NCBI RefSeq assembly: GCF_050920415.1 | Contig: NZ_CP169309.1 | Strand: one strand, 5' to 3' | Length of the DNA: 64,000 nucleotides | Source of the DNA: Escherichia coli | GTDB lineage: Bacteria > Pseudomonadota > Gammaproteobacteria > Enterobacterales > Enterobacteriaceae | Shown: one piece after another, positions 1 through 64,000 of the stretch | How the letters are laid out: each line of letters begins with the position of its first letter | Position numbering within the stretch: position 1 is the stretch's first letter | Notes under the pieces: model-generated | Told to the model about the DNA's origin: nothing | Seen by the model: the letters and a program-made list of their open reading frames with translations, nothing else | The model's database searches: none | Position numbers and translations under genes: made by a program

Positions 1-2
1 CC

Positions 3-383
3 CGTTTTCTCGACAGTAAAAAATTCCTTTCATTAATGATGTATATGTTACGTAATTGTGTAAGTGACAGCGTTTATCAAATTATTGAAAGCGATATCCA
101 CAAAGACTGGAATCTTAGTATGGTAGCCAGTTGTTTATGTCTTAGCCCAAGTCTGTTAAAGAAAAAGCTGAAAAGCGAAAACACCAGTTATAGCCAAATA
201 ATCACCACCTGCCGCATGCGTTATGCCGTCAATGAATTAATGATGGACGGTAAAAATATCTCTCAGGTCTCACAATCGTGTGGCTACAACAGTACGTCGT
301 ACTTTATTTCTGTCTTTAAAGACTTCTACGGTATGACGCCTCTGCATTATGTTAGTCAGCACAGAGAACGCACTGTCGCCTGA
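3..383 (+). CDS. adiY: AraC-family regulator AdiY, C-terminal part (5' end lies outside the window)
   Basis: Frame is open from the window edge; translation matches the AdiY C-terminal AraC-type HTH region as recalled; sits immediately upstream of adiC as in E. coli. Confidence 0.8.
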   Translation, partial: RFLDSKKFLSLMMYMLRNCVSDSVYQIIESDIHKDWNLSMVASCLCLSPSLLKKKLKSENTSYSQIITTCRMRYAVNELMMDGKNISQVSQSCGYNSTSYFISVFKDFYGMTPLHYVSQHRERTVA

Positions 384-519
384 TTTTTAACCTTAACGAA
401 GAGCTATATTAATAACGGCATCAGCGATAACCCGGTCGATAATAATTCAACTATCGAATGCAGGCGTATGATATGACGTAATTTATTGTCACGAAGCTCG
501 CCTTCGCAGGAGTTTAATT

Positions 520-1857
520 ATGTCTTCGGATGCTGATGCTCACAAAGTGGGCTTAATCCCCGTCACCCTGATGGTGTCGGGGAATATTATGGGGTCAGGT
601 GTTTTTCTGTTACCTGCAAACCTGGCCTCCACTGGCGGGATTGCCATTTATGGATGGTTGGTGACGATTATCGGTGCGCTGGGGCTCTCGATGGTATACG
701 CCAAAATGTCGTTCCTCGACCCAAGTCCTGGTGGTTCTTACGCTTACGCCCGCCGCTGCTTTGGCCCGTTTCTCGGTTATCAAACCAACGTCCTCTACTG
801 GCTGGCCTGCTGGATCGGCAATATCGCCATGGTGGTCATTGGCGTTGGATATTTAAGTTACTTCTTCCCGATTCTGAAAGATCCACTGGTATTAACCATC
901 ACCTGCGTCGTGGTGCTGTGGATCTTCGTCCTGCTGAACATTGTCGGTCCGAAAATGATCACCCGCGTGCAGGCCGTTGCCACCGTGCTGGCGCTGATCC
1001 CCATCGTCGGGATTGCCGTATTTGGCTGGTTCTGGTTCCGTGGTGAAACCTATATGGCGGCATGGAACGTCAGCGGCCTGGGCACCTTCGGCGCGATTCA
1101 AAGTACCCTTAACGTTACGCTGTGGTCGTTCATCGGTGTGGAAAGTGCCTCCGTTGCCGCAGGTGTGGTGAAAAACCCGAAACGCAACGTCCCTATCGCC
1201 ACCATTGGTGGGGTATTGATTGCCGCCGTTTGCTATGTGCTCTCCACCACCGCGATTATGGGGATGATCCCTAATGCCGCACTGCGCGTTTCTGCCTCGC
1301 CATTCGGTGATGCCGCACGGATGGCGTTGGGTGACACCGCCGGGGCCATTGTTTCCTTCTGCGCAGCTGCGGGTTGCTTAGGTTCACTGGGCGGCTGGAC
1401 GTTGCTGGCGGGTCAAACGGCGAAAGCCGCTGCCGATGACGGACTGTTCCCACCGATTTTTGCCCGTGTAAATAAAGCGGGTACGCCAGTGGCAGGGCTG
1501 ATTATCGTCGGTATTTTGATGACCATCTTCCAGCTCAGTAGCATTTCGCCAAACGCGACTAAAGAGTTCGGTCTGGTTTCTTCCGTGTCGGTCATCTTTA
1601 CACTGGTGCCATATCTTTACACCTGTGCGGCGTTACTGCTGCTCGGCCACGGCCACTTTGGTAAAGCACGCCCTGCATATCTGGCTGTTACTACCATTGC
1701 CTTCCTCTACTGCATCTGGGCCGTAGTAGGGTCCGGCGCGAAAGAGGTTATGTGGTCATTTGTCACCCTGATGGTCATCACCGCCATGTATGCGCTGAAT
1801 TACAACCGGCTGCATAAAAACCCGTATCCCTTAGATGCACCAATAAGCAAAGATTAA
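520..1857 (+). CDS. adiC: Arginine:agmatine antiporter (APC family)
   Basis: 445-aa polytopic membrane protein; N-terminus [27 protein letters not shown] recognised as AdiC; synteny with adiY. Confidence 0.93.
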
Positions 1858-1883
1858 TTCCCCTTAGTCAAGCAAACATAAAA

Positions 1884-1920
1884 GCCAACCTTAAGAACTT
1901 AAGGTTGGCTTAATTTTGCT
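1884..1920 (+). terminator. Intrinsic terminator downstream of adiC
   Basis: Perfect inverted repeat gccaaccttaag / cttaaggttggc followed by a T-rich tract (ttaattttgcttt), about 30 nt after the adiC stop. Confidence 0.5.
1898..1914 (+). promoter_or_regulatory. Candidate BasR (PmrA) box upstream of eptA
   Basis: CTTAAG-GTTGG-CTTAAT direct repeat (hexamer, 5 bp, hexamer) about 50 bp upstream of the eptA start; resembles the PmrA/BasR consensus YTTAAK-N5-YTTAAK. Confidence 0.5.
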
Positions 1921-1960
1921 TTGCGAGCATATGCGCACTTTGTTCGATGGAAACACCGTG

Positions 1961-3604
1961 ATGTTGAAGCGCCTACTAAAAAGACCCTCTTTGAATTTAC
2001 TCGCCTGGCTATTGCTGGCCGCTTTTTATATCGCTATCTGCCTGAATATTGCCTTTTTTAAACAGGTATTGCAGGCGTTGCCGCTGGACTCGCTGCATAA
2101 CGTACTTGTTTTCTTGTCGATGCCGGTCGTCGCTTTCAGCGTGATTAATATTGTCCTGACACTAAGCTCTTTCTTATGGCTTAATCGACCGCTGGCCTGC
2201 CTGTTTATTCTGGTTGGCGCGGCTGCACAATATTTCATAATGACTTACGGCATCGTCATCGACCGCTCGATGATTGCCAATATTATTGATACCACCCCAG
2301 CAGAAAGTTATGCGCTGATGACACCGCAAATGTTATTAACGCTGGGACTCAGCGGCGTACTTGCTGCGCTAATTGCCTGCTGGATTAAAATCAAACCTGC
2401 CACCTCGCATCTGCGCAGTGTTCTTTTCCGTGGTGCCAATATTCTGGTTTCTGTACTGCTGATTTTGCTGGTCGCCGCACTGTTTTATAAAGACTACGCC
2501 TCGTTGTTCCGCAACAACAAAGAGCTGGTGAAGTCCTTAAGCCCCTCTAACAGCATTGTTGCCAGCTGGTCATGGTACTCCCATCAGCGACTAGCAAATC
2601 TGCCACTGGTGCGAATTGGTGAAGACGCGCACCGCAACCCGTTAATGCAGAACGAGAAACGTAAAAATTTGACCATCCTGATTGTCGGCGAAACCTCGCG
2701 GGCGGAGAACTTCTCCCTCAACGGCTACCCGCGTGAAACGAACCCGCGGCTGGCGAAAGATAACGTGGTCTATTTCCCCAATACTGCGTCTTGCGGCACG
2801 GCAACGGCAGTTTCAGTACCGTGCATGTTCTCGGATATGCCGCGTGAGCATTACAAAGAAGAACTGGCACAGCACCAGGAAGGCGTGCTGGATATCATTC
2901 AGCGAGCGGGCATCAACGTGCTGTGGAATGACAACGATGGTGGCTGCAAAGGTGCCTGCGATCGCGTGCCTCACCAGAACGTCACTGCGCTGAACCTGCC
3001 TGGTCAGTGTATCAACGGCGAATGTTATGACGAAGTGCTTTTCCACGGGCTGGAAGAGTACATCACTAACCTGCAAGGTGATGGCGTAATTGTCTTACAC
3101 ACCATCGGCAGTCACGGCCCGACCTATTACAATCGCTATCCGCCACAGTTCAGGAAATTTACCCCTACCTGCGACACCAACGAGATCCAGACCTGTACCC
3201 AAGAGCAACTGGTAAACACTTACGACAATACGCTGGTCTACGTCGACTATATTGTTGATAAAGCAATTAATCTACTGAAAGAACATCAGGATAAATTTAC
3301 CACCAGCCTGGTTTATCTTTCTGACCACGGTGAATCGTTAGGTGAAAATGGCATCTATCTGCACGGTTTGCCTTATGCCATCGCCCCGGATAGCCAAAAA
3401 CAGGTGCCGATGCTGCTGTGGCTGTCTGAGGATTATCAAAAACGGTATCAGGTTGACCAAAGTTGCCTACAGAAACAGGCGCAAACGCAACACTATTCAC
3501 AAGACAATTTATTCTCCACGCTATTGGGATTAACTGGCGTTGAGACGAAGTATTACCAGGCTGCGGATGATATTCTGCAAACTTGCAGGAGAGTGAGTGA
3601 ATGA
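1961..3604 (+). CDS. eptA: Lipid A phosphoethanolamine transferase
   Basis: Track ORF 1916..3604; start placed at the internal ATG giving [14 protein letters not shown] (547 aa), matching EptA/PmrC as recalled; stop overlaps the basR start (ATGA). Confidence 0.88.
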
Positions 3605-4269
3605 AAATTCTGATTGTTGAAGACGATACGCTGTTATTGCAGGGATTGATTCTGGCGGCGCAAACCGAAGGCTACGCGTGCGATGGCGTGACAACCGCGC
3701 GGATGGCGGAACAAAGCCTTGAGGCAGGTCATTACAGCCTGGTGGTACTGGATTTAGGGTTACCCGACGAAGATGGGCTGCATTTTCTCGCCCGAATCCG
3801 GCAGAAAAAATACACCCTGCCGGTACTGATCCTCACCGCTCGCGATACGCTGACTGACAAAATCGCCGGACTGGATGTCGGGGCTGACGATTATCTGGTG
3901 AAGCCTTTTGCGCTGGAAGAGTTACACGCCCGTATCCGCGCCCTGCTACGACGCCATAATAATCAGGGCGAAAGTGAGTTGATTGTTGGCAATCTGACGC
4001 TGAATATGGGTCGCCGTCAGGTATGGATGGACGGTGAAGAGTTGATTCTGACGCCCAAAGAATATGCTCTGCTATCACGGTTAATGCTTAAAGCAGGTAG
4101 TCCGGTGCATCGGGAAATTCTCTACAACGACATCTATAACTGGGACAATGAACCCTCGACCAACACCCTGGAAGTGCATATCCACAATCTGCGCGACAAA
4201 GTGGGCAAAGCCCGTATCCGCACCGTGCGCGGCTTTGGCTATATGCTGGTCGCGAATGAGGAAAACTAA
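3601..4269 (+). CDS. basR: Two-component response regulator BasR (PmrA), OmpR family
   Basis: 222 aa; N-terminal receiver domain ([29 protein letters not shown]) and C-terminal winged helix; operon with eptA and basS. Confidence 0.93.
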
Positions 4270-4278
4270 TTGAATCTG

Positions 4279-5370
4279 ATGCGTTTTCTGCGCCGACCAA
4301 TATCGCTGCGCCAACGGCTGATATTGACCATTGGGGCCATTTTGTTGGTGTTTGAGTTGATCAGCGTCTTCTGGCTATGGCATGAAAGTACCGAGCAGAT
4401 TCAGCTGTTTGAGCAGGCGCTACGCGACAATCGTAACAACGATCGCCACATCATGCGTGAGATCCGCGAGGCGGTCGCCAGCCTGATTGTCCCTGGCGTC
4501 TTTATGGTCAGCCTGACGCTATTTATCTGCTATCAGGCGGTACGCCGCATCACCCGCCCGCTGGCGGAGCTGCAAAAAGAGCTGGAAGCGCGCACCGCCG
4601 ACAACTTAACGCCCATTGCCATTCACAGCGCCACCCTCGAAATCGAAGCGGTGGTTTCAGCGTTAAACGATCTGGTCAGTCGCCTGACCAACACGCTGGA
4701 TAACGAAAGGTTGTTTACCGCTGACGTCGCGCACGAACTGCGAACGCCACTGGCGGGGGTGCGTTTGCATCTGGAACTGCTGGCGAAAACGCATCACATT
4801 GATGTAGCACCGTTAGTGGCACGACTTGATCAGATGATGGAGAGTGTCTCCCAGCTACTGCAACTGGCGCGTGCCGGACAGTCATTTTCTTCCGGTAATT
4901 ATCAACATGTAAAACTGCTGGAAGATGTCATTCTCCCCTCGTATGACGAACTCAGTACCATGCTCGACCAGCGCCAGCAAACCCTGCTATTGCCAGAGAG
5001 CGCCGCCGACATCATCGTTCAGGGTGATGCAACCCTGCTGCGGATGTTATTGCGAAACCTGGTAGAAAATGCCCATCGTTACAGCCCGCAAGGCAGCAAC
5101 ATTATGATTAAGCTGCAAGACGATGGCGGAGCGGTCATGGCCGTTGAAGATGAAGGACCGGGTATTGATGAGAGTAAATGCGGGGAGTTGAGTAAAGCGT
5201 TTGTACGAATGGACAGCCGTTATGGCGGGATTGGTCTGGGGTTAAGTATTGTCAGCCGCATTACACAGTTGCATCACGGGCAGTTTTTCCTGCAAAACCG
5301 GCAAGAGACTTCCGGCACGCGGGCCTGGGTACGGCTGAAGAAAGATCAGTACGTGGCAAACCAGATATAA
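4279..5370 (+). CDS. basS: Sensor histidine kinase BasS (PmrB)
   Basis: 363 aa from the first ATG (track ORF begins at an upstream TTG); H-box ADVAHELRTPLAG and ATPase motifs; follows basR. Confidence 0.9.
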   Translation: MRFLRRPISLRQRLILTIGAILLVFELISVFWLWHESTEQIQLFEQALRDNRNNDRHIMREIREAVASLIVPGVFMVSLTLFICYQAVRRITRPLAELQKELEARTADNLTPIAIHSATLEIEAVVSALNDLVSRLTNTLDNERLFTADVAHELRTPLAGVRLHLELLAKTHHIDVAPLVARLDQMMESVSQLLQLARAGQSFSSGNYQHVKLLEDVILPSYDELSTMLDQRQQTLLLPESAADIIVQGDATLLRMLLRNLVENAHRYSPQGSNIMIKLQDDGGAVMAVEDEGPGIDESKCGELSKAFVRMDSRYGGIGLGLSIVSRITQLHHGQFFLQNRQETSGTRAWVRLKKDQYVANQI

Positions 5371-5435
5371 AGAAAGCTGCTGACCACCAGCACGCTGAAC
5401 ACGGTAGTTAAACTTTCATAAACACGGTTTTTCAT
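5346..5435 (-). CDS. pmrR: Small membrane protein PmrR (29 aa), convergent with and overlapping the 3' end of basS
   Basis: Minus-strand ORF atgaaaaaccgtgtttatgaaagtttaactaccgtg...tggtttgccacgtactga translates to MKNRVYESLTTVFSVLVVSSFLYIWFATY; below the 60-aa cutoff of the ORF track; its 3' end overlaps the last codons of basS. Confidence 0.75.
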   Translation of the reverse strand: MKNRVYESLTTVFSVLVVSSFLYIWFATY

Positions 5436-5439
5436 TGCA

Positions 5440-5465
5440 CTCTCCTCCGTTAACCTGGAGGAGAG
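5440..5465. terminator. Hairpin between basS/pmrR and proP (possible terminator for the eptA-basRS transcript)
   Basis: Inverted repeat ctctcctcc-N8-ggaggagag; no strong T-tract follows, so the function is uncertain. Confidence 0.3.
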
Positions 5466-5479
5466 TATGCGTGTCAGAG

Positions 5480-5496
5480 ATTAAGTGAACCTTAAG
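5480..5496 (-). promoter_or_regulatory. Candidate BasR (PmrA) box for pmrR
   Basis: Minus-strand reading CTTAAG-GTTCA-CTTAAT, about 45-60 nt upstream of the pmrR start codon. Confidence 0.5.
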
Positions 5497-5548
5497 AGTC
5501 AATTGTTGGCCTGATGAGACAGCATCCCATCAGGCAATTCGTTTCAGC

Positions 5549-7051
5549 TTACTCATCAATTCGCGGATGCTGCTGCACCAGGCGGGTACGTTTCTCCTGC
5601 AAATCGGCAATCTCGTGGTCAATATCATCGATTTTTTGCTCGATATTATCGTAATGCTCGACGAGAATTTCCTTCGCTTCCTGTATATCTGACGCCGCCG
5701 GTGTCGCACCTTTCAACGGACGATTCGCCGTCTCTTTCATGGTTACGCCGGTGATTAAACCAACCACCGCCACTACCATCAGGTAATAGGCAGGCATCAT
5801 CAGATTCTGCGAGCTTTCGACCAGCCAGGCCGCCAACGTTGGCGTCAGACCGGCAACCAGCACCGAAATATTAAATGCCGCCGCCAGCGCGCTGTAACGG
5901 ATATGCGTCGGGAACATCGCTGGCAAGGTAGAAGCCATAACGCCCGTAAAGCAGTTAAGGATCACCGCCAGCATCAGTAACCCGGCAAAAATCAGGCCGA
6001 TGACGTTACTGTTAATCAGAATAAACGCCGGGATCGCCAACACAAACAGTGCAACACTACCAAGTAGCACAAACGGACGACGGCCAAAACGGTCACTCAG
6101 CAAGCCCATCACCGGCTGGACAAACAGCATACCGATCATAATGGCGATAATAATCAGCACCCCGTGGTCTTCGGAGTAATGCAGGTTATGCGACAAATAA
6201 CTCGGCATATAGGTCAGCAACATGTAGTAAGTCACGTTGGTGGCAATTACCAGACCAATACATGTCAACAGGCTGCGCCAGTATTTAGTGGCAATCTCTT
6301 TAAACGAGACTTTCGGGCCATCCTGCAAACCTTCGCGGTCGCCCTGTTCCAGTTTATCAACATGCTGCTGGAACGCCGGAGTTTCTTCCAGCGCATGGCG
6401 CAGGTAAAGCCCGATAATCCCTAACGGCAGAGCAATAAAGAACGGAATACGCCAGCCCCAGTCGAGGAAGTTCGCTTCGCCGACAATGGTCGAAATTAAC
6501 ACCACCACGCCCGCACCCAGCACAAACCCGGCAATAGAACCGAAGTCCAGCCAGCTGCCCATAAAGCCACGTTTACGGTCAGGGGAGTATTCCGCAACAA
6601 ATATCGACGCCCCGGTATATTCACCGCCGACCGAGAAACCTTGTGCCATCTTACAGATCAACAGCAGAATCGGTGCCCAAATACCAATCGTGTCGTAGGA
6701 CGGTATTAAGCCAATACAGAACGTACTGATCGACATAATCACAATAGTGATAGCGAGGATCTTCTGGCGACCATATTTATCGCCCAACATACCAAAGAAG
6801 AGTCCGCCAAGCGGTCGAATCAGAAAGGGAACGGAGAAAGTGGCAAGTGCAGCAACCATCTGCACGCTGGGGTCAGCCCCCGGGAAAAAAACTTTACCTA
6901 ATGCGTAAGCAACAAAACCATAAACACCAAAATCGAACCATTCCATTGCATTACCCAGTGATGCTGCGGTAATGGCTTTACGCAGTTTACCGTCATCAAT
7001 AATAGTGACATCACGAAGGGTAATCGGTTTTACTTTTTTCCTTTTCAGCAT
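5549..7051 (-). CDS. proP: Proline/glycine betaine:H+ symporter ProP (MFS osmosensor)
   Basis: Track ORF 5549..7084; start placed at MLKRKKVKPITLRD (500 aa); C-terminal coiled-coil tail (DIQEAKEILVEHYDNIEQKIDDIDHEIADLQEKRTRL) typical of ProP. Confidence 0.92.
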   Translation of the reverse strand: MLKRKKVKPITLRDVTIIDDGKLRKAITAASLGNAMEWFDFGVYGFVAYALGKVFFPGADPSVQMVAALATFSVPFLIRPLGGLFFGMLGDKYGRQKILAITIVIMSISTFCIGLIPSYDTIGIWAPILLLICKMAQGFSVGGEYTGASIFVAEYSPDRKRGFMGSWLDFGSIAGFVLGAGVVVLISTIVGEANFLDWGWRIPFFIALPLGIIGLYLRHALEETPAFQQHVDKLEQGDREGLQDGPKVSFKEIATKYWRSLLTCIGLVIATNVTYYMLLTYMPSYLSHNLHYSEDHGVLIIIAIMIGMLFVQPVMGLLSDRFGRRPFVLLGSVALFVLAIPAFILINSNVIGLIFAGLLMLAVILNCFTGVMASTLPAMFPTHIRYSALAAAFNISVLVAGLTPTLAAWLVESSQNLMMPAYYLMVVAVVGLITGVTMKETANRPLKGATPAASDIQEAKEILVEHYDNIEQKIDDIDHEIADLQEKRTRLVQQHPRIDE

Positions 7052-7314
7052 AGCTTTCCTCGCAGAGTTGGCCCATTTCCGCAAACGCCAGAAAAATCAG
7101 CGCGACGGCCGCAAAAGGGGAGCGGGAATTGCAGGATGCAATCTCTGTAACAAGCGTAGCGGGTTTGCTTACACCCTCCGGTTAAGGAATGTACAATCAA
7201 ACCAGTTGACGCCTGAATTGGGCAGTTAATGACCTTTTTACCCTACCAGTGTTTAAATTTGTGATCAACTTCACACATGGATTTCGTTTAGGACTCATTG
7301 ATGTAACTGATTAT

Positions 7315-8193
7315 TTACGCCAAATTTACAGAGAAGATTTCCTCGACCATTGCCCCCACCAAACGCTGCGCTGAACAGAGTCGTGGCATCCCCAGCGCGA
7401 CAGTTTGCCAGCGTTGGGTCACTGACCAGCAAACGGGTTGTTTATCTGCCGTGGACCACTTTCCCAGCCAACTTAAAAAATCAGCATGATCCCCACCCGT
7501 CGGGGCGGTTGAAGAGGTAAACCACTGATGGTAATAGTGACGCGTGGTCGTTGCCGCATTAATACTCTCTGCCAGATGTTGTGTCGCTTTCTCGCGCAAA
7601 TCACCCAGCAACAACGCCACCGCTTGCGGGCTTCCTAGACGGCAGGCATCGCCAAATGCCCCCCAGCGCAGTTCCTCCAGAACGATAAAACAGCGCCCAG
7701 GCAACGACCAGGCGTTATACGCACCAGCACGCCAGCGGGTAAAAATTTGCTCACTCTGATCACCGGCCTGTACCAGTAATCCTCGTTGCGTTAACGCCTT
7801 TTCCTTCCAGCGACAACGGGCTGAAAACAACTCATACAAGGCGGCAATTTGCTGGGGGAGCTCCGGGAAAGCAGAGTGCTGGCGGTGATCCATTTTTTGC
7901 AGCAGCGCCAGATGCTGCGCGATCTGCGTCAGCGCCAGATGACCGGGATCCAGCATCGACGCCAGTTTTTCCACCAATGTCAGACGCAGGCTAAGCGGCG
8001 CATTTAACATGCCGCCGTTCGTCCATGCCTGAAGCTGCACGCGCGCAAGAAGTTCCTGCATCAGTCGTTCACGAAACTGCTGCTGATGGGCTTGTGGATG
8101 GCGGGCATCATCGCCCTGCGCCAGATCCACTAAAAAGCGGGAATGAATCGACTCCAGCACGCGACCGGGGCCGTCCAGTAACGTCTTGGTCAA
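7315..8193 (-). CDS. yjcZ: Uncharacterised protein YjcZ, translationally coupled to crfC
   Basis: 292 aa; start overlaps the crfC stop by 4 nt (ATGA); recognised as E. coli YjcZ. Confidence 0.8.
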   Translation of the reverse strand: MTKTLLDGPGRVLESIHSRFLVDLAQGDDARHPQAHQQQFRERLMQELLARVQLQAWTNGGMLNAPLSLRLTLVEKLASMLDPGHLALTQIAQHLALLQKMDHRQHSAFPELPQQIAALYELFSARCRWKEKALTQRGLLVQAGDQSEQIFTRWRAGAYNAWSLPGRCFIVLEELRWGAFGDACRLGSPQAVALLLGDLREKATQHLAESINAATTTRHYYHQWFTSSTAPTGGDHADFLSWLGKWSTADKQPVCWSVTQRWQTVALGMPRLCSAQRLVGAMVEEIFSVNLA

Positions 8194-10418
8194 TATCGTT
8201 CTGCCGTGAAAAGTGTTTGAATATCATCGCGTAACAGCTGAGCGTCGGTGTAAATCCAGCCATGAGTCATCACAGTCTGCTGCAATTGCTGCTGCATCAG
8301 CCTGACCACCGATTCATTTTGTTGACGCAGAGCCAGACTTTCGCATAAACGCGTCTGTAATTCCGTCAAACATGAAGCGAACTCAGCGAAAAAAGTATTC
8401 ATGCCTGCCGTAACAGATTCATCGACCTGCTCTGCCAGAACTTTAGCCATTTGTTGGCAATAAAGATCGACTTCTGCGCTTAATGCTCGTTGCAACGCAC
8501 TGTAATCAACCGTCTCTATCGGGGATTTCTCATTTCCCCGTCCCCAGTCGGGCTGATTCAACCAGCGCGAAAAAGTCTCACGCACAACGCCTAAACGCGT
8601 GCTCTGCTCGTCCATTGCGTCCTGGCGCGAAATGACTTCACTGAACAGCTGGCGAGTGTTGAAGTGGGGAACTGCGCCGTGAAAAACAGGAAAATGAAAC
8701 CCAGGACGAAACCCTGACTCGCTCAATTCCATTTTGACTTGTTGCTCAATGGGCCGAATAACATCGGTTAACACCCGGCAAAGAGTGGATTCAAGCTCGG
8801 CAAAACGCAGCGTAAAGTCGCGACTGATGGTGTTCTGCGCCGTCTGTAACAGTGTCTCACAGCAGGTACGAATCTCGCTTAATGACCCCGAATCATCCTG
8901 AAACAACGCGGCTAACTGGGCATTCACCGCATCTTGCTGTTGACGCAGAAAGAGGTTGGCGGAGGTCAGGGCCAGCTCGATTTCATGTTTAATCTCGCCG
9001 CTCACCTGAGCCTGATTGAGTTGAAATAGCTGCAAACTTTCTTCGATCTGGTGGATATTTTGCCGCAATTGTTCACAAGCGACGTTTAACCCGTGCGCAC
9101 GAAAATCCAGGTATTCCCGCGCCTGCTGCGCGTAATTCAACAGTTTATGCGCGGCAGATCGCAGAGCATACAACGAGGCGTTAGCGTAAGCGGCATGAAG
9201 CAACGCCTGAATTGGCTGGGCGAACAGCGAATCTTCCCACAACTGATCGGCAGCATGACGAATATGTTCGAGGTCCGCCAGGTCGGCATGACGCCAGCGC
9301 CTGCCGAGCGCGGCATGGGCAAAATCTTCCACCCAGCGTTGTTGCTCTGGCGCGGGTAACTTACCGTTGTTGGCTAACTCATTACGCGCCCGATTCGCCA
9401 GGTAGCCCCACATCGACGACACTGGAAATATCTGCTGTGGCGTAATACAGCCTTTCATCAGCGTCCCGGAAATCAGTGCCCGCACCTGGTCGGCGTCGTC
9501 ACTGTTACGATCCTGTTGATCGAACTTATTGACCAGCACATACAGCGGCACCGATTGCCCCACCGCCAAAATCGCCTCACGGACCTCTTCATCGGAGATC
9601 GATTTCAGTTGCGTATAATCCAGCACCGCCAGTACCGCCGAGGCGCGAGCCAGCTGCTGGTTAAGCATTTTTTGCAGATGCGGTTGCCCGGCTTCATTTG
9701 GCCCAGGGGTATCCAGTAACGTCAACTGACCGGGATAACTCTCCAGCCCCGCCAGATGGACAAACTCCACTTCAATCACGGGAATATGCTCAATGGCGGC
9801 GTAAGCAGAAAAAGGAAAATCGACGTCCAGCGCCTTCGCCAGTCGCACCAAATCATTCAAACTTTTCAGACAATGAAAAATAGGCTGGGCACCCAGATAA
9901 TATTTTTCGAAAGCGACGCCATTTTCGATCCGCTGCATAAGCGCACGCATATCTTTATCTATTTCCAGCACATCGGTCAGATGCTTAATATCGCAGTCAC
10001 GCAGGCGCTGTTGTAATTGTTGAATTAAACAGTCGATTGGCGCGACATGTGAAAAATGCAGTACCGGTTCTTTTTGCCCGGGCGTATGGCGAATAAGCGT
10101 CGGCAGCGCAGTCATTGGGCGATTGCGATTAGGCAGAACCTCCGTACCAACAATGGCATTAATGGTGGTTGATTTCCCTGCTTTCATAGTACCGACAATT
10201 GCCAGCACCATTTCCAGTCGGGAAATTTTACGCAACTCATTATTCAGCATCGCGTGACGTTCGGCGATATTAGGCTGACTCCAGGGTAAAGCCAGTTGTG
10301 GCGCATCGTCTCCGGGTACAGAGAGAGGCATTTTTTCTAGTAACTGCAACTGTTGGCGAGAAAGCTGTAACAGGCGTTCAGCCTCCTGACTTAACTCATA
10401 CAGGGTCTGTGTGTACAT
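8190..10418 (-). CDS. crfC: Bacterial dynamin-like GTPase CrfC (YjdA)
   Basis: 742 aa; P-loop GTMKAGKSTTINAIVG near the N-terminus, then a long helical, Q/L-rich stalk region. Confidence 0.88.
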   Translation of the reverse strand: MYTQTLYELSQEAERLLQLSRQQLQLLEKMPLSVPGDDAPQLALPWSQPNIAERHAMLNNELRKISRLEMVLAIVGTMKAGKSTTINAIVGTEVLPNRNRPMTALPTLIRHTPGQKEPVLHFSHVAPIDCLIQQLQQRLRDCDIKHLTDVLEIDKDMRALMQRIENGVAFEKYYLGAQPIFHCLKSLNDLVRLAKALDVDFPFSAYAAIEHIPVIEVEFVHLAGLESYPGQLTLLDTPGPNEAGQPHLQKMLNQQLARASAVLAVLDYTQLKSISDEEVREAILAVGQSVPLYVLVNKFDQQDRNSDDADQVRALISGTLMKGCITPQQIFPVSSMWGYLANRARNELANNGKLPAPEQQRWVEDFAHAALGRRWRHADLADLEHIRHAADQLWEDSLFAQPIQALLHAAYANASLYALRSAAHKLLNYAQQAREYLDFRAHGLNVACEQLRQNIHQIEESLQLFQLNQAQVSGEIKHEIELALTSANLFLRQQQDAVNAQLAALFQDDSGSLSEIRTCCETLLQTAQNTISRDFTLRFAELESTLCRVLTDVIRPIEQQVKMELSESGFRPGFHFPVFHGAVPHFNTRQLFSEVISRQDAMDEQSTRLGVVRETFSRWLNQPDWGRGNEKSPIETVDYSALQRALSAEVDLYCQQMAKVLAEQVDESVTAGMNTFFAEFASCLTELQTRLCESLALRQQNESVVRLMQQQLQQTVMTHGWIYTDAQLLRDDIQTLFTAERY

Positions 10419-10819
10419 AGAAAATTTTTCCTTAAAGCAAATTTTATTACTTTTATTTAGCCAGATTGTTTTTGAGTTCTGTTTTCGGCTTTTATAATTA
10501 CTGCAAGAAATAATTTTATATTTAGAGTGTTGTTTTTTATTAGAATAAATAACGTCTTCCGATACGTTTAAAACGTCAGAAAGATAAAAATATCATTTGA
10601 ATTAAAAAAAGAACAAGTAGAGCATTAACCTTATCTTAAATAATAAATGGAGGCAAAAAGATTATTTTCTTTTTGCGTTTCCTTTCAAATGAAAACGATC
10701 GTCGTCTAAAATCAGCAGTACCCCCGACAAACTCAGGGATTTTGTGTATAATTGCGGCCTTTTTCGGCAATCTGCCGTTTTTTGGCGCTTTTGCCCTGCT
10801 GACTTTTGAGGAAATCCAC

Positions 10820-11155
10820 ATGTCATTACCACACTGCCCAAAATGCAACTCCGAATACACCTACGAAGATAACGGCATGTACATCTGCCCGGAATGTGCC
10901 TACGAATGGAACGACGCAGAACCTGCACAGGAAAGCGACGAGCTGATCGTTAAAGATGCTAACGGCAATCTGCTGGCTGACGGCGACAGCGTTACCATCA
11001 TTAAAGATCTGAAGGTGAAAGGTAGCTCTTCGATGCTGAAGATCGGTACCAAAGTGAAAAACATTCGCCTGGTTGAAGGCGACCACAACATCGATTGCAA
11101 AATCGACGGTTTTGGTCCGATGAAACTGAAATCTGAGTTTGTGAAAAAGAACTGA
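10820..11155 (+). CDS. yjdM: Zinc-ribbon protein YjdM (PhnA)
   Basis: 111 aa beginning [30 protein letters not shown] (two CxxC pairs); the longer track ORF (10673..) extends through an AT-rich leader and was trimmed. Confidence 0.88.
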
Positions 11156-11187
11156 TTGTATTGCTCAATGTAATATTGGCACATGAT

Positions 11188-11335
11188 CGGTAGGCCGGAT
11201 AAGGCGCTCGCGCCGCATCCGGCTACGGTGCCGACTGCCTGATGCGACGCTCGCGCGTCTTATCAGGCCTACAAATTCTCGCACCATCCGGCAACGGTGC
11301 CTAATGCGACGCTTACCGAGTCTTATCAGCCCCCG
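11188..11335. repeat. REP/BIME cluster (about 3 REP palindromes)
   Basis: Repeated taggccggataaggcg...cgccgcatccggc and gcctgatgcgacgc...gtcttatcaggcctac units between yjdM and yjdN. Confidence 0.75.
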
Positions 11336-11394
11336 CTCATCTGTATAATTTTCGAACTACACTTAACTGGCTTCTCTTAACTGAGGTCACCATC

Positions 11395-11838
11395 ATGCCG
11401 TTAAGTCCCTACCTCTCTTTTGCTGGTAACTGTTCCGATGCGATTGCCTATTATCAACGCACGTTGGGCGCGGAACTGCTTTATAAAATCAGCTTCGGCG
11501 AAATGCCGAAATCAGCGCAGGACAGCGCCGAGAACTGCCCTTCCGGTATGCAATTTCCCGATACCGCTATCGCCCATGCTAACGTGCGTATTGCCGGAAG
11601 CGATATCATGATGAGCGATGCCATACCGTCAGGAAAAGCCAGCTACTCCGGTTTTACACTGGTACTCGATTCGCAACAGGTCGAAGAAGGAAAACGCTGG
11701 TTTGATAACCTTGCTGCTAACGGAAAAATCGAAATGGCCTGGCAGGAAACTTTCTGGGCGCATGGCTTCGGCAAAGTCACCGATAAATTTGGCGTGCCGT
11801 GGATGATTAATGTCGTCAAACAACAACCAACGCACTAA
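11395..11838 (+). CDS. yjdN: Glyoxalase/bleomycin-resistance-fold protein YjdN (PhnB)
   Basis: 147 aa; recognised as E. coli YjdN/PhnB. Confidence 0.82.
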   Translation: MPLSPYLSFAGNCSDAIAYYQRTLGAELLYKISFGEMPKSAQDSAENCPSGMQFPDTAIAHANVRIAGSDIMMSDAIPSGKASYSGFTLVLDSQQVEEGKRWFDNLAANGKIEMAWQETFWAHGFGKVTDKFGVPWMINVVKQQPTH

Positions 11839-11893
11839 CCCGCCGGGAGGCCCGCCCTCCCGCACTGTCATCGAATTCCCGTTAACTCTTCAT

Positions 11894-11932
11894 CTGTTAG
11901 TCACTTTTAGTTAACAAAATCGTCACGATAAT
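11894..11932 (+). promoter_or_regulatory. PhoB-dependent phnC promoter (Pho box plus -10)
   Basis: Three phased 11-bp repeats ctgttagtcac / ttttagttaac / aaaatcgtcac followed by gataat, about 40 bp upstream of the phnC ATG; matches Pho-box architecture. Confidence 0.55.
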
Positions 11933-11970
11933 CCGCCACGATGGAGCCACTTTTTTAGGGAGGCTGCATC

Positions 11971-12759
11971 ATGCAAACGATTATCCGTGTCGAGAAGCTC
12001 GCCAAAACCTTCAATCAGCATCAGGCGCTGCATGCGGTTGATCTGAACATTCATCACGGTGAAATGGTGGCTCTGCTTGGGCCGTCCGGTTCCGGCAAAT
12101 CCACCCTTTTACGTCATTTAAGCGGTTTGATTACCGGCGATAAATCTGCCGGTAGCCATATCGAGCTGCTGGGCCGCACAGTCCAACGCGAAGGCCGCCT
12201 GGCCCGCGATATCCGCAAAAGCCGCGCCAACACCGGCTACATCTTCCAACAATTCAACCTGGTGAATCGCCTGAGCGTACTGGAGAACGTGCTGATTGGC
12301 GCGCTCGGCAGCACGCCATTCTGGCGCACCTGTTTTAGCTACTTCACCCGCGAGCAGAAACAGCGCGCGTTACAGGCGCTGACCCGCGTTGGCATGGTGC
12401 ACTTTGCCCATCAGCGCGTTTCCACCCTCTCCGGCGGACAGCAGCAGCGTGTGGCGATTGCCCGTGCGCTGATGCAGCAGGCGAAGGTGATTCTGGCCGA
12501 TGAACCCATCGCCTCGCTGGACCCGGAATCGGCGCGCATCGTGATGGACACCCTGCGCGACATTAACCAGAACGACGGCATTACCGTGGTCGTCACGCTG
12601 CATCAGGTGGATTACGCCCTGCGCTACTGCGAACGCATCGTCGCCCTGCGCCAGGGGCACGTCTTCTACGACGGCAGCAGCCAACAGTTTGATAACGAAC
12701 GTTTTGACCATCTCTACCGCAGCATTAACCGCGTCGAAGAGAACGCGAAAGCTGCCTGA
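11971..12759 (+). CDS. phnC: Phosphonate ABC transporter ATP-binding protein
   Basis: 262 aa; Walker [13 protein letters not shown] signature LSGGQQQR, Walker B ILADEP. Confidence 0.93.
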
Positions 12760-12783
12760 CATCCCCATCATTGAGGAAAACGA

Positions 12784-13800
12784 ATGAACGCTAAGATAAT
12801 TGCCTCGCTGGCCTTCACCAGCATGTTCAGCCTCAGCACCCTGTTCAGCCCGGCGCACGCCGAAGAGCAGGAAAAGGCGCTGAATTTCGGCATTATTTCA
12901 ACGGAATCACAGCAAAACCTGAAACCGCAATGGACGCCTTTCCTGCAAGATATGGAGAAGAAACTGGGCGTAAAGGTCAACGCCTTCTTTGCTCCGGACT
13001 ACGCGGGCATTATCCAGGGGATGCGCTTCAACAAAGTGGATATCGCCTGGTACGGCAACCTGTCGGCGATGGAAGCGGTGGATCGCGCCAACGGTCAGGT
13101 CTTCGCCCAGACGGTCGCGGCGGATGGATCGCCGGGTTACTGGAGCGTGTTGATCGTCAACAAAGATAGCCCGATCAACAACCTGAACGATCTGCTGGCC
13201 AAGCGTAAAGATCTCACCTTCGGCAATGGCGATCCTAACTCCACCTCTGGCTTCCTCGTCCCCGGCTACTACGTCTTCGCCAAAAACAATATCTCCGCCA
13301 GCGACTTCAAGCGCACCGTCAACGCCGGGCATGAAACCAACGCCCTCGCCGTCGCCAACAAGCAGGTGGATGTCGCCACCAACAACACTGAAAACCTCGA
13401 CAAGCTGAAAACCTCCGCGCCGGAGAAGCTGAAAGAACTGAAGGTGATCTGGAAATCGCCGCTGATCCCAGGCGATCCGATCGTCTGGCGCAAAAATCTG
13501 TCCGAAACCACCAAAGACAAGATCTACGACTTCTTTATGAACTACGGCAAAACGCCGGAAGAGAAAGCGGTGCTGGAACGCCTGGGCTGGGCGCCGTTCC
13601 GCGCCTCCAGCGACCTGCAACTGGTGCCAATTCGCCAGCTCGCACTGTTTAAAGAGATGCAAAGCGTGAAGGACAACAAAGGGCTGAACGAACAGGACAA
13701 GCTCGCGAAAACCACCGAGATACAGGCGCAACTGGATGACCTGGATCGCCTGAACAACGCGTTAAGCGCGATGAGTTCGGTGAGTAAAGCGGTGCAGTAA
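12784..13800 (+). CDS. phnD: Phosphonate ABC transporter periplasmic binding protein
   Basis: 338 aa with an N-terminal signal peptide (MNAKIIASLAFTSMFSLSTLFSPAHA). Confidence 0.92.
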   Translation: MNAKIIASLAFTSMFSLSTLFSPAHAEEQEKALNFGIISTESQQNLKPQWTPFLQDMEKKLGVKVNAFFAPDYAGIIQGMRFNKVDIAWYGNLSAMEAVDRANGQVFAQTVAADGSPGYWSVLIVNKDSPINNLNDLLAKRKDLTFGNGDPNSTSGFLVPGYYVFAKNNISASDFKRTVNAGHETNALAVANKQVDVATNNTENLDKLKTSAPEKLKELKVIWKSPLIPGDPIVWRKNLSETTKDKIYDFFMNYGKTPEEKAVLERLGWAPFRASSDLQLVPIRQLALFKEMQSVKDNKGLNEQDKLAKTTEIQAQLDDLDRLNNALSAMSSVSKAVQ

Positions 13801-13809
13801 TGTGCTCGA

Positions 13810-13912
13810 TCGGTCCCCTCTCCCTTGAGGGAGAGGGTTAGGGTGAGGGGGGAAATACGCACGCTGATGCCCTCACCCCGGCCCTCTCCCACAGGGAGAG
13901 GGAGAAAACATT
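13810..13912. repeat. GC-rich composite palindromic repeat (two ~40-bp imperfect palindromes), copy 1
   Basis: ggtcccctctcccttgagggagagggttagggtgagggg ... ccctcaccccggccctctcccacagggagagggagaaaac in the phnD-phnE spacer; closely related copy at 19165..19278. Confidence 0.7.
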
Positions 13913-13926
13913 AAACGGAGCCAAAC

Positions 13927-14706
13927 ATGCAAACCATCACCATCGCCCCACCCAAGCGCAGCTGGTTCTCGCTTCTGAGCTGGGCCATTGTTCTCGCCGT
14001 GCTGGTCGTCTCGTGGCAGGGCGCGGAAATGGCCCCGCTCACGCTGATTAAAGACGGCGGCAACATGGCGACGTTCGCCGCCGACTTCTTCCCGCCCGAT
14101 TTCAGCCAGTGGCAGGATTACCTCACCGAAATGGCCGTCACGCTGCAAATCGCCGTCTGGGGCACTGCGCTGGCAGTCGTTCTCTCCATCCCCTTCGGCC
14201 TGATGAGCGCCGAAAACCTGGTGCCGTGGTGGGTTTACCAGCCCGTTCGCCGCCTGATGGACGCCTGCCGCGCCATTAACGAGATGGTCTTCGCCATGCT
14301 GTTCGTGGTCGCCGTCGGTCTCGGTCCGTTCGCTGGCGTACTGGCGCTGTTTATCCACACCACCGGCGTGCTCTCCAAACTGCTTTCCGAAGCGGTGGAA
14401 GCGATTGAACCCGGCCCGGTGGAAGGCATTCGCGCCACCGGTGCCAATAAGCTCGAAGAGATCCTCTACGGCGTGCTGCCGCAGGTCATGCCGCTACTGA
14501 TTTCCTACTCACTCTATCGTTTCGAATCCAACGTGCGTTCCGCCACCGTTGTTGGCATGGTCGGCGCTGGCGGAATTGGCGTCACGCTGTGGGAAGCGAT
14601 TCGCGGTTTCCAGTTCCAGCAAACCTGCGCCCTGATGGTGCTGATTATCGTCACGGTCAGCCTGCTGGATTTCCTCTCTCAACGGTTGCGTAAGCACTTT
14701 ATCTGA
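13927..14706 (+). CDS. phnE: Phosphonate ABC transporter permease (intact reading frame)
   Basis: 259-aa uninterrupted ORF beginning [28 protein letters not shown] with permease topology; GGAG RBS 8 nt upstream. Confidence 0.88.
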
Positions 14707-14726
14707 TAAGCGAGGCATTGATATCT

Positions 14727-15452
14727 ATGCACTTGTCTACACCTCCGACCAGCTACCCAACACGCTATCAGGAGATAGCCGCAAAACTTGAGCAGGAGCT
14801 TCGTCAACACTACCGCTGCGGCGACTATCTTCCCGCCGAGCAGCAACTGGCAGCGCGCTTTGAGGTGAATCGCCACACCCTGCGCCGTGCCATCGACCAA
14901 CTGGTGGAAAAAGGCTGGGTACAGCGCCGTCAGGGCATCGGCGTACTGGTGCTGATGCGCCCGTTCGATTACCCGCTCAACGCCCAGGCGCGTTTTAGCC
15001 AGAACCTGCTGGATCAGGGTAGCCATCCCACCAGCGAAAAACTGCTGTCCGTGCTGCGCCCGGCCTCCGGTCACGTCGCTGACGCGCTGGGGATAACCGA
15101 GGGCGAGAACGTTATCCACCTGCGCACCCTGCGCCGGGTCAACGGCGTCGCGCTCTGTTTAATCGACCACTACTTTGCGGACCTCACTCTCTGGCCGACG
15201 CTGCAACGCTTCGACAGCGGCTCGCTGCACGATTTTTTGCACGAGCAAACGGGAATTGCGCTGCGCCGCAGCCAGACGCGGATCAGCGCCCGCCGCGCCC
15301 AGGCCAAAGAGTGCCAGCGTCTTGAAATTCCGAATATGTCGCCGCTGCTGTGCGTGCGCACCCTTAACCACCGTGACGGTGAAAGCAGCCCGGCGGAGTA
15401 CTCCGTCAGCCTGACGCGCGCCGACATGATTGAATTCACCATGGAGCACTGA
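14727..15452 (+). CDS. phnF: GntR-family repressor of the phn operon
   Basis: 241 aa from ATG (MHLSTPPTSYPTRYQEIAAKLEQ); N-terminal GntR HTH, UTRA-like C-terminus. Confidence 0.9.
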   Translation: MHLSTPPTSYPTRYQEIAAKLEQELRQHYRCGDYLPAEQQLAARFEVNRHTLRRAIDQLVEKGWVQRRQGIGVLVLMRPFDYPLNAQARFSQNLLDQGSHPTSEKLLSVLRPASGHVADALGITEGENVIHLRTLRRVNGVALCLIDHYFADLTLWPTLQRFDSGSLHDFLHEQTGIALRRSQTRISARRAQAKECQRLEIPNMSPLLCVRTLNHRDGESSPAEYSVSLTRADMIEFTMEH

Positions 15453-15905
15453 ATGCACGCAGATACCGCGACCCGCCAGCACTGGATGTCCGTGCTGGCG
15501 CACAGCCAACCGGCTGAACTGGCTAACCGCCTTAAAGCGCTAAACATCACCACCGACTATGACATTATCCGCGCCGCCGAAACCGGCCTGGTACAGATTC
15601 AGGCGCGAATGGGTGGCACCGGCGAACGCTTTTTTGCTGGCGACGCTACGCTCACCCGCGCCGCTGTACGCCTTACTGACGGCACGCTCGGCTACAGCTG
15701 GGTGCTGGGGCGCGACAAACAGCACGCCGAACGCTGCGCGCTGATTGACGCGCTGATGCAGCAATCTCGCCACTTTCAAAACTTATCAGAAACCCTTATT
15801 GCCCCGCTGGACGCTGACCGTATGGCACGCATTGCCGCACGCCAGGCCGAAGTGAACGCCAGTCGGGTCGACTTCTTTACGATGGTTCGCGGAGACAACG
15901 CATGA
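15453..15905 (+). CDS. phnG: C-P lyase core complex subunit PhnG
   Basis: 150 aa; position and sequence in the phnGHIJ block. Confidence 0.9.
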
Positions 15906-16486
15906 CCCTGGAAACCGCTTTTATGCTTCCCGTGCAGGATGCCCAGCACAGTTTTCGTCGCCTGTTAAAGGCAATGAGCGAGCCGGGCGTGATTGTCGCC
16001 CTGCATCAGCTCAAACGCGGCTGGCAGCCGCTGAATATCGCCACCACCAGCGTGCTGCTGACGCTGGCCGATAACGACACGCCGGTGTGGCTTTCCGCGC
16101 CATTAAGTAACGATATCGTCAGCCAGAGCCTGCGTTTTCATACCAACGCCCCGCTGGTCAATCAGCCGGAACAGGCGACCTTCGCAGTGACGGATGAGGC
16201 GATTGCCAGCGAGCAGCTCAACGCCCTTTCCACCGGCACCGCCGTTGCGCCGGAAGCCGGTGCGACGTTGATTTTACAGGTCACCAGCCTGAGCGGCGGA
16301 CGCATGCTGCGCCTCACCGGCGCGGGTATTGCCGAAGAACGGATGATCGCCCCGCAACTGCCGGAGTGCATTCTGCACGAACTCACCGAGCGCCCGCACC
16401 CGTTCCCGCTCGGCATCGACCTGATCCTGACCTGCGGCGAGCGCCTGCTGGCTATTCCGCGAACCACTCATGTGGAGGTGTGCTGA
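15902..16486 (+). CDS. phnH: C-P lyase core complex subunit PhnH
   Basis: 194 aa; overlaps the phnG stop (ATGA). Confidence 0.9.
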
Positions 16487-17550
16487 TGTACGTTGCCGTG
16501 AAAGGGGGCGAGAAGGCGATCGACGCCGCCCACGCCCTGCAAGAGAGCCGACGCCGGGTCGATACCGATTTGCCTGAACTGAGCGTCGCCCAGATTGAAC
16601 AGCAGCTTAATCTCGCGGTGGATCGCGTGATGACCGAAGGCGGCATTGCCGACCGCGAACTGGCCGCACTGGCGCTGAAACAGGCCAGTGGCGATAACGT
16701 TGAAGCAATTTTCCTGCTGCGCGCCTACCGCACGACGCTGGCAAAACTGGCGGTAAGCGAGCCGCTCGACACCACCGAGATGCGTCTCGAACGCCGTATC
16801 TCCGCCGTTTATAAAGACATTCCTGGCGGCCAGCTGCTTGGCCCGACCTACGACTACACCCATCGCCTGCTCGATTTCACCCTGCTGGCGAATGGCGAAG
16901 CGCCGACGCTGACCACCACCGACAGCGAGCAAGCCCCATCGCCGCACGTTTTCAGCCTGCTGGCGCGTCAGGGGCTGGCGAAGTTTGAAGAGGATAGCGG
17001 CGCACAGCCGGATGACATCACCCGTACACCGCCGGTTTACCCTTGCTCTCGCGCCTCCCGCCTGCAACAGCTCATGCGCGGCGACGAAGGCTACTTGCTG
17101 GCGCTGGCCTACTCCACCCAGCGTGGTTACGGACGCAATCACCCGTTCGCAGGCGAAATCCGCAGTGGCTATATCGACGTGTCTATTGTGCCGGAAGAGC
17201 TGGGATTTGCGGTGAACGTCGGTGAACTGCTGATGACCGAGTGTGAAATGGTTAACGGTTTTATCGACCAGCCGGATGAGCCGCCGCACTTCACGCGCGG
17301 CTACGGGCTGGTGTTTGGCATGAGCGAGCGCAAAGCGATGGCAATGGCGCTGGTTGACCGCGCTCTACAAGCCCCGGAGTACGGCGAGCACGCGACAGGC
17401 CCGGCGCAGGATGAAGAGTTCGTGCTGGCGCATGCCGACAACGTCGAAGCCGCAGGCTTTGTCTCGCACCTCAAACTCCCGCACTACGTCGATTTCCAGG
17501 CCGAGCTGGAGCTACTCAAACGTCTGCAACAGGAGCAGAACCATGGCTAA
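16486..17550 (+). CDS. phnI: C-P lyase subunit PhnI (ribosyl-triphosphate-forming nucleosidase)
   Basis: 354 aa from [13 protein letters not shown]; start overlaps the phnH stop by 1 nt (TGATG); the longer upstream track extension was rejected. Confidence 0.9.
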   Translation: MYVAVKGGEKAIDAAHALQESRRRVDTDLPELSVAQIEQQLNLAVDRVMTEGGIADRELAALALKQASGDNVEAIFLLRAYRTTLAKLAVSEPLDTTEMRLERRISAVYKDIPGGQLLGPTYDYTHRLLDFTLLANGEAPTLTTTDSEQAPSPHVFSLLARQGLAKFEEDSGAQPDDITRTPPVYPCSRASRLQQLMRGDEGYLLALAYSTQRGYGRNHPFAGEIRSGYIDVSIVPEELGFAVNVGELLMTECEMVNGFIDQPDEPPHFTRGYGLVFGMSERKAMAMALVDRALQAPEYGEHATGPAQDEEFVLAHADNVEAAGFVSHLKLPHYVDFQAELELLKRLQQEQNHG

Positions 17551-18388
17551 TCTGAGCGGCTACAACTTTGCGTACCTCGACGAGCAGACCAAACGTATGA
17601 TCCGCCGCGCCATCTTAAAAGCGGTGGCGATCCCCGGTTATCAGGTGCCGTTTGGCGGGCGCGAGATGCCGATGCCATACGGCTGGGGAACCGGCGGCAT
17701 ACAGCTTACCGCCAGTGTGATTGGCGAAAGCGACGTGTTGAAGGTGATTGACCAGGGCGCGGATGACACCACCAACGCCGTATCAATTCGCAACTTTTTC
17801 AAGCGCGTGACCGGGGTAAACACCACTGAACGTACGGATGATGCGACGCTTATCCAGACGCGCCACCGCATCCCCGAAACGCCGCTGACCGAAGATCAGA
17901 TCATTATCTTCCAGGTGCCGATCCCGGAACCGCTGCGCTTTATCGAGCCGCGCGAAACGGAGACCCGCACCATGCACGCGCTGGAGGAGTACGGCGTGAT
18001 GCAGGTGAAACTGTATGAAGATATCGCCCGCTTCGGTCATATCGCCACCACCTACGCCTATCCGGTGAAGGTGAACGGACGCTACGTCATGGACCCATCG
18101 CCGATCCCGAAATTTGATAACCCGAAAATGGACATGATGCCCGCCCTGCAACTGTTCGGCGCGGGGCGTGAGAAGCGTATTTATGCGGTGCCGCCGTTTA
18201 CCCGCGTGGAAAGCCTCGATTTCGACGATCATCCGTTCACCGTTCAGCAGTGGGATGAACCCTGCGCCATCTGCGGATCGACCCACAGCTATCTCGATGA
18301 AGTGGTGCTGGATGACGCCGGAAACCGCATGTTTGTCTGCTCCGATACCGATTATTGCCGCCAACAGAGCGAGGCGAGAAGCCAATGA
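17543..18388 (+). CDS. phnJ: C-P lyase radical-SAM subunit PhnJ
   Basis: 281 aa from MANLSGYNFAYLDEQTKRMIRRAILKAVAIPGYQVPFGGREMPMPYGWGTGG; C-terminal Cys cluster CAICGSTHSYLDE...CSDTDYC. Confidence 0.92.
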   Translation: MANLSGYNFAYLDEQTKRMIRRAILKAVAIPGYQVPFGGREMPMPYGWGTGGIQLTASVIGESDVLKVIDQGADDTTNAVSIRNFFKRVTGVNTTERTDDATLIQTRHRIPETPLTEDQIIIFQVPIPEPLRFIEPRETETRTMHALEEYGVMQVKLYEDIARFGHIATTYAYPVKVNGRYVMDPSPIPKFDNPKMDMMPALQLFGAGREKRIYAVPPFTRVESLDFDDHPFTVQQWDEPCAICGSTHSYLDEVVLDDAGNRMFVCSDTDYCRQQSEARSQ

Positions 18389-19143
18389 ATCAACCGTTAC
18401 TTTCGGTCAATAACCTGACCCACCTTTACGCGCCGGGCAAAGGCTTCAGCGATGTCTCTTTTGATTTATGGCCGGGGGAAGTGCTGGGCATTGTCGGGGA
18501 ATCCGGTTCCGGGAAGACCACGCTGCTGAAATCAATCTCCGCCCGTCTGACACCGCAACAGGGGGAGATTCACTATGAAAACCGTTCCCTCTATGGCATG
18601 AGCGAGGCCGACCGCCGTCGCCTGCTGCGCACCGAATGGGGCGTGGTGCATCAGCATCCGCTCGACGGCCTGCGCCGTCAGGTGTCAGCAGGCGGCAATA
18701 TCGGCGAACGGCTGATGGCGACCGGGGCGCGTCATTACGGCGATATTCGCGCCACCGCGCAGAAGTGGCTGGAGGAGGTGGAGATTCCCTCCAACCGTAT
18801 CGACGACCTGCCGACCACTTTTTCCGGCGGTATGCAGCAGCGTTTGCAGATTGCCCGCAACCTGGTGACGCATCCGAAGCTGGTGTTTATGGATGAACCG
18901 ACCGGCGGGCTGGATGTATCGGTACAGGCGCGCCTGCTCGATCTGCTGCGCGGTCTGGTGGTGGAGCTGAATCTGGCGGTGGTGATTGTCACCCATGATT
19001 TAGGCGTCGCCCGCCTGCTGGCGGACCGTTTGCTGGTGATGAAGCAGGGGCAGGTGGTGGAGAGTGGGTTAACCGACCGCGTACTCGACGACCCGCATCA
19101 TCCGTATACCCAGTTGCTGGTGTCATCGGTTTTGCAGAATTGA
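18385..19143 (+). CDS. phnK: C-P lyase associated ABC-type ATPase PhnK
   Basis: 252 aa from MNQPLLSVNNLTHLY; Walker A GESGSGKTT, signature FSGGMQQR. Confidence 0.92.
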   Translation: MNQPLLSVNNLTHLYAPGKGFSDVSFDLWPGEVLGIVGESGSGKTTLLKSISARLTPQQGEIHYENRSLYGMSEADRRRLLRTEWGVVHQHPLDGLRRQVSAGGNIGERLMATGARHYGDIRATAQKWLEEVEIPSNRIDDLPTTFSGGMQQRLQIARNLVTHPKLVFMDEPTGGLDVSVQARLLDLLRGLVVELNLAVVIVTHDLGVARLLADRLLVMKQGQVVESGLTDRVLDDPHHPYTQLLVSSVLQN

Positions 19144-19164
19144 GTTGCAACACTTTGCGCACTG

Positions 19165-19278
19165 ATCCCCTCACCCCGGCCCTCTCCCGGAGGGAGAGGG
19201 AGAAAACCGGCGCAATATTCAACACCGTGCACAAGCGGTCCCCTCGCCCCTTTGGGGAGAGGGTTAGGGTGAGGGGCA
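19165..19278. repeat. GC-rich composite palindromic repeat, copy 2 (inverted relative to copy 1)
   Basis: cccctcaccccggccctctcccggagggagagggagaaaacc ... ggtcccctcgcccctttggggagagggttagggtgagggg in the phnK-phnL spacer. Confidence 0.7.
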
Positions 19279-19320
19279 ATGTGCGCACCGCTCCCAAACA
19301 TGCGAACCACGAGGCGAAAA

Positions 19321-20001
19321 ATGATTAACGTACAAAACGTCAGTAAAACCTTCATCCTGCACCAGCAAAACGGCGTGCGCCTGCCCGTCTTACAACGCGC
19401 CTCGCTCACCGTCAACGCGGGCGAATGCGTGGTGCTCCACGGTCACTCCGGCAGCGGCAAATCAACTCTGCTACGCTCGCTGTACGCCAACTATCTGCCC
19501 GACGAAGGGCAAATCCAGATCAAACACGGTGACGAATGGGTAGACCTGGTCACCGCGCCAACGCGCAAAGTGGTGGAAATCCGCAAAACCACTGTCGGCT
19601 GGGTAAGCCAGTTTCTGCGCGTCATCCCGCGTATTTCGGCACTGGAAGTGGTGATGCAGCCGCTGCTCGATACCGGCGTTTCGCGTGATGCCTGCGCCGC
19701 TAAAGCCGCGCGTCTGCTCACCCGCCTGAACGTGCCGGAACGTCTGTGGCACCTGGCGCCATCGACCTTCTCCGGCGGCGAACAGCAGCGCGTCAACATC
19801 GCGCGCGGCTTTATCATCGATTACCCCATTCTGCTGCTCGACGAACCTACTGCCTCGCTGGACGCCAAAAACAGCGCCGCGGTGGTGGAACTGATCCGCG
19901 AAGCTAAAACCCGCGGCGCAGCCATCGTCGGCATCTTCCACGACGAAGCCGTACGCAATGACGTCGCCGACCGCCTGCACCCAATGGGAGCCTCTGCATG
20001 A
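19321..20001 (+). CDS. phnL: C-P lyase associated ABC-type ATPase PhnL
   Basis: 226 aa from [25 protein letters not shown]; Walker [10 protein letters not shown], signature FSGGEQQR. Confidence 0.9.
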
Positions 20002-21134
20002 TTATCAATAACGTCAAACTGGTGCTGGAAAACGAAGTGGTACACGGTTCGCTGGAGGTGCAGGACGGCGAAATTCGCGCCTTTGCCGAAAGCCAGAGCC
20101 GCCTGCCAGAAGCGATGGACGGCGAAGGTGGCTGGCTGCTGCCGGGACTGATTGAGCTGCATACCGATAATCTGGATAAATTCTTCACCCCGCGCCCGAA
20201 AGTGGACTGGCCCGCCCACTCGGCGATGAGCAGCCACGATGCGCTGATGGTGGCGAGCGGCATCACCACCGTGCTGGACGCCGTGGCGATTGGCGACGTG
20301 CGCGACGGCGGCGATCGGCTGGAGAATCTGGAAAAGATGATCAACGCCATCGAAGAGACGCAGAAACGCGGCGTCAACCGCGCCGAGCACCGCCTGCACC
20401 TGCGCTGCGAACTGCCGCATCACACTACGCTGCCGCTGTTTGAAAAACTGGTGCAGCGCGAGCCGGTCACGCTGGTGTCGCTAATGGACCACTCACCGGG
20501 CCAGCGCCAGTTCGCCAATCGCGAGAAGTATCGCGAATATTACCAGGGCAAATACTCGCTCACCGATGCGCAGATGCAGCAGTACGAAGAGGAACAACTG
20601 GCGCTTGCCGCACGCTGGTCGCAGCCGAATCGCGAAACCATCGCCGCAATGTGCCGCGCGCGACAAATTGCCCTCGCCAGCCACGATGACGCCACGCACG
20701 CGCACGTTGCCGAATCCCACCAGCTTGGCAGCGTAATCGCCGAATTTCCCACCACGTTCGAAGCGGCGGAAGCTTCGCGCAAGCATGGCATGAATGTATT
20801 GATGGGCGCGCCGAATATTGTGCGCGGCGGTTCGCACTCCGGCAACGTGGCGGCCAGTGAACTGGCACAGCTTGGTCTGCTGGATATCCTCTCTTCCGAC
20901 TACTACCCCGCCAGCCTGCTCGATGCGGCATTCCGCGTCGCCGATGACGAGAGCAACCGCTTTACGCTGCCGCAGGCGGTGAAGCTGGTGACTAAAAATC
21001 CGGCGCAGGCGCTTAATCTTCAGGATCGCGGGGTGATTGGCGAGGGCAAACGCGCCGACCTGGTGCTGGCGCATCGCAAGGGCAACCACATTCATATCGA
21101 TCACGTCTGGCGTCAGGGTAAAAGGGTGTTCTGA
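19998..21134 (+). CDS. phnM: Amidohydrolase-family PhnM (ribosyl-triphosphate diphosphohydrolase)
   Basis: 378 aa; overlaps the phnL stop (ATGA). Confidence 0.9.
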
Positions 21135-21691
21135 TGACGGGAAAACTGATTTGGTTAATGGGGGCCTCTGGCTCCGGAAAAGACAGTCTGTTGACGGAAC
21201 TCCGCCAGCGGGAACAAACTCAGCTACTGGTAGCGCATCGCTACATCACGCGCGCCGCCAGCGCCGGAAGTGAAAACCATATCGCCCTGAGCGAGCAGGA
21301 GTTTTTTACCCGCGCGGGGCAGAACCTTCTGGCCTTAAGCTGGCACGCCAACGGCCTGTATTATGGCATCGGCGTCGAGATTGACCTCTGGCTGCACGCT
21401 GGATTTGACGTGGTGGTCAACGGCTCACGCGCCCATCTACCGCAGGCGCGGGCGCGCTATCAATCGGCGCTGCTGCCCGTTTGTTTACAGGTTTCGCCAG
21501 AGATCCTGCGCCAGCGCCTGGAAAACCGTGGTCGTGAAAATGCCAGTGAAATTAACGCCCGGCTGGCGCGCGCTGCCCGCTATACTCCTCAGGATTGTCT
21601 TACGCTCAATAATGACGGCAGCCTGCGCCAGTCGGTCGACAAGCTGCTGACGCTGATTGATCTGAAGGAGAAACACCATGCCTGCTTGTGA
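21134..21691 (+). CDS. phnN: Ribose 1,5-bisphosphate phosphokinase PhnN
   Basis: 185 aa; P-loop [12 protein letters not shown]; guanylate-kinase-like. Confidence 0.9.
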
Positions 21692-22112
21692 GCTTCGCCC
21701 GGCTACGCAGTACGACACCGACGCAGTTTACGCGCTGATTTGTGAGCTAAAACAGGCGGAGTTTGACCACCACGCGTTTCGCGTGGGCTTTAACGCCAAT
21801 CTGCGCGACCCGAACATGCGCTACCATCTGGCGCTGCTGGATGGCGAAGTTGTCGGCATGATCGGCCTGCATTTGCAGTTTCATCTGCATCATGTCAACT
21901 GGATCGGCGAAATTCAGGAACTGGTGGTGATGCCGCAGGCGCGCGGTCTGAACGTCGGCAGTAAATTACTGGCATGGGCCGAAGAAGAAGCCCGCCAGGC
22001 CGGGGCCGAAATGACCGAGCTTTCCACCAACGTCAAGCGCCACGACGCGCACCGTTTCTATCTGCGCGAAGGCTACGAGCAGAGCCACTTCCGCTTCACC
22101 AAGGCGCTGTAA
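21678..22112 (+). CDS. phnO: Aminoalkylphosphonate N-acetyltransferase PhnO (GNAT)
   Basis: 144 aa; GNAT-like acetyl-CoA region; overlaps phnN by 14 nt. Confidence 0.88.
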
Positions 22113-22113
22113 C

Positions 22114-22872
22114 ATGAGCCTGACCCTCACACTTACTGGCACTGGCGGCGCACAGGGTGTTCCCGCATGGGGCTGTGAGTGCGCGGCCTGCGCCAGAGCG
22201 CGGCGCTCACCGCAGTATCGCCGCCAGCCATGCAGCGGCGTCGTGAAGTTTAACGACGCGATCACCCTGATCGACGCCGGGCTGCACGATCTCGCCGATC
22301 GCTGGTCGCCCGGATCGTTCCAGCAGTTTTTGCTGACGCACTACCATATGGATCACGTGCAGGGGCTGTTTCCGCTGCGCTGGGGCGTGGGCGATTCGAT
22401 CCCGGTCTACGGCCCGCCGGATGAACAGGGCTGCGACGATCTGTTTAAACATCCGGGCCTGCTTGATTTCAGCCACACGGTGGAGCCATTTGTGGTGTTT
22501 GATTTGCAGGGATTGCAGGTGACGCCGCTACCGCTTAACCATTCGAAACTCACTTTCGGCTATTTACTGGAAACGGCGCACAATCGGGTGGCGTGGCTGT
22601 CTGACACCGCGGGCCTGCCAGAAAACACGCTGAAATTTTTACTCAATAATCATCCGCAGGTGATGGTGATTGATTGCAGCCATCCGCCGCGCGAGGATGT
22701 GCCGCGTAATCACTGCGATTTAAACACCGTGCTGGCGCTGAATGAGATTATCCGTTCACCGCGCGTGATTCTGACGCACATCAGCCACCAGTTTGATGCG
22801 TGGCTGATGGAAAATACGCTGCCATCGGGGGTTGAGGCGGGGTTTGATGGGATGGAGATTGGGGTGGAGTGA
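22114..22872 (+). CDS. phnP: Phosphoribosyl cyclic phosphodiesterase PhnP (metallo-beta-lactamase fold)
   Basis: 252 aa; HxHxDH motif ([11 protein letters not shown]). Confidence 0.9.
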
Positions 22873-22906
22873 TGGGTGAGGGGCGATGCCTGCTCTAGAC
22901 TCAACA

Positions 22907-23236
22907 TCACCGCCCATACTCATCTTCCATTCTCCGCTCTTCATCTTCTAGCTGCCGACGCTCCTGATCCAGCTGGCGCTGGCGATCGTCCAGCTGCTTG
23001 CGGCGATCTTCAAACTGGCGGCGGCGATCGTCATATTGTCTGCGCCGATCGTCGTTCACTTCACGCTGCCAGCCGTCGTCGCGCGAATCTTCATAGTCTC
23101 GCCCACGGTCAGGGTTATAAGCATCGTTAATCGCCTGCTGAATATTGCCAATGGTGTCGTCGATAATATCGGCCTGGGCCGGAACGGTGGACAGCGTGAG
23201 CAGGGTGAATAAAATAAATAGCGGAAAACGTTTCAT
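22907..23236 (-). CDS. yjdP: Small secreted protein YjdP with a highly charged D/E/R/Q repeat region
   Basis: 109 aa; signal peptide MKRFPLFILFTLLTLSTVPAQA followed by DDRRRQYDDRRRQFEDRRKQLDDRQRQLDQERRQLEDEERR. Confidence 0.75.
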   Translation of the reverse strand: MKRFPLFILFTLLTLSTVPAQADIIDDTIGNIQQAINDAYNPDRGRDYEDSRDDGWQREVNDDRRRQYDDRRRQFEDRRKQLDDRQRQLDQERRQLEDEERRMEDEYGR

Positions 23237-23304
23237 TAGCCAACCTCAAAAAGAAACTCTATCCACATTAGTCATTACTCATCCATGCAAGTAGTGGATG
23301 AATC

Positions 23305-23622
23305 TCAATTTTTCCGCTGCTCTATTGCCGTAATCGCCTCCACGCGTTGTTGATGACGACCGCCTTCGTACTGCGCGCCCAGCCACGCATCCACAATCAT
23401 TTTTGCCAGTTCGAGGCCAACCACTCGTGAACCAAAAGCCAGTGCAACTTCACTGGCGTAATGCGGATAATCAGTGCGCTCTGACGACCTGGTTTCTTTA
23501 TCAATCCCCTCACTCATTGACTATGAATAAAAGGCTGGCACAGCAACGCAGAATCCTGCGGTGCCAGCGACATGACCGCCCATTGCTCCGGTACGTTTTT
23601 TAATAAGAAACACCGGTTGCAT
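23305..23622 (-). pseudogene. rpiB: Remnant of ribose-5-phosphate isomerase B (internally deleted, 5' region degenerate)
   Basis: 70-aa ORF MSEGIDKETRSSERTDYPHYASEVALAFGSRVVGLELAKMIVDAWLGAQYEGGRHQQRVEAITAIEQRKN matches the RpiB N-proximal segment (WSSERTDYPHYASQVALA) and C-terminus as recalled, but lacks the central part with the catalytic Cys; an in-frame stop lies 2 codons upstream. Confidence 0.55.
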
Positions 23623-23874
23623 TGATTAATTGTGCTCAGTATTTGCCGAAGTACAATATATATAATAAATATATAAAACACCTCATATTATTTACAGAGA
23701 TAATGAATTCGCGTACTTTTCCCTCTTCAGCACAAATGCCTAATAAAATGGCTCGTTCCGCTCACACTTCCACTTATTAAAGTCGCAAATTCCCAATTAT
23801 GATAACGCCAGCTTTAAATGACGTATTTTGCATGGATTACATATTTACGACATAAATGATAAATGGAGATTTAT

Positions 23875-25860
23875 ATGAATAACTCTCGGTTATTCCGTTT
23901 GAGCAGGATTGTTATTGCGTTAACTGCCGCCAGCGGCATGATGGTAAATACCGCTCACGCAACAGATGAAGCGAAAGCCGCGACTCAATATACCCAGCAG
24001 GTTAATCAGCATTACGCAAAATCATTACCGTTTAGCGATCGTCAGGACTTTGACGATGCCCAGCGCGGATTTATCGCCCCGCTGCTGGATGAAGGTATTC
24101 TGCGCGATGCGAATGGCAAAGTTTACTACCGCGCGGATGATTACAAATTTGATATTAATGCCGCTGCGCCGGAAACCGTAAACCCCAGCCTGTGGCGTCA
24201 GTCGCAGATCAACGGCATTTCTGGCCTGTTCAAAGTCACCGATAAAATGTATCAGGTACGCGGCCAGGATATCTCTAACATTACATTCGTTGAGGGCGAG
24301 AAAGGCATTATTGTTATCGACCCACTGGTAACGCCGCCTGCCGCAAAAGCCGCACTTGACCTTTACTTCCAGCATCGTCCGCAAAAACCGATTGTTGCTG
24401 TGATTTACACCCACAGCCACGCCGACCATTATGGCGGTGTGAAAGGCATTATCTCTGAAGCGGATGTTAAATCTGGCAAAGTGCAAGTGATCGCTCCGGC
24501 AGGCTTTATGGACGAAGCCATCAGCGAAAACGTGCTGGCGGGTAACATCATGAGCCGCCGTGCGCTCTACTCTTACGGTCTGTTACTGCCGCATAACGCG
24601 CAAGGCAACGTGGGCAACGGCCTGGGCGTGACGCTGGCAACGGGCGACCCGAGCATTATTGCGCCAACCAAAACGATTGTCAGAACTGGCGAGAAGATGA
24701 TTATCGACGGCCTGGAATTTGACTTCCTGATGACTCCGGGTAGCGAAGCGCCAGCCGAAATGCACTTCTATATTCCGGCCCTGAAAGCCCTGTGTACCGC
24801 CGAAAACGCCACGCATACCCTGCACAACTTCTACACCCTGCGCGGCGCGAAAACCCGCGATACCAGCAAGTGGACAGAGTATCTGAACGAAACGCTGGAT
24901 ATGTGGGGTAACGACGCGGAAGTACTGTTTATGCCACACACCTGGCCGGTCTGGGGCAATAAGCATATCAATGATTATATTGGTAAATATCGCGATACTA
25001 TCAAATACATTCACGACCAGACCCTGCACCTGGCGAACCAGGGTTACACCATGAATGAAATTGGCGACATGATTAAGCTGCCACCTGCGCTTGCCAATAA
25101 CTGGGCCAGCCGCGGCTATTACGGTTCTGTCAGCCACAACGCCCGCGCGGTGTATAACTTCTATCTTGGCTATTACGACGGTAACCCGGCTAACCTGCAT
25201 CCGTATGGTCAGGTGGAGATGGGTAAACGTTACGTGCAAGCTCTGGGCGGTTCTGCCCGCGTTATTAACCTGGCGAAAGAAGCGAACAAGCAAGGTGATT
25301 ATCGCTGGTCGGCAGAACTGCTGAAACAGGTGATTGCCGCCAACCCGGGTGACCAGGTCGCGAAGAATCTGCAAGCGAATAACTTTGAACAGCTGGGCTA
25401 TCAGGCCGAGTCCGCCACCTGGCGCGGTTTCTACCTGACCGGCGCAAAAGAGCTGCGCGAAGGGGTGCATAAGTTCAGCCACGGCACCACCGGTTCTCCG
25501 GACACCATTCGCGGGATGTCGGTCGAAATGCTGTTCGACTTTATGGCCGTTCGCCTCGATAGCGCGAAAGCCGCAGGTAAGAATATCAGCCTGAACTTCA
25601 ATATGAGCAACGGCGATAACCTCAACCTGACGCTGAACGATAGCGTGCTTAACTACCGTAAAACGCTGCAACCTGAAGCCAACGCCTCTTTCTACATCAG
25701 CCGTGAAGATCTTCACGCCGTGCTGACCGGACAAGCCAAAATGGCGGATCTGGTAAAAGCGAAGAAAGCCAAAATTATTGGCAATGGCGCGAAACTGGAA
25801 GAAATTATTGCCTGTCTGGATAATTTCGATTTGTGGGTGAATATCGTAACCCCAAATTAA
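23875..25860 (+). CDS. yjcS: Putative alkyl/aryl sulfatase (metallo-beta-lactamase fold, SdsA1-like)
   Basis: 661 aa from [29 protein letters not shown] (signal peptide); HSHADH motif ([11 protein letters not shown]); RBS-supported second ATG chosen. Confidence 0.88.
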
Positions 25861-25867
25861 TGCCACT

Positions 25868-25905
25868 CACTTTTGGGGGCGCTTAAGCCCCCAAAAGTAT
25901 TTATT
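25868..25905 (+). terminator. Intrinsic terminator after yjcS
   Basis: cttttgggggcgcttaagcccccaaaag hairpin followed by tatttatttt. Confidence 0.65.
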
Positions 25906-26068
25906 TTAAAAATACATACAACCAATTAATACATAAAATATATAAGTTATGAATGCGGTGGCTGAATAAAGCTATTTTTATTCATCGAGAAAATAGCCAT
26001 ACTGACGCCTTCAATGGATATTGATATTCACTACAGATATTGTTCGCAGCAGACAGGATGTATTTAAT

Positions 26069-26344
26069 ATGCCAACAGTTCTCTCTCGCATGGCGATGCA
26101 ACTCAAAAACACAGCCTGGATAATTCCCGTCTCCATGGTTTCGGGATGCTCATTATCTCCGGCAATCCCGGTGATCGGCGCTTATTATCCCAGCTGGTTT
26201 TTCTGCGCCATTGCCAGCCTTATTTTGACGCTCATCACGAGGCGAATTATTCAGCGGGCAAATATCAATCTGGCATTTGTCGGAATTATTTATACCGCCC
26301 TTTTTGCTCTCTACGCCATGCTGTTCTGGCTGGCATTTTTCTAA
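26069..26344 (+). CDS. ytcA: Small lipoprotein/membrane protein YtcA
   Basis: 91 aa from MPTVLSRMAMQLKNTAWIIPVSMVSGCSLSP (lipobox-like SGCS) plus a hydrophobic C-terminal segment; immediately upstream of mdtN. Confidence 0.75.
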   Translation: MPTVLSRMAMQLKNTAWIIPVSMVSGCSLSPAIPVIGAYYPSWFFCAIASLILTLITRRIIQRANINLAFVGIIYTALFALYAMLFWLAFF

Positions 26345-26362
26345 TCTATTTGAGACGCGCTC

Positions 26363-27394
26363 ATGGAAAGTACGCCGAAAAAAGCTCCTCGCAGTAAATT
26401 CCCTGCTCTGTTAGTGGTTGCGTTGGCGCTGGTTGCCCTTGTTTTCGTTATCTGGCGCGTAGACAGTGCGCCATCAACTAATGACGCCTACGCGTCAGCA
26501 GATACCATTGATGTGGTGCCGGAAGTCAGCGGTCGCATTGTAGAACTGGCGGTCACCGACAACCAGGCGGTGAAACAGGGCGATTTGCTGTTCCGCATCG
26601 ACCCGCGCCCGTACGAAGCCAATCTGGCGAAAGCCGAAGCCTCCCTCGCGGCGCTGGATAAGCAAATTATGCTCACCCAGCGTAGCGTTGACGCACAACA
26701 GTTTGGTGCCGACTCGGTTAATGCCACGGTAGAAAAAGCCCGTGCCGCCGCGAAACAGGCCAGTGATACATTACGCCGCACCGAGCCATTACTGAAAGAA
26801 GGTTTCGTCTCAGCGGAAGACGTTGACCGTGCAAGAACGGCGCAGCGCGCCGCAGAAGCCGATCTTAACGCCGTATTGTTGCAGGCGCAGTCAGCCGCCA
26901 GCGCCGTCAGCGGCGTGGATGCGCTGGTGGCGCAACGTGCGGCAGTGGAAGCGGATATTGCGTTGACGAAACTGCATCTGGAAATGGCGACCGTTCGCGC
27001 GCCGTTTGATGGCCGGGTCATTTCCCTCAAAACCTCCGTCGGGCAATTTGCTTCTGCCATGCGCCCTATTTTCACCCTAATCGACACCCGTCACTGGTAC
27101 GTGATCGCCAACTTCCGCGAAACCGATCTGAAAAATATTCGCTCGGGTACACCCGCAACGATTCGCCTGATGAGCGACAGCGGCAAAACCTTCGCAGGTA
27201 AAGTGGATTCGATTGGCTACGGCGTGCTACCGGATGACGGCGGCCTGGTGCTGGGCGGCCTGCCGAAAGTGTCTCGTTCTATTAACTGGGTCCGCGTTGC
27301 CCAGCGTTTTCCGGTCAAAATCATGGTTGAAAAACCTGACCCGGAAATGTTCCGCATCGGCGCTTCGGCAGTCGCTAATCTTGAGCCGCAATAA
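26363..27394 (+). CDS. mdtN: Membrane fusion protein of a putative efflux system (HlyD/EmrA-like)
   Basis: 343 aa; N-terminal TM helix, coiled-coil middle region, beta-barrel C-terminus. Confidence 0.88.
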   Translation: MESTPKKAPRSKFPALLVVALALVALVFVIWRVDSAPSTNDAYASADTIDVVPEVSGRIVELAVTDNQAVKQGDLLFRIDPRPYEANLAKAEASLAALDKQIMLTQRSVDAQQFGADSVNATVEKARAAAKQASDTLRRTEPLLKEGFVSAEDVDRARTAQRAAEADLNAVLLQAQSAASAVSGVDALVAQRAAVEADIALTKLHLEMATVRAPFDGRVISLKTSVGQFASAMRPIFTLIDTRHWYVIANFRETDLKNIRSGTPATIRLMSDSGKTFAGKVDSIGYGVLPDDGGLVLGGLPKVSRSINWVRVAQRFPVKIMVEKPDPEMFRIGASAVANLEPQ

Positions 27395-29445
27395 TGAGCG
27401 CGCTCAACTCCCTGCCATTACCGGTGGTCAGGCTGCTGGCGTTCTTTCATGAAGAGTTAAGCGAGCGGCGACCAGGCCGCGTGCCGCAGACTATGCAACT
27501 CTGGGTAGGCTGCTTGCTGGTGATTCTGATCTCGATGACTTTTGAGATCCCTTTTGTGGCGTTATCACTGGCAGTGCTGTTTTACGGTATTCAGTCGAAC
27601 GCGTTTTACACCAAATTTGTCGCGATCTTGTTTGTGGTCGCCACGATGCTGGAAATCGCCAGCCTGTTTTTGATCTACAAATGGTCATATGGCGAACCGT
27701 TGATCCGATTGATCATTGCCGGACCGATCCTGATGGGCTGTATGTTTTTGATGCGCACCCATCGGTTGGGGCTGGTTTTTTTCGCCGTCGCCATTGTCGC
27801 CATTTACGGGCAAACATTCCCCGCCATGCTCGACTATCCGGAAGTGGTCGTGCGCTTAACGCTGTGGTGTATCGTTGTCGGCCTCTACCCGACGTTATTG
27901 ATGACGTTAATCGGCGTGCTGTGGTTTCCCAGCCGCGCTATCACGCAGATGCATCAGGTGCTTAATGATCGGCTTGATGATGCCATTAGCCACCTGACGG
28001 ACAGCCTCGCACCGCTACCCGAAACGCGGATTGAAAGAGAGGCGCTGGCGCTGCAAAAACTCAATGTCTTTTGCCTCGCGGACGATGCCAACTGGCGAAC
28101 TCAGAGCGCATGGTGGCAAAGCTGCGTGGCAACGGTAACCTACATTTACTCGACGCTGAATCGCTACGATCCCACCTCTTTTGCTGATTCTCAGGCAATT
28201 ATTGAATTTCGGCAAAAATTAGCCTCAGAAATCAACAAACTGCAGCATGCCATTGCCGAAGGTCAGTGCTGGCAAAGCGACTGGCGGATCACTGAAAGTG
28301 AAGCGATGGCGGCACGGGAATGTAACCTGGAGAATATCTGCCAGACATTGTTGCAACTGGGTCAGATGGACCCGAATACACCGCCAACGCCCGCCGCCAA
28401 ACCGCCATCAATGGTCGCCGATGCTTTTACCAATCCAGACTATATGCGCTACGCGGTAAAAACGCTGCTCGCCTGTTTGATCTGTTACACCTTCTACAGC
28501 GGCGTGGACTGGGAAGGCATTCACACCTGTATGCTGACCTGCGTGATCGTCGCTAACCCCAATGTCGGTTCGTCGTACCAGAAGATGGTGTTGCGTTTTG
28601 GCGGGGCTTTTTGCGGCGCAATTCTGGCGCTGTTATTCACGCTACTGGTCATGCCCTGGCTGGACAATATTGTCGAATTGCTATTTGTGCTGGCACCGAT
28701 TTTCCTGTTGGGCGCATGGATTGCCACCAGCTCTGAACGCTCTTCTTATATCGGCACACAGATGGTGGTCACCTTCGCGCTCGCCACGCTCGAAAACGTT
28801 TTTGGCCCGGTGTACGACCTGGTGGAAATTCGCGATCGCGCCCTGGGTATCATCATTGGTACCGTGGTGTCCGCGGTGATTTACACCTTTGTCTGGCCTG
28901 AAAGTGAAGCGCGCACACTGCCGCAAAAACTGGCTGGCGCGCTGGGTATGTTGAGTAAAGTAATGCGGATCCCACGCCAGCAGGAAGTCACGGCTCTGCG
29001 CACTTATCTGCAAATTCGTATAGGTCTGCATGCGGCGTTTAATGCCTGTGAACAGATGTGCCAACGCGTGGCGCTGGAGCGTCAACTGGACAGCGAAGAA
29101 CGCGCTTTACTGATTGAACGTTCGCAAACGGTTATTCGTCAGGGCCGCGATATTCTTCACGCCTGGGATGCAACCTGGAACTCGGCGCAGGCGCTGGATA
29201 ACGCACTACAGCCGGACAGAGCAGGCCTGTTTGCCGACGCACTGGAGAAATACGCCGCCGGCCTGGCAAGCGCACTCAGCCGTTCTCCTCAAATTACACT
29301 TGAAGAGACACCCGCCTCGCAGGCCATCCTGCCGACCTTATTAAAACAGGAGCAATACGTCTGCCAGCTTTTTGCCCGCTTGCCAGACTGGACTGCCCCG
29401 GCATTAACGCCCGCCACGGAACAGGCACAAGGAGCCACGCAATGA
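27394..29445 (+). CDS. mdtO: Inner-membrane efflux component (FUSC/aromatic acid exporter family)
   Basis: 683 aa; multiple TM segments in both halves; start overlaps the mdtN stop by 1 nt. Confidence 0.88.
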   Translation: MSALNSLPLPVVRLLAFFHEELSERRPGRVPQTMQLWVGCLLVILISMTFEIPFVALSLAVLFYGIQSNAFYTKFVAILFVVATMLEIASLFLIYKWSYGEPLIRLIIAGPILMGCMFLMRTHRLGLVFFAVAIVAIYGQTFPAMLDYPEVVVRLTLWCIVVGLYPTLLMTLIGVLWFPSRAITQMHQVLNDRLDDAISHLTDSLAPLPETRIEREALALQKLNVFCLADDANWRTQSAWWQSCVATVTYIYSTLNRYDPTSFADSQAIIEFRQKLASEINKLQHAIAEGQCWQSDWRITESEAMAARECNLENICQTLLQLGQMDPNTPPTPAAKPPSMVADAFTNPDYMRYAVKTLLACLICYTFYSGVDWEGIHTCMLTCVIVANPNVGSSYQKMVLRFGGAFCGAILALLFTLLVMPWLDNIVELLFVLAPIFLLGAWIATSSERSSYIGTQMVVTFALATLENVFGPVYDLVEIRDRALGIIIGTVVSAVIYTFVWPESEARTLPQKLAGALGMLSKVMRIPRQQEVTALRTYLQIRIGLHAAFNACEQMCQRVALERQLDSEERALLIERSQTVIRQGRDILHAWDATWNSAQALDNALQPDRAGLFADALEKYAAGLASALSRSPQITLEETPASQAILPTLLKQEQYVCQLFARLPDWTAPALTPATEQAQGATQ

Positions 29446-30908
29446 TCAATCGTCAACTTTCACGCCTGCTGTTATGCAGCATTCTCGGCAGCACGACGCT
29501 GATTTCGGGCTGTGCCCTGGTACGTAAGGATTCTGCCCCGCATCAACAGCTCAAACCGGAACAAATCAAACTGGCCGATGATTTTCATCTCGCCAGCTCC
29601 GGCTGGCCACAGGCGCAGTGGTGGAAACAACTCAATGATCCGCAGTTGGATGCGCTGATCCAACGGACGCTAAGTGGTTCACATACCCTCGCCGAAGCGA
29701 AACTGCGGGAAGAAAAAGCGCAGTCGCAGGCGGATTTGTTAGATGCCGGTTCACAATTACAGGTGGCAGCGTTAGGGATGCTAAACCGCCAACGTGTCTC
29801 GACGAACGGCTTTTTAAGCCCTTATGCTATGGATGCGCCAGCACTGGGTATGGACGGGCCGTACTATACGGAAGCCACAGTCGGTTTGTTTGCCGGACTG
29901 GATCTTGATTTGTGGGGTGTGCATCGCTCAGCGGTTGCCGCCGCCATTGGCGCGCATAATGCAGCGCTGGCAGAAACCGCAGCAGTAGAGCTATCGCTGA
30001 CCACGGGCGTAGCGCAGCTTTATTACAGTATGCAGGCCAGCTATCAGATGCTCGATCTGTTAGAACAAACACGCGATGTGATTGATTACGCGGTGAAAGC
30101 GCACCAGAGTAAAGTGGCGCACGGTCTGGAAGCGCAAGTGCCTTTCCACGGCGCGCGGGCACAGATTCTGGCGGTCGATAAACAAATTGCTGCCGTTAAA
30201 GGGCAAATCACCGAAACGCGAGAATCTCTGCGTGCATTGATTGGCGCAGGAGCCAGCGATATGCCGGAGATCAAACCGGTGGCATTACCGCAAGTCCAGA
30301 CCGGCATTCCAGCGACACTCTCTTATGAGTTGCTCGCCAGACGCCCGGATCTGCAAGCCATGCGCTGGTATGTTCAGGCGTCATTAGATCAGGTGGATTC
30401 CGCGCGGGCGCTGTTCTATCCGAGCTTTGATATCAAAGCGTTTTTCGGCCTGGATTCTATCCACCTGGATACCTTATTCAAAAAAACCAGTCGCCAGTTC
30501 AACTTTATCCCAGGTCTGAAATTGCCGCTGTTTGACGGTGGACGGTTGAATGCCAATCTCGAAGGCACTCGCGCCGCCAGCAACATGATGATTGAACGTT
30601 ACAACCAGTCAGTGCTAAATGCGGTGCGCGACGTTGCAGTCAACGGCACGCGTCTGCAAACGCTCAACGACGAGCGGGAGATGCAGGCAGAACGCGTAGA
30701 AGCAACGCGCTTCACCCAGCGCGCTGCCGACGCCGCCTACCAACGCGGCTTAACCAGTCGCTTACAGGCCACCGAAGCCCAGTTGCCGGTGCTTGCCGAA
30801 GAGATGTCATTACTGATGCTGGACAGCCGCCGGGTGATCCAAAGCATTCAGTTGATGAAATCGCTGGGTGGCGGGTATCAGGCGGCTCCCGTCGTCGAGA
30901 AAAAATAA
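29442..30908 (+). CDS. mdtP: Outer-membrane efflux lipoprotein (OprM/NodT-like)
   Basis: 488 aa; lipoprotein signal (LISGCAL); overlaps the mdtO stop (ATGA). Confidence 0.88.
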   Translation: MINRQLSRLLLCSILGSTTLISGCALVRKDSAPHQQLKPEQIKLADDFHLASSGWPQAQWWKQLNDPQLDALIQRTLSGSHTLAEAKLREEKAQSQADLLDAGSQLQVAALGMLNRQRVSTNGFLSPYAMDAPALGMDGPYYTEATVGLFAGLDLDLWGVHRSAVAAAIGAHNAALAETAAVELSLTTGVAQLYYSMQASYQMLDLLEQTRDVIDYAVKAHQSKVAHGLEAQVPFHGARAQILAVDKQIAAVKGQITETRESLRALIGAGASDMPEIKPVALPQVQTGIPATLSYELLARRPDLQAMRWYVQASLDQVDSARALFYPSFDIKAFFGLDSIHLDTLFKKTSRQFNFIPGLKLPLFDGGRLNANLEGTRAASNMMIERYNQSVLNAVRDVAVNGTRLQTLNDEREMQAERVEATRFTQRAADAAYQRGLTSRLQATEAQLPVLAEEMSLLMLDSRRVIQSIQLMKSLGGGYQAAPVVEKK

Positions 30909-30919
30909 AATGTCAGCCG

Positions 30920-30975
30920 CGTGATGGCTGTCACGCGGTATTTCGTTTCGTCACGTCAAAACTGACGACAGCCTG
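30920..30975. promoter_or_regulatory. Candidate FhlA upstream activating region for fdhF
   Basis: Cluster of gtcacg / cgtcacgtc / ctgacgac / cgtcag repeats about 100 bp upstream of the sigma54 promoter; placement by analogy with the known fdhF UAS. Confidence 0.4.
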
Positions 30976-31037
30976 TTTTTCGTCAGAGTTTTGAATAAAT
31001 AGTGCCCGTAATATCAGGGAATGCCCCCAAATAAAAT

Positions 31038-31054
31038 GTGGCATAAAAGATGCA
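31038..31054 (+). promoter_or_regulatory. Sigma54 (-24/-12) promoter of fdhF
   Basis: tGGcataaaagatGCa: GG and GC spaced exactly as in the TGGCAC-N5-TTGCA consensus, about 50 bp upstream of the fdhF ATG. Confidence 0.65.
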
Positions 31055-31105
31055 TACTGTAGTCGAGAGCGCGTATGCGTGATTTGATTAACTGGAGCGA
31101 GACCG

Positions 31106-33253
31106 ATGAAAAAAGTCGTCACGGTTTGCCCCTATTGCGCATCAGGTTGCAAAATCAACCTGGTCGTCGATAACGGCAAAATCGTCCGGGCGGAGGCAGC
31201 GCAGGGGAAAACCAACCAGGGTACCCTGTGTCTGAAGGGTTATTATGGCTGGGACTTCATTAACGATACCCAGATCCTGACCCCGCGCCTGAAAACCCCC
31301 ATGATCCGTCGCCAGCGTGGCGGCAAACTCGAACCTGTTTCCTGGGATGAGGCACTGAATTACGTTGCCGAGCGCCTGAGCGCCATCAAAGAGAAGTACG
31401 GTCCGGATGCCATCCAGACGACCGGCTCCTCGCGTGGTACGGGTAACGAAACCAACTATGTAATGCAAAAATTTGCGCGCGCCGTTATTGGTACCAATAA
31501 CGTTGACTGCTGCGCTCGTGTCTGACACGGCCCATCGGTTGCAGGTCTGCACCAATCGGTCGGTAATGGCGCAATGAGCAATGCTATTAACGAAATTGAT
31601 AATACCGATTTAGTGTTCGTTTTCGGGTACAACCCGGCGGATTCCCACCCTATCGTGGCGAATCACGTAATTAACGCTAAACGTAACGGGGCGAAAATTA
31701 TCGTCTGCGATCCGCGCAAAATTGAAACCGCGCGCATTGCTGACATGCACATTGCACTGAAAAACGGCTCGAATATCGCGCTGTTGAATGCGATGGGCCA
31801 TGTCATTATTGAAGAAAATCTGTACGACAAAGCGTTCGTCGCTTCCCGTACAGAAGGCTTTGAAGAGTATCGTAAAATCGTTGAAGGCTACACGCCGGAG
31901 TCGGTTGAAGATATCACCGGCGTTAGCGCCAGTGAGATTCGTCAGGCAGCGCGGATGTATGCCCAGGCGGAAAGCGCAGCCATTCTGTGGGGCATGGGTG
32001 TTACCCAGTTCTATCAGGGCGTGGAAACCGTACGTTCTCTGACCAGCCTCGCGATGCTGACCGGTAACCTCGGTAAGCCGCATGCGGGGGTAAACCCAGT
32101 TCGTGGTCAAAACAACGTGCAGGGGGCCTGCGATATGGGCGCGCTGCCAGATACTTACCCTGGCTACCAGTACGTGAAAGATCCGGCTAACCGCGAGAAA
32201 TTCGCCAAAGCCTGGGGCGTAGAGAGCCTGCCTGCACATACCGGTTATCGCATCAGCGAGCTACCGCATCGCGCAGCGCATGGCGAAGTGCGCGCCGCGT
32301 ACATTATGGGCGAGGATCCGCTGCAAACGGATGCGGAACTGTCGGCAGTACGTAAAGCTTTTGAAGATCTGGAACTGGTCATCGTTCAGGACATCTTTAT
32401 GACCAAAACCGCGTCGGCGGCGGATGTCATTTTACCGTCAACGTCGTGGGGCGAGCATGAAGGCGTGTTTACTGCGGCTGACCGTGGCTTCCAGCGTTTC
32501 TTCAAAGCAGTTGAACCGAAATGGGATCTGAAAACGGACTGGCAGATTATCAGTGAAATCGCCACCCGTATGGGTTATCCGATGCACTACAACAACACCC
32601 AGGAGATCTGGGATGAGTTGCGTCATCTGTGCCCGGATTTCTACGGTGCGACTTACGAGAAAATGGGCGAACTGGGCTTCATTCAGTGGCCTTGCCGCGA
32701 TACTTCAGATGCCGATCAGGGGACTTCTTATCTGTTTAAAGAGAAGTTTGATACTCCGAACGGTCTGGCGCAGTTCTTCACCTGCGACTGGGTAGCGCCA
32801 ATCGACAAACTCACCGACGAGTATCCGATGGTACTGTCAACGGTGCGTGAAGTCGGTCACTACTCTTGCCGTTCGATGACCGGTAACTGTGCGGCACTGG
32901 CGGCGCTGGCTGATGAACCAGGCTACGCACAAATCAATACCGAAGACGCCAAACGTCTGGGTATTGAAGATGAGGCATTGGTTTGGGTGCACTCGCGTAA
33001 AGGCAAAATTATCACCCGTGCGCAGGTCAGCGATCGTCCGAACAAAGGGGCGATTTACATGACCTACCAGTGGTGGATTGGTGCCTGTAACGAGCTGGTT
33101 ACCGAAAACTTAAGCCCGATTACGAAAACGCCGGAATACAAATACTGCGCCGTGCGCGTCGAGCCGATCGCCGATCAGCGCGCCGCCGAGCAGTACGTGA
33201 TTGACGAGTACAACAAGTTGAAAACTCGCCTGCGCGAAGCGGCACTGGCGTAA
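31106..33253 (+). CDS. fdhF: Formate dehydrogenase H (selenocysteine-containing molybdoenzyme); in-frame TGA at 31523..31525 decoded as Sec
   Basis: Track ORFs 31106..31525 and 31574..33253 are in the same frame, separated only by one TGA (codon 140); N-terminal Cys cluster CPYCASGCKINLVV; 715 aa total. Confidence 0.93.
31523..31570 (+). other. SECIS stem-loop directing Sec insertion at the fdhF UGA
   Basis: tgacacggcccatcggttgcaggtctgcaccaatcggtcggtaatggc immediately 3' of the UGA, matching the fdhF SECIS as recalled. Confidence 0.85.
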
Positions 33254-33265
33254 TACAGTCCTTTC

Positions 33266-33296
33266 TACAGCCTCCTGTCGGAGGCTGTTTTTTTAT
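33266..33296 (+). terminator. Intrinsic terminator after fdhF
   Basis: cagcctcc-tgtc-ggaggctg hairpin followed by a run of 8 T. Confidence 0.8.
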
Positions 33297-33346
33297 CCAT
33301 TCGAACTCTTTATACTGGTCACTCCCTACCCAATCGTATTATCAAA

Positions 33347-34036
33347 ATGAAAAAAATTATCGCATTGATGTTGTTTTTGACATTCTTTGCCCATGCGAAC
33401 GGCTCCGAGCCTGGCAGTCAGTATCTCAAGGCTGCAGAGGCTGGAGACCGACGCGCACAATATTTTCTTGCCGACAGCTGGTTTAGCTCCGGCGATTTGA
33501 GCAAAGCCGAATATTGGGCACAGAAAGCCGCCGACAGCGGTGATGCTGATGCCTGCGCGCTGTTAGCGCAGATCAAAATCACCAATCCGGTCAGTCTGGA
33601 CTATCCACAAGCAAAAGTTCTTGCAGAGAAAGCGGCGCAAGCGGGCAGTAAAGAAGGTGAAGTAACGCTGGCGCATATTCTGGTAAATACGCAAGCGGGT
33701 AAACCGGATTATCCAAAGGCGATTTCGCTGTTAGAAAACGCCTCTGAAGATCTGGAGAACGACTCCGCCGTCGATGCTCAGATGCTGCTTGGTTTGATTT
33801 ACGCTAACGGCGTGGGCATTAAGGCCGACGATGAGAAGGCAACCTGGTATTTCAAACGCAGCTCTGCGATTTCACGAACCGGTTATTCCGAGTACTGGGC
33901 GGGAATGATGTTCTTAAATGGTGAAGAAGGTTTTATCGAGAAGAACAAACAGAAGGCGCTGCACTGGCTGAACCTGAGCTGTATGGAAGGGTTTGATACC
34001 GGGTGTGAAGAGTTTGAAAAATTAACTAACGGTTAA
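33347..34036 (+). CDS. yjcO: Sel1-repeat (TPR-like) periplasmic protein
   Basis: 229 aa; signal peptide MKKIIALMLFLTFFAHA; repeated A-x-YWAQKAADSGD / LAQI / KAAQAGS motifs typical of Sel1 repeats. Confidence 0.82.
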   Translation: MKKIIALMLFLTFFAHANGSEPGSQYLKAAEAGDRRAQYFLADSWFSSGDLSKAEYWAQKAADSGDADACALLAQIKITNPVSLDYPQAKVLAEKAAQAGSKEGEVTLAHILVNTQAGKPDYPKAISLLENASEDLENDSAVDAQMLLGLIYANGVGIKADDEKATWYFKRSSAISRTGYSEYWAGMMFLNGEEGFIEKNKQKALHWLNLSCMEGFDTGCEEFEKLTNG

Positions 34037-34037
34037 T

Positions 34038-34222
34038 GTAGGCCTGATAAGGCGCGCCAAGCGTCGCATCAGGCATTGATGTCGGATGCGGCGTAAACGC
34101 CTTATCCGACCTACAAAATCACCCTAAATCAAGCTATTGCGCAGTCTGGCGTAGGCCTGATAAGACGCGGCAAGCGTCGCATCAGGCATCCACACATTGC
34201 CGGGTGTATGTCCCCGGCAATC
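34038..34222. repeat. REP/BIME cluster
   Basis: Several gcctgataaggcgc...gcgtcgcatcaggc and gtcggatgcggcgtaaacgccttatccgacctac units between yjcO and gltP. Confidence 0.75.
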
Positions 34223-34227
34223 CTCAA

Positions 34228-35541
34228 TTATTGATCCGCAGTTTTATCAAATTTGCCCAGCACTTCGCGCTCATAAGCCAGCGCTTTCTTACGGTCAAAT
34301 TTGTGTTCCCACTTGGCAATCACCAGCACCGCCAGCGCATTACCCACCACGTTCAGCGCAGTACGCGCCATGTCGAGGATACGGTCAACACCGGCAATAA
34401 ACGCCAGACCTTCCAGCGGGATCCCTACGCTGCCCAGCGTTGCCAGCAACACCACAAACGACACGCCCGGCACGCCAGCAATCCCTTTCGAGGTCACCAT
34501 CAGCGTCAGCACCAGAATGATTTCCTGCCAGATGGACAGGTCAATGCCATACAACTGCGCGATGAAAATAGCGGCAATACTTTGATACAGCGTCGAACCA
34601 TCAAGGTTAAAAGAGTAACCGGTCGGCACCACGAAACTGGTGATCGACGCCGGTGCACCATAGGCTTCCATCTTCTCAATAATTCGCGGCAGCACGCTTT
34701 CAGAGCTGGCAGTGGAGTACGCCAGAATCAGCTCATCTTTCAGAATACGAATCAGGATCCAGACGCTTAACCCGCACAGGCGCGCCACAATTCCCAGCAC
34801 TACCAGCGCGAAAAACAGAATGGCGAAATGCACCAGCAGCACCAGTTTCGCCAGTGGCCACAGAGACGAGAAACCAAAGTTAGCCACCGTCACCGCAATC
34901 AGCGCAAACACACCCACTGGCGCATAACGCATCACCATGTGAGTCACTTTAAACATGGTTTCAGAGATGGAGCGGAACACGGTCACCAGCGGTTCACGAT
35001 GCGTTGCGGGCAGGGAGGAAAGCCCCAGACCAAACAGTACCGAGAAGAAGATGATCGGTAACATTTCGCCTTTCGCCATCGACGCCACAATATTCGTCGG
35101 CACCAGAGACAAAATCGTGCCCATAATACCGTGGGAACTGCTCTGTACCGCTTCTGTAGTGCTCTGATATTTCGAGATATCGACGGTTGCCAGCTGCGAC
35201 ATATCCACCCCGGCACCGGGCTGGAAGACGTTCGCCAGGGTGATCCCCAGAATGATGGCGACAGTGGTGATCACCTCGAAATAGATAATGGTTTTCGCGC
35301 CAATACGCCCGAGCTGTTTGGCATCACCAACACCCGCAATACCCACCACCAGCGTGGAGATCACAATCGGCACAACAATCATTTTGATCAGATGGATGAA
35401 GATATCACCCGCCGGAGAGAGCAAATTGACGACCAGCCATTCGCGACTGTCGCTATGGTAGTGCAGGTAGCTTCCCAGGAGAATGCCCAGCACCATAGCA
35501 AACAGAATCTGCCAGGCCAGGCTGAATTTTATATTTTTCAT
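34228..35541 (-). CDS. gltP: Proton/glutamate-aspartate symporter
   Basis: 437 aa from MKNIKFSLAWQILFAMVLGILLG; the track ORF extends 41 codons upstream and was trimmed. Start coordinate taken from the track frame. Confidence 0.9.
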   Translation of the reverse strand: MKNIKFSLAWQILFAMVLGILLGSYLHYHSDSREWLVVNLLSPAGDIFIHLIKMIVVPIVISTLVVGIAGVGDAKQLGRIGAKTIIYFEVITTVAIILGITLANVFQPGAGVDMSQLATVDISKYQSTTEAVQSSSHGIMGTILSLVPTNIVASMAKGEMLPIIFFSVLFGLGLSSLPATHREPLVTVFRSISETMFKVTHMVMRYAPVGVFALIAVTVANFGFSSLWPLAKLVLLVHFAILFFALVVLGIVARLCGLSVWILIRILKDELILAYSTASSESVLPRIIEKMEAYGAPASITSFVVPTGYSFNLDGSTLYQSIAAIFIAQLYGIDLSIWQEIILVLTLMVTSKGIAGVPGVSFVVLLATLGSVGIPLEGLAFIAGVDRILDMARTALNVVGNALAVLVIAKWEHKFDRKKALAYEREVLGKFDKTADQ

Positions 35542-35881
35542 CAGAATAACTTCCTCAATGGAGCGCCGTTCCCGTTCAGAAACGCGAGAACGTGACATAC
35601 TGCCAGGGCATGAATTGTGTTGCGTTGGTTTGTAGATTTTTTTAACGCTTATAATCAGTATCATTTGCGCGGTATGTTGCGCAACCCTTTAACAACAGAG
35701 CTTTTCGCTGCATTAATGCATAATAACGCGAGTTTATGGTAGGATTAATGAATAACCATTTGTTATGGAAAGATTTTTATTTGTTTAATCTGCAATAATA
35801 CTGATTGGTGATTATTTTTGGTATATGTTCATTCGATTGTTTTTTATGCAGCTCAATAACATAATCTTCATCACCAAATGA

Positions 35882-36478
35882 TTAATCCGATCTTCGCTGC
35901 AACAATTTCGCCATATTAATCGACTCGACCAGCTGTGTCCGGTTGATCCGGGGTGAGTTGAGATCCATCACTTTTTGCCATAATCCGATGGCCTGCGCGT
36001 AGTTCGCCTGCATAAACGCATCGGAAGCCAGCAGCATCAGAGCGGTGATTTCGTTAGAGTCCAGCGCGAGGGCTTTGTCGATCATTGCGCGAGTCTGGGC
36101 GGTCATATGCTGGCTGGCCTGGTAATACAGCACCGTCGCCAGCGCCGCATACAGTTCAGCGTTCTCACCACGTAGTTGCAACGCCTGACGGTACGCCAGC
36201 AGCGAATTGCTGTAATCGTTTTGCCACAGATAATACTCGCCCAGTAACGCCCATTGTTCGCTGTTTTGTGGATTAGCGCGGATTTTATCCTGCAATGCCT
36301 GAAGCTGCGCTTCCGGGGTTTGCTGGCTGGCAAACTGATGTAGCGGATCGCGCTGACGCTGATACTCCGCACGTACCGCCTGCCATTTTGGGCTTAACAG
36401 ATAACTGCCGACACAGAGAAATACCATAAATATCGTGAGTGTTGTCAGCATTTTCACCGGTATTTGAGGCTGTTTCAT
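35882..36478 (-). CDS. nrfG: Cytochrome c nitrite reductase biogenesis protein NrfG (TPR)
   Basis: 198 aa from [20 protein letters not shown]; TPR repeats; last gene of the nrf operon. Confidence 0.88.
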
Positions 36479-36858
36479 CGCTTCGCCCTTACCCGCCAGA
36501 GGATCAGTATCATCAGCAGTAACAACACCACTGGCAGCGCCCACAACATCAGCGTCTGACCGGTTAACGGTGGGTTATAGCGAACAAAATCTCCGTAGCG
36601 TTCGGTCATCCAGCCAATGATTTCGACTTCACTTTTCCCCTCCGCCACCATGCTGTAAACCTGATGGCGCATACTGACTGCCACCGGCGCATTGGATTCC
36701 AGTAAGTTCTGATTCTGGCATTGCGGACAACGTAACTGGCTGGCAATAGTTAACGCCTGTTCCTGTTGTTGCGGATTGGCGAATTGCCAGGTGTCTACAA
36801 CCTGAGCGCGCGCAAAACAGGTAAATAACAGCAGTAGCGTGAGAAGCCCTTTATTCAT
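36475..36858 (-). CDS. nrfF: Heme lyase subunit NrfF (CcmH-like)
   Basis: 127 aa; CcmH motif LRCPQCQNQ. Confidence 0.88.
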
Positions 36859-38533
36859 CGCGCTTCCTCCCCCGCCATCCGCTTAACAATGCGCCCGCAA
36901 TCATCAACAATCCTCCCCCCCAGATCCAGCGCACACCGCGTTGTACATACAAACGAAAAGCGTAACGATCCGGTCCGGTTTTCTCGCCCATGACCGCATA
37001 CCAGTCATGGATGCCGTTCCAGCGAATTGCCGGTTCCATCATTTGCTGACGACGTGCTTCGTAAAAACGCCGCTCCGGCGTCAGTTCACCAATGCGTTGC
37101 TGATGGTCAAACAGCGCCACTATCGCTTTTTCGCTGGTGTAATTACCTTTGGCTTGCAGATCGAGGCGCTCAAAACGGAAGGTATATCCTGCCAGAGTCA
37201 CCTGCTGACCCGGCTGTAAATTCAGGCTGATCTCCTGACGGCTGACGCTTGAAACCACGATCCCCGCGGCAAATAACAGCACACCCGCATGCGCCAGCAG
37301 CGCCGGAAGCTGCACGCGTTTGCCAGAGACAAACGTCGCCAGCACAATCACCACCAGCATCAACAGACCAAACGGTAACGTCGCGCGGTTAAAATACGGC
37401 GCGCCAACGGAGAGGCGTCCCCAGCCCAGCAGGCCGTAAATCATCGGATAAAGCGTTCCCACCAGCACGATCAGTAGCACTGCGCAAAACAGCAACAGCG
37501 TAGCGAGGATTAACATTTCCCGCGATAACCCCGAAAAATGCACCGCCGGGCCACCGTCCCGCGCTCGCCAGCCATACAGAGCCAGAGACACAAGGCTAAT
37601 CAACGCAAACAGGCTGAACAACGGCACGGCGCGGACGTTATCCAGTGCGAACGCATGAACCGAAACCAGAATGCCAGAGCGGACAATTAAGGTGCCCAGC
37701 AGCGACAGCATCAGAGTAACTATCGCCAGTAACAGCGACCAGTGGCGGAAAATCCCCCGCTGGCGTGTCAGGGACAAACTGTGCAGCAGCGCAGTGGCAG
37801 AAAGCCAGGGTAATAAAGAGGCGTTTTCCACCGGGTCCCAGAACCACCAGCCGCCCCAGCCCAGTTCGCAATAGGCCCACCAGGAACCAAGGATGATCCC
37901 CGCAGTTAATGCCCCCCAGCCTGGTAGTGCCCAACGCCAGCAAATTCGGGCGCTGGCAGCATCAAACTCACCGCGCAGTAGACTCGCCAGCGCCACACTC
38001 GCCGCCACCATCAAACCACCATAGCCGAGATAAAGCAGCGGCGGATGAAAGATAAGACCGGGATGTTGCAGCATCGGATTGAGATCGCGACCTTCGATTG
38101 CTGGCGGAAATATCCGCGCAAACGGATCGGACCACAGCACCACAAACAGTAGCAGTGCGGTGAGCATGAGAGATAAAACGGCTAGCGTCAGCGGAAATAG
38201 CGGATCGGTTTGCTGCCGATAATGCCAGGCAAACAGCGCACTCCACGCGGAAAGGAGTAGCACCCAAAGTAGCAACGAACCTTCATGCCCTCCCCACACT
38301 GCCGCCAGTTTGAGTTCCCACGACAGCAGGCTGTAGCTATGTTGGGCGACATAAATGACCGAGAAATCGCTGATGAGAAAACAATACGTCAGTACGCCAA
38401 AGGCGAGCAGCAGGAGCGCGAACTGCGCCAGAGTGCCGATGCAAGTGAGTCGCATCATGGCAGGCCAGCGCAACCGCACTCCCGCAAAGGTTGTCAACGG
38501 GGTCAACACGTTGACCCCAAGACTTAACAACAA
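36851..38533 (-). CDS. nrfE: Heme lyase subunit NrfE (CcmF-like); exact start uncertain
   Basis: 560-aa track ORF; polytopic membrane protein with WWD-like region (WAYCELGWGGWWFWDPVEN). Confidence 0.85.
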   Translation of the reverse strand: MLLSLGVNVLTPLTTFAGVRLRWPAMMRLTCIGTLAQFALLLLAFGVLTYCFLISDFSVIYVAQHSYSLLSWELKLAAVWGGHEGSLLLWVLLLSAWSALFAWHYRQQTDPLFPLTLAVLSLMLTALLLFVVLWSDPFARIFPPAIEGRDLNPMLQHPGLIFHPPLLYLGYGGLMVAASVALASLLRGEFDAASARICWRWALPGWGALTAGIILGSWWAYCELGWGGWWFWDPVENASLLPWLSATALLHSLSLTRQRGIFRHWSLLLAIVTLMLSLLGTLIVRSGILVSVHAFALDNVRAVPLFSLFALISLVSLALYGWRARDGGPAVHFSGLSREMLILATLLLFCAVLLIVLVGTLYPMIYGLLGWGRLSVGAPYFNRATLPFGLLMLVVIVLATFVSGKRVQLPALLAHAGVLLFAAGIVVSSVSRQEISLNLQPGQQVTLAGYTFRFERLDLQAKGNYTSEKAIVALFDHQQRIGELTPERRFYEARRQQMMEPAIRWNGIHDWYAVMGEKTGPDRYAFRLYVQRGVRWIWGGGLLMIAGALLSGWRGRKRDE

Positions 38534-38588
38534 CGCCAGAAAACCGACTTCAGGAAGGAATACGTCCAGAAACCACCTCTTTTCTGGC

Positions 38589-39545
38589 TTACGCCACCGT
38601 CAACTGCCCAGCGTAGAGAATGAAAAAGCGCAGCATCAACACCCCGACCAGGCTGGCCCCACACGCCGCCAGCACGGCAGGAATCCCGGAACTGCGATTG
38701 ACCCACGGTTTGAGCAACATTGGCACAATCAGCCCCAGCCCGGCGACACCAAGCCAGAACCACCACGTCCAGAAACCGCCGCCCAATGCCGCCACCAGCG
38801 CACGCACTTTACCGTCATCGCCCAGGGCCAGACCGACGAAAAACGCCACCAGCAGGAAGATTTCGCCCCATACCACAGGGATTTCCATACGGTGAACAAA
38901 GTGCGCTTCCGTGGAATGCGGGTTACTGCGTTGGCGTATCGCCATAGCGATCAACGCCACCGCCGCACCGGACGAAATGCCGGAGAAGAGGAATAGCACC
39001 GGCAGGATCGGGTTATTGAGGAACGGATATGATTTCAGCGCCGACAGCAGAAAGCCGGTATAAGCCCCCAGCAGCACCGCCAGCACCAGCATCAATGTTT
39101 CCAGTCCGCGATGAACGGGCGTCAGCAGACTCAGAACCTTTTGTACGATCCCCAGCTTCGGCAACCAGCGTTGTTGCAGGGCAAGCAAATCATGTTCAAA
39201 GATTTTCGCCAGCCACAGCACCAGCACCACCATGTAGAGCTGAAACAGCATCACCCCCATCGACATCACCGAGGTAAAACTGTAGTGGAACATCAGCTTC
39301 CAGAAGGTCCACGGTCTTGTCAGGTGGAAGACGAGGATCAACAGACCGAGGATCACCGCGCCAGGCCCGACAATCAGCGTGGTGCGCAGCAACGTACTGT
39401 CTGCACCGCCCGCCTGCGGGTAGAAGCGACGTAACAGCACGGCCAGCGTCACCAGACCGGCAGAAATACCAATCAAAAACAGGTAGATGGCAATCGGCCA
39501 GTCCCACACCAGCGATTCAAAATGAAATGCGGAAGTCTGCGTCAT
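38589..39545 (-). CDS. nrfD: Membrane quinol dehydrogenase subunit NrfD
   Basis: 318 aa; polytopic NrfD/PsrC family. Confidence 0.9.
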   Translation of the reverse strand: MTQTSAFHFESLVWDWPIAIYLFLIGISAGLVTLAVLLRRFYPQAGGADSTLLRTTLIVGPGAVILGLLILVFHLTRPWTFWKLMFHYSFTSVMSMGVMLFQLYMVVLVLWLAKIFEHDLLALQQRWLPKLGIVQKVLSLLTPVHRGLETLMLVLAVLLGAYTGFLLSALKSYPFLNNPILPVLFLFSGISSGAAVALIAMAIRQRSNPHSTEAHFVHRMEIPVVWGEIFLLVAFFVGLALGDDGKVRALVAALGGGFWTWWFWLGVAGLGLIVPMLLKPWVNRSSGIPAVLAACGASLVGVLMLRFFILYAGQLTVA

Positions 39546-40213
39546 TGGCTCACCTCCCCGTATTTAAACGGTACGCGGTACAGCTTCGGTTTGGTTCCCA
39601 GCGCCAGCTTGTAGCGGTAAGTGGGCTTCTGGCGTAGCAGTTGTGAAATCTCACTGTTGGGATCGTCCAGATTGCCAAACGTCAGCGCCTTCGTCGGGCA
39701 AGCCTCAACGCACGCGGGGAGCTTACCGGCCTGCAAATTGGTCTTACGGCAGAAATCGCATTTGTCCGCCGTCTTCGTGACCGGATGGATAAAGCGCACA
39801 CGGTACGGACAGGCGGCGATGCAGTACTGACAACCGACGCAGAGATCCGGGTTAACATCGACAATCCCGCTGGCAGCATCGCGAAAAGACGCACCCGTTG
39901 GGCAGACGTCAACGCACGGTGCATGGTCGCAGTGCTGGCAAGACTTACGAAAGAAGCGATATTTCACATCAGGAAATTCGCCCTGCGGCTCGCTACGAAT
40001 AATTGTCAGGCGCGAGACGCCTTCCGGCACCTTGTTCACTTCCCGACAAGCATCCATACAGGCAGTACAGCCGATGCATAACGACTCGTCATGCACCATG
40101 CCGTAACGCACCCCATTGATATTCAACGTTTTCGCCACCACGCGTCCTGCGGTGCCGCTGACGGCTGCCAGCACGCCGACGCCGGTGAGAAACTGGCGAC
40201 GAGACCAGGTCAT
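39542..40213 (-). CDS. nrfC: 4Fe-4S ferredoxin-type subunit NrfC
   Basis: 223 aa; Tat-like leader ([16 protein letters not shown]), multiple CxxCxxCxxxCP clusters. Confidence 0.9.
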
Positions 40214-40776
40214 GGCTGCTCCTTAAGCAACGGAACAGACGCCGGGTTAAAGTTCGGATTGGTGCGCTGATCGCTGTGGCAATCGACGCAAATCTTAATC
40301 CGTCCTTTGTCACTTAACGTCTGCATCGTATCTTGCTGTGGATGCAGGGAATGGCAGCTGGCGCACGCCACTTTGGTTACGTGGACATCGTGCGGCCAGA
40401 ACGCTTTTTGCAACTGTTCCGGCAGATGGCAGGACATACAGACGCTGTTCTGCTCTCCAACCTTGTACATCGGCTCGTTAAAGCGCATCACATCTTTCAC
40501 CCCTTCGCGGTGTTGCGGTGATGGCTGGCCGTGACAGTTGGTGCAGGTGACCGGCAGTTTGTTATTTGGGTTGATAACAGAAGCATGTTTGCCATGCATA
40601 CCTTCGGTATCTGGTTTATGACAGTCCAGACAGGCGGCATCCGGGTTACGCTGCTGGGTAACTTCGTAGCAATCACCAGATGCCTGCGCCGCAGGGGTAG
40701 CGGTAATTCCGTTCAGGCTCCACAACAGGCCCGACGCCAGCACCCCGGCAGTTAATAACGAACGTAATACGCTCAT
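40210..40776 (-). CDS. nrfB: Pentaheme cytochrome c NrfB
   Basis: 188 aa from MSVLRS; five CxxCH motifs (CLDCH, CTNCH, CMSCH, CASCH, CVDCH). Confidence 0.9.
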
Positions 40777-40820
40777 ATTCACTCCATTGTGTTTTCCGCC
40801 CCTTGCGAGGCGGAACGGGG

Positions 40821-42299
<1,479 letters not shown>

Positions 42300-42373
42300 T
42301 TATTGTTTTCACGACAGTAACCGCACCTACACTGCCATGACATTGCTCGCTCCTATGTGTAACAAATAACCAC

Positions 42374-42387
42374 ACTGTGAATGTTGT
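42374..42387. promoter_or_regulatory. FNR-like site in the nrfA/acs divergent control region
   Basis: TTGTC-TTTA-ATCAA, one mismatch from TTGAT-N4-ATCAA, about 120 bp upstream of the nrfA ATG. Confidence 0.35.
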
Positions 42388-42648
42388 CTTTAATCAATTG
42401 TAAGTGCATGTAAAATACCACTTTAGAGTTAGTCAGTATTTTCCTCTTTTTCAATAGCATGCATAACTGCATGTTCCTCAAAGAATTAATCAACTTTTGT
42501 TGGTGGCCTTCAAAAATTACCCTGCCGTTTATTTGCACAATTCTACTTTTGCGTGATCTGTCGCCCAAATACTAAACAAAACTGCCAATACCCCTACATT
42601 TAACGCTTATGCCACATATTATTAACATCCTACAAGGAGAACAAAAGC

Positions 42649-44607
42649 ATGAGTCAAATTCACAAACACACCATTCCTGCCAACATCGCAGACCGTTGCC
42701 TGATAAACCCTCAGCAGTACGAGGCGATGTATCAACAATCTATTAACGCACCAGATACCTTCTGGGGCGAACAGGGAAAAATTCTCGACTGGATCAAACC
42801 GTACCAGAAGGTGAAAAACACCTCCTTTGCCCCCGGTAATGTGTCCATTAAATGGTACGAGGACGGCACGCTGAATCTGGCGGCAAACTGCCTTGACCGC
42901 CATCTGCAAGAAAACGGCGATCGTACCGCCATCATCTGGGAAGGCGACGACGCCAGCCAGAGCAAACATATCAGCTATAAAGAGCTGCACCGCGACATCT
43001 GCCGCTTCGCCAATACCCTGCTCGGGCTGGGCATTAAAAAAGGTGACGTGGTGGCGATTTATATGCCGATGGTGCCGGAAGCTGCGGTCGCAATGCTGGC
43101 CTGCGCCCGCATTGGCGCGGTGCATTCGGTAATTTTCGGCGGCTTCTCGCCGGAAGCCGTTGCCGGACGCATTATCGATTCTAACTCACGACTGGTGATC
43201 ACTTCCGACGAAGGCGTGCGTGCCGGGCGTAGTATTCCGCTGAAGAAAAACGTTGATGACGCGCTGAAAAACCCGAACGTCACCAGCATTGAACATGTGG
43301 TGGTACTGAAGCGTACTGGCGGAAAAATTGACTGGCAGGAAGGGCGCGACCTCTGGTGGCACGACCTGGTTGAGCAAGCCAGCGATCAGCACCAGGCGGA
43401 AGAGATGAACGCCGAAGATCCGCTGTTTATTCTCTATACCTCCGGTTCTACCGGTAAGCCGAAAGGCGTGCTGCACACTACCGGCGGTTATCTGGTGTAC
43501 GCGGCGCTGACCTTTAAATATGTCTTTGATTATCATCCTGGCGATATCTACTGGTGCACCGCCGATGTGGGCTGGGTTACCGGACACAGTTATTTGCTGT
43601 ATGGCCCGCTGGCCTGCGGCGCGACCACGTTGATGTTTGAAGGCGTACCGAACTGGCCGACGCCTGCCCGTATGGCCCAGGTGGTGGACAAGCATCAGGT
43701 CAATATTCTCTATACCGCGCCCACGGCGATCCGCGCGCTGATGGCAGAAGGCGATAAAGCGATCGAAGGCACTGACCGTTCGTCGCTGCGCATTCTCGGT
43801 TCCGTAGGCGAGCCAATCAACCCGGAAGCGTGGGAGTGGTACTGGAAGAAGATCGGCAACGAGAAATGTCCGGTAGTCGACACCTGGTGGCAGACCGAAA
43901 CCGGCGGTTTCATGATCACACCACTGCCTGGTGCTACCGAGCTAAAAGCAGGTTCTGCAACGCGTCCGTTCTTCGGCGTGCAACCGGCGCTGGTCGATAA
44001 CGAAGGTAACCCGTTGGAAGGGGCTACCGAAGGCAGCCTGGTGATCACCGACTCCTGGCCTGGTCAGGCGCGTACATTGTTTGGCGATCACGAACGCTTT
44101 GAACAGACCTACTTCTCCACCTTCAAAAATATGTATTTCAGCGGCGACGGCGCGCGTCGTGATGAAGATGGCTATTACTGGATCACCGGGCGTGTGGACG
44201 ACGTGCTGAACGTCTCGGGTCACCGTCTGGGAACAGCGGAGATTGAGTCGGCGCTGGTGGCGCATCCGAAGATTGCCGAAGCCGCTGTCGTGGGTATTCC
44301 GCACAATATTAAAGGTCAGGCGATCTACGCCTACGTCACGCTTAATCACGGGGAGGAACCGTCACCAGAACTGTACGCAGAAGTCCGCAACTGGGTGCGT
44401 AAAGAGATTGGCCCGCTGGCAACGCCAGACGTGCTGCACTGGACCGACTCCCTGCCAAAAACCCGCTCCGGCAAAATTATGCGCCGTATTCTGCGCAAAA
44501 TTGCGGCGGGCGATACCAGCAACCTGGGCGATACCTCGACGCTTGCCGATCCTGGCGTTGTCGAGAAGCTGCTTGAAGAGAAGCAGGCTATCGCGATGCC
44601 CTCGTAA
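42649..44607 (+). CDS. acs: Acetyl-CoA synthetase
   Basis: 652 aa; AMP-binding motif [11 protein letters not shown]; first gene of acs-yjcH-actP. Confidence 0.95.
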
Positions 44608-44614
44608 CTCTCAA

Positions 44615-44740
44615 TTGCCGGATGCGATCCGGGCAACAAGTCGGAAACGATTTGTAGGCCTGATAAGACGCGACAGCGTCGCATCAGGCATTGATTGCCG
44701 GATGCGGCGTATAACGCCTTATCCGGCCTACATAAGGCAA
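44615..44740. repeat. REP/BIME cluster
   Basis: ttgccggatgcg..., gtaggcctgataagacgcgacagcgtcgcatcaggc and gccggatgcggcgtataacgccttatccggcctac units between acs and yjcH. Confidence 0.75.
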
Positions 44741-44819
44741 GGGTTACCTGGGCGTTAACCCGCTCCCATAAGGGCGCGGGAATTAAAACAATCCCTACAT
44801 TACCTCTGGAGAATCTGTG

Positions 44820-46780
<1,961 letters not shown>

Positions 46781-46791
46781 TCTCTCCCCTT

Positions 46792-46811
46792 CCCCGGTCG
46801 TCTGACCGGGG
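46792..46811 (+). terminator. Hairpin after actP (possible terminator)
   Basis: ccccggtcgtctgaccgggg inverted repeat 12 nt after the actP stop; lacks a clear T-tract. Confidence 0.35.
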
Positions 46812-46958
46812 AATACTCTTCCTCTCCAATATGCATCATCTTTTCCCATAATATTAAACAAATAAACTCATTAAAAAAATGAGCGATTTTTGACAGTCGT
46901 AGAAAATGATAATGCAGAGAATATGCCTTTTCTTTCTTGTTAATTATAAGGATATTTT

Positions 46959-48251
46959 ATGCGCTATAATGGTTTAAATAATATGTTTTTCCCTCTTTGC
47001 CTGATTAACGATAACCACCCTGTCACAAGTCCATCACATACAAAGGAAACAAAATCAGATAATTATAGCAAACATCATAAAGACACGTTAATTGACAATA
47101 AAGCCCTCTCTCTTTTCAAAATGGATGATCATGAAAAAGTGATAGGCTTGATTCAGAAAATGAAAAGAACTTATGATACTTTACCATCAGGAAAAATCAC
47201 TAAAGAAACTGACAGGAAAATTCATAAATATTTTATAGATATAGCTTTATATGCAAGTAATAAATATGACGATAGAATTACGAGAAGAGTTTACCTTAAT
47301 AAAGATAAGGAAGTGTCAATTAAGGTAGTGTATTTTATAAATAATGTCACTGTCCATAATAATACTATCGAAATCCCACAGACAGTAAATGGTGGTTACG
47401 ATTTTTCACACCTTAGCCTGAAAGGTATCAGGATTAAAGATGAAGATTTATCCAATTCGGATTTTGCAGGTTGCAGACTACAAAATGCTATTTTCCAGGG
47501 CTGTAATATGTATCAAACGAATTTTAATTTTGCCATAATGGAAAAAATAATTTTTGATAATTGTATTCTCGATGACTCAAATTTCGCTCAGATAAAAATG
47601 ACTGACGGAACTCTAAATGCATGCTCCGCTATGCATGTTGAATTCTTCAATGCAACAATGATTAGAGCTAAAATTAAAAATACCTTCCTTGACTATTCAA
47701 ATTTTTATATGGCGTACATGGCTGAGGTGAATCTTTATAAAGTAATAGCGCCATATGTTAATTTATTTAGAGCCGACCTTAGTTTCTCTAAACTCGATTT
47801 AATTAACTTTGAACATGCTAATCTTTCTCGCGTCAACCTGAACAAAGCAACCCTCCAGAATATAAACTTAATTAATAGCAAACTCTTTTTTACGCGGCTG
47901 ACAAATACGTTCCTCGAAATGGTTATATGTACCGATTCTAATATGGCTAATGCTAATTTTAATAATGCCAATTTAAGCAATTGCCATTTCAACTGTTCTA
48001 TTTTAACAAAAGCCTGGATGTTTAATACCCGTTTCTATCGGGTTAATTTCGATGAGGCTATCGTCCAGGGAATGGGCATATCCATTCTCCGTGGGGAGGA
48101 TAATATTCCCATTAATAGTGATATCCTGATAACACTACAGCAACTCTTTGAAGAGGATTGTGCCACTCATACTGGCATGTCACAAACTGAGCATAATATT
48201 CAGGAAGTGTCTATGAATACCACTGAAGATACTATGCAATACGCAGATTGA
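46959..48251 (+). CDS. yjcF: Pentapeptide-repeat protein YjcF (AT-rich gene)
   Basis: 430 aa; long series of A(D/N)LSxxxFxxAxL-type pentapeptide repeats between about residues 150 and 350; visibly AT-rich codon usage compared with neighbours. Confidence 0.82.
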   Translation: MRYNGLNNMFFPLCLINDNHPVTSPSHTKETKSDNYSKHHKDTLIDNKALSLFKMDDHEKVIGLIQKMKRTYDTLPSGKITKETDRKIHKYFIDIALYASNKYDDRITRRVYLNKDKEVSIKVVYFINNVTVHNNTIEIPQTVNGGYDFSHLSLKGIRIKDEDLSNSDFAGCRLQNAIFQGCNMYQTNFNFAIMEKIIFDNCILDDSNFAQIKMTDGTLNACSAMHVEFFNATMIRAKIKNTFLDYSNFYMAYMAEVNLYKVIAPYVNLFRADLSFSKLDLINFEHANLSRVNLNKATLQNINLINSKLFFTRLTNTFLEMVICTDSNMANANFNNANLSNCHFNCSILTKAWMFNTRFYRVNFDEAIVQGMGISILRGEDNIPINSDILITLQQLFEEDCATHTGMSQTEHNIQEVSMNTTEDTMQYAD

Positions 48252-48340
48252 GATTAAGCCGAAGAATAGCCAATGAATTGACTTTAAAAGAGAGATACTC
48301 ACGGACTTCTGACTTATTTATTTTAGAATCATGAATGTTA

Positions 48341-48398
48341 GCCCGAGGTAATCTGAAAAAGGTGCAAAAGATTGCACCTTTTTCAGATTACCTCGGGC
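48341..48398. terminator. Perfect 27-bp-arm palindrome with 4-nt loop; bidirectional terminator between convergent yjcF and yjcE
   Basis: gcccgaggtaatctgaaaaaggtgcaa-aaga-ttgcacctttttcagattacctcgggc; the inner stem ggtgcaa/ttgcacc is flanked by A5 and T5 runs on both strands. Confidence 0.6.
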
Positions 48399-48418
48399 CT
48401 GGTTACGTCGCTTTCGGC

Positions 48419-50068
48419 TTACTGATTTTCCTCAATCAACAACGCTTCAAGCAAATCGAGATCGTGCAATAATTTTTGCAGCGTTTCATTGCTGATCTCC
48501 CGCGTGGCGCGCAGGTGGTACAGTTCAGCACGTTCAGAACGCAATGCCGCCAGACGGAAGCGACGCTCAAGGTTCTCTTCCTGCACGGAACTTTCAACGT
48601 CGTTACGTCCATCGGCGCGACGACGCAGGTTACCAATGACGCGAGAACTGACCTCCGTGAGCAGCTGGTTATCGATATTCTCTTCGGTATCCGCCGCCAG
48701 ACGCTCCTCCATTTTCTGGATTGCCACAATCGCCACTTCTGCCGTTGCCGCTCGCGCAATACGCTCCTCTTTCAACTGCTGCGAATGGTCTGCGACTTCA
48801 ATGTGTTGCAGCAAAATGGGCAACATCACCACGCCGACAAACAGCGAGAAGAGAATGACGCCAGCCGCCAGGAACACCAACTCATAGCGCGCCGGGAAGA
48901 CGTTGCCATCCGGCAAGAGCAGCGGGATAGAGAGCACACCGGCTAGTGTGATCGCCCCACGCACCCCGGCAAAAGACGCAATCAGGATTTCTCGTGTGGT
49001 CCACGAACCAAACTCCATCGGCTTCTTCTTCAGAAAACGGTTGCTGAACTTTTTCATCGTCCACAGCCAGCCAAAACGGACCAGCATCAGCGCCGCATAA
49101 ATCAGAATGATATCGGTAAACAGCATCCAGATTTCGACGTTAGGGTCGATTTCTGCCGCCATCAGCGACGTCTCCAGAATACCCGGCAACTGCAGACCTA
49201 ACAGCAGGAATACCATGCCGTTGAAGACAAATTCCAGCATCGCCCAGGTGCTGTTTGCGCGCAGGCGCATCGCCAGCGGCGCACGGCGCATTACACCGGA
49301 GCGGGTGATGGTCATCCCGGCGGCAACCGCAGCAAGAATACCGGAAACGCCAATATGTTCGGCAATCAGATAAGAAGCGAATGGCAGCAGGAACAGCAGT
49401 ACAATCTGCGTCGCGGGTTCATCACCGCCCCAGCGGCTGAGGAATCGCAGCGAACGACCATACAGCCAGCTCACCACAAAACCGGCGAGAATACCGCCTA
49501 TTGCCACTTTCATAAATTCCACCGTTGCACCGCCGACGGTGAAGATCATCGTCCCCATCGCCACTGCCACAGCAAACTTTAATGACACCAGGCCGGAGGC
49601 GTCATTCATCAACGCTTCGCCCTGCAAAATACCCATGATTTTTTTCGGGATGCGCCCTTCGCCAACAATACCGGAAAGCGCCACAGCATCGGTCGGAGAA
49701 AGCACCGCCGCCAGCGCAAAGGCGGGAATCAGCGGAATGCCCGGCACCACCCAGTAAATAAGGAAGCCAATGCCAACCACGGTGACCACCACCAGCGCCA
49801 GCGCGAGGCCGAAAATCTCCCGACCATGTTCGAGAAATTCACGGGTCGGCGTTTTCCAGCCATCTGCGAACAGCAACGGCGGGATAAACAAGACTAAAAA
49901 GAGTTCAGGATCAAACTCCACATGCAAACCAAACGTCGGCCACGCCAGTAGCGCACCGATGGCGATTTGCATAAGCGGAAGCGGGATCTGAAAGGGCATG
50001 ACACGAGTGACCACCCCGGACAGCGAGACCACGAGGGTCATTATCAGTATGGTGAAGAAGATTTCCAT
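48419..50068 (-). CDS. yjcE: Putative Na+(K+)/H+ exchanger (CPA1 family)
   Basis: 549 aa; about 12 TM helices plus a charged C-terminal domain. Confidence 0.88.
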   Translation of the reverse strand: MEIFFTILIMTLVVSLSGVVTRVMPFQIPLPLMQIAIGALLAWPTFGLHVEFDPELFLVLFIPPLLFADGWKTPTREFLEHGREIFGLALALVVVTVVGIGFLIYWVVPGIPLIPAFALAAVLSPTDAVALSGIVGEGRIPKKIMGILQGEALMNDASGLVSLKFAVAVAMGTMIFTVGGATVEFMKVAIGGILAGFVVSWLYGRSLRFLSRWGGDEPATQIVLLFLLPFASYLIAEHIGVSGILAAVAAGMTITRSGVMRRAPLAMRLRANSTWAMLEFVFNGMVFLLLGLQLPGILETSLMAAEIDPNVEIWMLFTDIILIYAALMLVRFGWLWTMKKFSNRFLKKKPMEFGSWTTREILIASFAGVRGAITLAGVLSIPLLLPDGNVFPARYELVFLAAGVILFSLFVGVVMLPILLQHIEVADHSQQLKEERIARAATAEVAIVAIQKMEERLAADTEENIDNQLLTEVSSRVIGNLRRRADGRNDVESSVQEENLERRFRLAALRSERAELYHLRATREISNETLQKLLHDLDLLEALLIEENQ

Positions 50069-50175
50069 GCGTTCCCTGTTTGCGATGTTTTTTTATGATC
50101 TGAGAAAGGCGTTATGCCTGAATTCTCATTTTTTCAGAATATCGCAAAAGCTCACACAATGTGCGGAGAAAATAA

Positions 50176-50205
50176 AAACGGGCAGCCATTGCCACCCGTT
50201 TTCAG
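50176..50205 (-). terminator. Probable terminator downstream of ghxP
   Basis: Minus-strand aaacgggtggcaatggctgcccgttt hairpin followed by tttattttctcc. Confidence 0.45.
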
Positions 50206-50219
50206 AATCTTATTAAAGC

Positions 50220-51569
50220 TTAGATAGCCCAGCCGCCCGCATAGAAGGTCACCAGCGCCACGGCGATAACGACCGTACCGATGTTCAACTTGCGCCATTC
50301 GCCGGAAACCAGACGACCAATCACCAGAGTCGCGAAGCCGATCATGATGCCTGTTACGATGTTACAGGTCAGCACGATGAATACCGCCGTAACCAGACCC
50401 GCCATCGCATCAACAAAATCAGCAAAGTCGATTTTCGCCACGTTGCTCAGCATCAGCAGGCCCACGTACATCAGCGCCGGAGCCGTTGCGTACCCAGGAA
50501 CGAGGTAAGAGAGTGGAGAGAGGAACAGAATCAGCAGGAACAACACGCCAACGGTGATAGCCGTCAGACCGGTTTTTCCGCCCGCCGCTGTACCCGCCGC
50601 AGACTCGATGTATACCGCTGCCGGTGCTGCCCCCACCAGACCAGAGAAAACACTGCTCATGGAGTCGGTGGTCAGTGCTTTCCCGCCGTCGATAATTTGC
50701 CCGTCTTTATCCAGCAGGTTTGCCTGGCCCGCGACGGCCCGGATGGTTCCGGTGGCATCGAAAACAGCAGTCATCACCAGTGCCAGCACGCTCGGCAGAA
50801 CCACAGGGTTCAGCGCGCCCATAATGTCCAGGCTGCCAATCAGTGAATTGCCGTTTTCATCGCTCAATGAAGGCATGGCGAAAACGCCAGAGAAGTGGAC
50901 GTTAGGATCGAAGATCAAACCGACAATTGAGATACCGATAATGGTCAGCAGAATGCCACCGGGGACTTTCAGTTTTTCCAGGCCAATGATCACAGCCAGA
51001 CCTACCAGTGACATAATCACCGGGAAGGTCGCGAAATCACCCAGCGCAACAGGCAGACCATCAAGCGGGTTTTTAATCACCAGACCGACACCATTAGCAG
51101 CAATCAGCAGCAGGAACAGACCGATACCGATCCCCGTGCCGTGCGCCACACCGTGCGGCAAGTTGCGCAAAATCCAGCTACGGATACCCGTGGCAGAAAT
51201 TATCGTAAACAGCACACCCATCAGGAACACGGCACCCAGCGCGACAGGTACGCTAATATGTTGCCCCAGTACCAGGCTGAATGCGGTAAACGCCGTCAGG
51301 GAGATAGCGCAACCAATCGCCAGCGGCAGATTAGCCCACAACCCCATCACGATAGAACCGAGTCCGGCAACCAGACAGGTCGCAACGAAAACTGCCGCAG
51401 GCGGAAAGCCCGCTTTACCCAACATGCCTGGAACGACGATAACCGAGTAGACCATCGCCAGAAACGTTGTTAACCCGGCAACCACTTCCTGACGGACAGA
51501 GCTTCCACGTTGTGAAATTTTAAACCAGGCGTCGAGTGAACCGCCGGTACGCGCTGATGGCGTAGACAT
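50220..51569 (-). CDS. ghxP: Guanine/hypoxanthine permease (NCS2/AzgA family)
   Basis: 449 aa; polytopic; recognised as YjcD/GhxP. Confidence 0.9.
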
Positions 51570-51946
51570 AAGAAAACATCCCCTGAGAGTTTAATTTTCG
51601 TCAAGATGCGTGGCGGACATTCCCCTGCCAGCGAAACGTTATCTTCCTGTTCCAGGTTTGCGACAATTTGGTGCGTCGCAAAAAAGCAAACGTTTAGCTC
51701 CGCGCATACAAAACGGGTGGTAAAAAAAGCAAACGATTATCCGGCGATCATAGCGGCTTTTTCAACCGAAGTTTGCTGCTTTTTTCTCTTTTATGGTCTT
51801 GACGATGAAAAACCAGGCAATTGATGCGCAAACGTTATCGTCGATGCGCAAGATTGCAGCGTTATCGAGCCGCATACCGTTCAGGATTGCGATAAAAAAT
51901 CGTCTGAGATGACAAAAATATTGCGGCTAAAAAGTATACTTTTACA

Positions 51947-51974
51947 CTGACGAAGAAACGCCGGTGACATACAA
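51947..51974 (+). promoter_or_regulatory. Candidate sigma70 promoter for the ryjA sRNA
   Basis: -35 ctgacg, 16-bp spacer, -10 tacaat, placing a start about 140 nt upstream of the terminator at 52093..52121. Confidence 0.45.
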
Positions 51975-51981
51975 TTAAAGC

Positions 51982-52121
51982 ATCAACACCAACCGGAACC
52001 TCCACCACGTGCTCGAATGAGGTGTGTTGACGTCGGGGGAAACCCTCCTGTGTACCAGCGGGATAGAGAGAAAGACAAAGACCGGAAAACAAACTAAAGC
52101 GCCCTTGTGGCGCTTTAGTTT
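51982..52121 (+). ncRNA. ryjA: Small RNA RyjA (about 140 nt), convergent with and overlapping the 3' end of soxR
   Basis: Intrinsic terminator ctaaagcgcc-cttgt-ggcgctttag plus ttttgtt ends a few nt inside the soxR stop region; promoter-like elements about 140 nt upstream; position matches RyjA as recalled (soxR-ghxP spacer). Confidence 0.5.
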
Positions 52122-52579
52122 TGTTCATCTTCCAGCAAGCGTGCGCCTGTGCCTTCTTCTCCTAAGCGGTCGCCCGGGTTACGCAATGGGCAATCACTGC
52201 GCGAAAGGCAGCCACAACCAATACATCCGTCCAGTTCGTCACGCAGCGCCACTAAGGTATGAATGCGCCGATCCAACTCTTCTCGCCATTGGGACGAAAG
52301 CTGTTTCCACTCTTTCGCACTTAATGTATGCCCTTCGGGCAACACGCCAAACGCTTCACGAATGGTCGCCAGCGGAATGCCAATACGCTGAGCAATTTTG
52401 ATGATTGCGACATATCGCAACACATCACGTTTATATCGCCGCTGATTGCCACTATTACGAATACTGCTAATCAACCCTTTGCTTTCATAGAAATGCAGCG
52501 CCGATACCGCCACACCGCTGCGTTTTGCCACTTCGCCGGGGGTTAGCAGCGCTTTAATGCGGGGTAATTTCTTTTCCAT
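52115..52579 (-). CDS. soxR: Redox-sensing MerR-family regulator SoxR ([2Fe-2S])
   Basis: 154 aa; MerR HTH; C-terminal cluster [17 protein letters not shown]. Confidence 0.95.
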
Positions 52580-52586
52580 AAATCGC

Positions 52587-52618
52587 TTTACCTCAAGTTA
52601 ACTTGAGGAATTATACTC
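52587..52618 (+). promoter_or_regulatory. soxS promoter with SoxR operator
   Basis: Palindrome cctcaagttaacttgagg (52591..52608) between tttacc (-35-like) and tatact (-10-like) with an overlong spacer, characteristic of MerR-type promoters. Confidence 0.8.
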
Positions 52619-52664
52619 CCCAACAGATGAATTAACGAACTGAACACTGAAAAGAGGCAGATTT

Positions 52665-52988
52665 ATGTCCCATCAGAAAATTATTCAGGATCTTATCGCA
52701 TGGATTGACGAGCATATTGACCAGCCGCTTAACATTGATGTCGTCGCAAAAAAATCAGGCTATTCAAAGTGGTACTTACAGCGGATGTTCCGCACGGTGA
52801 CGCATCAGACACTTGGTGATTACATTCGCCAACGCCGCCTGTTACTGGCCGCCGTTGAGTTGCGCACCACCGAGCGTCCGATTTTTGATATCGCAATGGA
52901 CCTGGGTTATGTCTCGCAGCAGACCTTCTCCCGCGTTTTCCGTCGGCAGTTTGATCGCACTCCCAGCGATTATCGCCACCGCCTGTAG
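52665..52988 (+). CDS. soxS: AraC-family superoxide response activator SoxS
   Basis: 107 aa; MSHQKIIQDLIAWIDEHIDQPLNIDVVAKKSGYSKWYLQRMF. Confidence 0.95.
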   Translation: MSHQKIIQDLIAWIDEHIDQPLNIDVVAKKSGYSKWYLQRMFRTVTHQTLGDYIRQRRLLLAAVELRTTERPIFDIAMDLGYVSQQTFSRVFRRQFDRTPSDYRHRL

Positions 52989-52990
52989 TT

Positions 52991-54577
52991 TTATTGCCCG
53001 CGCGTTAACTCCTGCGCGGGTGATTGCTCCATCCATTGCATGAACACCTGCGGTGGCATCGCCTTAGCAAAGAACCATCCCTGGCAATAGCGCACGCCGC
53101 GTTTACGCAACCAGTTAACCTGATCCTCAGTTTCTACCCCTTCTGCAATCGTTTTCAGCCCCAGGCTGTGCGCCAGCTCGATGATGTGTTCCGCAATCAA
53201 ATGACTGGTTTTATGGGTGGTCAGCGTCTCAACAAACGATTTATCGATTTTCAAAATATCGACATTCAATGATTTAAGGTTATGCAAGTTAGAGTAGCCA
53301 ATACCAAAATCATCAATTGCCACTTCGTAACCAGCCTGGCGGAAAGCCAGAATAATTGGTGTCATTTTGTCGACATCAAGAAATGCATGTTCAGTCACTT
53401 CAAATTTAATTTGCTGTGGACGCACCGCGTATTGCTCTGTTTTCTGATTGGTTCGCGCTATCAACCGTGACGTATGAAAATCGGAGGCCGACAGGTTAAT
53501 AGAAACATAGCGATCGGCATGTGTTGCCAGGTACGCGCCCAGATCGCGGAAGACATTATCAATAACATAATCAGTTACCTGTCCGATCATTCTCTCCTTT
53601 TCTGCCAGCGGAATAAACTCTGCCGGATTCATTACTTGCCCCTGCTCACCAGGCCAACGTAACAATGCTTCAGCGCCGATACATTTTTCTGTTTTGATAT
53701 CGATTATTGGCTGGTAATAAAGGCAAAGTTGATGTTTTTCGAGGGCGCGTTGCAATTTGCGTTTGGGAGACAAATAGTTTTGTCGAATACGTAGCCAGAG
53801 TAATAACAGAACAAGACTCCCCAAAATGCCGGCGGGTAACGCAAAAATAAGATGATTATAAAAATGTGCTATAAGACGTTGATATGAAGTCGCAACAATG
53901 GCTGCAATTGGGCGTTTTGTCGAATAAACTGTCGCATATAAATAGCCATTTCTTTGTACGGTTAAATCATTCAAATGAATCAGCGGAGAAAACGTTGCTG
54001 CCGAGGCCTCGTTGCTTAACGAGAAAAAGGTTTTCGTTACCGTATCATACACACCCCATTGCAATGTCGGATCATCAGACATCACTTCACTCCAGAATAG
54101 AGGGTTGATGACCGCCACATAATTTCCCCGCTGCATATAGGTCATTTTATAGCCAGAGAAAAAAGGCGTATCGCGGTAATAATAGATAGAAACGTTAGGT
54201 TCACGCTTATAATCGGCCGGTGCAATCGTATAACCGTTTACAGGCGCTATCAGCGATGAGCATAAAAAATGGTTATCACGGGCATAGATCAATTCATTAA
54301 TATAAAGATAGCCACGAATAATATTCAACATTCGCTTTTGATGGGCCGGAGTGCAAACTTGCCCCTGATAGCGTTCTGCTGCATCGCTCACTAAATCTGC
54401 CTGGCGAATGACCAGCTCGGATTTATCCAGCGCCAGCTGAGCAAAAGTTTGGAGCTGACTATTCACTTCTGATTTTGCCCAAAGGAAGGCAATCCATAGC
54501 GACAGAATGATGGGAAAGAGAACTAAAAAGATAATGCCCGGCAACGCCAGTAATTGGTGTCGTGCATGATGACTCAT
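52991..54577 (-). CDS. pdeC: Membrane-anchored c-di-GMP phosphodiesterase (CSS-motif sensor plus EAL domain)
   Basis: 528 aa from [14 protein letters not shown]; two TM helices flanking a periplasmic domain, C-terminal EAL domain ([20 protein letters not shown]). Confidence 0.88.
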
Positions 54578-55007
54578 TGCTATCAATTTCCTGCCTGTTT
54601 ATACCCGGTCATTGCAAGGCGAGAACCCTGGTTATCGACGTCTTTAGATAAATCTTACGGTATAAATAGCACTTTTGCCTGATTTGAAATTGATACCTTT
54701 TTAATCGTCACCTGAATAAAAATAATTCATTGATATTCAAAAATTAATTTCCTGCAGGAATGCAGAGGCGGCGGGAAGATATGCCCTTAATGCCGCTGAA
54801 AAAACACATAATCTGTACGGCAATAAAAGTCACGGCCTAATCTGGCTAACAAACAATCAATTGTGATATAGTTCACAAAATTAATGAAACAAACAGAGTG
54901 TTTCTTTTTTGTGTTTTGCAAGCCCCGCGATAGCCAGATTGTATCACGCCTCCCGTGAACAACGCCGCGCTGTCCAGGGCATCGGCTCTTTTCAGAGGAA
55001 TTGTTTG

Positions 55008-55289
55008 ATGGCTACCCTCACCACTGGCGTGGTTCTTCTTCGCTGGCAACTTCTTAGTGCCGTAATGATGTTTCTGGCCAGCACGCTCAACATCCGTTTT
55101 CGTCGGTCTGATTATGTCGGGCTTGCAGTGATCAGCAGCGGTCTGGGCGTGGTTTCCGCCTGTTGGTTCGCAATGGGGTTGCTTGGCATCACAATGGCGG
55201 ACATCACCGCCATCTGGCACAACATCGAGTCGGTGATGATAGAAGAGATGAATCAGACACCGCCACAATGGCCAATGATTTTGACTTGA
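55008..55289 (+). CDS. yjcB: Small membrane protein YjcB
   Basis: 93 aa from MATLTTGVVLLRWQLLSAVMMFLASTLN; the upstream track extension was trimmed. Confidence 0.75.
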   Translation: MATLTTGVVLLRWQLLSAVMMFLASTLNIRFRRSDYVGLAVISSGLGVVSACWFAMGLLGITMADITAIWHNIESVMIEEMNQTPPQWPMILT

Positions 55290-55295
55290 TATGTA

Positions 55296-55326
55296 GAAGC
55301 CTCCATAACGGAGGCTTCTTTTTTTA
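55296..55326 (+). terminator. Intrinsic terminator after yjcB
   Basis: gaagcctcc-ataac-ggaggcttc followed by a run of 9 T. Confidence 0.8.
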
Positions 55327-55388
55327 TGGCTGGCAGATGCTTTAATCATCCACCTTAAAACAATATAACCTATTGGTTTAATGACAAA

Positions 55389-55925
55389 TCAGAACGGAAT
55401 GTCGTCATCAAAGTCCATCGGCGGCTCGTTAGACGGCGCTGCCGGAGCGGACTGCTGCGGGCGAGACTGCGCGCCGCCGCTGAACTGATTACCACCCTGC
55501 GGCTGCTGAGGCTGACCCCAACCGCCCTGCGGCTGACCACCACCGATATTGCCACCTGCAGGTGCGCCACCGCCCTGACGACCACCCAGCATCTGCATGG
55601 TGCCGCCAACGTTCACCACGACTTCTGTGGTGTAGCGATCCTGACCGGATTGATCGGTCCATTTGCGGGTACGCAGCTGACCTTCGATATAAACCTGAGA
55701 ACCTTTACGCAGATATTCGCTGGCTACTTCTGCCAGTTTGCCGAACAGCACAACGCGGTGCCATTCAGTCTGCTCTTTCATCTCGCCGGTCGCTTTATCA
55801 CGCCAGGATTCGGAAGTAGCCAGCGTAATGTTGGCAACTGCGCCACCATTTGGCATGTAGCGTACTTCCGGGTCCTGACCCAGATTACCAACGAGAATAA
55901 CCTTGTTTACGCCTCTGCTGGCCAT
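55389..55925 (-). CDS. ssb: Single-stranded DNA-binding protein
   Basis: 178 aa; [28 protein letters not shown], Gly/Gln-rich linker, acidic tail DFDDDIPF. Confidence 0.97.
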
Positions 55926-56078
55926 GTTCGTGTCTCCTGAAAAAAAATCGTTCTGAATAAGTGTAAACGCGCGATTGTACCATTACCAATAGCGCTTTTA
56001 CTATGTTGTGACCTCGGTTCAGGGAAACAAACCTGGCCAGACATTGTTACACAACACTCCGGGTAATGCATTCCAATA

Positions 56079-56094
56079 CTGTATATTCATTCAG
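56079..56094. promoter_or_regulatory. LexA box in the divergent ssb/uvrA promoter region
   Basis: CTGTATATTCATTCAG fits CTGT-N8-ACAG, about 90 bp upstream of the uvrA start. Confidence 0.75.
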
Positions 56095-56179
56095 GTCAAT
56101 TTGTGTCATAATTAACCGTTTGTGATCGCCGGTAGCACCATGCCACCGGGCAAAAAAGCGTTTAATCCGGGAAAGGTGA

Positions 56180-59002
56180 ATGGATAAGATCGAAGTTCGG
56201 GGCGCCCGCACCCATAATCTCAAAAACATCAACCTCGTTATCCCCCGCGACAAGCTCATTGTCGTGACCGGGCTTTCGGGTTCTGGCAAATCCTCGCTCG
56301 CTTTCGACACCTTATATGCCGAAGGGCAGCGCCGTTACGTTGAATCCCTTTCCGCCTACGCGCGGCAGTTTCTGTCACTGATGGAAAAGCCGGACGTCGA
56401 CCATATTGAGGGGCTTTCTCCTGCCATCTCAATTGAGCAGAAATCGACGTCTCACAACCCGCGTTCTACGGTGGGGACAATCACCGAAATCCACGACTAT
56501 TTGCGTTTGTTGTTCGCCCGCGTCGGCGAGCCGCGCTGTCCGGACCACGACGTCCCGCTGGCGGCGCAAACCGTCAGCCAGATGGTGGATAACGTGCTGT
56601 CGCAGCCGGAAGGTAAACGCCTGATGCTGCTCGCGCCAATCATTAAAGAGCGCAAAGGCGAACACACCAAAACGCTGGAAAATCTGGCAAGCCAGGGTTA
56701 CATCCGTGCTCGTATTGATGGCGAAGTCTGCGATCTTTCCGATCCGCCGAAACTGGAACTGCAAAAGAAACATACCATTGAAGTGGTGGTTGATCGCTTC
56801 AAGGTGCGTGACGATCTCACCCAACGTCTGGCAGAGTCGTTTGAAACCGCGCTGGAGCTTTCCGGTGGTACCGCGGTAGTTGCCGATATGGACGATCCAA
56901 AAGCGGAAGAGCTGCTATTTTCCGCCAACTTCGCTTGTCCAATTTGCGGCTACAGTATGCGTGAACTGGAACCACGCCTGTTTTCGTTTAACAACCCGGC
57001 GGGGGCCTGCCCGACCTGTGACGGCCTTGGCGTACAGCAATATTTCGATCCTGATCGCGTGATCCAAAACCCGGAACTGTCGCTGGCTGGCGGTGCGATC
57101 CGTGGCTGGGATCGCCGCAACTTCTATTATTTCCAGATGCTGAAATCGCTGGCAGATCACTATAAGTTCGACGTCGAAGCGCCGTGGGGCAGCCTGAGCG
57201 CGAACGTGCATAAAGTGGTGTTGTACGGTTCTGGCAAAGAAAACATTGAATTCAAATACATGAACGATCGTGGCGATACCTCCATTCGTCGTCATCCGTT
57301 CGAAGGCGTGCTGCACAATATGGAGCGCCGTTATAAAGAGACGGAATCCAGTGCGGTACGCGAAGAATTAGCCAAGTTTATCAGCAATCGCCCGTGCGCC
57401 AGCTGCGAAGGAACGCGTCTGCGTCGGGAAGCGCGCCATGTGTATGTCGAGAATACGCCGCTGCCTGCTATCTCCGACATGAGCATCGGTCATGCGATGG
57501 AATTCTTCAACAATCTCAAACTCGCAGGTCAACGAGCGAAGATTGCGGAAAAAATTCTTAAGGAGATTGGCGATCGCCTGAAATTCCTCGTTAACGTCGG
57601 CCTGAATTACCTGACACTTTCCCGCTCGGCAGAAACGCTTTCTGGCGGTGAAGCCCAGCGTATCCGTCTGGCGAGCCAGATTGGTGCGGGCCTGGTTGGC
57701 GTTATGTACGTGCTCGATGAGCCGTCTATCGGCCTGCACCAGCGCGATAACGAGCGCCTGCTGGGTACGCTTATCCATCTGCGCGATCTCGGTAATACCG
57801 TGATTGTGGTGGAGCACGACGAAGACGCGATTCGCGCCGCTGACCATGTGATCGACATTGGCCCGGGCGCAGGTGTACACGGCGGTGAAGTAGTCGCGGA
57901 AGGTCCCCTGGAAGCGATTATGGCGGTGCCTGAGTCGTTAACCGGGCAGTACATGAGCGGCAAACGCAAGATTGAAGTGCCGAAGAAACGCGTTCCGGCG
58001 AATCCGGAAAAAGTGCTGAAGCTGACAGGCGCACGTGGTAATAACCTGAAAGACGTGACGCTGACGCTGCCAGTCGGTCTGTTTACCTGCATCACAGGGG
58101 TTTCAGGTTCCGGTAAATCGACGCTGATTAACGACACACTGTTCCCGATTGCCCAACGCCAGTTGAATGGTGCGACCATCGCCGAACCGGCACCTTATCG
58201 CGATATTCAGGGGCTGGAGCATTTCGATAAAGTGATCGATATCGACCAAAGCCCAATTGGTCGTACTCCGCGTTCTAACCCGGCGACCTATACCGGCGTG
58301 TTTACGCCTGTGCGCGAACTGTTTGCGGGCGTACCGGAATCCCGTGCGCGCGGTTATACACCAGGACGATTCAGCTTTAACGTTCGCGGCGGACGCTGCG
58401 AAGCCTGTCAGGGCGATGGCGTGATCAAAGTGGAGATGCACTTCCTACCGGACATTTACGTACCGTGCGACCAGTGCAAAGGTAAACGCTATAACCGTGA
58501 AACGCTGGAGATTAAGTACAAAGGCAAAACCATCCACGAAGTGCTGGATATGACCATCGAAGAGGCGCGTGAGTTCTTTGATGCGGTACCAGCTCTGGCA
58601 CGTAAGCTGCAAACATTGATGGACGTTGGCCTGACGTATATTCGTCTGGGTCAGTCCGCAACCACGCTTTCTGGTGGTGAAGCCCAGCGCGTGAAGCTGG
58701 CGCGTGAGTTGTCAAAACGCGGCACCGGGCAGACGCTGTATATTCTCGACGAGCCGACCACCGGTCTGCACTTCGCCGATATTCAGCAACTGCTCGACGT
58801 ACTGCATAAACTGCGCGATCAGGGCAATACCATCGTGGTGATTGAGCACAATCTCGACGTGATCAAAACCGCTGACTGGATTGTCGACCTGGGGCCGGAA
58901 GGCGGCAGTGGCGGCGGCGAGATCCTCGTCTCCGGTACACCAGAAACCGTCGCGGAGTGCGAAGCATCACACACGGCACGCTTCCTTAAGCCGATGCTGT
59001 AA
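56180..59002 (+). CDS. uvrA: Excinuclease ABC subunit A
   Basis: 940 aa; two ABC ATPase modules ([18 protein letters not shown]) and zinc-finger Cys pairs. Confidence 0.97.
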
Positions 59003-59007
59003 TCGTT

Positions 59008-59032
59008 AAGGCCGCTTTCTGAGCGGCCTTTT
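59008..59032. terminator. Bidirectional terminator between uvrA and yjbR
   Basis: aaggccgct-ttctg-agcggcctt followed by tttcctttc; A-rich on the opposite side. Confidence 0.7.
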
Positions 59033-59036
59033 CCTT

Positions 59037-59393
59037 TCAGAGTTGCACCAGCAATTTACGTTTTTCTTCCGGCAGTAAATTCACCGCCTGCTGATAAGAC
59101 GCATCCACCAGATAATAGATTTGCGAATCTGGCAGCGAACCGTCGAGATACACGGTGCTCCAGTGCGCTTTATTCAGATGGCGGCTTGGACGCACATCGC
59201 TGTGCTGCTGACGTAGCAGCTCCGCCAGCTCCGGGCTGGTTTTCAGCGAAACAGCTGGGCGATTTTCTACTTCTTTCACCATCGCAAACAGTACATCTTC
59301 CACTTTGATCTGCGTCGCTTTCCAGTCGTTATGCACGCTCTGTTCTGCGCCTGGTTTTGCCATGCAATATTGTAGCAACTCCGAAATGGTCAT
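59037..59393 (-). CDS. yjbR: Uncharacterised protein YjbR (MmcQ/YjbR family)
   Basis: 118 aa; recognised as E. coli YjbR; downstream of yjbQ. Confidence 0.8.
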   Translation of the reverse strand: MTISELLQYCMAKPGAEQSVHNDWKATQIKVEDVLFAMVKEVENRPAVSLKTSPELAELLRQQHSDVRPSRHLNKAHWSTVYLDGSLPDSQIYYLVDASYQQAVNLLPEEKRKLLVQL

Positions 59394-59396
59394 TTT

Positions 59397-59813
59397 TTAC
59401 TCCCCTTGTAGTGTCGCGATGATGCGACGCGATCCGCCGTGGATGCGATGTTCCCCCAGCCAGATGCCTTGCCAGGTGCCGGTCTGAATACGCCCTTTAT
59501 GCACCGGCAATACAAGCGATGTTCCCAACATTGAGGATTTGATATGAGAAGGCATATCGTCGGCCCCCTCATAGTCATGCTCATAATTTCCGTTATCGGG
59601 AACGGTGCGGAGGAAAAAACGCTCCATGTCCTGGCGTACGGTGGGATCGCAGTTCTCATTAAGTGTCAGAGAGGCGGAGGTATGTTGCAGCAACAGATGC
59701 AGTAAGCCGATGTTAACACGCGGCATATCAGCCAGCTGATGCAGTATTTCATCCGTTACCAGATGAAATCCACGAGATTTGGCGCTAAGCGTGAGCGTCT
59801 TTTGATACCACAT
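59397..59813 (-). CDS. yjbQ: Uncharacterised UPF0047-family protein YjbQ
   Basis: 138 aa; recognised as E. coli YjbQ. Confidence 0.8.
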
Positions 59814-59923
59814 GTGCTGCTCCTTGATAAAACTCTCTTAATCAGTTTGCAGCAAGACAGCGAAAGGATAAAGGTGTGATTAAAAAAACAGCATTCGGGA
59901 GAGCATCACGCTCTCCCGCTCTG

Positions 59924-60658
<735 letters not shown>

Positions 60659-60973
60659 CTATTGAAACGTTTTATTATGAGATTTGTTGCAAAAACCATC
60701 TGACCATAACGCCAGCTGCCAGGGAATAAAAGGATTATCTACGGCTTTTGTTAAGAAAGGGAGCAGGATCACATGCGATCAGACTATGTTTGTTGTATTT
60801 AATAACTTAATGGCTCTCTATTGTGTAAAAATATTCGGATATAAAAACTTCTATTTTCTCAGTAGGAAATATCGATTATCAGAACCCATTCCTTTGTACG
60901 ATTAGCCGAAAAAATACGTATACCCACTTATTGATGATTGAGCAGGCGGCTGTTCATCCGCCTGCCAACGACA

Positions 60974-62167
60974 TTACATCACCGCAGCAAACGCCTTTGC
61001 CACACGTTGTACATTTGCCGTATTTAACCCGGCGACACACATGCGACCGCTGGCGATGAGATAGACACCAAATTCTTCACGTAGTCGGTCAACCTGAGCG
61101 GCACTTAAACCGGTATAACTGAACATACCGCGCTGATTAAGCAGATAATCGAAATTGCGTTCTGGCATTTCTGTGCTCAATACCTTCACCAGTTCCTGAC
61201 GCATCGCCAGAATGCGAGTACGCATCTCTTCTACTTCCGCCAGCCAGCTGGCTTTCAATGCCTCGTCATTCAGCACCGCAGCCACCACCTGCGCACCAAA
61301 ATTCGGCGGGCTGGAGTAGTTGCGGCGAACTGTTGCTTTCAATTGCCCCAGTACGCGGCCTGCGGCTTCGGCATCTTCACACAGCACAGAAAGTCCGCCG
61401 ACGCGCTCGCCGTAAAGGGAGAAAATTTTCGAGAACGAATTGCTCACCAGAGCGGGTAATCCAGCGCTGGCAATGGCGCGAATGGCGTAGGCATCCTCTT
61501 CCATACCGGCACCAAATCCTTGATAGGCAATATCAAGAAATGGGATAAGCTCGCGGGCTTTGAGAATTTGAATCACCGCATCCCACTGGTCATTAGTGAG
61601 ATCGGCACCCGTTGGGTTGTGGCAACATGGGTGCAGCAACACAATACTGCGGGCAGGTAATGTTTTTAGCGTCGCCAACAGGTCATTAAAGCGCACGCCG
61701 TTAGTCGCTTCGTCATACCAGGGGTAAGTACTCACTTCGAATCCAGCCCCGGCGAATATTGCTACGTGGTTTTCCCAGGTAGGATCGCTGACCCAGACGC
61801 CTGATTCCGGGAAGTAGCGTTTCAGGAAATCTGCGCCCACTTTCAATGCCCCTGAGCCGCCAAGGGTTTGAATGGTTGCTACGCGCTGTTGTTGCAGTAC
61901 CGGATGGTCCGCACCAAACAGCAGCGGCGCAATGGCATGGCGATAGCTATTAAGCCCTTCCATCGGTAAATAAAGCGAAGCGCCATGAGGCTGCGCATTC
62001 AGGCGCACTTCCGCATCCGCCACGGCTTTCAGTTGGGGAATAATTCCGTCTTCGTTGTAGTACAGACCGATACTTAAATTCACTTTGTCGCTGCGAGGGT
62101 CTTCTTTGAAACGCTCCATAAGCGTAAGAATCGGGTCGCCAGCGTAGGCGTCAACTTTTTGAAACAC
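60974..62167 (-). CDS. tyrB: Aromatic-amino-acid aminotransferase (GTG start)
   Basis: 397 aa from [38 protein letters not shown]; PLP lysine region [16 protein letters not shown]; the track ORF extends 31 codons upstream with no convincing RBS. Confidence 0.9.
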
Positions 62168-62419
62168 GCGATGGTTCTCCAGGTTTACGAGCAGGTGGTT
62201 AAAAACACAATAAACCGGAAGGTGGGGAAGATCGAGAGGATGTTCAGGGGTGAACGACAATTAGCAACAAAAAGTGACCAATGACAAACGCACATTCGCC
62301 AGAGGCACGACCTTTATAACAGCATGAAATAATATCAATTTATTGAATTAGTAAGATTTTATTAGCCGGATAGGCATTCATACCACATCCGGCACAGATA
62401 ATCAGATATTACAGAACGA

Positions 62420-63499
62420 TTAATCCACGTATTTCATCGCGACCCTTGAAGTCAGGCGCGTGATAAGTTCGTAAGCGCTCACTTTCGTCATTTCAGCGAT
62501 ACGTTCTACGGGCAAACCTTCGCCCCATAAAATGACCGGGTCCCCGGCTTTATCCTGCGCCTGTGGACCTAAGTCGACGCAGATCATATCCATCGCGACT
62601 CGCCCGACAATCGGCACTTCGCGACCGTTCACCAGCACTGGCGTACCGGACGGCGCGGCGCGCGGATAACCATCGCCATAACCCATAGCGACTACGCCAA
62701 GACGGGTATTACGTTCGCTTACCCAGGTTCCACCATAACCGACAGGCTCTCCGGCTTTATGCTCACGCACAGCAATCAGGCTGGAGGTCAATGACATTAC
62801 CGGCTGACAGCCAAAATCGGCACCGGTGGAGCGATCTTCCAGCGGCGAGACACCGTAAAGAATGATGCCCGGGCGCACCCAGTCAAAATGTGACTGTGGC
62901 CACAGCAGAATGCCCCCCGACGCGGCAATGGAACGTTGACCAGGTTTGCCTTCACAAAAGGTATTAAAGATATCGAGTTGTTTCTCGGTTGCACCGCATT
63001 TTGGCTCATCCGCGCGCGCAAAATGGCTGACAATATTCACCGGCTGACGAACGTTTTTGCACCGCGTCAGACGATGATAAAACGCCTCAGCCTGTTCCGG
63101 CCTTACACCCAGACGGTGCATACCAGTATCGAGTTTCATCCAGACGGTAACCGGCTCGTCCAGGCTGGCCTCTTCCAGCGCAGCAAGCTGTTCTTCGTTA
63201 TGCACGGCGGTATGAAAATGTTGCGCAGAAATCGTCGGTAGATCTCTGGCATCAAAAAAGCCTTCGAGTAAAAGTACAGGTTTGGTGATTCCCCCCGCAC
63301 GCAGTCGCAGAGCTTCTTCGAGACGGGCTACGCCAAAGGCGTCAGCATCGGGGAGCGTTCGCGCGGTCTCAAGAAGACCGTGACCATAAGCGTTCGCTTT
63401 CACCACCGCAACCATTTTACTGGCAGGTGCCAGTTCACGAAGACGTTGCAGGTTGTGTCGCAGAGCGCGGCGGTTAATCACAACAGTTGCCGCTTGCAT
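62420..63499 (-). CDS. alr: Alanine racemase (biosynthetic)
   Basis: 359 aa; PLP-lysine region [11 protein letters not shown]. Confidence 0.93.
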
Positions 63500-63551
63500 T
63501 TGTGTTCCTTGATAAGTGTTTGCTTTAATTACCTAATTCATAAAATAATTA

Positions 63552-64000
63552 TTATTCGTCGTCGTACTGCGGCCCCGCATAGTTGTCGAAGCGCGACCAT
63601 TGACCGTTAAAGGTCAGGCGTACCGTCCCGATTGGGCCGTTACGTTGTTTACCGATAATAATTTCCGCGATGCCTTTTAAATCACTGTTTTCGTGATACA
63701 CCTCATCACGATAGATAAACATGATCAAGTCCGCATCCTGCTCGATAGAGCCAGATTCACGCAGGTCGGAGTTGACCGGGCGTTTGTCGGCACGTTGTTC
63801 CAGAGAACGGTTCAACTGGGACAGCGCCACCACCGGCACGTTCAGTTCTTTCGCCAGTGCTTTCAGCGAGCGGGAGATTTCTGCAATTTCCAGCGTACGG
63901 TTATCGGAAAGCGCCGGTACGCGCATCAGTTGCAGGTAGTCGATCATGATAAGCCCAATGCCGCCATGTTCTCGGGCAATACGCCGCGCGCGGGAGCGCA
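63552..64000 (-). CDS. dnaB: Replicative DNA helicase DnaB, C-terminal part (5' end beyond the window)
   Basis: Track ORF starts at an internal Met; the reading frame continues to the window edge; C-terminus ...[22 protein letters not shown] matches DnaB. Confidence 0.9.

Follow-up and report, generated by a model that had tools for sequence, protein, structure and literature searches.

The D-allose regulon of Escherichia coli K-12 (Kim et al., 1997; Poulsen et al., 1999; both as cited in the part of PMC2808357 that deals with als) is the closest described system to the locus analyzed here. A D-allose operon is defined by the alsBAC transporter, the alsE epimerase, the alsK kinase, and the alsR regulator, and in K-12 the interval between yjdP and yjcS holds a full rpiB together with alsR, alsB, alsA, alsC, alsE, and alsK. 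The operon is not universal in the species: according to the passages on als in the respective papers, it is absent from EAEC 042, in which the lack of allose use was confirmed with Biolog plates (PMC2808357), from E. coli W, which does not use allose either (PMC3032704), and from PCN033 (PMC4578781), and alsK is missing from 21 of 63 genomes (PMC5992433). In those passages the operon including rpiB is called completely absent from the als-negative strains, and an rpiB remnant goes unmentioned. A further occupant of the same yjdP-yjcS interval is the O157:H7-type island of 9.5 kb, which carries a different gene set (hybrid sensor kinase, sugar ABC transporter, D-lyxose/D-mannose isomerase, aldolase, kinase, and response regulator).

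The stretch of E. coli DNA analyzed here (64,000 bp; hereafter the window) occupies the same site as the K-12 regulon and still shows homology to it in two stretches of rpiB (residues 29-53 and 107-149) and in the stop codon and terminator of alsK, but none of the seven als/rpiR genes is left, nor is the promoter of rpiB, and the locus is not a functional member of that system. It is very probably a deletion scar that was inherited and amounts to a pseudogene, left by two deletions in an als-bearing ancestor. The loss of als and the failure to use allose are already published and the relic is already in RefSeq; the locus is an ordinary gene-content polymorphism, known in kind.

The window corresponds to positions 4337550-4265281 of K-12 in reversed orientation, an interval of 72,270 bp in K-12 versus 64,000 bp here, and over its first 24.9 kb it matches strain MFDS1022581 (NZ_CP169399.1) at 100% identity, the next-best genome reaching 98.2%. 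The original prediction, made from the sequence alone, held that only about 640 bp separate yjdP from yjcS, that the D-allose operon is missing from this site, that K-12 carries a full rpiB and alsR-alsBACEK there, and that the window is several kb shorter than its K-12 counterpart, and each of these statements was borne out. The interval measures 638 bp (23237-23874), as delimited by open reading frame (ORF) calls and by the PGAP start of yjcS in the identical strain, and contains no alsR-alsBACEK; of the operon, only the alsK stop codon and terminator are left. No als gene was detected anywhere in the 64-kb window by tblastn with the K-12 Als proteins, and tblastn with K-12 proteins returned the rpiB fragment and unrelated ABC ATPases at 23-30% identity. 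Probes containing rpiB matched a single place on the chromosome of the strain. The features of the site are as follows.

22114-22872, plus strand: phnP, to the left of yjdP
22907-23236, minus strand: yjdP, intact, left flank of the variable site (ORF call, annotation in the identical strain, and tblastn to K-12 YjdP)
23305-23622, minus strand: disrupted 105-codon chimeric ORF, 318 nt (annotated by PGAP in the identical strain as a pseudogene with an internal stop)
23305-23436, minus strand: rpiB 3′ piece, residues 107-149 plus stop codon; DNA 98.5% identical to K-12
23437-23512, minus strand: rpiB middle piece, residues 29-53; 87-93% identical to als-bearing (als+) alleles and 88.8% to K-12
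23437-23442, minus strand: internal-deletion junction, CTGGCT (Leu-Ala; AGCCAG on the plus strand), from junction sequences and overlapping blastn HSPs
23513-23520, no strand assigned: large-deletion junction, 8 bp assignable to neither side
23521-23523, minus strand: TAG nonsense codon, changed base at 23522; TGG in 8 other carriers of the scar and CCA on the plus strand in K-12
23523-23572, plus strand: alsK end, with the stop codon at 23524-23526 and the terminator hairpin at 23534-23568; blastn 78% over 50 nt
23573-23650, no strand assigned: 78-bp stretch, found only in the remnant allele and in 9 of 9 remnant alleles
23651-23874, plus strand: yjcS upstream region, common to all alleles at the site and right boundary of the variable segment
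23875-25860, plus strand: yjcS (alkyl sulfatase), intact, right flank; 98.8% identical to K-12 YjcS

The start of yjcS at 23875 follows the PGAP call in the identical strain, and another possible ATG lies at 23863.

The rpiB remnant is best followed through the 70-aa minus-strand ORF at 23305-23517, which was recovered by the ORF calls as predicted. Alignment of this ORF with RpiB was a point on which the original prediction depended, and BLASTP against K-12 RpiB gave E=6e-36 and 63 identities in 68 aligned residues. The ORF consists of RpiB residues 29-53 fused directly to residues 107-149 across a single gap of 53 residues in the BLASTP alignment, in agreement with the proposed joining of an N-proximal part of RpiB to its C-terminus with loss of the center. 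A full RpiB domain has about 145 residues and an N-terminal GCDH motif. The remnant lacks residues 1-28 and 54-106, and Cys66, Thr68, His99, and Asn100 fall within the latter segment; Cys66/Thr68 and His99/Asn100 belong to what we take, from the structural literature, to be the catalytic region of E. coli RpiB. The description of the remnant as internally deleted is thus accurate as far as it goes, but the 5′ end is truncated too, codons 1-28 and the promoter being gone. The in-frame stop expected just upstream is the TAG at 23521-23523, two codons upstream of the 70-aa ORF.

Alignment with K-12, whose arrangement differs from that of the window, allowed the endpoints of two deletions to be mapped. 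The internal rpiB deletion removes 159 bp in frame, and in K-12 rpiB the hexamer CTGGCT is present at each end of the segment that was lost (an extended repeat agrees at 9 of 10 bases), with one copy kept in the window. The larger deletion took out about 6.56 kb. It starts at the third base of rpiB codon 28, ends in the last bases of alsK, and comprises rpiB codons 1-28, the rpiB/alsR promoters, alsR, alsB, alsA, alsC, alsE, and alsK; homology stops at window position 23512 and is picked up again at about 23521. No microhomology is visible at this junction (23513-23520), and the proposal that the junction lies at short CTGGC-type repeats therefore holds for the 159-bp internal deletion and fails for the 6.56-kb deletion. 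The identity of the sequence beyond the junction was established by a Smith-Waterman score of 45 with the alsK end, versus 16.6 +/- 2.2 for shuffled sequences (z about 13), and the terminator hairpin at 23534-23568 folds with -25.7 kcal/mol. The rpiB 5′ end was also considered as the source of the sequence upstream of the stop codon and was rejected, since comparison with the K-12 rpiB 5′ end and the rpiB-alsR intergenic region gave a score of 19 versus 17.3 +/- 2.3 for shuffles; the upstream stretch matches the alsK 3′ end and terminator instead, with the score of 45. The PGAP pseudogene extension to 23622 is therefore the chimeric 105-codon ORF and not RpiB. For the 78-bp stretch that follows, blastn and Smith-Waterman searches returned nothing in the K-12 als region, the Escherichia whittamii als locus, or the O157-type island, nor in the loci of Escherichia sp. 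MOD1-EC7003, Kluyvera, and Pluralibacter or in the rest of the window.

The best-supported history starts from an ancestor in which rpiB and alsR-alsBACEK lay between yjdP and yjcS. In rpiB, 159 bp would have been lost in frame between the two CTGGCT repeats, in a manner typical of replication slippage or microhomology-mediated deletion, and about 6.56 kb would have been lost between rpiB codon 28 and the stop codon of alsK, the 78-bp stretch being associated with the resulting scar. The order of these two losses is presumptive, and a single complex event is also conceivable. The scar allele has since spread, or been retained, in many E. coli lineages, and the window strain has acquired a nonsense mutation on top of it. 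The expected phenotype is an absence of D-allose growth and of inducible RpiB, with ribose-5-phosphate isomerase activity depending on RpiA alone; that the window strain would not grow on D-allose and would have RpiA as sole ribose-5-phosphate isomerase is a prediction already known to hold for other carriers.

The distribution of the scar was determined with a junction probe of 281 bp, which spans both deletion junctions and the 78-bp stretch, in 5426 complete RefSeq E. coli genomes. The rpiB scar allele was found in 1570 of these (~29%), with the probe matching over its full length at 97.5-100% identity; the K-12 alsR-alsK segment was found in 3404 of the 5426 and the O157:H7-type 9.5-kb island in 422, and the three alleles together account for 5396 genomes. 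About 3409 other genomes match the junction probe over its rpiB part only; als+ genomes gave matches of this kind, with none to the 78-bp stretch. On these counts, the yjdP-yjcS site has three essentially exclusive alleles plus rare others, and since the counts fit mutual exclusion they argue against a second als copy in the carriers, which do not appear to keep the operon elsewhere. The proportion of operon-less genomes here (~37%) agrees with the 21 of 63 genomes without alsK given in the relevant part of PMC5992433. The O157:H7-type island shares with the scar its right boundary at about 23651-23655, but contains no rpiB or als fragments and is absent from the window. Parts of this island adjoin yjcS in Citrobacter and Pluralibacter too, and the copy in Escherichia sp. 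E1V33 is 97% identical.

Nine scar alleles were extracted, and all are exactly 638 bp long with the same junctions. Both 042 and W are among them, and these published als-negative strains carry exactly the scar of the window, including both junctions and the 78-bp stretch, although the window strain differs from them by the extra nonsense codon in its remnant ORF; the window and 042 align without gaps over 638 columns. The "complete absence" of rpiB in 042, as worded in the als passage of the published report, overlooks this remnant. No intermediate with a single deletion was found in a spread sample, in which each row matched 100% or at most 40% of the probe. In NZ_LR890349.1 (strain MSB1_9D), IS903B lies directly upstream of yjcS, the region from phnC to alsK is gone, and yjcS and mdtN are pseudogenes; this loss is a separate, IS-associated event at the same site. 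The yjdP-yjcS interval is a handy three-allele marker of gene-content variation in E. coli.

The scar allele looks old from the divergence among its copies. Pairwise differences between scar alleles average 1-3% per segment and reach 5.7%, a level close to that in the yjcS upstream region that all alleles share, and the interior pieces show a divergence of 8-23% from als+ alleles. Identity to als+ alleles is 87-93% for rpiB codons 29-53 and 73-79% for the alsK terminator; with the E. coli als+ alleles as reference it is 87-92% and 77-79%, respectively, compared with 97.5-99.5% for the neighboring rpiB 3′ end. One explanation, held loosely, is an old deletion whose flanks were homogenized by recombination while the interior pieces may have been unable to recombine without restoring the operon. 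An origin outside this history is possible, if rather unlikely: the scar could have entered E. coli by recombination with a diverged Escherichia lineage, or could be a very old polymorphism, older than the E. coli radiation. Such an origin would fit the interior pieces, which stand about as far from the als+ alleles of E. coli as from their counterparts in E. whittamii and another Escherichia species, next to an rpiB 3′ end so close to the E. coli alleles. However, the interior identities rest on segments of 50-70 bp with 5-16 differences and have wide confidence intervals, and relaxed constraint after pseudogenization raises divergence as well. Furthermore, a contig scan anchored on YjcS did not find the scar in any of four other Escherichia representative genomes: at the site, the als operon is intact in E. 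whittamii and in one other, the O157-type island is present in Escherichia sp. E1V33, and MOD1-EC7003 carries something else.

The deletion also created the 105-codon ORF, which is, by its composition, a chimera: codons 1-35 come from antisense reading of the 78-bp stretch and of the alsK terminator, and the remainder derives from rpiB. This ORF is open at 105 codons in 8 of 8 other carriers, including 042 and W, and in these its RefSeq name is "RpiB/LacA/LacB family sugar-phosphate isomerase" (WP_001183282, WP_001183283, WP_001183287, and WP_001183290). Because K-12 and the 8 other carriers have another base, the TAG is derived and private to the window lineage among the 9 alleles. It might be supposed that the ORF encodes a functional small protein in carriers and was newly inactivated in the window strain, and the open frame, its protein annotation in the other carriers, and the absence of indels among the 9 alleles agree with this. 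Nevertheless, the pattern of substitution is that expected under neutrality and unlike that of yjdP: the 318-nt ORF has 14 variable sites in the 9 alleles, 10 nonsynonymous (1 of them nonsense) and 4 synonymous, where random mutation would give 76% nonsynonymous, versus 5 nonsynonymous and 13 synonymous sites in yjdP of the same 9 genomes (Fisher p=0.03). The lack of a stop among about 13 substitutions is unremarkable, being by our estimate a matter of roughly even chance. The native promoter region of rpiB, the rpiB-alsR intergenic segment, is deleted, no sigma-70-like site was found by a consensus scan of 23200-23900, and the only terminator-like match of the promoter scan is a hairpin that lies at the internal junction, within the coding remnant of rpiB.

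The core of the RpiB fold is gone, and both family models are failed. The 70-aa ORF scores 77.5 bits with TIGR01120 rpiB (cut-off 138.65; K-12 RpiB 255.7) and 62.9 bits with TIGR00689 (cut-off 88.3; K-12 RpiB 211.1), and the 105-aa form from 042 scores 73.9 and 58.7 bits, respectively, both below the cut-off. Descent from the RpiB/LacA/LacB family is evident by homology; the score cut-offs are not reached and the full-length domain is missing. A functional small protein is on this evidence very unlikely, and a fuller version, in which an ancient scar has persisted at ~29% in a long-lived three-way polymorphism and the 105-codon ORF is expressed in carriers as a new small protein, its loss being confined to this strain, deserves just as little credence. 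The remnant looks instead like a non-functional, pseudogene-like sequence, with apparently neutral substitutions and a broken frame, in what is a small sample of 9 alleles; it is incapable of making the isomerase, as it has neither the N-terminal strand, nor the Cys66/His99 region, nor its own promoter. RefSeq thus lists as a 105-aa protein in many genomes a relic that is pseudogene-like, and this is probably over-annotation, given the substitution pattern and the domain content.

That the locus is a deletion relative to a K-12-like ancestor was correctly foreseen and is supported by the mapped junctions and by the RpiB alignment with its 53-residue gap. The accompanying suggestion that the deletion is specific to this strain was wrong. 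A recent deletion confined to the window strain could draw on the facts that a single genome in the collection reaches 99% identity with the window over 24.9 kb and that the TAG at 23521-23523 is private among the 9 alleles, but the identical junctions in 1570 of 5426 genomes, including 042 and W, the divergence of the carriers' flanks from the window (042: 96.6% over the first 24.9 kb), and the differences of up to 5.7% between carriers inside the scar leave it scarcely any probability.

In Kluyvera, phnP, yjdP, and yjcS are adjacent, and in Salmonella arizonae phnP adjoins yjcS, with no rpiB or als in either. The als island is probably itself an insertion, to judge from these gene orders, and the older enterobacterial arrangement would be the one without the island. 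The same loci might be taken to mean that the window has an ancestral empty site, into which the als island never inserted, and that its likeness to RpiB is coincidental; yet the two colinear rpiB pieces (E=6e-36) and the alsK stop codon and terminator (z about 13) lie in the correct order and orientation, which makes coincidence wildly improbable. The remnant pieces being colinear and correctly oriented, the ancestor of the window is concluded to have borne als. An assembly or sequencing artefact can be dismissed outright, the same 638-bp structure being present in 1570 independently assembled complete genomes.

Several other differences from K-12 were observed in the window. In the phnP-yjdP spacer (window position 22874), a GC-rich palindromic repeat element of 111 bp (CCCTCTCCCC...GGGGCGAGGGG type) is present in K-12 and missing from the window, and yjdM-yjdN (window position ~11290) is about 445 bp shorter than in K-12. 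The gltP-yjcO spacer (34038-34187) contains a single repeat unit of about 113 bp in the window versus four tandem copies in K-12, and measures only 77 bp in E. coli W. The tyrB-aphA interval (60769-60972) is 202 bp in the window versus 975 bp, including yjbS, in K-12. Finally, the phn operon (13916-22874) is 94.0-95.3% identical to K-12 and its flanks 96.5-97.6%, which suggests that the phn block may have had a recombination history unlike that of its flanks.

Follow-up and report, generated by a model that had tools for sequence, protein, structure and literature searches.

An alkyl sulfatase beside a proposed four-component, ALMT-like exporter at the yjcS-ytcA-mdtNOP locus of Escherichia coli: a candidate functional link

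We propose that the yjcS-ytcA-mdtNOP locus of Escherichia coli consists of two adjacent transcription units, one for an alkyl sulfatase and the other for a four-component, ALMT-like exporter, which would handle the same chemistry; we give this proposal even chances. Unrelated periplasmic sulfatases recur beside the pump, so that cooperation between enzyme and exporter has now become testable.

The 64,000-nucleotide stretch of DNA that was analysed (the window) is E. coli chromosome: in genome comparison, its segment 23500-31200 matches E. coli NZ_CP169399.1 with 100% identity, and 5419 of the 5426 complete genomes of the species contain this locus. The genes yjcS, ytcA, mdtN, mdtO and mdtP are already named and make up a known E. 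coli locus, with identical genes, order and annotation in E. coli K-12 (yjcS, b4083; ytcA, b4622; mdtNOP, b4082-b4080, formerly yjcRQP/sdsRQP). In K-12, the D-allose (als) operon lies upstream of yjcS; it is missing from the present strain, in which only an rpiB remnant remains. RefSeq annotation in window coordinates places all five genes on the + strand with exactly the limits given in a preliminary description of this DNA, and the gene identities proposed there are borne out, RefSeq annotation and Pfam agreeing for every family.

RefSeq annotation, Pfam and PDB matches identify the product of yjcS (23875..25860, + strand) as a type III (metallo-beta-lactamase fold) alkyl sulfatase, predicted to be periplasmic, with a signal peptide of ~30 residues. 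YjcS contains all three domains of this class (Lactamase_B, Alkyl_sulf_dimr and Alkyl_sulf_C; E 1e-56), matches the PDB entries 4PDX ('YjcS', E=0) and 2CFU (SdsA1, E 1e-183), and carries at residue 180 the Zn motif HSHADH, which fits the HxHxDH of type III alkyl sulfatases. The signal peptide predicted at the N-terminus closes with AHA, and residue 31 is the first of the crystallised construct (4PDX), so that the earlier designation as a secreted SdsA1-like alkyl sulfatase stands, with export to the periplasm predicted from sequence. YjcS is reportedly active on SDS, and related alkyl sulfatases also occur without a pump, e.g., Yersinia ruckeri yraS.

Between yjcS and ytcA lies the intrinsic terminator that had been described there (25869..25908, + strand; 12-bp stem, 6-nt loop and T-rich tail), which ranked first in a terminator scan and can be read directly in the sequence as a strong hairpin (25869-25898, 7 G-C pairs) with ATTTATTTTA after it. 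The AT-rich segment beyond it (25909..26068, + strand) is presumed to be the regulatory region of the ytcA-mdtNOP operon, given its base composition and the LeuO/H-NS control described in the literature; the entire yjcS-ytcA spacer measures 208 nt and has a G+C content of 0.337, against 0.528 for the window. The strong terminator and the AT-rich 208-nt spacer therefore argue for two separate units, and yjcS and ytcA-mdtNOP look separately transcribed in E. coli. A sigma-70 consensus scan returned 6 matches against 7.5 expected, none of them inside the spacer; the region upstream of yjcS, read by eye, contains no convincing sigma-54 site, and Rfam at a permissive threshold detected no RNA element in the locus except the fdhF SECIS. 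With respect to regulators, RpoN and NtrC bind the yjcS promoter region in vitro, and mdtNOP is reported to be activated by LeuO and silenced by H-NS, as relayed by a paper that cites Shimada 2009. A 2025 review of TolC describes the mdtNOP promoters as unconfirmed and the function of MdtP as not elucidated.

The four genes of the presumed operon follow in close succession on the + strand. The first, ytcA (26069..26344), encodes a 91-aa lipoprotein with two transmembrane helices, which Pfam and hhalign point to as an AaeX-like fourth pump subunit. After a gap of 18 nt comes mdtN (26363..27394), for a membrane-anchored periplasmic adaptor of the HlyD/EmrA/AaeA type (Pfam HlyD_3, HlyD_D23 and Biotin_lipoyl_2), then mdtO (27394..29445), for the inner-membrane component, and mdtP (29442..30908), for an outer-membrane factor lipoprotein of the TolC/OprM family (Pfam OEP; lipobox). 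The tight overlap noted earlier for the last three genes amounts to one base between mdtN and mdtO (TAATG) and four bases between mdtO and mdtP (ATGA). A terminator-like hairpin after mdtP (30916..30949, + strand; 10-bp stem with 6 G-C pairs), second-ranked in the terminator scan, would mark the end of the operon.

YtcA matches the Pfam family Ytca (PF17090; 57 bits, E 2e-15) and, weakly, DUF1656, and the lipobox VSGC is present, in agreement with the small lipoprotein previously assigned to this gene. Among 20 diverse YtcA proteins, 12 have DUF1656 matches in Pfam; in an alignment from 20 lineages the G-C lipobox is invariant and the motifs G..FP.W.FC and W...F are seen, and hhalign matches YtcA with AaeX at E 1.3e-4. 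YtcA is a lipoprotein-anchored relative of AaeX (DUF1656), and its gene lies upstream of the adaptor gene in every locus for which upstream DNA is available. MdtN belongs to the HlyD family by Pfam, has the N-terminal transmembrane segment FPALLVVALALVALVFVIW and is encoded by the most conserved gene of the module, with identities of 61-75% across nearly all lineages compared and 51% in one. In MdtP, the Pfam domain OEP (PF02321) matches two stretches, and an N-terminal lipobox, LISGC, is present as in the OprM branch.

The ytcA-mdtN-mdtO-mdtP module is complete at every related locus with enough upstream DNA (24 MdtO groups, down to ~30% identity), and the four genes stay grouped, their stop and start codons overlapping, in lineages as far apart as Enterobacteriaceae and Verrucomicrobia. 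Retention of the whole set, along with the high identity of MdtN, indicates strong selection on the complete machine and not on MdtP alone; the unit of function is four genes, the overlooked lipoprotein YtcA included.

MdtO belongs to the FUSC / aromatic acid exporter family (Pfam PF04632; TC 2.A.85), with matches to FUSC (61.6 bits; cut-off 30.9), FUSC_2 (PF13515, 32.2 bits; cut-off 25.6) and the NCBIfam MdtO equivalog (1358 bits; cut-off 821), and the Pfam search returned no MFS (MFS_1), RND or ABC match. The fold search agrees, so that the claim of an inner-membrane component that is FUSC-type and not RND, MFS or ABC holds. In the literature, MdtO has been labelled MFS in two reviews and RND in the armeniaspirol paper. 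The MFS assignment was rejected here: MFS_1 is absent, and MFS structures, including EmrB of EmrAB-TolC, appear as noise (Foldseek probability 0.05, E about 1). The AlphaFold model (pLDDT 92.7, pTM 0.90) is all-helical and falls into two halves, in each of which a cytosolic helical domain comes after a transmembrane bundle. Against the PDB, Foldseek ranks 1-9 are all plant ALMT structures (AtALMT1, GmALMT12 and AtALMT9), at probability 0.99-1.00 over alignments of 360-396 columns with sequence identity of 13-17%, and the alignments pair each MdtO half with one ALMT protomer. Only the fold search gave relatives: when the PDB was searched with a profile of MdtO orthologues, nothing came up even at E=1. 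The two halves are also related to each other, as residues 1-335 and 336-683 align by hhalign with a probability of 91.9% (E 7e-7, 258 columns). Three arginines of MdtO, R105, R401 and R482, are invariant. On this modelling, MdtO is a fused pseudo-dimer of two diverged ALMT-like repeats, and such a fold points to organic-anion conduction rather than classical antiport.

Sulfatases of a second class adjoin the module in other lineages. In Burkholderia and Paraburkholderia (L016, L018, L067), an anaerobic sulfatase maturase and a type I sulfatase are encoded directly upstream of ytcA; in Citrobacter (L010) and at the second Pluralibacter copy (L053, to which L007 is identical), genes for a type I sulfatase and a maturase directly adjoin the module, and a metagenomic lineage (L030-L032), with an MdtO identity of 35%, has both at the opposite end of the operon, just downstream of the outer-membrane gene. 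One Pluralibacter genome bin contains two pump paralogues, each adjoining a different sulfatase class. All type I sulfatases next to the module possess signal peptides and are predicted to be periplasmic; their active-site motifs are of the Ser-type (Burkholderia, Citrobacter and Pluralibacter) or the Cys-type, and the accompanying radical-SAM maturases exceed the TIGR03942 cut-off in NCBIfam. Gene order and orientation vary among these cases, and the sulfatases are only 31% identical, against 74-84% identity of the adaptors to that of E. coli. At the Burkholderia junction between sulfatase and pump, a same-strand gap of 118 nt contains two hairpins and no canonical terminator; a single six-gene operon of sulfatase, maturase and pump genes was considered for this group.

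Sulfatase genes are rare, four being known in E. coli K-12. The four contexts found in all, namely type III YjcS and three type I/maturase arrangements, lie within three ORFs of the module: sulfatase or maturase genes account for 6 of the 119 nearest-three flank ORFs and for 0 of 154 farther ones, and ~300 kb of representative flanks contained no sulfatase gene elsewhere. Sulfatases are missing from at least 13 other lineages or contexts with at least 3 kb of flank. Because the local HMM for type I sulfatases drew on three sequences, and because the ORF picker once chose an antisense ORF over the L030 sulfatase, the proteins nearest the module were also searched with Pfam as a second check on these absences.

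These distributions bear on the shared role of sulfatase and pump that the preliminary description had put forward as a hypothesis, and they support it in part. The recurrence of type I sulfatases beside the module speaks for it, and the E. coli terminator, the differing reported regulators, the patchy distribution and the alkyl sulfatases that occur without a pump speak against it. Given that unrelated sulfatases adjoin the module in separate lineages, the link is plausible and recurrent, and it is not universal, the association failing to extend across the pump subfamily (at least 13 contexts, plus four Enterobacteriaceae, lack it). We place a functional link between sulfatase and pump a little short of an even chance.

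The principal competing account denies any functional link: yjcS and the pump would be neighbours by virtue of an inherited phn-yjcS-mdtNOP-fdhF block, the sulfatase contexts elsewhere would be coincidence or one ancestral accident, and the pump would be a cryptic exporter, silenced by H-NS, for xenobiotics or metabolites in general, acting as AaeAB does as a 'metabolic relief valve'. Within Enterobacteriaceae, the adjacency of yjcS and pump is inherited synteny (phnP-yjcS-ytcA-mdtNOP-fdhF), and 4 of 17 informative genomes (L008, L013, L022 and L023) keep the pump and are missing yjcS, both of which this account would expect, as it would the terminator and separate reported regulators in E. 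coli. Moreover, most distant lineages have other neighbours, including LysR, TetR, MarR or two-component regulators and, in six soil groups with no sulfatase, a PoxB-like TPP enzyme upstream of the module. A reading of that enzyme as sulfoacetaldehyde acetyltransferase (Xsc), and with it a sulfur theme in the soil lineages, was rejected because its closest NCBIfam match is PoxB-type pyruvate dehydrogenase. Furthermore, a rough tree makes the sulfatase-bearing Enterobacteriaceae and Burkholderia pump clades sisters, so that some sulfatase contexts may share one origin. Coincidence or a single accident, however, sits poorly with two unrelated sulfatase folds beside the pump, with the variation of the type I cases in order, orientation and active-site residue and their low sulfatase identity relative to that of the adaptors, and with the sulfatase on the opposite operon side in the lineage at 35% MdtO identity; sulfatases are rare, yet all of those in the ~300 kb of flanks are close to the module. 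On balance we hold the account without a link to be doubtful, if a serious contender.

Under the proposal of two units with a common chemistry, YjcS would be exported by Sec and would act in the periplasm as a Zn-dependent hydrolase of sulfate esters, e.g., SDS. The ytcA-mdtN-mdtO-mdtP genes would be coupled in translation within one operon, normally silent under H-NS and switched on by LeuO, and would specify a four-component exporter across the cell envelope. In this machine, MdtO would be the inner-membrane conduit, each repeat contributing six transmembrane helices and a cytosolic helical bundle like an ALMT protomer; YtcA would be its small, lipid-anchored two-helix membrane partner, MdtN the adaptor and MdtP the outer-membrane lipoprotein channel. 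The inside-negative membrane potential or the proton-motive force might drive lipophilic organic anions or weak acids through the pore of MdtO, from which they would leave the cell via the MdtN/MdtP duct. The periplasmic sulfatase would strip sulfate from amphipathic sulfate esters, and the pump would expel the phenol or alcohol left over as a membrane-active aglycone, which is the version we prefer, or else sulfate-ester anions that had entered the cell. The analysis itself shows the gene identities, the anatomy of the operon, the MdtO fold, the kinship of YtcA with AaeX and the recurrence of sulfatases as neighbours; the energy coupling, the substrates and the functional link are what we infer in this scheme. 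The recurrence of sulfatases of unrelated fold beside the pump nominates sulfate esters and their aglycones, which are commercially available, as candidate substrates and inducers. More tentatively, YtcA-MdtNOP-type pumps and periplasmic sulfatases may constitute a recurrent two-part system for using or surviving sulfated amphiphiles, such as detergents and the phenol, steroid and alkyl sulfates of hosts or plants. If true, the 'orphan' MdtNOP/MdtP of E. coli would gain its first physiological role, and a FUSC-type pump would be seen to follow a new logic; if the link holds, sulfatase activity in gut and soil would be tied to efflux, which would explain the silence of the operon on laboratory media.

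Resistance-gene catalogues class MdtNOP as a multidrug pump. According to the armeniaspirol paper, resistance to pyrrolomycin and armeniaspirol requires mdtOP: a tolC mutant deleted from alsR through mdtN, with neither ytcA nor mdtN and expressing mdtOP, is fully resistant to both, and further removal of mdtO and mdtP restores sensitivity. The 2025 TolC review adds that mdtP null mutants are reportedly more susceptible to puromycin, acriflavine and tetraphenylarsonium; a literature search under the old names sdsRQP/yjcRQP returned unrelated matches only. The substrates so reported are weak acids or phenolics, which would fit organic-anion export. MdtP may simply replace TolC in that tolC mutant, so that the resistance of this strain is no demonstration of transport by MdtO. 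That MdtP alone matters, as a spare outer-membrane channel for other pumps (e.g., AcrAB) without TolC, with MdtO, MdtN and YtcA adding little to the known drug phenotypes, would accommodate both the tolC strain and the mdtP null mutants but is improbable in view of the four overlapping genes kept together as far as Verrucomicrobia and of the conservation of MdtN.

Among known systems, the proposed pairing of sulfatase and exporter has partial counterparts on both sides. YjcS has the three-domain architecture and Zn motif in common with SdsA1, the type III alkyl sulfatase of Pseudomonas aeruginosa; we know of no FUSC pump adjacent to sdsA1. The type I pairs of Burkholderia, Citrobacter and Pluralibacter resemble AtsA/AtsB of Klebsiella and AslA/AslB of E. 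coli in combining a periplasmic Ser-type sulfatase with a maturase; they are distant from AtsA and AslA, NCBIfam arylsulfatase scores lying far below the cut-off, and to our knowledge neither AtsAB nor AslAB has been described next to an efflux operon.

On the side of the pump, the p-hydroxybenzoate efflux system AaeXAB of E. coli combines, in the same gene order as the module, the two-helix DUF1656 protein AaeX, an HlyD-type adaptor and a FUSC permease, and Pfam labels MdtN-type adaptors 'Beta-barrel_AAEA'. AaeXAB is not known to have an outer-membrane gene of its own, and no sulfatase neighbour of aaeXAB is known to us; unlike AaeX, YtcA is equipped with the signal peptide of a lipoprotein and with a lipobox. 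An outer-membrane factor, a FUSC-family permease, an adaptor and a small protein of the DUF1656 family also come together in the fusaric-acid pumps FuaABC (Stenotrophomonas) and Bucl8-FusCDE (Burkholderia), a make-up described as that of a four-part pump and, for Bucl8-FusCDE, proposed to be 'tetrapartite'. These pumps differ from the present one in that their permeases are of another FUSC subfamily, their small protein is of another family and has no lipobox, their substrate is fusaric acid and no sulfatase association has been reported for them. Finally, the fold of MdtO is common to the plant ALMTs (AtALMT1, GmALMT12/QUAC1 and AtALMT9) and to mycobacterial Rv2571c, a single-repeat FUSC protein that a preprint models as an ALMT-like homodimer and describes as an exporter of alpha-ketoglutarate. 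The ALMTs and Rv2571c are one-repeat homodimers and channels that work alone, whereas MdtO carries two diverged repeats in a single chain and would work with an adaptor and an outer-membrane duct.

The window corresponds to the E. coli chromosome; strain MFDS1022581 is 100% identical over 23500-31200, a stretch found in 5419 of 5426 complete E. coli genomes. Gene coordinates, transposed to window positions from the RefSeq annotation of the MFDS1022581 record, place yjcS (23875-25860), ytcA (26069-26344), mdtN (26363-27394), mdtO (27394-29445) and mdtP (29442-30908) on the plus strand, with phnP and yjdP upstream and fdhF downstream, and RefSeq and Pfam bear out in every detail the gene content and limits (23875-30908) of the preliminary description. 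YjcS, for which a crystal structure is available (4PDX) and SDS is a reported substrate, matches all three SdsA1-type alkyl sulfatase domains in Pfam (SdsA1 match, E = 1e-183), starts with a Sec-type signal peptide and contains the Zn motif HSHADH. The terminator described 3′ of yjcS is present as a 12-bp G+C-rich hairpin followed by a T tract (25869-25898), and YtcA (PF17090) possesses the lipobox expected of a small lipoprotein, as does MdtP, an OEP protein; MdtN is an HlyD-type adaptor with an N-terminal membrane anchor. The pump genes are indeed tightly packed, with an 18-nt ytcA-mdtN gap and overlaps of 1 base (mdtN/mdtO) and 4 bases (mdtO/mdtP).

Several features of this region are peripheral to the pump. 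The alsRBACEK D-allose operon, located between rpiB and yjcS in K-12, is missing here (22873-23874, including 23305-23622 on the minus strand), and all that is left is an rpiB fragment with an internal stop. An uninterrupted als-less junction of this kind is present in 1567 of the 5426 complete genomes; in most others it is split. Downstream, an in-frame UGA selenocysteine codon divides fdhF (31106-33253) into the ORFs 31106-31525 and 31574-33253, and the SECIS element at 31518-31572 (87 bits, Rfam) is known biology. Protein searches reveal YjcS variants of 86-88% identity in many E. coli genomes, beside the common 96-99% class, and the locus is matched at only 90-95% DNA identity in 177 E. 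coli genomes; these variants could represent a divergent allele or a phylogroup lineage of the locus.

Genomes scanned with an MdtO alignment, one for each species, yielded 23 related loci (denoted here by L numbers), a metagenome scan contributed 80 more and neighborhood look-ups added others; all were subjected to ORF calling and HMM/phmmer labelling, and their MdtO proteins form 24 groups at 60% identity. In every locus with sufficient upstream DNA, a YtcA homologue is encoded directly 5′ of the adaptor gene; the FUSC gene comes next, and an outer-membrane-factor gene completes the module in all but L088, L110/L111 and L120. This order spans Enterobacteriaceae, Burkholderia and one Puniceicoccales (Verrucomicrobia) genome, and the pump is thus a four-gene unit. 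By far the best-conserved gene of the module across L016-L111 is mdtN: its product keeps 61-75% identity with E. coli MdtN in nearly all lineages, Verrucomicrobia included (51% in L111), compared to 30-45% for MdtO, 41-64% for MdtP and 27-45% for YtcA. The bias is visible even at short range (E. coli versus E. whittamii: 98% identity for MdtN, 88% for MdtO), and MdtO divergence is concentrated in its two cytosolic helical domains. RND and MFS pumps usually show their lowest conservation in the adaptor.

The preliminary description envisaged a shared role of sulfatase and pump in handling amphipathic sulfate esters or aromatic acids. Within E. coli, the terminator, the 208-nt AT-rich yjcS-ytcA spacer (34% G+C), and the reported RpoN/NtrC binding upstream of yjcS as against LeuO/H-NS control of mdtNOP point to separate units. 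The phnP-yjcS-ytcA-mdtNOP-fdhF order kept within Enterobacteriaceae is inherited synteny. Upstream of ytcA, yjcS is present in 12 of 17 genome loci with informative sequence; four (L008, L013, L022 and L023) lack it, with phnP only 0.7-1 kb away, and one (L010) has a different sulfatase plus a maturase. Two tandem yjcS genes precede ytcA in Superficieibacter electus (L019, 4266-6263 and 6369-8357), and a metagenome contig likewise carries a tandem pair (L052, 79-2064 and 2037-4130).

Comparison across lineages lends partial support to the shared role through recurrent sulfatase adjacency. Unexpectedly, the module of L010 (Citrobacter sp. wls619) occupies a different locus, where the genes before it encode a sulfatase of type I (formylglycine) and an anaerobic sulfatase maturase of the radical-SAM type. 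Contig L053 shares this arrangement and matches, at 100% identity, copy two (L007) of the pump in a Pluralibacter genome bin; copy one (L005) in that bin adjoins yjcS. Provided that the bin is sound, a single organism carries a pair of pump paralogues, and each has a sulfatase of a different fold next to it. In Burkholderia/Paraburkholderia (L016, L018 and L067; MdtO 44-45% identical), maturase and type I sulfatase genes lie directly 5′ of ytcA on the same strand, and in a metagenomic lineage (L030-L032; MdtO 35%) they lie 3′ of the outer-membrane gene. All these maturases score above the TIGR03942 equivalog cut-off and a signal peptide is present in every one of the type I sulfatases, whose active-site motifs vary (Ser-type SSPTR and STAGR, Cys-type CSPSR), and the Citrobacter and Burkholderia enzymes are only 31% identical. 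Two strong hairpins (GAGAAGCACG...CGTGCTTCTC and GCCCGGAT...ATCCGGGC) lie in the 118-nt gap between the sulfatase gene and ytcA in the Burkholderia locus L016 (8530-8647). A clear T tract is absent, and the hairpins could be an attenuator or operator.

In a census of about 300 kb of flanking sequence from 26 representative contexts, sulfatase or maturase genes account for 6/119 of the nearest-three ORFs versus 0/154 of those farther away. Sulfatase genes are rare (four are known in E. coli K-12), so coincidental adjacency in four contexts is unlikely. A serious rival, to which we assign a substantial minority probability, is inherited synteny devoid of functional linkage. Several observations count against the link: a rough neighbor-joining tree pairs the Enterobacteriaceae clade with that of Burkholderia as its sister, so the independent adjacency events number between two and four; no sulfatase is present in at least 13 further contexts whose flanks were long enough to judge; and alkyl sulfatases are also known alone, as in Yersinia ruckeri. 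A functional sulfatase-pump link is the reading that we tentatively favor, at slightly under an even chance. Under this model, the sulfatase would strip sulfate from amphipathic esters, and the pump would expel the aglycone, whether phenol or alcohol, or else ester anions that had got inside.

Other neighbors occur as well. In six soil-metagenome MdtO groups (L071, L080, L096, L097 [group 20], L098 and L107), a TPP enzyme (~590 aa) nearest to ubiquinone-dependent pyruvate dehydrogenase (PoxB) is encoded directly 5′ of ytcA instead, often with a LysR regulator nearby; it is a second recurrent neighbor, unrelated to sulfatases. L029 (the P0223 locus), a distant module (MdtO 33%), has HGSNAT-like and NAGLU-like flanking genes (1996-3243 and 11650-14136), whose human counterparts function in heparan sulfate degradation, and no sulfatase within 8 kb. 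The pump subfamily seems to be positioned beside enzymes releasing membrane-active small molecules, the enzyme being a periplasmic sulfatase in the Enterobacteriaceae/Burkholderia branch and one other lineage.

With yjcS, ytcA and mdtNOP all named before, the locus is already known; the present analysis adds the comparative support for the sulfatase-pump hypothesis, corrects the fold assignment of MdtO, relates YtcA to AaeX and exposes an unexplained rate pattern, with MdtN conserved far above MdtO. The literature openly concedes that what MdtNOP/MdtP does is not known, and our results point to concrete compounds as test substances.

MdtO has been presented as an RND-system component homologous to AcrB in the armeniaspirol paper and filed as MFS by two reviews, and one paper writes "MdtNOP-TolC" despite the operon's own outer-membrane factor. 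We reject the RND and MFS assignments: FUSC and FUSC_2 are the sole Pfam matches and the fold is ALMT-like, in agreement with the FUSC-type component described at the outset. A profile search of PDB sequences with MdtO gave no match. The AlphaFold model is confident (pLDDT 92.7, pTM 0.90; 71-sequence alignment), and plant ALMT anion channels fill the first nine places among its PDB matches (probability 0.99-1.00), each spanning about half of MdtO, with MFS structures, EmrB included, at noise level only. The two halves are homologous to one another (hhalign probability 92%, E = 7e-7), so that MdtO is a single-chain pseudo-dimer of the ALMT pore-forming unit. MdtO would then export organic anions by conduction, from the cytoplasm or the inner leaflet, driven by membrane potential or proton-motive force. 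Such conduction fits the known FUSC family substrates, p-hydroxybenzoate and fusaric acid, as well as two phenolic weak acids, pyrrolomycin and armeniaspirol, resistance to which in a tolC mutant requires mdtOP. Because ytcA and mdtN are missing from the resistant strain, MdtP may be no more than a stand-in for TolC there, and transport by MdtO itself is putative.

In an alignment of 20 diverse YtcA proteins, the lipobox G-C is invariant, and the motifs G-x-x-F-P-x-W-x-F-C (helix 1) and W-x-x-x-F (C-terminus) are apparent. Twelve of the 20 also match DUF1656, the AaeX family (best E = 1.5e-6), and AaeX (sequence confirmed by Pfam as DUF1656 at 72 bits) aligns with the YtcA profile over 53 columns (E = 1.3e-4, probability 54%). 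YtcA is therefore a lipid-anchored counterpart of the small subunit known from aaeXAB and, in Burkholderia, from the "tetrapartite" FusCDE pump. The unit repeated in MdtO forms homodimeric anion pores in plant ALMTs, and it recurs in Rv2571c, a mycobacterial FUSC protein connected with alpha-ketoglutarate export by a 2026 preprint.

Follow-up and report, generated by a model that had tools for sequence, protein, structure and literature searches.

The fdhF promoter region and selenocysteine codon of an Escherichia coli strain correspond to the known K-12 arrangement

Formate dehydrogenase H (FDH-H) is the molybdopterin- and [4Fe-4S]-containing selenoprotein of formate hydrogenlyase. The closest described system is fdhF of E. 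coli K-12, whose UGA codon at position 140 serves as an experimental model recoding site (PMC4513850). For this UGA and its SECIS element, which are identical in sequence to those described here, a selenium-dependent recoding of 30-40% as well as SelB binding and 75Se incorporation are documented (PMC4513850). The 17-mer forming the -24/-12 element of the present locus is likewise the ChIP-seq sigma-54 site OS41 of K-12, where the predicted start lies 41 nt from fdhF (PMC4591121), and in-vitro binding of RpoN holoenzyme has been observed for the spacer between fdhF and mdtP (PMC8743547). Salmonella fdhF carries TGGCATAAAACATGCATA and depends on sigma-54 (PMC3844500). The regions upstream of fdhF and hyc are described as targets of FhlA binding (PMC11291172), and dependence on both fhlA and rpoN is documented for the identical K-12 fdhF sequence.

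The window, by which we mean the whole 64-kb stretch of DNA that was analysed, shows three mismatches over 64 kb to the E. coli strain MFDS1022581 and is E. coli chromosome. For annotation we used a near-identical genome, NZ_CP169399.1, which is three bases off the window over 64 kb. Its RefSeq annotation lists fdhF as one intact CDS of 715 residues, flanked by mdtP and yjcO. Translation of 31106-33253 yields 716 codons, with stops solely at codons 140 and 716. With selenocysteine written as cysteine in the query, residues 1-715 align over the full length to residues 1-715 of 1AA6 in the PDB (E = 0), the full-length matches 1AA6, 1FDO, 2IV2 and 7Z0T are titled 'formate dehydrogenase H', and the TIGR01591 profile is matched at 1095.3 bits against a cutoff of 666.25. 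On these matches the gene is fdhF, encoding FDH-H. The product has Cys8, Cys11, Cys15, Cys42, Lys44, Sec140, His141 and Arg333, all present; apart from Lys44, these are the catalytic and cluster residues reported for the 1FDO structure. Two minus-strand ORFs (30931-31122 and 31142-31555) run antisense to conserved regulatory and coding sequence, and RefSeq has no gene there. The features of the locus are compiled in Table 1.

Table 1. Features of the fdhF locus (window coordinates) and selenocysteine genes (coordinates in NZ_CP169399.1).
Feature	Position	Strand	Remarks
Terminator-like hairpin GCCGCGTGA-TGGC-TGTCACGCGGT then ATTTCGTTTC	30916..30939	+	Terminator scan and inverted repeat
Upstream activating (UAS) core TCGTCACGTCAAAACTGACGA	30948..30968	.	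Putative FhlA binding site
14-bp palindrome CGTCA-AAAC-TGACG	30954-30967		About -111 to -98 from predicted start
Half-site TTCGTCA	30979..30985	+	32 nt (~three helical turns) after the copy at 30947
Sigma-54 (-24/-12) promoter GTGGCATAAAAGATGCA	31038..31054	+	GG 31040-41, GC 31052-53, 10 nt between
Shine-Dalgarno GGAG	31093..31096	+	9 nt before ATG, within conserved TTAACTGGAGC block
fdhF coding sequence	31106..33253	+	715 codons and TAA stop
SECIS RNA (Rfam SECIS_2, RF01988)	31518..31572	+	87.1 bits, E 1.7e-18
In-frame TGA, codon 140	31523..31525	+	Sole internal stop; probably read as selenocysteine
SECIS apical 17-nt stem-loop GGUUGCAGGUCUGCACC	31537-31553	+	Starts 11 nt past UGA; GGUC loop
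tRNA-Sec (selC)	71855-71949		NZ_CP169399.1 annotation
selA	158583-159974		NZ_CP169399.1 annotation
selB	159971-161815		NZ_CP169399.1 annotation
selD	2305872-2306915		NZ_CP169399.1 annotation

The original prediction described two ORFs of the same frame split by a single TGA, and translation verifies both coordinates and frame: the ORF 31106..31525, consisting of 139 codons and the TGA, shares its frame with the downstream ORF that ends at 33253. The hairpin following the TGA, cited there as a 41-nt string spanning 31523-31563, had been taken for the fdhF SECIS, which the RF01988 score and the identity to K-12 bear out. The covariance match comprises model positions 1-55 of 55, with the UGA at model positions 6-8 (gathering threshold 70 bits), and the element aligns to that of K-12 fdhF with 100% identity. 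Its predicted fold has the expected shape. The folding energy is unremarkable against shuffled sequences (z = -1.23; 25 of 200 shuffles fold equally well), and the significance of the element thus derives from the covariance-model score, the K-12 identity and the conservation across genera. Across 108 loci, the third positions of Gly142, Ser144 and Val145, which the search pattern leaves free, are invariant, and the synonymous entropy amounts to 0.35-0.57 bits in the SECIS codons versus 0.9-1.3 bits in flanking codons. Among 38 distinct homologues, 93.8% of the SECIS pair cells form pairs, with the Rfam pairs 8-47 and 17-39 often unpaired. In this sample, for which the selection pattern fixed the apex, only single, wobble-compatible substitutions occur and compensatory double ones are absent; a shuffle control is uninformative with nearly all columns invariant.

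The TGA could instead be a genuine stop or arise from a sequencing error, making fdhF a pseudogene from which only a 139-residue fragment is produced. Such a reading draws on the mechanical ORF call, which breaks the gene at 31525, and on a hairpin stability that is not significant by itself; however, the sequence at and around the TGA matches K-12 exactly, the CDS is annotated as intact in the near-identical RefSeq genome, and a SECIS of 87 bits occurs together with the genes of the selenocysteine machinery. The whole gene differs from K-12 at 49 nucleotides, all of them 3' of the TGA and 48 of them synonymous, the exception being K289E. This is unlike a dead frame, and the frame downstream of the TGA is therefore translated. 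Judged by this synonymous pattern, purifying selection acts downstream of the UGA, and we reject the nonsense or error explanation, to which we assign a next to negligible probability. Considering the literature on the identical K-12 sequence, UGA140 is probably decoded as selenocysteine.

The machinery for such decoding is encoded outside the window, in which there are no sel genes. In NZ_CP169399.1, the annotation gives selA, selB, selC and selD as intact genes, none with a pseudogene flag. The same genome annotates hycA-I and hypA-E as intact, and fhlA, adjoining hypE, as a 'formate hydrogenlyase transcriptional activator' of 692 residues. Reading frame, SECIS and sel genes taken together agree with the earlier view that the strain has an intact selenocysteine-dependent FDH-H.

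The differences from K-12 are unevenly distributed along the gene, as 41 of the 49 crowd into nt 741-1443 of fdhF (window 31846-32548). This patch is rare and diverges from K-12 by ~5.6%, almost purely at synonymous positions; of the remaining complete E. coli genomes, none comes closer to it than 3.3%. Both flanks are more than 99% K-12-like. We postulate that fdhF may be a mosaic: recombination would have brought in the patch from an Escherichia lineage not yet sampled, and strict purifying selection would have maintained it; in our judgement, the chances for and against this origin are evenly balanced.

Upstream of the gene, an exactly spaced GG-N10-GC motif at 31038..31054 had been noted before. 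The spacing is verified, and the 17-mer equals the published sigma-54 site. Transcription is predicted to start at ~31065, 41 nt ahead of the ATG, and the last 25 nt ahead of the ATG are conserved across loci. A search of the window with the sigma-54 consensus, allowing two mismatches, returns 22 matches versus 28.9 expected, showing no excess over chance. Since a bare consensus match is weightless, the GG-N10-GC motif could be a coincidence, with transcription of fdhF driven by a sigma-70 promoter or reading through from mdtNOP. Several observations speak against this: a promoter scan finds no sigma-70-like promoter in 30700-31300, the ChIP-seq site is the identical 17-mer, and a terminator-like hairpin lies between mdtP and fdhF. 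In addition, the element is kept in most fdhF loci across genera. Of 107 enterobacterial loci, most have the pattern TGGCA-N7-TGC[ACT] 51-87 nt before the start codon of fdhF, where ~0.003 occurrences would be expected by chance per 260-nt upstream region (estimated from information content), and the -24/-12 element is invariant in 26 genus representatives, which were picked from promoter-bearing loci. Based on the promoter scan and the conservation, we reject a sigma-70 promoter or mdtP read-through as very improbable. The -24/-12 element is accordingly best regarded as the probable sigma-54 promoter of fdhF, with its occupancy taken from the identical K-12 sequence.

Further upstream, GTCACG is present at 30930 and 30950 and TTTCGTCA at 30946 and 30978, together with the inverted pairs TCGTCA/TGACGA and CTGACGA/TCGTCAG. 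The CGTCA-N4-TGACG palindrome occurs a single time in the 64-kb window. It forms a conserved block across 26 genera and, written as CGTCA-N4-TGWCG, is present in 78 of the 84 fdhF loci with a sigma-54 promoter, with an offset of exactly 85 nt from the downstream TGGCA in 58 of them; the 0.98 Mb of collected loci contain it only 82 times. The half-site TTCGTCA, also a conserved block among genera, is found in 72 of the 84 loci and exactly at -60 from TGGCA in 55. The palindrome is the best intergenic match of the published 14-nt FhlA matrix and is in register with it, scoring 8.4 bits where 129 matches in the window reach at least 8 bits. Over the window, the site thus ranks far down, and the matrix alone cannot pick it out. 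The regulatory regions of hyc-hyp, hycA-hycB and hydN in NZ_CP169399.1 carry the same type of motif. The putative coordinates of the upstream sites come from this comparison, taken together with what is reported by Birkmann and Böck in 1989 and by Leonhartsberger et al. in 2000. Motif similarity and the literature point to FhlA as the probable ligand of the repeats, and the conserved palindrome and the architecture of published sites favour the original suggestion that the gtcacg/cgtcag repeats are consistent with an FhlA UAS.

The repeats may serve another purpose than, or a purpose in addition to, that of an FhlA enhancer, either as the terminator of mdtP or as the target of another regulator such as the FhlA paralogue HyfR. 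The stop codon of mdtP lies at 30908, and the hairpin directly after it is T-tailed; the 3' arm of this hairpin contains GTCAC(G) at 30930-30935, the repeat farthest upstream. This copy may have a role besides that of an activator site. The match to the FhlA matrix is modest, as given above, and HyfR and FhlA are placed in one enhancer-binding family (PMC8743547). The offset between palindrome and sigma-54 promoter is nevertheless conserved regardless of the upstream gene, which fits an enhancer and not a terminator, and a GTCAC placed ~106-111 nt ahead of the -24 element is also present in many genera that do not have the mdtP hairpin. The motif type is also found at the FhlA-regulated hyc/hyp and hydN promoters, and FhlA binding upstream of fdhF and hyc is described in the literature (PMC11291172). 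Moreover, the roles of terminator and half-site are not exclusive: the hairpin can end mdtP transcription while GTCAC acts as an outlying half-site. We therefore consider a function other than that of an FhlA enhancer unlikely, with a small residual probability. As a minor possibility, an uncharacterised co-regulator may act at a conserved block (31007-31036) that separates the upstream site from the -24 element.

As a whole, this DNA almost certainly comprises the control sequences and the 5' portion of E. coli fdhF and works in the way known from K-12. In the proposed sequence of events, sigma-54 RNA polymerase would wait as a closed complex on the -24/-12 element. Formate-activated FhlA, an enhancer-binding protein, would bind the GTCA/TGAC repeats ~100 nt upstream, namely the palindrome at 30954-30967 and its flanking half-sites, and would spend ATP on opening the promoter, such that transcription begins near 31065. 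Upon meeting UGA140, the ribosome would encounter SelB-GTP-Sec-tRNA(Sec) tethered by the hairpin at 31518-31572 (apex 31537-31553). Selenocysteine would then be inserted in place of termination, giving rise to a 715-residue enzyme whose molybdenum site holds Sec140. We infer FhlA binding, formate induction, SelB binding and selenocysteine insertion from the literature on the identical K-12 sequence.

The whole arrangement, comprising UGA recoding and a formate-responsive sigma-54 promoter, is already known and is intact here; it holds no novelty, in line with the original prediction, and belongs to the well-studied K-12 system. The locus is useful mainly as a control that frame and strand of the window were correctly read. 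The strain, a close relative of an Stx2g-positive food isolate, keeps a complete selenocysteine-dependent FDH-H together with the formate-responsive control region, and production of formate hydrogenlyase as in K-12 is therefore expected. Across ~25 enterobacterial genera, the comparative footprint of this control region, consisting of the -24/-12 element, the palindrome at its 85-nt offset and TTCGTCA, agrees with the known regulation of fdhF and adds nothing beyond it.

Compared to K-12 fdhF (b4079), the locus has the same order, mdtP-fdhF-yjcO-gltP, and a product of the same length, 715 residues. Identity is complete over the conserved blocks upstream, over the -24/-12 element and the 5' UTR, and over gene nt 1-545, which include the SECIS. 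Between 30880 and 31620 there are five differences (30884, 30886, 30915, 31024 and 31030), all of them outside these regions; those at 30915, 31024 and 31030 are intergenic substitutions. At the protein level, the two enzymes have in common Sec140, His141, Arg333 and the four [4Fe-4S] cysteines; 7Z0T shows the K-12 enzyme within the formate hydrogenlyase complex. The recoding element shows no difference from the type sequence of Rfam RF01988, the fdhF-type, SelB-bound family. Within the FhlA (formate) regulon, the sigma-54 promoters of hycA, hypA, hydN and hyfA share with fdhF the TGGCA-N7-TGC core and clustered YGWCR-N4-YGWCR sites upstream. At fdhF, CGTCA-N4-TGACG forms a perfect palindrome located ~100 nt from the start; for hyp, the site is found in the hycA-hycB interval, at a much greater distance from its promoter.

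Translation of the formate dehydrogenase H (FDH-H) gene fdhF yields 716 codons and meets stops at codons 140 and 716 only, and the mechanical ORF list breaks the gene in two at the TGA at 31523-31525, just as the original prediction described two same-frame ORFs parted by a single TGA. The hairpin quoted in that prediction spans 31523-31563. All 55 positions of the Rfam SECIS_2 model (RF01988) align to 31518-31572, with a score of 87.1 bits (E 1.7e-18; gathering score 70 bits); the related SECIS_3 model stays below its threshold. The RNA is predicted to fold into the interrupted hairpin expected for this element, whose apex GGUUGCAGGUCUGCACC (31537-31553) begins 11 nt past the UGA; the free energy of the fold is unexceptional (z = -1.23). 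Aligned to K-12, region 30880-31620 is gapless and differs at five positions (30884, 30886, 30915, 31024 and 31030); the conserved upstream blocks, promoter, 5' UTR, codons 1-139 and SECIS are all free of differences. The UGA-selenocysteine (Sec)/SECIS arrangement is thus borne out, at a site identical to that of K-12. Kotini et al. employed exactly UGA140 and its SECIS (codons 141-153) as a recoding model, for which selenium-dependent read-through of 30-40% was measured (PMC4513850).

All 49 nucleotide differences between this fdhF and that of K-12 (b4079) lie 3' of the UGA. K289E is the one amino-acid change among them, the other 48 being synonymous. This is strong purifying selection on the frame beyond the UGA and evidence that ribosomes read on past that codon. 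With Sec replaced by Cys in the query, residues 1-715 align with the PDB entries 1AA6, 1FDI, 1FDO, 2IV2 and 7Z0T ('formate dehydrogenase H'), and TIGR01591 is matched at 1095 bits (cutoff 666). Cys8, Cys11, Cys15, Cys42, Lys44, His141 and Arg333 are all found.

Forty-one of the 49 differences, namely 40 synonymous changes and K289E, fall within gene nucleotides 741-1443 (31846-32548), a patch of about 5.6% divergence; on either side, the remaining thirds of the gene share 99.1-99.7% identity with K-12. Among 5,425 complete E. coli genomes, no other matches the patch at more than 96.7%, and the K-12 version of the segment finds a match of 95% or more in all but two. E. albertii, E. whittamii and the other Escherichia representatives fetched are no closer (93-95.6%). 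From these comparisons, the patch looks like a rare product of recombination, probably acquired from a lineage not yet sampled and held under purifying selection. It is the only unusual feature, lies outside the original prediction and is of minor interest.

A scan of species-representative genomes with a pattern combining UGA-His-Gly-Pro-Ser-Val and the SECIS apex returned at least 120 loci from more than 30 enterobacterial genera. Among the matches listed, the third-codon positions of Gly142, Ser144 and Val145, left free in the pattern, do not vary in the 108 loci with a full 5' part, and mean synonymous entropy is 0.35-0.57 bits in the SECIS versus 0.9-1.3 bits in flanking codons. The 38 distinct SECIS among these matches form standard pairs in 93.8% of pair cells, compared to 21-49% with partners slid; Rfam pairs 8-47 and 17-39 are frequently unpaired, and there are no compensatory double changes, only C-G to U-G changes. 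Given the frozen synonymous sites and the lack of compensatory changes, we infer that the RNA is backed by conservation rather than covariation, with the caveat that the search pattern biased the sample. A second fdhF-like gene is present in several genera (Pluralibacter, Klebsiella oxytoca, Raoultella, Enterobacter and others; L016, L046, L050, L073, L093, L101 and other fetched loci); it shares the SECIS apex, likewise has its UGA at codon 140, and differs at the N-terminus (MK.VTTVCPYCA.GCK.QL). No TGGCA-N7-TGCA was found upstream of these paralogues, and their regulation presumably differs from that of fdhF. One locus (L124) lies on a contig labelled Chryseobacterium sp. 18061. Its fdhF is of the Enterobacteriaceae type, promoter and upstream palindrome included; the contig is probably a contaminant or its assembly mislabelled.

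The sequence GTGGCATAAAAGATGCA at 31038-31054 has a GG-to-GC gap of exactly 10 nt, as had been claimed for the -24/-12 element. The bare consensus match carries no weight, because 22 matches with up to two mismatches were found in the 64-kb window against 28.9 expected; the best of them, TGGCACGTAAGCTGCA with one mismatch, lies inside uvrA (58596-58611), a gene that the main text of the ChIP-seq study does not name (PMC4591121). The identical 17-mer in K-12 is the sigma-54 ChIP-seq site OS41, whose predicted start lies 19 nt beyond the centre of the motif and leaves 41 nt to the fdhF ATG (PMC4591121), a geometry that would place the start at about 31065 in the window. Furthermore, the fdhF-mdtP spacer was bound by RpoN holoenzyme in genomic SELEX (PMC8743547), and Salmonella fdhF carries TGGCATAAAACATGCATA and is sigma-54 dependent (PMC3844500). 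Most of 107 loci among the matches listed have TGGCA-N7-TGC[ACT] 51-87 nt 5' of the ATG, with a chance expectation, estimated from the pattern's information content, of about 0.003 per locus. No sigma-70-like promoter was found within 30700-31300.

The upstream cluster of gtcacg/cgtcag repeats, previously read as consistent with an FhlA upstream activating sequence, is real. There are two copies of GTCACG (30930 and 30950) and two of TTTCGTCA (30946 and 30978, spacing 32 nt), and TCGTCA/TGACGA and CTGACGA/TCGTCAG form inverted repeats. When loci were aligned on the -24 element (84 loci among the matches listed), CGTCA-N4-TG[AT]CG was present in 78, exactly 85 nt upstream in 58, and TTCGTCA at -60 in 55. 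Within the window this motif has a single occurrence, the palindrome at 30954-30967, and the 0.98 Mb of fetched loci contain only 82. When each of 26 genera among the matches listed was represented by one locus, the conserved blocks were 30948-30958, 30963-30968, 30979-30985, 31039-47 and 31051-55. Birkmann and Böck reportedly placed the fdhF upstream activating sequence at about -100 to -120 in 1989, with which the palindrome at -111 to -98 agrees. The palindrome is also the best in-register match to an FhlA matrix compiled from 13 sites (PMC7658346), at just 8.4 bits, a score too low for the matrix to single out the site by itself. According to PMC11291172, FhlA binds upstream of both fdhF and hyc. 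In NZ_CP169399.1 the same motif, YGWCR-N4-YGWCR, is found in the spacer between hypA and hycA and in front of hydN, with two further copies between hycA and hycB.

The most upstream GTCACG lies within the 3' arm of a terminator-like hairpin with a T-rich tail (30916-30939), directly 3' of the mdtP stop. Since GTCAC is kept at about the same offset in genera without this hairpin (among the matches listed), it may be both an outlying half-site and part of the mdtP terminator. A block at 31007-31036, CGTAATATCAGG...AT(A/G)CCC(A/C)CAA(A/T)TAAAA, lies between the -24 element and the upstream activating sequence. Its conservation spans Escherichia, Salmonella, Citrobacter, Klebsiella, Enterobacter, Kluyvera and relatives and does not reach more distant genera; the K-12 differences at 31024 and 31030 fall inside it.

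The annotation places no selenocysteine-machinery genes within the window. The window is E. coli chromosome and differs from NZ_CP169399.1 (strain MFDS1022581, food isolate, Korea; 4741286-4805285) at 3 of 64,000 bases; in this near-identical genome selA, selB, selC and selD, the genes named for checking in the original prediction, are all annotated intact. Its RefSeq symbol for fhlA is 'flhA'. Also present in that genome, outside the window, are an Stx2g prophage and an eilA/ETT2-like island for type III secretion, the latter about 4 kb from selC (fetched loci: prophage, L128 45359-46600; island, L125 19054-27372; fhlA, L129 21638-23716). Two REP-type elements between yjcO and gltP (34041-34111 and 34154-34219) match Rfam naRNA4 (RF02564), one at 73.7 bits, above the gathering score.

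Genes of the fdhF region and of the selenocysteine and formate machinery
Feature	Coordinates	Sequence	Strand	Remark
mdtP	29442-30908	window		RefSeq annotation of NZ_CP169399.1; one side of fdhF region
fdhF	31106-33253	window	+	RefSeq annotation of NZ_CP169399.1
yjcO	33347-34036	window		RefSeq annotation of NZ_CP169399.1; other flank of fdhF region
tRNA-Sec	71855-71949	NZ_CP169399.1		annotated intact
selA	158583-159974	NZ_CP169399.1		annotated intact
selB	159971-161815	NZ_CP169399.1		annotated intact
fhlA	1096638-1098716	NZ_CP169399.1		annotated intact, with hypA-E, hycA-I, hydN-hypF
selD	2305872-2306915	NZ_CP169399.1		annotated intact

All that lies between yjdP and yjcS (22907-25860) is an rpiB pseudogene of 318 nt (23305-23622), which carries an internal stop; missing there is the alsRBACEK operon, which adjoins yjcS in K-12. 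The fdhF neighbourhood itself is the same in K-12, deposited in the opposite orientation. Apart from compensatory pairing in the SECIS and a telling score on the FhlA matrix, the testable defining features of an fdhF SECIS, of FDH-H, of a sigma-54 promoter and of an upstream site of the enhancer type were all found; SelB binding, FhlA binding and 75Se incorporation are documented for the identical K-12 sequence and would apply here by analogy. As a whole, the recoding site and promoter were correctly recognized and are already known; we agree that they are not novel.

What the first reader, a model, noticed from the sequence alone, without database searches (positions are those of the whole stretch)
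33347..34036. YjcO: periplasmic Sel1-repeat protein
Signal peptide plus at least four Sel1-like repeats. Sel1 proteins are often adaptor or interaction modules, and this one is uncharacterised.
Basis: seen in the sequence. Interest (0 to 1): 0.2.

Follow-up and report, generated by a model that had tools for sequence, protein, structure and literature searches.

The report
YjcO, a periplasmic Sel1-repeat protein
This is the known E. coli core gene yjcO, which encodes a small exported protein built from five helical Sel1-type repeats; a close relative already has a crystal structure but no function is assigned, so the finding is correct but ordinary.

Summary

- **Domain:** Pfam Sel1 scores 72.8 bits against a cut-off of 30.7.
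- **Export:** the N-terminus is a classical Sec signal peptide (MKK, hydrophobic core, AHA|NG). It has no lipobox and no twin arginine.
- **Repeats:** only three repeats are detectable by HMM. A confident AF2 model (pLDDT 90.7) shows five helix pairs plus capping helices. It superposes on PDB 3RJV, the unpublished Klebsiella ortholog KPN_04481 (70% identity, TM 0.95, rmsd 1.6 Å).
- **New detail:**
  - An invariant C212-x7-C220 pair.
  - Repeats 4-5 are the most conserved part.
  - A TATACT -10 element is conserved about 30 nt before the ATG in 65 of 65 loci outside Buttiauxella.
  - The family was found only in Enterobacteriaceae, almost always as fdhF > yjcO > < gltP. In Buttiauxella it lies after tcyP.
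  - Selection is purifying, but the protein has diverged 2 to 7 times more than its neighbours.
- **Function:** still unknown in the literature up to 2026.

The best reading is a soluble periplasmic protein-binding scaffold with an unknown partner. It is already known and of low interest.

The parts
33267..33295 (+). Intrinsic terminator of fdhF (9-bp GC-rich stem, T7 tail). It separates yjcO from the upstream gene.
   Evidence: Terminator scan; sequence.
33311..33316 (+). Probable -10 promoter hexamer TATACT of yjcO, 30 nt before the ATG. There is no good -35 and no visible Shine-Dalgarno.
   Evidence: An exact TATACT ends 29-33 nt upstream of the start in 65 of 65 non-Buttiauxella loci from 15 genera, while the flanking bases diverge. 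An RpoD-holoenzyme binding site between fdhF and yjcO is listed in PMC3946193. Promoter function is inferred, not shown.
33347..33397 (+). Sec signal peptide, residues 1-17 (MKKIIALMLFLTFFAHA). Predicted signal peptidase I cleavage after Ala17.
   Evidence: A17 invariant; no lipobox Cys. The third residue of the 3RJV chain aligns with query residue 20. AF2 pLDDT is below 50 for residues 11-18.
33398..34033 (+). Mature YjcO, residues 18-229 (212 aa, about 23 kDa, pI about 4.6): an all-helical Sel1-like-repeat solenoid.
33449..33541 (+). Repeat 1 (res 35-65); detectable by the Sel1 HMM (22.8 bits).
33542..33646 (+). Repeat 2 (res 66-100); a helix pair by structure only, with no HMM hit.
33647..33760 (+). 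Repeat 3 (res 101-138); a helix pair by structure only. Its helix A is removed by the 18-aa in-frame deletion seen in Shigella variants.
33761..33880 (+). Repeat 4 (res 139-178); Sel1 HMM 30.0 bits; 18 of 40 positions invariant.
33881..33991 (+). Repeat 5 (res 179-215); Sel1 HMM 32.2 bits; 19 of 37 positions invariant. Contains the family motif GY[AS]EYWAGM.
33980..34006 (+). Invariant Cys212-x7-Cys220 pair (codons 33980-33982 and 34004-34006). It links the end of repeat-5 helix B to the start of the C-terminal cap helix and is a predicted disulfide.
   Evidence: Both Cys are invariant in 30 orthologs and kept in the 48%-identical P0127; the third Cys (C70) is variable. Helix limits. The disulfide itself is inferred.
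33992..34036 (+). C-terminal capping helix (res 216-229) and the stop codon.

Best explanation
yjcO is an independently transcribed core gene of Enterobacteriaceae.

**Proposed pathway**
- Its product is made as a 229-aa precursor and exported by the Sec pathway.
- Signal peptidase I cleaves it after Ala17.
- The mature 212-aa acidic protein folds in the periplasm into a compact solenoid of five Sel1-like helix pairs with N- and C-terminal capping helices.
- The C-terminal cap is probably stapled to repeat 5 by a DsbA-made Cys212-Cys220 disulfide.

**Proposed function**
- It has no catalytic motif.
- Like other Sel1-like-repeat proteins, it most likely works as a soluble periplasmic binding module.
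- It would hold, mask or bridge another envelope protein or peptide, mainly through the strongly conserved repeat 4, repeat 5 and C-cap surface. The partner is unknown.

**Shown here:** gene identity, fold, repeat anatomy, conservation pattern, synteny and purifying selection.

**Inferred:** export and cleavage site, the disulfide, promoter use, and the binding function.
For: - **Identity and ubiquity:** RefSeq annotation and 5410 of 5426 genomes.
- **Sel1 domain:** 72.8 bits against a cut-off of 30.7.
- **Ortholog crystal structure 3RJV:** E = 1.4e-95.
- **Model:** AF2 pLDDT 90.7, pTM 0.85, 13 helices. It superposes on 3RJV at TM 0.95 and 1.6 Å.
- **Structural neighbours:** every other confident match (E <= 0.001; most are Sel1-like or TPR repeat proteins) is an all-helical repeat scaffold and none matches through an enzyme domain. 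Examples are LpnE, LceB, c5321, SEL1L, HcpC, COA7 and AlgK, at TM about 0.5.
- **Signal peptide:** typical features with invariant Ala at -1.
- **Cysteines:** C212 and C220 invariant, C70 variable.
- **Conservation:** repeats 4-5 have the lowest column entropy, 0.47-0.60 against 0.84-1.04 for repeats 1-3.
- **Own transcription unit:** an fdhF terminator upstream, a TATACT conserved at a fixed distance in 65 of 65 loci and an RpoD site.
- **Expression:** the locus is transcribed and translated in LTEE strains.
- **Selection:** dN/dS 0.02-0.06.
Against: - No experiment in the searchable literature shows localisation, a disulfide, a partner or a phenotype.
- The C43(DE3) YjcO E222G change had no effect in the one test reported.
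- The gene lies in a 57.5-kb region whose deletion fixed in one LTEE line, with a second deletion at the same locus in another. It is therefore dispensable in glucose minimal medium.
- There is no neighbouring gene in the same operon to suggest a partner.
- The unusual closed packing of repeat 5 against the loops of repeats 2-3 may restrict the usual concave binding groove. The ligand could therefore be small rather than a protein.
Confidence: 0.6

Rival explanations
1. YjcO is a periplasmic inhibitor or immunity-type protein. It would bind and neutralise a harmful enzyme in the periplasm: either an incoming type VI secretion toxin or an endogenous cell-wall hydrolase.
For: Exported Sel1-repeat proteins do this elsewhere. 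Klebsiella Sel1E protects against the VgrG4 toxin, and it was modelled on the Sel1-type immunity protein PA5087. PA5086 and PA5087 appear among the Foldseek hits. YjcO has diverged 2-7 times more (dN) than its neighbours FdhF and GltP between genera: dN 0.24-0.27 against 0.03-0.05. Legionella EnhC inhibiting the Slt transglycosylase is a further precedent; this comes from my own knowledge and was not checked here.
Against: YjcO is a single-copy core gene at a fixed chromosomal site. No effector, vgrG or Rhs gene lies nearby in any of about 80 loci. dN/dS is low (0.02-0.1), so selection is not diversifying. Similarity to PA5086 and PA5087 is weak (E about 4e-3, TM 0.40), and no sequence-level hit was found.
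Confidence: 0.12
2. YjcO is an accessory periplasmic factor of SDF/DAACS-family amino-acid carriers (GltP, TcyP), modulating or protecting their periplasmic face.
For: In both independent genomic contexts the immediate neighbour is an SDF-family transporter gene. It is gltP in 15 genera, and the pairing is retained even where fdhF is lost (E. albertii L018, L091). It is tcyP in all Buttiauxella loci examined. With about five SDF genes per genome, chance adjacency after relocation is roughly 0.2%. That figure is my post-hoc estimate.
Against: yjcO and gltP are convergent and separated by REP elements. In Buttiauxella a strong terminator lies between tcyP and yjcO. A 48%-identical homolog sits next to LysR and metallo-beta-lactamase genes, with no SDF gene on its short contig. 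There are only two independent contexts. From general knowledge, these carriers work without periplasmic partners.
Confidence: 0.05
3. YjcO binds peptidoglycan fragments or beta-lactams, as proposed for Helicobacter cysteine-rich proteins (HcpA, HcpB).
For: It has the same fold class and is likewise an exported protein. Its C-x7-C pair resembles the cysteine spacing of Hcp proteins; that spacing is from my own knowledge of Luthy et al. 2002/2004 and was not tested here. HcpC and HcpB are Foldseek hits.
Against: The hits are weak: HcpC at E = 2.3e-6 by sequence and TM 0.48, HcpB at E = 3.4e-3. YjcO has one cysteine pair, not one per repeat. A PDB search with the C-terminal 50 residues did not retrieve any Hcp protein.
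Confidence: 0.05
4. YjcO works with formate dehydrogenase H (fdhF), its nearly universal upstream neighbour.
For: The order fdhF then yjcO holds in 15 genera.
Against: A terminator and a separate conserved promoter lie between the two genes. From general knowledge FdhF is cytoplasmic, whereas YjcO carries an export signal. yjcO is kept where fdhF is absent (E. albertii) and sits elsewhere in Buttiauxella. A hok/gef gene is inserted between the two in Enterobacter.
Confidence: 0.02

Closest known systems
KPN_04481 of Klebsiella pneumoniae (PDB 3RJV, JCSG, unpublished)
   Same: It is the ortholog: 70% identity over the whole mature protein and the same length. It shares the same C-terminal SC-x-EGFDTGC motif. 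The model superposes at TM 0.95 and 1.6 Å. Other Klebsiella species carry the gene between fdhF and gltP.
   Different: Nothing of substance differs. It also has no assigned function.
Sel1-like repeat (SLR) family, Pfam PF08238: HcpB/HcpC, c5321 (EsiB), LpnE, LceB, SEL1L, AlgK
   Same: It has helix-turn-helix repeats of about 36-40 residues with the Ala/Gly/Trp packing pattern. The family plays scaffold roles and includes many exported bacterial members.
   Different: YjcO is short, with five repeats, two of them too divergent for the HMM. Its solenoid is closed up, so other SLR structures superpose only at rmsd 7-8 Å and TM about 0.5. PMC3851747 notes an uncommon packing angle of the fifth repeat. 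It has a single terminal cysteine pair rather than one per repeat, and no lipid anchor (unlike AlgK).
Sel1-type T6SS immunity proteins (P. aeruginosa PA5086/PA5087; Klebsiella Sel1E)
   Same: They are small Sel1-repeat proteins that bind one protein partner. Of these, PA5086/PA5087 act in the periplasm (my own knowledge); localisation predictions for Sel1E were inconclusive.
   Different: YjcO has no linked effector gene. It is core and syntenic rather than variable, and the structural match is weak (TM 0.40).

Membership tests
Sel1-like repeat proteins (Pfam PF08238) | Whole-protein score above the Pfam gathering threshold | tested here: met
   72.8 bits against 30.7, E = 2.1e-20.
Sel1-like repeat proteins (Pfam PF08238) | Several tandem units of about 36-44 residues, each an antiparallel helix pair forming a solenoid | tested here: met
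   There are five helix pairs plus caps in the AF2 model at pLDDT 90.7. The fold is the same as crystal structure 3RJV. Three units score individually with the HMM and two do not.
[quoted passage not shown] | Near-full-length identity to annotated YjcO and the same chromosomal position (fdhF-yjcO-gltP) | tested here: met
   One genome matches at 100% nucleotide identity; 4071 of 5433 matching records fall in the 95-99% band, 1355 in 90-95% and 6 at >=99%. The features annotated under the match are yjcO, fdhF and gltP. The protein is 99% identical to P0003, which NCBI names YjcO.
Sec-exported soluble periplasmic proteins | N-terminal signal peptide with a signal peptidase I site, no lipobox, no twin-arginine motif, no further membrane span | tested here: met
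   MKK / 11-residue hydrophobic core / AHA|N, with A17 invariant. There is no Cys near the cleavage site and no hydrophobic stretch later in the protein. Actual export is not testable with these tools.
Helicobacter cysteine-rich proteins (Hcp) | A cysteine pair in every repeat forming inter-repeat disulfides | tested here: not met
   There is only one conserved pair (C212, C220); the third Cys (C70) is variable. PMC3851747 describes disulfides cross-linking the repeats in HcpB and HcpC.
AlgK (NCBIfam NF038194) / MotX (NF047621) | Score above the curated equivalog cut-off | tested here: not met
   AlgK scores 27.8 bits against a cut-off of 700. MotX scores 15.3 bits against 330.
T6SS Sel1-type immunity proteins | Gene adjacent to a cognate effector (vgrG, tle, pld) gene | tested here: not met
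   The neighbours are fdhF and gltP, or tcyP and cedA, in about 80 loci.

The most novel reading that the evidence does not exclude
YjcO could be a dedicated periplasmic partner of SDF/DAACS-family amino-acid carriers. It neighbours gltP in most genera and tcyP in Buttiauxella. That would be the first periplasmic accessory protein for a transporter class thought to act alone. A second, equally unexcluded reading is a conserved 'standing' immunity or inhibitor protein against a periplasm-acting toxin or lytic enzyme.
Probability: 0.06. Interest if true: 0.55.

Novelty: already known. Interest (0 to 1): 0.1.

Why it matters
It matters little beyond annotation. YjcO is one of the remaining function-unknown proteins of the E. 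coli envelope. It is conserved across Enterobacteriaceae, under purifying selection, and has a known three-dimensional structure, so it is a tractable target for partner-finding work. The details added here give concrete handles for such experiments: the invariant C-terminal cysteine pair, the conserved repeat 4-5 surface, the conserved -10 element, and the repeated adjacency to SDF-family carrier genes. None of them changes current understanding.

Tried and rejected
- **Literature.** I searched for yjcO, its locus tags, 3RJV, and yjcO together with RpoS. No functional study turned up.
  - Several mentions in laboratory-evolution papers (the ones I opened) refer to a stock polymorphism in the REP region between gltP and yjcO, not to the gene.
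  - The DrpB multicopy-suppressor screen lists yjcO only as one gene on a chimeric single-isolate insert.
  - The rcsB transcriptome shows a 1.28-fold change.
- **NCBIfam.** It gave only far sub-threshold hits (AlgK, MotX, MerG).
- **Operon link to fdhF.** Rejected because of the terminator, the separate promoter, the different cell compartments, and retention of yjcO where fdhF is lost.
- **Hcp-like cysteine motif.** A PDB search with the C-terminal 50 residues retrieved no Hcp protein.
- **Minus-strand features.** The minus-strand ORF 33418..33585 (55 aa) and the minus-strand promoter-like site at 33383..33356 were treated as chance. Promoter-like sites were no more frequent than in shuffled sequence: 2 found against 1.2 ± 1.2 expected.
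- **Sigma-S control.** I considered this because of the TATACT hexamer, but found no supporting data and make no claim.
- **Not possible here.** I could not inspect model or 3RJV coordinates. The disulfide distance and the mapping of conserved residues onto the surface therefore remain untested.

Full report
**What is at the coordinates**

Window 33347..34036 on the + strand is a single ORF of 229 codons plus stop. A megablast of the gene with its flanks against 5,426 complete E. coli genomes found it, at 80% coverage or more, in 5,410 of them. It lies between fdhF and gltP, with mdtNOP further upstream and nrfA-G further downstream.

**Domain content**

Pfam Sel1 (PF08238) matches with E = 2.1e-20 and 72.8 bits, against a gathering score of 30.7. 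Three stretches are significant on their own. I then scanned each repeat separately:

| Repeat | Residues | Sel1 HMM score |
|---|---|---|
| 1 | 35-65 | 22.8 bits |
| 2 | 66-100 | no hit |
| 3 | 101-138 | no hit |
| 4 | 139-178 | 30.0 bits |
| 5 | 179-215 | 32.2 bits |

NCBIfam has no specific model. AlgK, MotX and MerG hits are far below their cut-offs.

**Structure**

A sequence search of the PDB returned 3RJV, 'putative Sel1 repeat protein', at E = 1.4e-95 over residues 20-229. PMC3851747 identifies it as KPN_04481 of Klebsiella pneumoniae and as unpublished. It remarks that the fifth repeat has an uncommon packing angle that lets it touch the intra-repeat loops of repeats 2 and 3.

An AF2 model built from 30 orthologs has mean pLDDT 90.7 and pTM 0.85. 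Its helices are:

- a signal-peptide helix;
- an N-cap helix (24-31);
- five helix pairs (35-48/51-63, 67-79/86-98, 102-112/122-133, 140-154/162-176, 181-191/201-213);
- a C-cap helix (217-227).

Foldseek places 3RJV first (70% identity, target-normalised TM 0.95, rmsd 1.6 Å). Other Sel1 proteins follow only at TM about 0.5 and rmsd 7-8 Å. These include Oxalobacter proteins, LceB, LpnE, c5321, SEL1L, HcpC, COA7 and AlgK. The protein is therefore a five-repeat Sel1-type solenoid with an atypically closed shape.

**Export signal and cysteines**

The N-terminus is MKK, then an 11-residue hydrophobic core, then A-H-A before NGSEP. In 30 orthologs Ala17 is invariant, while the core changes in sequence but stays hydrophobic. 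The crystallised Klebsiella chain begins right after this point. There is no lipobox cysteine and no twin arginine. The simplest reading is Sec export, cleavage after Ala17 and a soluble periplasmic product. This is inference from sequence, since no localisation experiment was found.

Of the three cysteines, C212 and C220 are invariant and C70 is variable. The pair is also kept in a 48%-identical distant homolog. C212 ends helix B of repeat 5 and C220 begins the cap helix. A disulfide stapling the cap is therefore likely in the oxidising periplasm, but I could not measure it.

**Conservation and evolution**

Repeats 4 and 5 are the most conserved parts: 18 of 40 and 19 of 37 positions are invariant, with column entropy 0.60 and 0.47. 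Repeats 1-3 have entropy 0.84-1.04. Family signatures are AVDAQM, SRTGY[AS]EYWAGM and SC-x-EGFDTGC.

Pairwise dN/dS against other Escherichia species, Salmonella and Citrobacter is 0.02-0.06, so the gene is under clear purifying selection. Against Klebsiella or Enterobacter, dN reaches 0.24-0.27, while the flanking fdhF and gltP stay at 0.03-0.05. The corresponding protein identities are 60-68% against 92-96%. The gene is constrained but evolves several times faster than its neighbours.

**Distribution and context**

- The word-indexed search, the exhaustive representative search and the scan of one genome per species all found full-length relatives only in Enterobacteriaceae.
- The 16 genera are Escherichia, Salmonella, Citrobacter, Kluyvera, Klebsiella, Raoultella, Enterobacter, Lelliottia, Leclercia, Pluralibacter, Huaxiibacter, Trabulsiella, Pseudenterobacter, Shimwellia, Silvania and Buttiauxella.
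- At 50% clustering the family collapses to very few representatives. The other strong hits are giant multi-repeat proteins.
- In 15 genera the order is fdhF > yjcO > < gltP.
- E. albertii has lost fdhF but keeps yjcO, its upstream region and gltP.
- In all Buttiauxella loci examined, yjcO instead follows a 463-aa SDF-family carrier gene. That gene is 27% identical to GltP and is the tcyP ortholog (81.8% nucleotide identity to E. coli tcyP).
- Both independent contexts thus put yjcO beside an SDF-family carrier gene. This is curious, but three things weaken it. The arrangement with gltP is convergent with REP elements in between. A strong terminator lies between tcyP and yjcO. A distant homolog has LysR and metallo-beta-lactamase neighbours instead.

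**Transcription**

A clear intrinsic terminator follows fdhF at 33267-33295. An exact TATACT hexamer at 33311-33316 ends 30 nt before the ATG. The same hexamer at 29-33 nt is present in 65 of 65 non-Buttiauxella loci, although the surrounding bases differ. PMC3946193 lists an RpoD-holoenzyme site between fdhF and yjcO. yjcO is therefore its own transcription unit. There is no convincing -35 and no Shine-Dalgarno sequence. Ribosome profiling reanalysed in a 2026 preprint shows that a yjcO-lysU fusion is transcribed and translated.

**What is known of function**

Nothing direct is known.

- Papers from 2015, 2022 and 2026 describe the function as unassigned or unknown.
- The C43(DE3) E222G substitution had no effect on toxicity escape.
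- The region is deleted without harm, and in fact with benefit, in two LTEE lines.
- The laboratory-evolution mentions I opened refer to a REP-region stock polymorphism.

**Mechanism**

The protein has no catalytic signature, and its confident structural neighbours match through helical repeat scaffolds, not enzyme domains. I therefore take YjcO to be a soluble periplasmic binding module whose conserved repeat 4-5-cap region holds an unknown envelope partner (confidence about 0.6). The rivals are:

- an inhibitor or immunity-type role, with precedents in Sel1E and PA5087; the fixed core location, absence of an effector neighbour and low dN/dS argue against it;
- an accessory role for SDF carriers, resting on two contexts only;
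- an Hcp-like peptidoglycan or beta-lactam binding role, supported only by weak similarity and a single cysteine pair;
- a link to fdhF, which is largely excluded.

**Verdict**

The finding is real and correctly interpreted, and the gene is already known and annotated. It is one of many function-unknown envelope proteins. Nothing in the sequence, structure or context is surprising enough to raise its priority.

Noticed in passing
window 31106-33253 (+), TGA at 31523-31525, SECIS at 31518-31572: fdhF is read through an in-frame TGA (selenocysteine 140), which splits it into two mechanical ORFs. Rfam SECIS_2 matches right at the TGA codon and extends downstream of it, at 87.1 bits.
   Followed up: partly
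window 34037-34190: A REP/BIME cluster lies between yjcO and gltP. It has two direct REP copies (34038-34076 and 34151-34189, 95% identical) and an inverted arm (34098-34115). Rfam naRNA4 matches at 34041-34111 (-), 73.7 bits. This BIME was used as a TnpA_REP cleavage substrate (B319) in PMC3333891. It also carries a known MG1655 stock polymorphism (+CG), which accounts for several of the 'yjcO' mentions in evolution papers.
   Followed up: partly
window 33311-33316; loci L016-L095: An exact TATACT hexamer ends 29-33 nt before the yjcO start codon in 65 of 65 non-Buttiauxella loci from 15 genera, while flanking bases vary. It is absent in Buttiauxella. No -35 or Shine-Dalgarno is evident.
   Followed up: yes
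L004/L005 4476-6687; L048, L049, L052, L056, L059, L062, L071: In Buttiauxella, yjcO has moved to lie just downstream of tcyP (cystine carrier, SDF family). In other genera it lies beside gltP, another SDF-family carrier. A strong terminator separates tcyP from yjcO.
   Followed up: partly
L006/L007 5727-5879; L015 4677-4829: A 50-aa hok/gef-type toxin gene (PF01848) is inserted between fdhF and yjcO in Enterobacter hormaechei-type contigs and in one metagenome contig.
   Followed up: no
L018 (Escherichia albertii) 1-4000: E. albertii lacks fdhF upstream of yjcO. An ABC-transporter-like gene ends about 110 nt before yjcO instead, while the TATACT element and gltP are retained. A 351-aa E. coli protein with ABC ATPase and Sel1 domains (P0029) in the homolog list may be a fusion product, but I did not examine its locus.
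   Followed up: partly
proteins P0008, P0010 (Shigella), P0014, P0017, P0019, P0021, P0001: Sporadic in-frame deletions, and one duplication, of repeat pieces occur in YjcO. Shigella sonnei and S. flexneri lack 18 residues (about 98-115, helix A of repeat 3), with QAG at both ends of the deleted segment. P0001 duplicates the same segment. This suggests slippage within the repeat region and probable loss of function in Shigella.
   Followed up: partly
window 33200-34250: This strain's allele of the locus is uncommon. One genome matches at 100% (strain MFDS1022581), only 6 of 5433 matching records are at 99% identity or more, and most are at 95-99%.
   Followed up: no
window 34228-35664 (-): The mechanical gltP ORF is 478 aa from the first ATG. 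The annotated GltP is 437 aa starting at MKNIKF (35541), and the NCBIfam GltP model covers residues 1-437 of that form.
   Followed up: partly

Follow-up and report, generated by a model that had tools for sequence, protein, structure and literature searches.

An AT-rich Escherichia coli gene, yjcF, followed by a terminator-like hairpin probably perfected by quasi-palindrome template switching

The stretch of E. coli DNA analyzed here (64,000 nt in total; hereafter the window) contains an AT-rich gene that is already catalogued as yjcF, with the RefSeq name espX5. It lies between two convergent genes, actP and yjcE, in a slot whose content varies, and is followed by a perfect palindrome situated 20 nt from the yjcE stop codon. 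The features of the region are organized as follows.

46781..46958, + strand: actP–yjcF intergenic region, the AT-rich upstream and putative promoter region of yjcF, assigned from sequence
46792–46811: putative actP-proximal hairpin, CCCCGGTC-gtct-GACCGGGG, assigned from sequence
46959..48251, + strand: yjcF (espX5), an open reading frame of 430 aa encoding a pentapeptide-repeat protein
48252..48340, + strand: spacer between the yjcF stop codon and the palindrome
48341..48398: perfect palindrome with 27-nt arms (48341–48367 and 48372–48398, 100% complementary) and a 4-nt loop
48341–48355: left outer arm, an inverted copy of the right outer arm
48356..48383: core, AAAAA-GGTGCAA-aaga-TTGCACC-TTTTT, having terminator form on either strand (for yjcF on + and for yjcE on −)
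48384..48398: right outer arm, CAGATTACCTCGGGC, the existing yjcE-side flank
48419..50068, − strand: yjcE, a Na+/H+ antiporter gene convergent with yjcF

A survey of 5426 complete E. coli genomes finds yjcF in 4117 (76%). Alternative contents of the slot are an lrgB-lrgA-LysR cassette, no insert at all, or a yjcF truncated by IS1. The actP-proximal hairpin is also found at the lrgAB-type junction, and a 14-nt segment of the spacer (48298–48311) is restricted to window-type and N3-type alleles. A ChIP study uses yjcF as an established example of H-NS binding (bioRxiv 10.1101/559138), and a 'promoter island' at yjcF/actP is listed in PMC3661553.

Among the 45 window ORFs of at least 150 aa, yjcF has both the lowest GC content (33.5%, vs 44.6–62.2% in the others) and the lowest GC3 (32.5%), and a 400-nt GC profile drops from ~0.55 to 0.30–0.37 over the gene. 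Its codon adaptation, computed with the remaining window ORFs as reference, is likewise the window minimum (0.537, vs a mean of 0.682 for the other ORFs; z = −2.7), although narrowly so, as one small ORF has a value of 0.538. The description of yjcF in an earlier note as AT-rich relative to its neighbors is borne out. Full-length relatives of YjcF are found only in E. coli, with at least 84% identity; the next matches are cyanobacterial repeat proteins that are ~25% identical and align over the repeats only. An exhaustive protein search was dominated by giant repeat proteins, and among the matches listed those covering the N-terminus are short, nearly identical fragments; a peptide-pattern scan of genome contigs gave 24 pattern matches, none of which is a relative. 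One candidate for a divergent outgroup allele (P0003, 84% identity) was rejected, as it proved to be a K-12-type allele that has lost 30 aa in frame. The yjcF gene has a dS comparable to those of its flanking genes, a dN/dS of 0.18–0.48 (vs ≤0.03 in actP and yjcE), and a C-terminal tail that evolves near-neutrally. Purifying selection on yjcF is weak, with a dN/dS below 1 implying some retained function. The old horizontal acquisition proposed earlier agrees with the E. coli-only orthologues, the presence/absence slot, and a dS similar to that of the flanks, and yjcF is best explained as a gene that was acquired horizontally long ago and is restricted to E. coli.

The Pfam pentapeptide families PF00805 and PF13599 match YjcF residues 148–372 (E down to 4e-7), and a hydrophobic residue occupies the center of 44 of 46 pentads in a single phase. 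The tandem pentapeptide repeats recognized earlier are thus present, although they number ~45 by this pentad phase count rather than about 40. AlphaFold2 prediction from the single sequence has a pLDDT of 31, whereas a model built with a hand-built 24-sequence alignment of repeat segments reaches 86–98 over residues 150–370, with strands at a 20-residue period. The top Foldseek PDB matches of this model are HetL, QnrB1, AlbG, and MfpA (E 1e-11 to 1e-6). The expectation of a quadrilateral β-helix is therefore backed by model and structural matches alike, and the repeats are predicted to form a right-handed helix of this class with four repeats per coil and ~11 coils. The N-terminal 56 residues are predicted to be disordered, and the N-terminal region is best explained as a disordered or orphan segment ahead of the β-helix.

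The fold had also been taken to suggest DNA mimicry or a role as a secreted effector, but the analysis found no sign of either mimicry or translocation for YjcF. The DNA mimics MfpA, Qnr, and AlbG share its fold class and are among its top structural matches, but they have ~8–9 coils and form C-terminal dimers, whereas YjcF has ~11 coils and a 145-aa N-terminal extension. The NCBIfam scores of YjcF are 16–33 bits here, against cut-offs of 240–490, and no link between YjcF and gyrase was found.

A true effector of the LEE type III secretion system, acting in host cells by way of its β-helix, is something that YjcF probably is not, even though RefSeq names it espX5, a T3SS effector, and its N-terminus is predicted to be disordered. 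In its layout, with a pentapeptide β-helix behind an unstructured N-terminus, YjcF resembles NleL/EspX7 and SopA minus the ligase domain (PMC3013003). An unstructured N-terminus with a ~200-residue pentapeptide β-helix is a shared property of EspX7 (NleL), SopA, PipB, PipB2, and YjcF, and the genes of this group, like yjcF, are AT-rich and horizontally acquired. However, the NCBIfam matches are all far under cut-off, including the weak ones to PipB2 (38.5 bits vs 354) and PipB (38.7 vs 274) and that to a SopA/NleL-type model (17.5 vs 500). YjcF is 26% identical over 85 aa, within the repeats only, to K-12 YjbI, which we take to be EspX4; RefSeq annotates YjbI as a frameshifted SopA family protein. 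Similarity to EspX, SopA, and PipB is confined to the repeats, and neither the HECT-like ligase domain nor the C-terminal motif of the PipB2 type was found in YjcF; searches with NCBIfam models, the YjbI alignment, and the N-terminal 145 aa gave no homology to validated effectors outside the generic repeats. The nearly neutral C-terminal tail also argues against an effector role. Moreover, yjcF belongs to the backbone of strains that are LEE-negative, and its occurrence among the complete genomes is not tied to LEE carriage. It is present in K-12 and B-derived strains, which to our knowledge lack the LEE system. The only EspX members in the effector table of PMC2323221 are EspX2 and EspX7, and a search of the literature, apart from the first survey by Tobe et al. 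(2006), found no report of EspX5 translocation. PADLOC gave no matches. The effector label of yjcF is one of family resemblance only, yet the designation 'T3SS effector EspX5' has spread through RefSeq and virulence-gene screens. As the gene is found in the majority of commensal and laboratory E. coli, counting it as a virulence factor is unsafe.

An inverted-repeat search confirms the exact 27-nt arms and 4-nt loop of the palindrome downstream of yjcF. It far exceeds every other hairpin of the 64 kb in length (the second-longest perfect one has 14-nt arms), and its predicted RNA fold is very stable on both strands (−52.8 kcal/mol, z = −9.5 vs shuffles). No further copies with up to three mismatches are present in the window (0 expected by chance), and there is one palindrome site per genome in 4118 E. 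coli genomes; this single-copy status in both searches supports the earlier statement that it is not obviously a REP element. Each genome gave two 'places' in the search, most simply because a palindrome matches both strands. Rfam searches at permissive thresholds gave nothing at gathering score (the best match being mir-9457 with 40.9 bits vs 90). The sub-threshold Rfam matches are to generic long microRNA-precursor hairpins.

The palindrome is most likely a two-way transcription stop common to yjcF and yjcE, as judged from its sequence. The stem GGTGCAA-4 nt-TTGCACC is followed by an 8-nt tail, UUUUUCAG, on both strands, in line with the bidirectional terminator suggested in the earlier note. 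Alleles without yjcF have a ~10–14 bp stem with an A-tract and a T-tract in the same place. The empty-site strain 14EC007 contains CAGATTAAGTCGGGC at the position of the right arm (13 of 15 identical) and lacks the left counterpart, and empty-site alleles have A4–A5 tracts instead of TTAAA. In the common K-12 form the U-tract in the yjcE direction is broken (UUUAACAG), and conversion to AA extends it from 3 to 5. A consensus scanner for promoters and terminators detected no terminator, nor were promoter-like sites in excess; the terminator was missed presumably because the longest stem is taken, and this runs through the T-tract. Term-seq tables (Adams et al., PMC7815308), which cover K-12 only and genes whose expression there is uncertain, contain no 3′ end for yjcE, yjcF, or actP. 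Rho termination regions at 4281854(+) and 4281402(−) are located just past the hairpin in K-12 (PMC7815308), such that the K-12 form may leak.

The perfect palindrome occurs in 18 of 4118 carriers (~0.4%), and ~99% carry an imperfect form. With a 101-nt query, 16 genomes match at 100%, 23 at 98%, and ~3500 at 96%; strains EC43 and N96 are also perfect, in addition to the 16 identical genomes. Four sites are mismatched in most E. coli (48348, 48352, 48356, and 48357), all of them in the left arm, and K-12, O157, O104:H4, DA33137, and N3 have a common left arm, GCCCGAGCTA(A/G)CCTGTTAAAGG, with at least four mismatches. In the 98% class (n = 23), all four members examined carry TT>AA only. This change is found in both K-12-like and B1-like backgrounds, in strains differing over 2.9 kb from their mismatched relatives by 8–17 nt (K-12-like) or 10–27 nt (B1-like). 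In EC43 (a single assembly, GCF_051912625.1) the perfect palindrome lies in an otherwise ordinary B1 haplotype: there are 39 nt differences from O104:H4 in 6 kb, and in the 1.6 kb between 47353 and 48968 the two differ only at the four arm positions, within 10 nt. A window-type donor tract in EC43 would have to fit 48321–48436.

All changes that gain pairing fall in the left arm, where they reproduce the complement of the right one. DA33137 and N3 have right-arm changes that lack a compensating partner, and across six distinct variants a compensatory double change is seen in none of the 27 pairs. A metagenome scan for the hairpin core yielded 77 contigs that could be used; each has four or five mismatches, and neither a new variant nor the perfect form is among them. 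The window itself belongs to an allele group of 18 genomes (at least 98.8% identical) that is 5–6% diverged from others in actP, yjcF, and yjcE; it constitutes a deep branch with a dS of 0.14–0.22 to all others in actP and yjcE, and the four differences in the 58 nt of its palindrome equal the background divergence. No outgroup species with yjcF was found, and a degenerate hairpin scan gave 10 chance matches in unrelated taxa, none in Escherichia. The tree is accordingly unrooted, and majority rule is uninformative on polarity for a lineage that branches as deeply as that of the window. The perfect pairing over 27 bp is not a designed, conserved trait.

We interpret the region as an old AT-rich E. 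coli gene with an intrinsic terminator hairpin that was perfected by quasi-palindrome template switching, a reading to which we assign a probability of about 0.7. In yjcF-bearing alleles the outer arms have the pattern of a short stem lengthened outwards through inverted copying of 15 nt from the yjcE-side flank, and such copying could have generated the extended stem, which is a quasi-palindrome in ~99% of carriers, usually with four left-arm mismatches. During replication the nascent strand may fold back at the hairpin and copy its own first-made arm, so as to make the left arm match the right. This would be template switching of the Ripley/Lovett type, and would have taken place in a few lineages including that of the window. 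Switching would proceed from the loop outwards, such that the only intermediate seen is one with the innermost mismatch corrected. EC43 and the TT>AA strains both carry, in an otherwise unchanged haplotype, a cluster of one-arm changes that each produce the complement of the opposite arm, the pattern by which quasi-palindrome conversion is recognized. Template switching makes E. coli quasi-palindromes perfect or more perfect (PMC7202029), and has been proposed to act genome-wide on proteobacterial inverted repeats (PMC5941160). The extra stem length would need no function of its own, although as a side effect conversion would restore the 5-U tract in the yjcE direction and make the terminator form symmetric again. 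The perfect form in the rare lineage of the window probably arose when one arm was copied from the other in replication, and is best explained as a mutational by-product, rather than as a processing site or an RNA element with a special role.

Other accounts of the perfect form are less probable. It is possible, if tentative, that the window lineage retains an original state that was perfect by construction at the inverted duplication, with the main lineage later gaining the four left-arm substitutions and switching explaining only EC43 and TT>AA. The 5–6% divergence of the window group across all three genes and the background-like number of differences in the palindrome would fit, and the A4–A5 tracts of empty-site alleles raise the prospect that AA is the older state at 48356–48357. 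Yet retention calls for three or four separate substitutions, one of them a tandem AA>TT, that all fell in the same arm and spared the other; N3 has the 14-nt spacer segment in common with the window type and nevertheless a mismatched arm, and with demonstrably derived conversions elsewhere, one more conversion is the simpler reading. We consider it unlikely that the perfect EC43 arm and TT>AA in two backgrounds were introduced by very short patches of homologous recombination. Recombination is frequent in E. coli, the region is mosaic (N3, for instance, has a DA33137-like gene but a window-like spacer), and the nearest EC43 markers permit a tract of up to 116 nt, but the ends of an EC43 patch are confined to 48321–48347 and 48358–48436. 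Derivation of TT>AA from a perfect donor would place the left end within 3 nt between 48352 and 48356, and such donors make up only ~0.4% of carriers and 0 of 77 metagenome contigs.

Selection for the long stem as an RNA element, either an RNase III site, a stabilizer of yjcE/yjcF mRNA 3′ ends, or a small RNA, is very improbable. A perfect duplex of 27 bp suffices for RNase III, the predicted hairpin is very stable on both strands, and conversion extends the yjcE-direction U-tract; however, the processing site or RNA element envisaged earlier is at odds with the mismatches in ~99% of carriers and the lack of covariation in all 27 pairs. In addition, no Rfam family is matched at threshold, an RNA ended at the U-tract excludes the outer right arm, and the K-12 Term-seq tables list no 3′ end at the hairpin. 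The palindrome coincides with the right boundary of a presence/absence cassette, which might point to a mobile-element end, an insertion scar, a repeat-family member, or a protein operator tied to yjcF insertion, but this is scarcely credible, as it is single-copy in each genome, its right arm is flank already present in the empty-site strain, and the left cassette edge has no matching structure. There is no integrase or transposase nearby, except for a secondary IS1 in one strain.

Perfection by template switching would make the palindrome a natural example of a known mutation mechanism in an otherwise ordinary locus, and a clean one, as three states (four mismatches, two, and perfect) are present among more than 4000 genomes. 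It would support the view that mutation bias, and not selection, keeps bacterial inverted repeats perfect, and it cautions that an unusually long perfect palindrome need not mean a special RNA element. A more speculative extension, to which we give little credence, is that the yjcF–yjcE terminator is a recurring natural template-switch hotspot whose conversions are non-neutral and tune convergent transcription reversibly. If so, TT>AA or full conversion would shift yjcE termination from a leaky Rho-dependent type (K-12) to an intrinsic one, and antisense read-through into silenced yjcF would be shut off.

The locus has features in common with known types of element. As in bidirectional intrinsic terminators, there is a stem with G+C, a 4-nt loop, and A- and T-tracts between convergent stop codons; however, the stem runs 15 bp past the A/T tracts, and terminated transcripts would be without that part. 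Like REP and BIME elements, the palindrome is extragenic and lies in the 3′ intergenic space of a convergent gene pair, but it is single-copy and has no family members. Further parallels are the known quasi-palindrome hotspots, which include T4 rIIB and yeast CYC1 (Ripley 1982), and E. coli thyA and the lacZ QP5/QP6 reporters (PMC7202029). As at these sites, the changes are clustered multi-base substitutions in one arm, either partial (inner mismatch) or complete, and the overwritten arm would be the second-made arm on the inferred leading strand. Whereas the known hotspots were found in selection assays, the variation described here is natural polymorphism in thousands of wild genomes, with its pattern pointing to the same mechanism.

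The yjcF ORF (46959..48251, + strand; 430 aa) has a GC content of 33.5% and a GC3 of 32.5%, compared with GC contents of 44.6–62.2% among the 44 remaining window ORFs that reach 150 aa, and sliding GC values fall from ~0.55 in actP to 0.30–0.37 in yjcF before returning to 0.54–0.57 in yjcE. Its codon adaptation, calculated with the other window ORFs as the reference, is the lowest in the window (0.537; z = -2.7). The gene is AT-rich relative to its neighbours, as the earlier note proposed. An ORF at 54873-55349 has a codon adaptation nearly as low (0.538), one at 52991-54577 has a GC content that is low for the window (44.6%), and a run of co-oriented ORFs at 11971-22872 has unusually high GC (58–62%) and GC3 (67–78%) relative to the rest of the window.

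Pfam pentapeptide families cover YjcF residues 148–372, and, read in one phase, 44 of the 46 pentads are hydrophobic at their centre residue, corresponding to ~45 repeats in 11 coils of four; the repeats are in tandem as described earlier, with the count of about 40 revised upwards. An AlphaFold2 model built from a 24-row alignment of repeat segments has pLDDT values of 86–98 over residues 150–370 with one strand per 20 residues; residues 1–56 are disordered in the model, and residues 57–145 and the tail (373–430) are modelled with low confidence. Foldseek comparison of the model with the PDB reveals HetL, designed pentapeptide solenoids, QnrB1, AlbG, and MfpA, in agreement with the expected beta-helix. 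The YjcF allele P0003 (CP011342; L012 3001-4203) has lost 30 aa in frame, precisely six pentapeptides or one and a half coils, the outcome that recombination between repeats would be expected to give.

yjcF is present in 4117 of 5426 complete E. coli genomes. Full-length YjcF relatives among 5.8 billion proteins are E. coli clusters with at least 84% identity, and the next matches are cyanobacterial repeat proteins (~25% identity) aligned over the repeat region only; in an exhaustive protein search the N-terminal 145 residues matched only short near-identical fragments. Between-allele dN/dS is 0.18–0.48 in yjcF (0.5–0.95 in the C-terminal tail) and ≤0.03 in actP and yjcE. The yjcF dS (0.09–0.14) is of the same order as in the flanks, and yjcF has thus been resident at the locus since before these lineages split.

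The K-12 orthologue is named in RefSeq 'espX5, T3SS effector pentapeptide repeat protein EspX5', and more diverged alleles including the window type are named only 'yjcF, pentapeptide repeat-containing protein'. The gene is kept in K-12 and B-derived strains, which to our knowledge lack the LEE secretion system. Similarity to K-12 YjbI, which we take to be EspX4 and which is a frameshifted 'SopA family protein' in RefSeq, is confined to 26% identity over 85 repeat residues. An NCBIfam scan gave HetL, PipB2, PipB, Qnr, and SopA/NleL-type matches all far under the cut-offs, PADLOC gave no match to YjcF, and a literature search found no evidence for EspX5 translocation. A table of EHEC effectors names only EspX2 and EspX7 among EspX proteins (PMC2323221). 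EspX7/NleL contains ~169 unstructured residues, a pentapeptide beta-helix (170–370), and a HECT-like ligase domain (PMC3013003); YjcF shares the unstructured N-terminus and the beta-helix but lacks the ligase domain. One study takes yjcF as an established H-NS-bound site (bioRxiv 10.1101/559138), and a 'promoter island' is listed at yjcF/actP (PMC3661553). We read YjcF as an accessory protein that is under weak constraint, largely silenced, and unlikely to be an effector; yjcF is an already known gene to which the effector label has probably been over-applied.

The actP–yjcE junction has several alternative states across E. coli:

Window 46959..48251, + strand: yjcF
L011 4315-6395 (TUM13881), equivalent to window 46781-48418: lrgB-lrgA-LysR cassette, replacing yjcF and with a different terminator
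82-nt spacer in L010 (SX4) and L002 (14EC007): empty
L009 2284-2981 (O9:H10 strain): IS1, replacing most of yjcF

The presence of the lrgB-lrgA-LysR cassette in the yjcF position identifies the slot as a replacement hotspot; the cassette terminator in TUM13881 is GGTTGGCGGGC-tc-GCCCGCCAACC. The last ~35 nt of yjcF and an intact quasi-palindrome remain beside IS1 in the O9:H10 strain. The actP and yjcE genes flanking the empty slot in 14EC007 share only ~89–90% identity with their counterparts in essentially every other E. coli, which suggests import of this segment from another Escherichia species. In SX4 the 3′ end of yjcE diverges sharply at the slot edge, with five synonymous differences from other strains in the last six codons and an identical protein (L010 2861-2880; window 48419-48438). 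Another hairpin, shorter than the palindrome (CCCCGGTC-gtct-GACCGGGG; 46792-46811), lies 12 nt past the actP stop codon with no T-tract following; the lrgAB-type junction has it too (L011 4289-4308), and in SX4 it is degenerate. A 14-nt segment (CTCACGGACTTCTG; 48298-48311) between yjcF and the palindrome is only in window-type and N3-type alleles, and strain N3 joins it to a gene like that of strain DA33137, so that the region is mosaic.

The palindrome at 48341..48398 is perfect, with 27-nt arms (48341-48367 and 48372-48398) and a 4-nt loop, exactly as described earlier. No second copy was found across the window, consistent with the earlier view that it is not a REP element, and Rfam has no family for the hairpin. 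It far exceeds other window hairpins in length, the next perfect one having 14-nt arms, and the RNA fold is -52.8 kcal/mol (z = -9.5). The inner 28 nt (48356-48383; AAAAA-GGTGCAA-aaga-TTGCACC-TTTTT) provide on either strand a G+C-containing stem, a 4-nt loop, and a UUUUUCAG tail. Situated between the stop codons of the convergent yjcF and yjcE genes, this core has the form of a bidirectional intrinsic terminator, one of the roles suggested earlier. Strains without yjcF have a shorter hairpin at the same position (SX4, cggTAAAAAGGTGCgatgtacTGCACCTTTTTAccg; 14EC007, TAAAAGGTGCGAtttaTCGCACCTTTTT) with U-rich tails in both directions.

In 14EC007 the T-tract is followed by CAGATTAAGTCGGGC, 13/15 identical to the window right outer arm CAGATTACCTCGGGC (we estimate a chance match in exact register at ~1e-6), and the complementary left-side sequence is absent from 14EC007. 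The right outer arm thus belonged to the flank beforehand, and the left one (48341-48355) is its inverted copy. The outer stem shows no sign of selection; transcripts ending at the U-tract would lack the outer right arm.

A left arm of GCCCGAGCTA(A/G)CCTGTTAAAGGTGCAA, with at least four mismatches to the right arm (48348, 48352, and 48356-48357), is common to K-12, O157:H7, O104:H4, DA33137, and N3; the last two have further, uncompensated right-arm changes. A 101-nt query of E. coli genomes identified 16 identical to the window, 23 at 98%, ~3500 at 96% (K-12 type), and 515 at 90–95%. The palindrome is also perfect in strains EC43 and N96, and R32 has one new mismatch. The 98% class has only the change nearest the loop, TT>AA at 48356-48357, in all four genomes inspected. 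Among 77 usable metagenome contigs, 71 are of K-12 type and six of DA33137 type. The window allele group contains 18 genomes at ≥98.8% (MFDS1022581 matches best, with 100% identity over 46781-48420) and differs from all others by 5–6% in yjcF and 4–5% in actP and yjcE (dS 0.14–0.22).

In the yjcE direction, the U-tract is interrupted by the K-12-type arm (UUUAACAG) but reads UUUUUCAG in TT>AA and perfect alleles, a difference with a possible consequence for yjcE. In MG1655, Rho termination regions lie just past the hairpin on both strands, with Rho scores of 6.7 at 4281854(+), antisense to yjcF, and 5.4 at 4281402(-), antisense to yjcE, and no Term-seq 3′ end is listed at the hairpin (Adams et al., PMC7815308). 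These regions, which bear only indirectly on the terminator, would fit either transcription leaking past the K-12 form or Rho acting to silence spurious transcription of AT-rich DNA.

The EC43 haplotype is of B1 type, 39 nt from O104:H4 in 6 kb, and from 47353 to 48968 the four arm positions are the sole differences; it differs from the window by 317 nt. TT>AA occurs in both a K-12-like background (LR-06, 8 nt from K-12 over 2.9 kb) and a B1-like background (3R, 10 nt from O104:H4), K-12 and O104:H4 being 75 nt apart in the same comparison. Because these alleles are nested within mismatched haplotypes, and the mismatched arm is common to all deep lineages except the window's, the restoring alleles are derived. 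Recombination over short patches could account for EC43 or for how TT>AA spread, but only if its end-points were improbably placed; a window-type donor tract for EC43 would have to fit within 48321-48436. No exact match to the EC43 version was found in other genomes. For the window lineage itself, perfection may have been retained from the original duplication rather than regained, a doubtful but not negligible prospect, as its four differences in 58 nt equal background divergence; yjcF was not found in other species and the allele tree is unrooted.

All restoring changes are in the left arm and equal the complement of the right arm, with no changes on both sides of a pair (0/27 pairs, six distinct variants). 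This one-arm pattern is, from the sequences compared, the signature of quasi-palindrome template switching, in which the nascent strand would fold back at the hairpin and copy its own first-made arm. If the inner 10 bp, which pair perfectly, primed the fold-back, the innermost mismatch would be fixed first, and such loop-outward correction matches the sole intermediate seen, TT>AA; copying continued into the flank would yield the 15-bp extension. GC skew on the + strand is negative in this region of the window, suggesting that leading-strand synthesis would run right to left and that the left arm, synthesised second, would be the one overwritten. This fits the strand bias at E. coli reporters, most stimulating compounds having been active only with the leading-strand reporter (PMC7202029).

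The palindrome is best explained as a single-copy terminator hairpin made unusually long and perfect by a known replication-based mutation mechanism. In E. coli, template switching is established from thyA and from lacZ reporters, where it makes a repeat 'perfect or more perfect' (PMC7202029), and it has been put forward as the process that keeps inverted repeats perfect across Proteobacteria (PMC5941160); to these the palindrome adds a documented natural three-state example rather than a new kind of element.

Follow-up and report, generated by a model that had tools for sequence, protein, structure and literature searches.

The gap between ghxP and soxR in the Escherichia coli DNA analyzed here (a stretch of 64,000 nucleotides, hereafter the window) most probably encodes RyjA, also known as SraL, a regulatory RNA of 141 nt that acts in trans and is found in Enterobacteriaceae, and to which expression, protein partners and targets would be assigned by homology; we put the probability of this reading at about 97%. 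In an Rfam scan of the complete window, the family sraL (RF01408, “sraL Hfq binding RNA”) was placed at 51982 to 52122 of the plus strand with 153.3 bits, E = 1.1e-34 and positions 1-142 of the 142-position model. This match far exceeds chance, runs over the full length of the model and lies above the curated gathering score of 39 bits. In the genome of E. coli K-12 MG1655 (NC_000913.3), the ncRNA gene ryjA (b4459) is annotated at 4277926..4278066, convergent with soxR (4277469..4277933) with an overlap of 8 nt, and ghxP is its neighbor on the side opposite soxR. All 141 nt of the window RNA are identical to those of K-12 ryjA (141/141), and the only mismatches, two in number, precede the RNA start. 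By every criterion that a sequence allows, the window RNA is the same gene as b4459 and a member of the RyjA/SraL family. It is an already known RNA, and nothing new is present in the interval. SraL/RyjA, which accumulates in stationary phase, was discovered in E. coli in 2001 and functional studies have been made since. The features to which we refer are the following.

51947 to 51952, plus strand: -35 element CTGACG (conserved form CTGGCR), from the promoter scan, its position kept in 53 orthologous promoters

51970 to 51980, plus strand: -10 element TACAAT (51970-51975) with a TAAAG discriminator, A/T-rich as is usual in sigma-S promoters, from the promoter scan

51982 to 52122, plus strand: RyjA/SraL small RNA, 141 nt with a 5′ A, from Rfam RF01408 and identity to K-12 b4459

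51983 to 52030, plus strand: 5′ domain, a helix of UCAACAC (51983-51989) with GUGUUGA (52024-52030) that holds the conserved ACCGGAACCUCC, from the Rfam structure and the minimum-free-energy fold

52006 to 52015, plus strand: CACGUGCUCG (RNA nucleotides 25-34), complement of the tig leader by 7 + 3 bp with a one-base bulge, from the complementarity search

Within 52035 to 52063, plus strand: central hairpins GGG/CCC (52035-52037 with 52043-52045) and UCCUGU/GCGGGA (52046-52051 with 52058-52063), from the RNAalifold consensus

52064 to 52090, plus strand: purine-rich, highly conserved UAGAGAGAAAGACAAAGACCGGAAAAC, single-stranded except for a 3-bp closing helix at GAC (52074-52076), from the alignment

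52091 to 52122, plus strand: intrinsic terminator of RyjA with a 13-bp stem, CUUGU loop and U-tail, from the terminator scan and the fold

52086 to 52118, minus strand: reverse reading of the terminator hairpin, with UUUGUUUU (complement of 52086-52093) behind it, the putative soxR terminator, from the fold and the sequence

52115 to 52122, both strands: overlap of the RyjA 3′ end with the soxR frame, 8 nt (stop codon plus 5 nt), from the open reading frame table, the Rfam coordinates and the K-12 annotation

The open reading frame table places ghxP at 50220..51569 and soxR at 52115..52579, both on the minus strand, with a gap of 545 bp between them (51570..52114). The preliminary description had proposed a short non-coding, RyjA-like transcript on the plus strand of this 545-bp gap that runs toward soxR and overlaps the 3′ end of that gene, had matched it to the position of RyjA and had named an Rfam scan as a check. 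That proposal is borne out by the full-length sraL match, by the annotation of b4459 at the equivalent place in K-12, convergent with soxR and sharing the same 8 nt with it, and by the 100% identity of the two RNAs. In length, promoter architecture and terminator, the RNA is like K-12 ryjA and Salmonella SraL, and it shares with K-12 ryjA the position between ghxP and soxR together with the 8-nt overlap; it differs from K-12 ryjA by two substitutions in the promoter region, one of which turns a G of the conserved -35 element into A. Of 5426 complete E. coli genomes, 5420 contain a 631-bp region around the gene, and strain MFDS1022581 matches the window over it with 100% identity. In that genome and in the other nine of the ten best matches, the automatic RefSeq annotation under the match consists of soxR alone and does not list the sRNA.

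For comparison we used 53 orthologous loci obtained by an exact-pattern scan with one genome per species, where ACCGGAACCTCC and CGGGGGAAACCC formed the search pattern and are thus invariant by construction. According to the record titles, the genera are Escherichia, Salmonella, Citrobacter, Enterobacter, Klebsiella, Raoultella, Leclercia, Lelliottia, Cedecea, Atlantibacter, Trabulsiella, Pluralibacter, Pseudocitrobacter and similar; two loci labeled otherwise (a “Bacillota” MAG and a “Chryseobacterium”) show the same soxR and ghxP context. soxR is convergent with the sRNA in 52 of the 53 loci. Among them 48 sequences are distinct, and their alignment spans 140-150 nt with a mean column identity of 83%.

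Transcription of the plus strand would start at A51982 from a sigma-S-type promoter formed by the elements at 51947-51952 and 51970-51975, the same elements that Silva et al. described as sigma-S-type in 2013 (PMC3753932). The ctgacg/tacaat pair had been located correctly in the preliminary description, with a spacer given as 16 bp that proves to be 17 bp in the promoter scan. The start position lies 7 nt past the -10 hexamer, which is the canonical distance, and the RNA has been reported to begin with A (PMC12956327). Over the 53 loci, the consensus reads TA[C/G]A[A/C]T followed by TAAAG at -10 and CTGGC[A/G] at -35. The fourth base of the -35 element is G in 52 loci and A only in the window (position 51950); K-12 and E. 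coli 2013C-4282 carry CTGGCG. The exact 66-nt promoter sequence of the window occurs in 1 of the 5426 complete E. coli genomes, and the nearest genomes differ from it at precisely this -35 base. As far as these genomes tell, CTGACG is a strain-private G-to-A variant, one step nearer to TTGACA of the sigma-70 consensus, and the change at 51950 may alter the strength of the promoter or its sigma-factor selectivity.

The consensus fold of the 48 distinct orthologues consists of the 5′ stem, two central hairpins, the 3-bp closing helix and the terminator. Standard pairs fill 98.6% of the structure cells, and eight pairs have changed on both sides: four in the 5′ stem, three in the second central hairpin and one in the terminator, which is otherwise invariant among the orthologues. 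None of 500 column shuffles matched the observed pairing and covariation, and when the 3′ partners were slid by 1-3 columns, only 35-56% of the cells remained paired. The segment 52064-52090 is near-invariant although it lies outside the search pattern, and it may serve for protein binding or for pairing. The plus-strand terminator that had been noticed at the outset is present, with its 13-bp stem, CTTGT loop and T-rich tail. The terminator scan reports it at 52091..52121 with 6 G-C pairs in the stem and a 5-nt loop, and the hairpin folds at -20.1 kcal/mol with z = -6.3 relative to dinucleotide shuffles.

That said, consensus scans do not by themselves establish a gene here, since their yield is at chance level: the region holds 2 promoter-like sites where 1.2 are expected and 2 terminator-like sites where 1.8 are expected. 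These figures would suit a locus without any functional RNA, in which the hairpin is a mere soxR terminator and the two hexamers are a chance promoter-like match. What decides against such a locus is that the 141 nt match a curated covariance model with 153 bits, that the interior of the RNA is conserved with compensatory changes over many genera and its promoter is conserved as well, and that published Northern blots detect the RNA in E. coli and Salmonella (PMC3753932, PMC12956327, PMC5389530). We regard the combination of a chance promoter and a soxR terminator as ruled out by the conservation, the covariation and these blots, and assign it practically no probability.

The transcript could also be imagined as a small mRNA, because an ATG-initiated open reading frame of 26 amino acids, MRCVDVGGNPPVYQRDREKDKDRKTN, lies entirely within the RNA at 52017..52097. 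However, the position of the ATG is occupied by CTG or ACG in most genera, the frame is interrupted by single-base insertions and deletions (alignment columns 45, 84, 106 and 116-120), no Shine-Dalgarno sequence precedes it, and the substitutions track the pairing of the helices and not codon positions. For lack of a conserved start codon and of an uninterrupted frame, we reject the coding reading, whose chance of being true is vanishingly small, and retain that of a non-coding RyjA.

The 3′ end of RyjA is closely interwoven with soxR. The stop codon of soxR (52115-52117) sits within the 3′ arm of the hairpin, and folding of the minus strand gives -30.4 kcal/mol with z = -5.2; as the hairpin is followed there by UUUGUUUU, it has the form of a bidirectional terminator. 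Read from the other strand, the RyjA terminator at 52091-52122 would also end the convergent soxR transcript. In Salmonella, Viegas et al. reported in 2007 that the SraL terminator overlaps that of soxR (PMC2190706). Bidirectional intrinsic terminators likewise place one palindromic G+C-rich hairpin between an A-tract and a T-tract and end both transcripts with it. The present case differs from those between convergent genes, as one of the two transcripts is a regulatory RNA and the stop codon of the protein gene lies inside the hairpin arm.

Given this arrangement, RyjA might act as a cis-antisense RNA on soxR, besides or instead of acting in trans, with the two 3′ ends forming a duplex that is cut by RNase III or destabilizes the message; the preliminary description had suggested antisense effects on the stability of soxR mRNA. 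If true, SoxR levels would thereby be coupled to stationary phase. The two genes have the terminator in common, sharing 8 nt within the soxR frame, and if soxR mRNA ends at the U-tract the complementarity would extend over about 33-37 nt, all of it in the hairpin. A larger SraL species builds up in the absence of RNase III, for which a cut in the shared terminator was offered by the authors as speculation (PMC2190706). In 32 of the 53 species, the T-run of the sRNA reaches 1-10 nt into the soxR stop codon or coding sequence, and in six more it is 1-10 nt away from the stop codon; in the remaining 15, however, the two are 11-509 nt apart and the sRNA is equally conserved. The overlap is therefore not kept wherever the RNA is kept, being absent from about a quarter of the species. 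Nor does complementarity extend outside self-structured regions: the overlap is the terminator hairpin, with 8 nt in coding sequence, and this palindrome is already tied up in each of the RNAs in a very stable hairpin of its own (-20 and -30 kcal/mol), whereas the best-conserved parts of RyjA lie outside it. In Citrobacter sedlakii NBRC 105722, the sraL gene is intact at a locus with neither soxR nor soxS downstream. No effect of SraL/RyjA on soxR was reported in any paper found in the literature searched. Because the sRNA is conserved independently of the overlap, we argue against cis-antisense control of soxR as the function for which it is conserved, and we consider such control unlikely.

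A related proposal is an interplay of RyjA and soxR through the shared terminator or through transcriptional collision, by which RpoS-driven RyjA transcription would lower or reshape soxR expression in stationary phase, to a degree altered by the private -35 base. We hold this to be slightly more doubtful still; if true, the SoxRS switch for oxidative stress would be tied to the general stress response.

Several further observations were made on the surroundings of the gene. In the C. sedlakii locus (L024, 698..1742), an open reading frame for a 303-aa LysR-type protein (698..1609, plus strand) converges on sraL and ends (...PAKN, stop TAA) in the sraL terminator arm, with a codon arrangement like that of the E. 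coli soxR end. Between 83 and 509 nt separate the sraL terminator from the soxR stop codon in several species (loci L015, L020, L025, L043, L031 and L055), and some of these inserts resemble REP-type palindromes, for example GCCGGGTGGCG...CTTACCCGGCCTAC in L015 and L020. On the other side, the spacing between the starts of ghxP and sraL, for which 51570-51981 of the window was compared with loci L005, L011, L016, L042 and others, amounts to 413-455 nt for Escherichia and for some Citrobacter and to about 1090-1330 nt for most other genera. The longer spacing points to one extra gene there that is missing from the E. coli arrangement; in Salmonella the extra gene at this locus is reported to be a putative glutathione S-transferase, STM4267 (PMC3753932). 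Upstream of the purine transporter gene ghxP, a PurR-operator-like site, GCGCAAACGTTATCGT, lies at 51826-51841 and matches ACGCAAACGTTTGCGT at 13 of 16 positions. In a search for PurR boxes as an explanation of the repeated GCAAACG motifs upstream of ghxP, this was the only site with at most 3 mismatches; by eye, three more GC[A/G]AAACG[A/T]T motifs can be seen in the same intergenic region at 51633, 51686 and 51729. For ghxP itself, the promoter scan predicts a sigma-70-like promoter on the minus strand at 51765..51736.

The Rfam scan also returned matches elsewhere in the window. STnc630 (RF02052), an enterobacterial sRNA, is matched at full length at 5339-5504 of the minus strand with 181.6 bits, and naRNA4 (RF02564), which represents REP-type extragenic palindromes, is matched three times, at 11193-11269 (plus strand), 34041-34111 (minus strand) and 44657-44728 (minus strand). 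SECIS_2 (RF01988) is matched at 31518-31572 of the plus strand with 87.1 bits, which points to a selenocysteine insertion element within a selenoprotein gene, probably that of formate dehydrogenase.

For the window strain, the expression of RyjA, its dependence on RpoS, its protein partners and its regulation of targets would carry over from published work on close relatives. By homology with Salmonella and K-12, RyjA would accumulate in stationary phase under RpoS: in Salmonella, loss of rpoS lowers SraL about 500-fold, the SraL promoter fusion is RpoS-dependent and the promoter is enriched more than 100-fold in RpoS ChIP (PMC3753932). The RNA would be bound and stabilized by Hfq and ProQ and degraded after polyadenylation by PAP I. 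SraL stability drops without Hfq (PMC3753932), and SraL is a ProQ-associated RNA (PMC6315103); in Salmonella it is polyadenylated and strongly stabilized in the absence of PAP I (PMC2190706), and ryjA is among the most up-regulated transcripts of an E. coli pcnB mutant (PMC5389530).

Two targets in trans are documented. RyjA would repress the mRNA of tig (trigger factor) through limited pairing just upstream of the ribosome-binding site, as SraL does in Salmonella with 7 + 3 bp just upstream of the Shine-Dalgarno sequence, which compensatory mutations have proven (PMC3753932). In a search for contiguous Watson-Crick stretches, GUGCUCG of the window RNA pairs with CGAGCAC at -29..-23 of K-12 tig, and the adjacent CAC pairs with GUG (CGAGCAC-U-GUG, -29..-19); the nucleotides 52006-52015 would correspond to the published tig pairing site. 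Their intactness is demonstrated here alongside the identity, structure, conservation and synteny of the RNA. Conservation of the segment does not extend to Klebsiella and Raoultella, and consequently tig may not be the ancestral target. RyjA would also raise the level of full-length rho mRNA, with pairing to the rho leader blocking premature Rho-dependent termination, as reviews relate for SraL from the work of Silva et al. in 2019 (PMC6582626, PMC12360218). A simple search for Watson-Crick stretches gave no long contiguous complementarity between the sRNA and the K-12 rho leader. Unrestricted RNAduplex runs returned long, meaningless duplexes that were no better than those of shuffled sequences, both for tig (-65.4 vs. 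-63.4 ± 5.6 for the shuffles) and for rho (-62.1 vs. -66.7 ± 5.1). The demonstrations of tig regulation (PMC3753932) and, according to the reviews, of rho regulation (PMC6582626, PMC12360218) were made in Salmonella and not in E. coli.

With these properties, RyjA would join a group of enterobacterial sRNAs. SdsR and GadY are RpoS-dependent, Hfq-binding members of that group, induced by sigma-S in stationary phase and acting in trans by short imperfect pairing. GadY overlaps the 3′ end of its neighbor gadX, and there the overlap is the functional target site. The 3′ overlap of RyjA/SraL with soxR is unlike that of GadY with gadX in this respect: no effect on soxR is documented, and the known targets tig and rho lie elsewhere in the genome. 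The RpoS dependence and short pairing of SraL, for which we draw on PMC3753932, are what we liken to SdsR and GadY.

For the annotation of E. coli genomes, recognizing RyjA at this locus has little significance beyond correctness, and it keeps the ghxP-soxR gap from passing as empty or as the site of a new gene.
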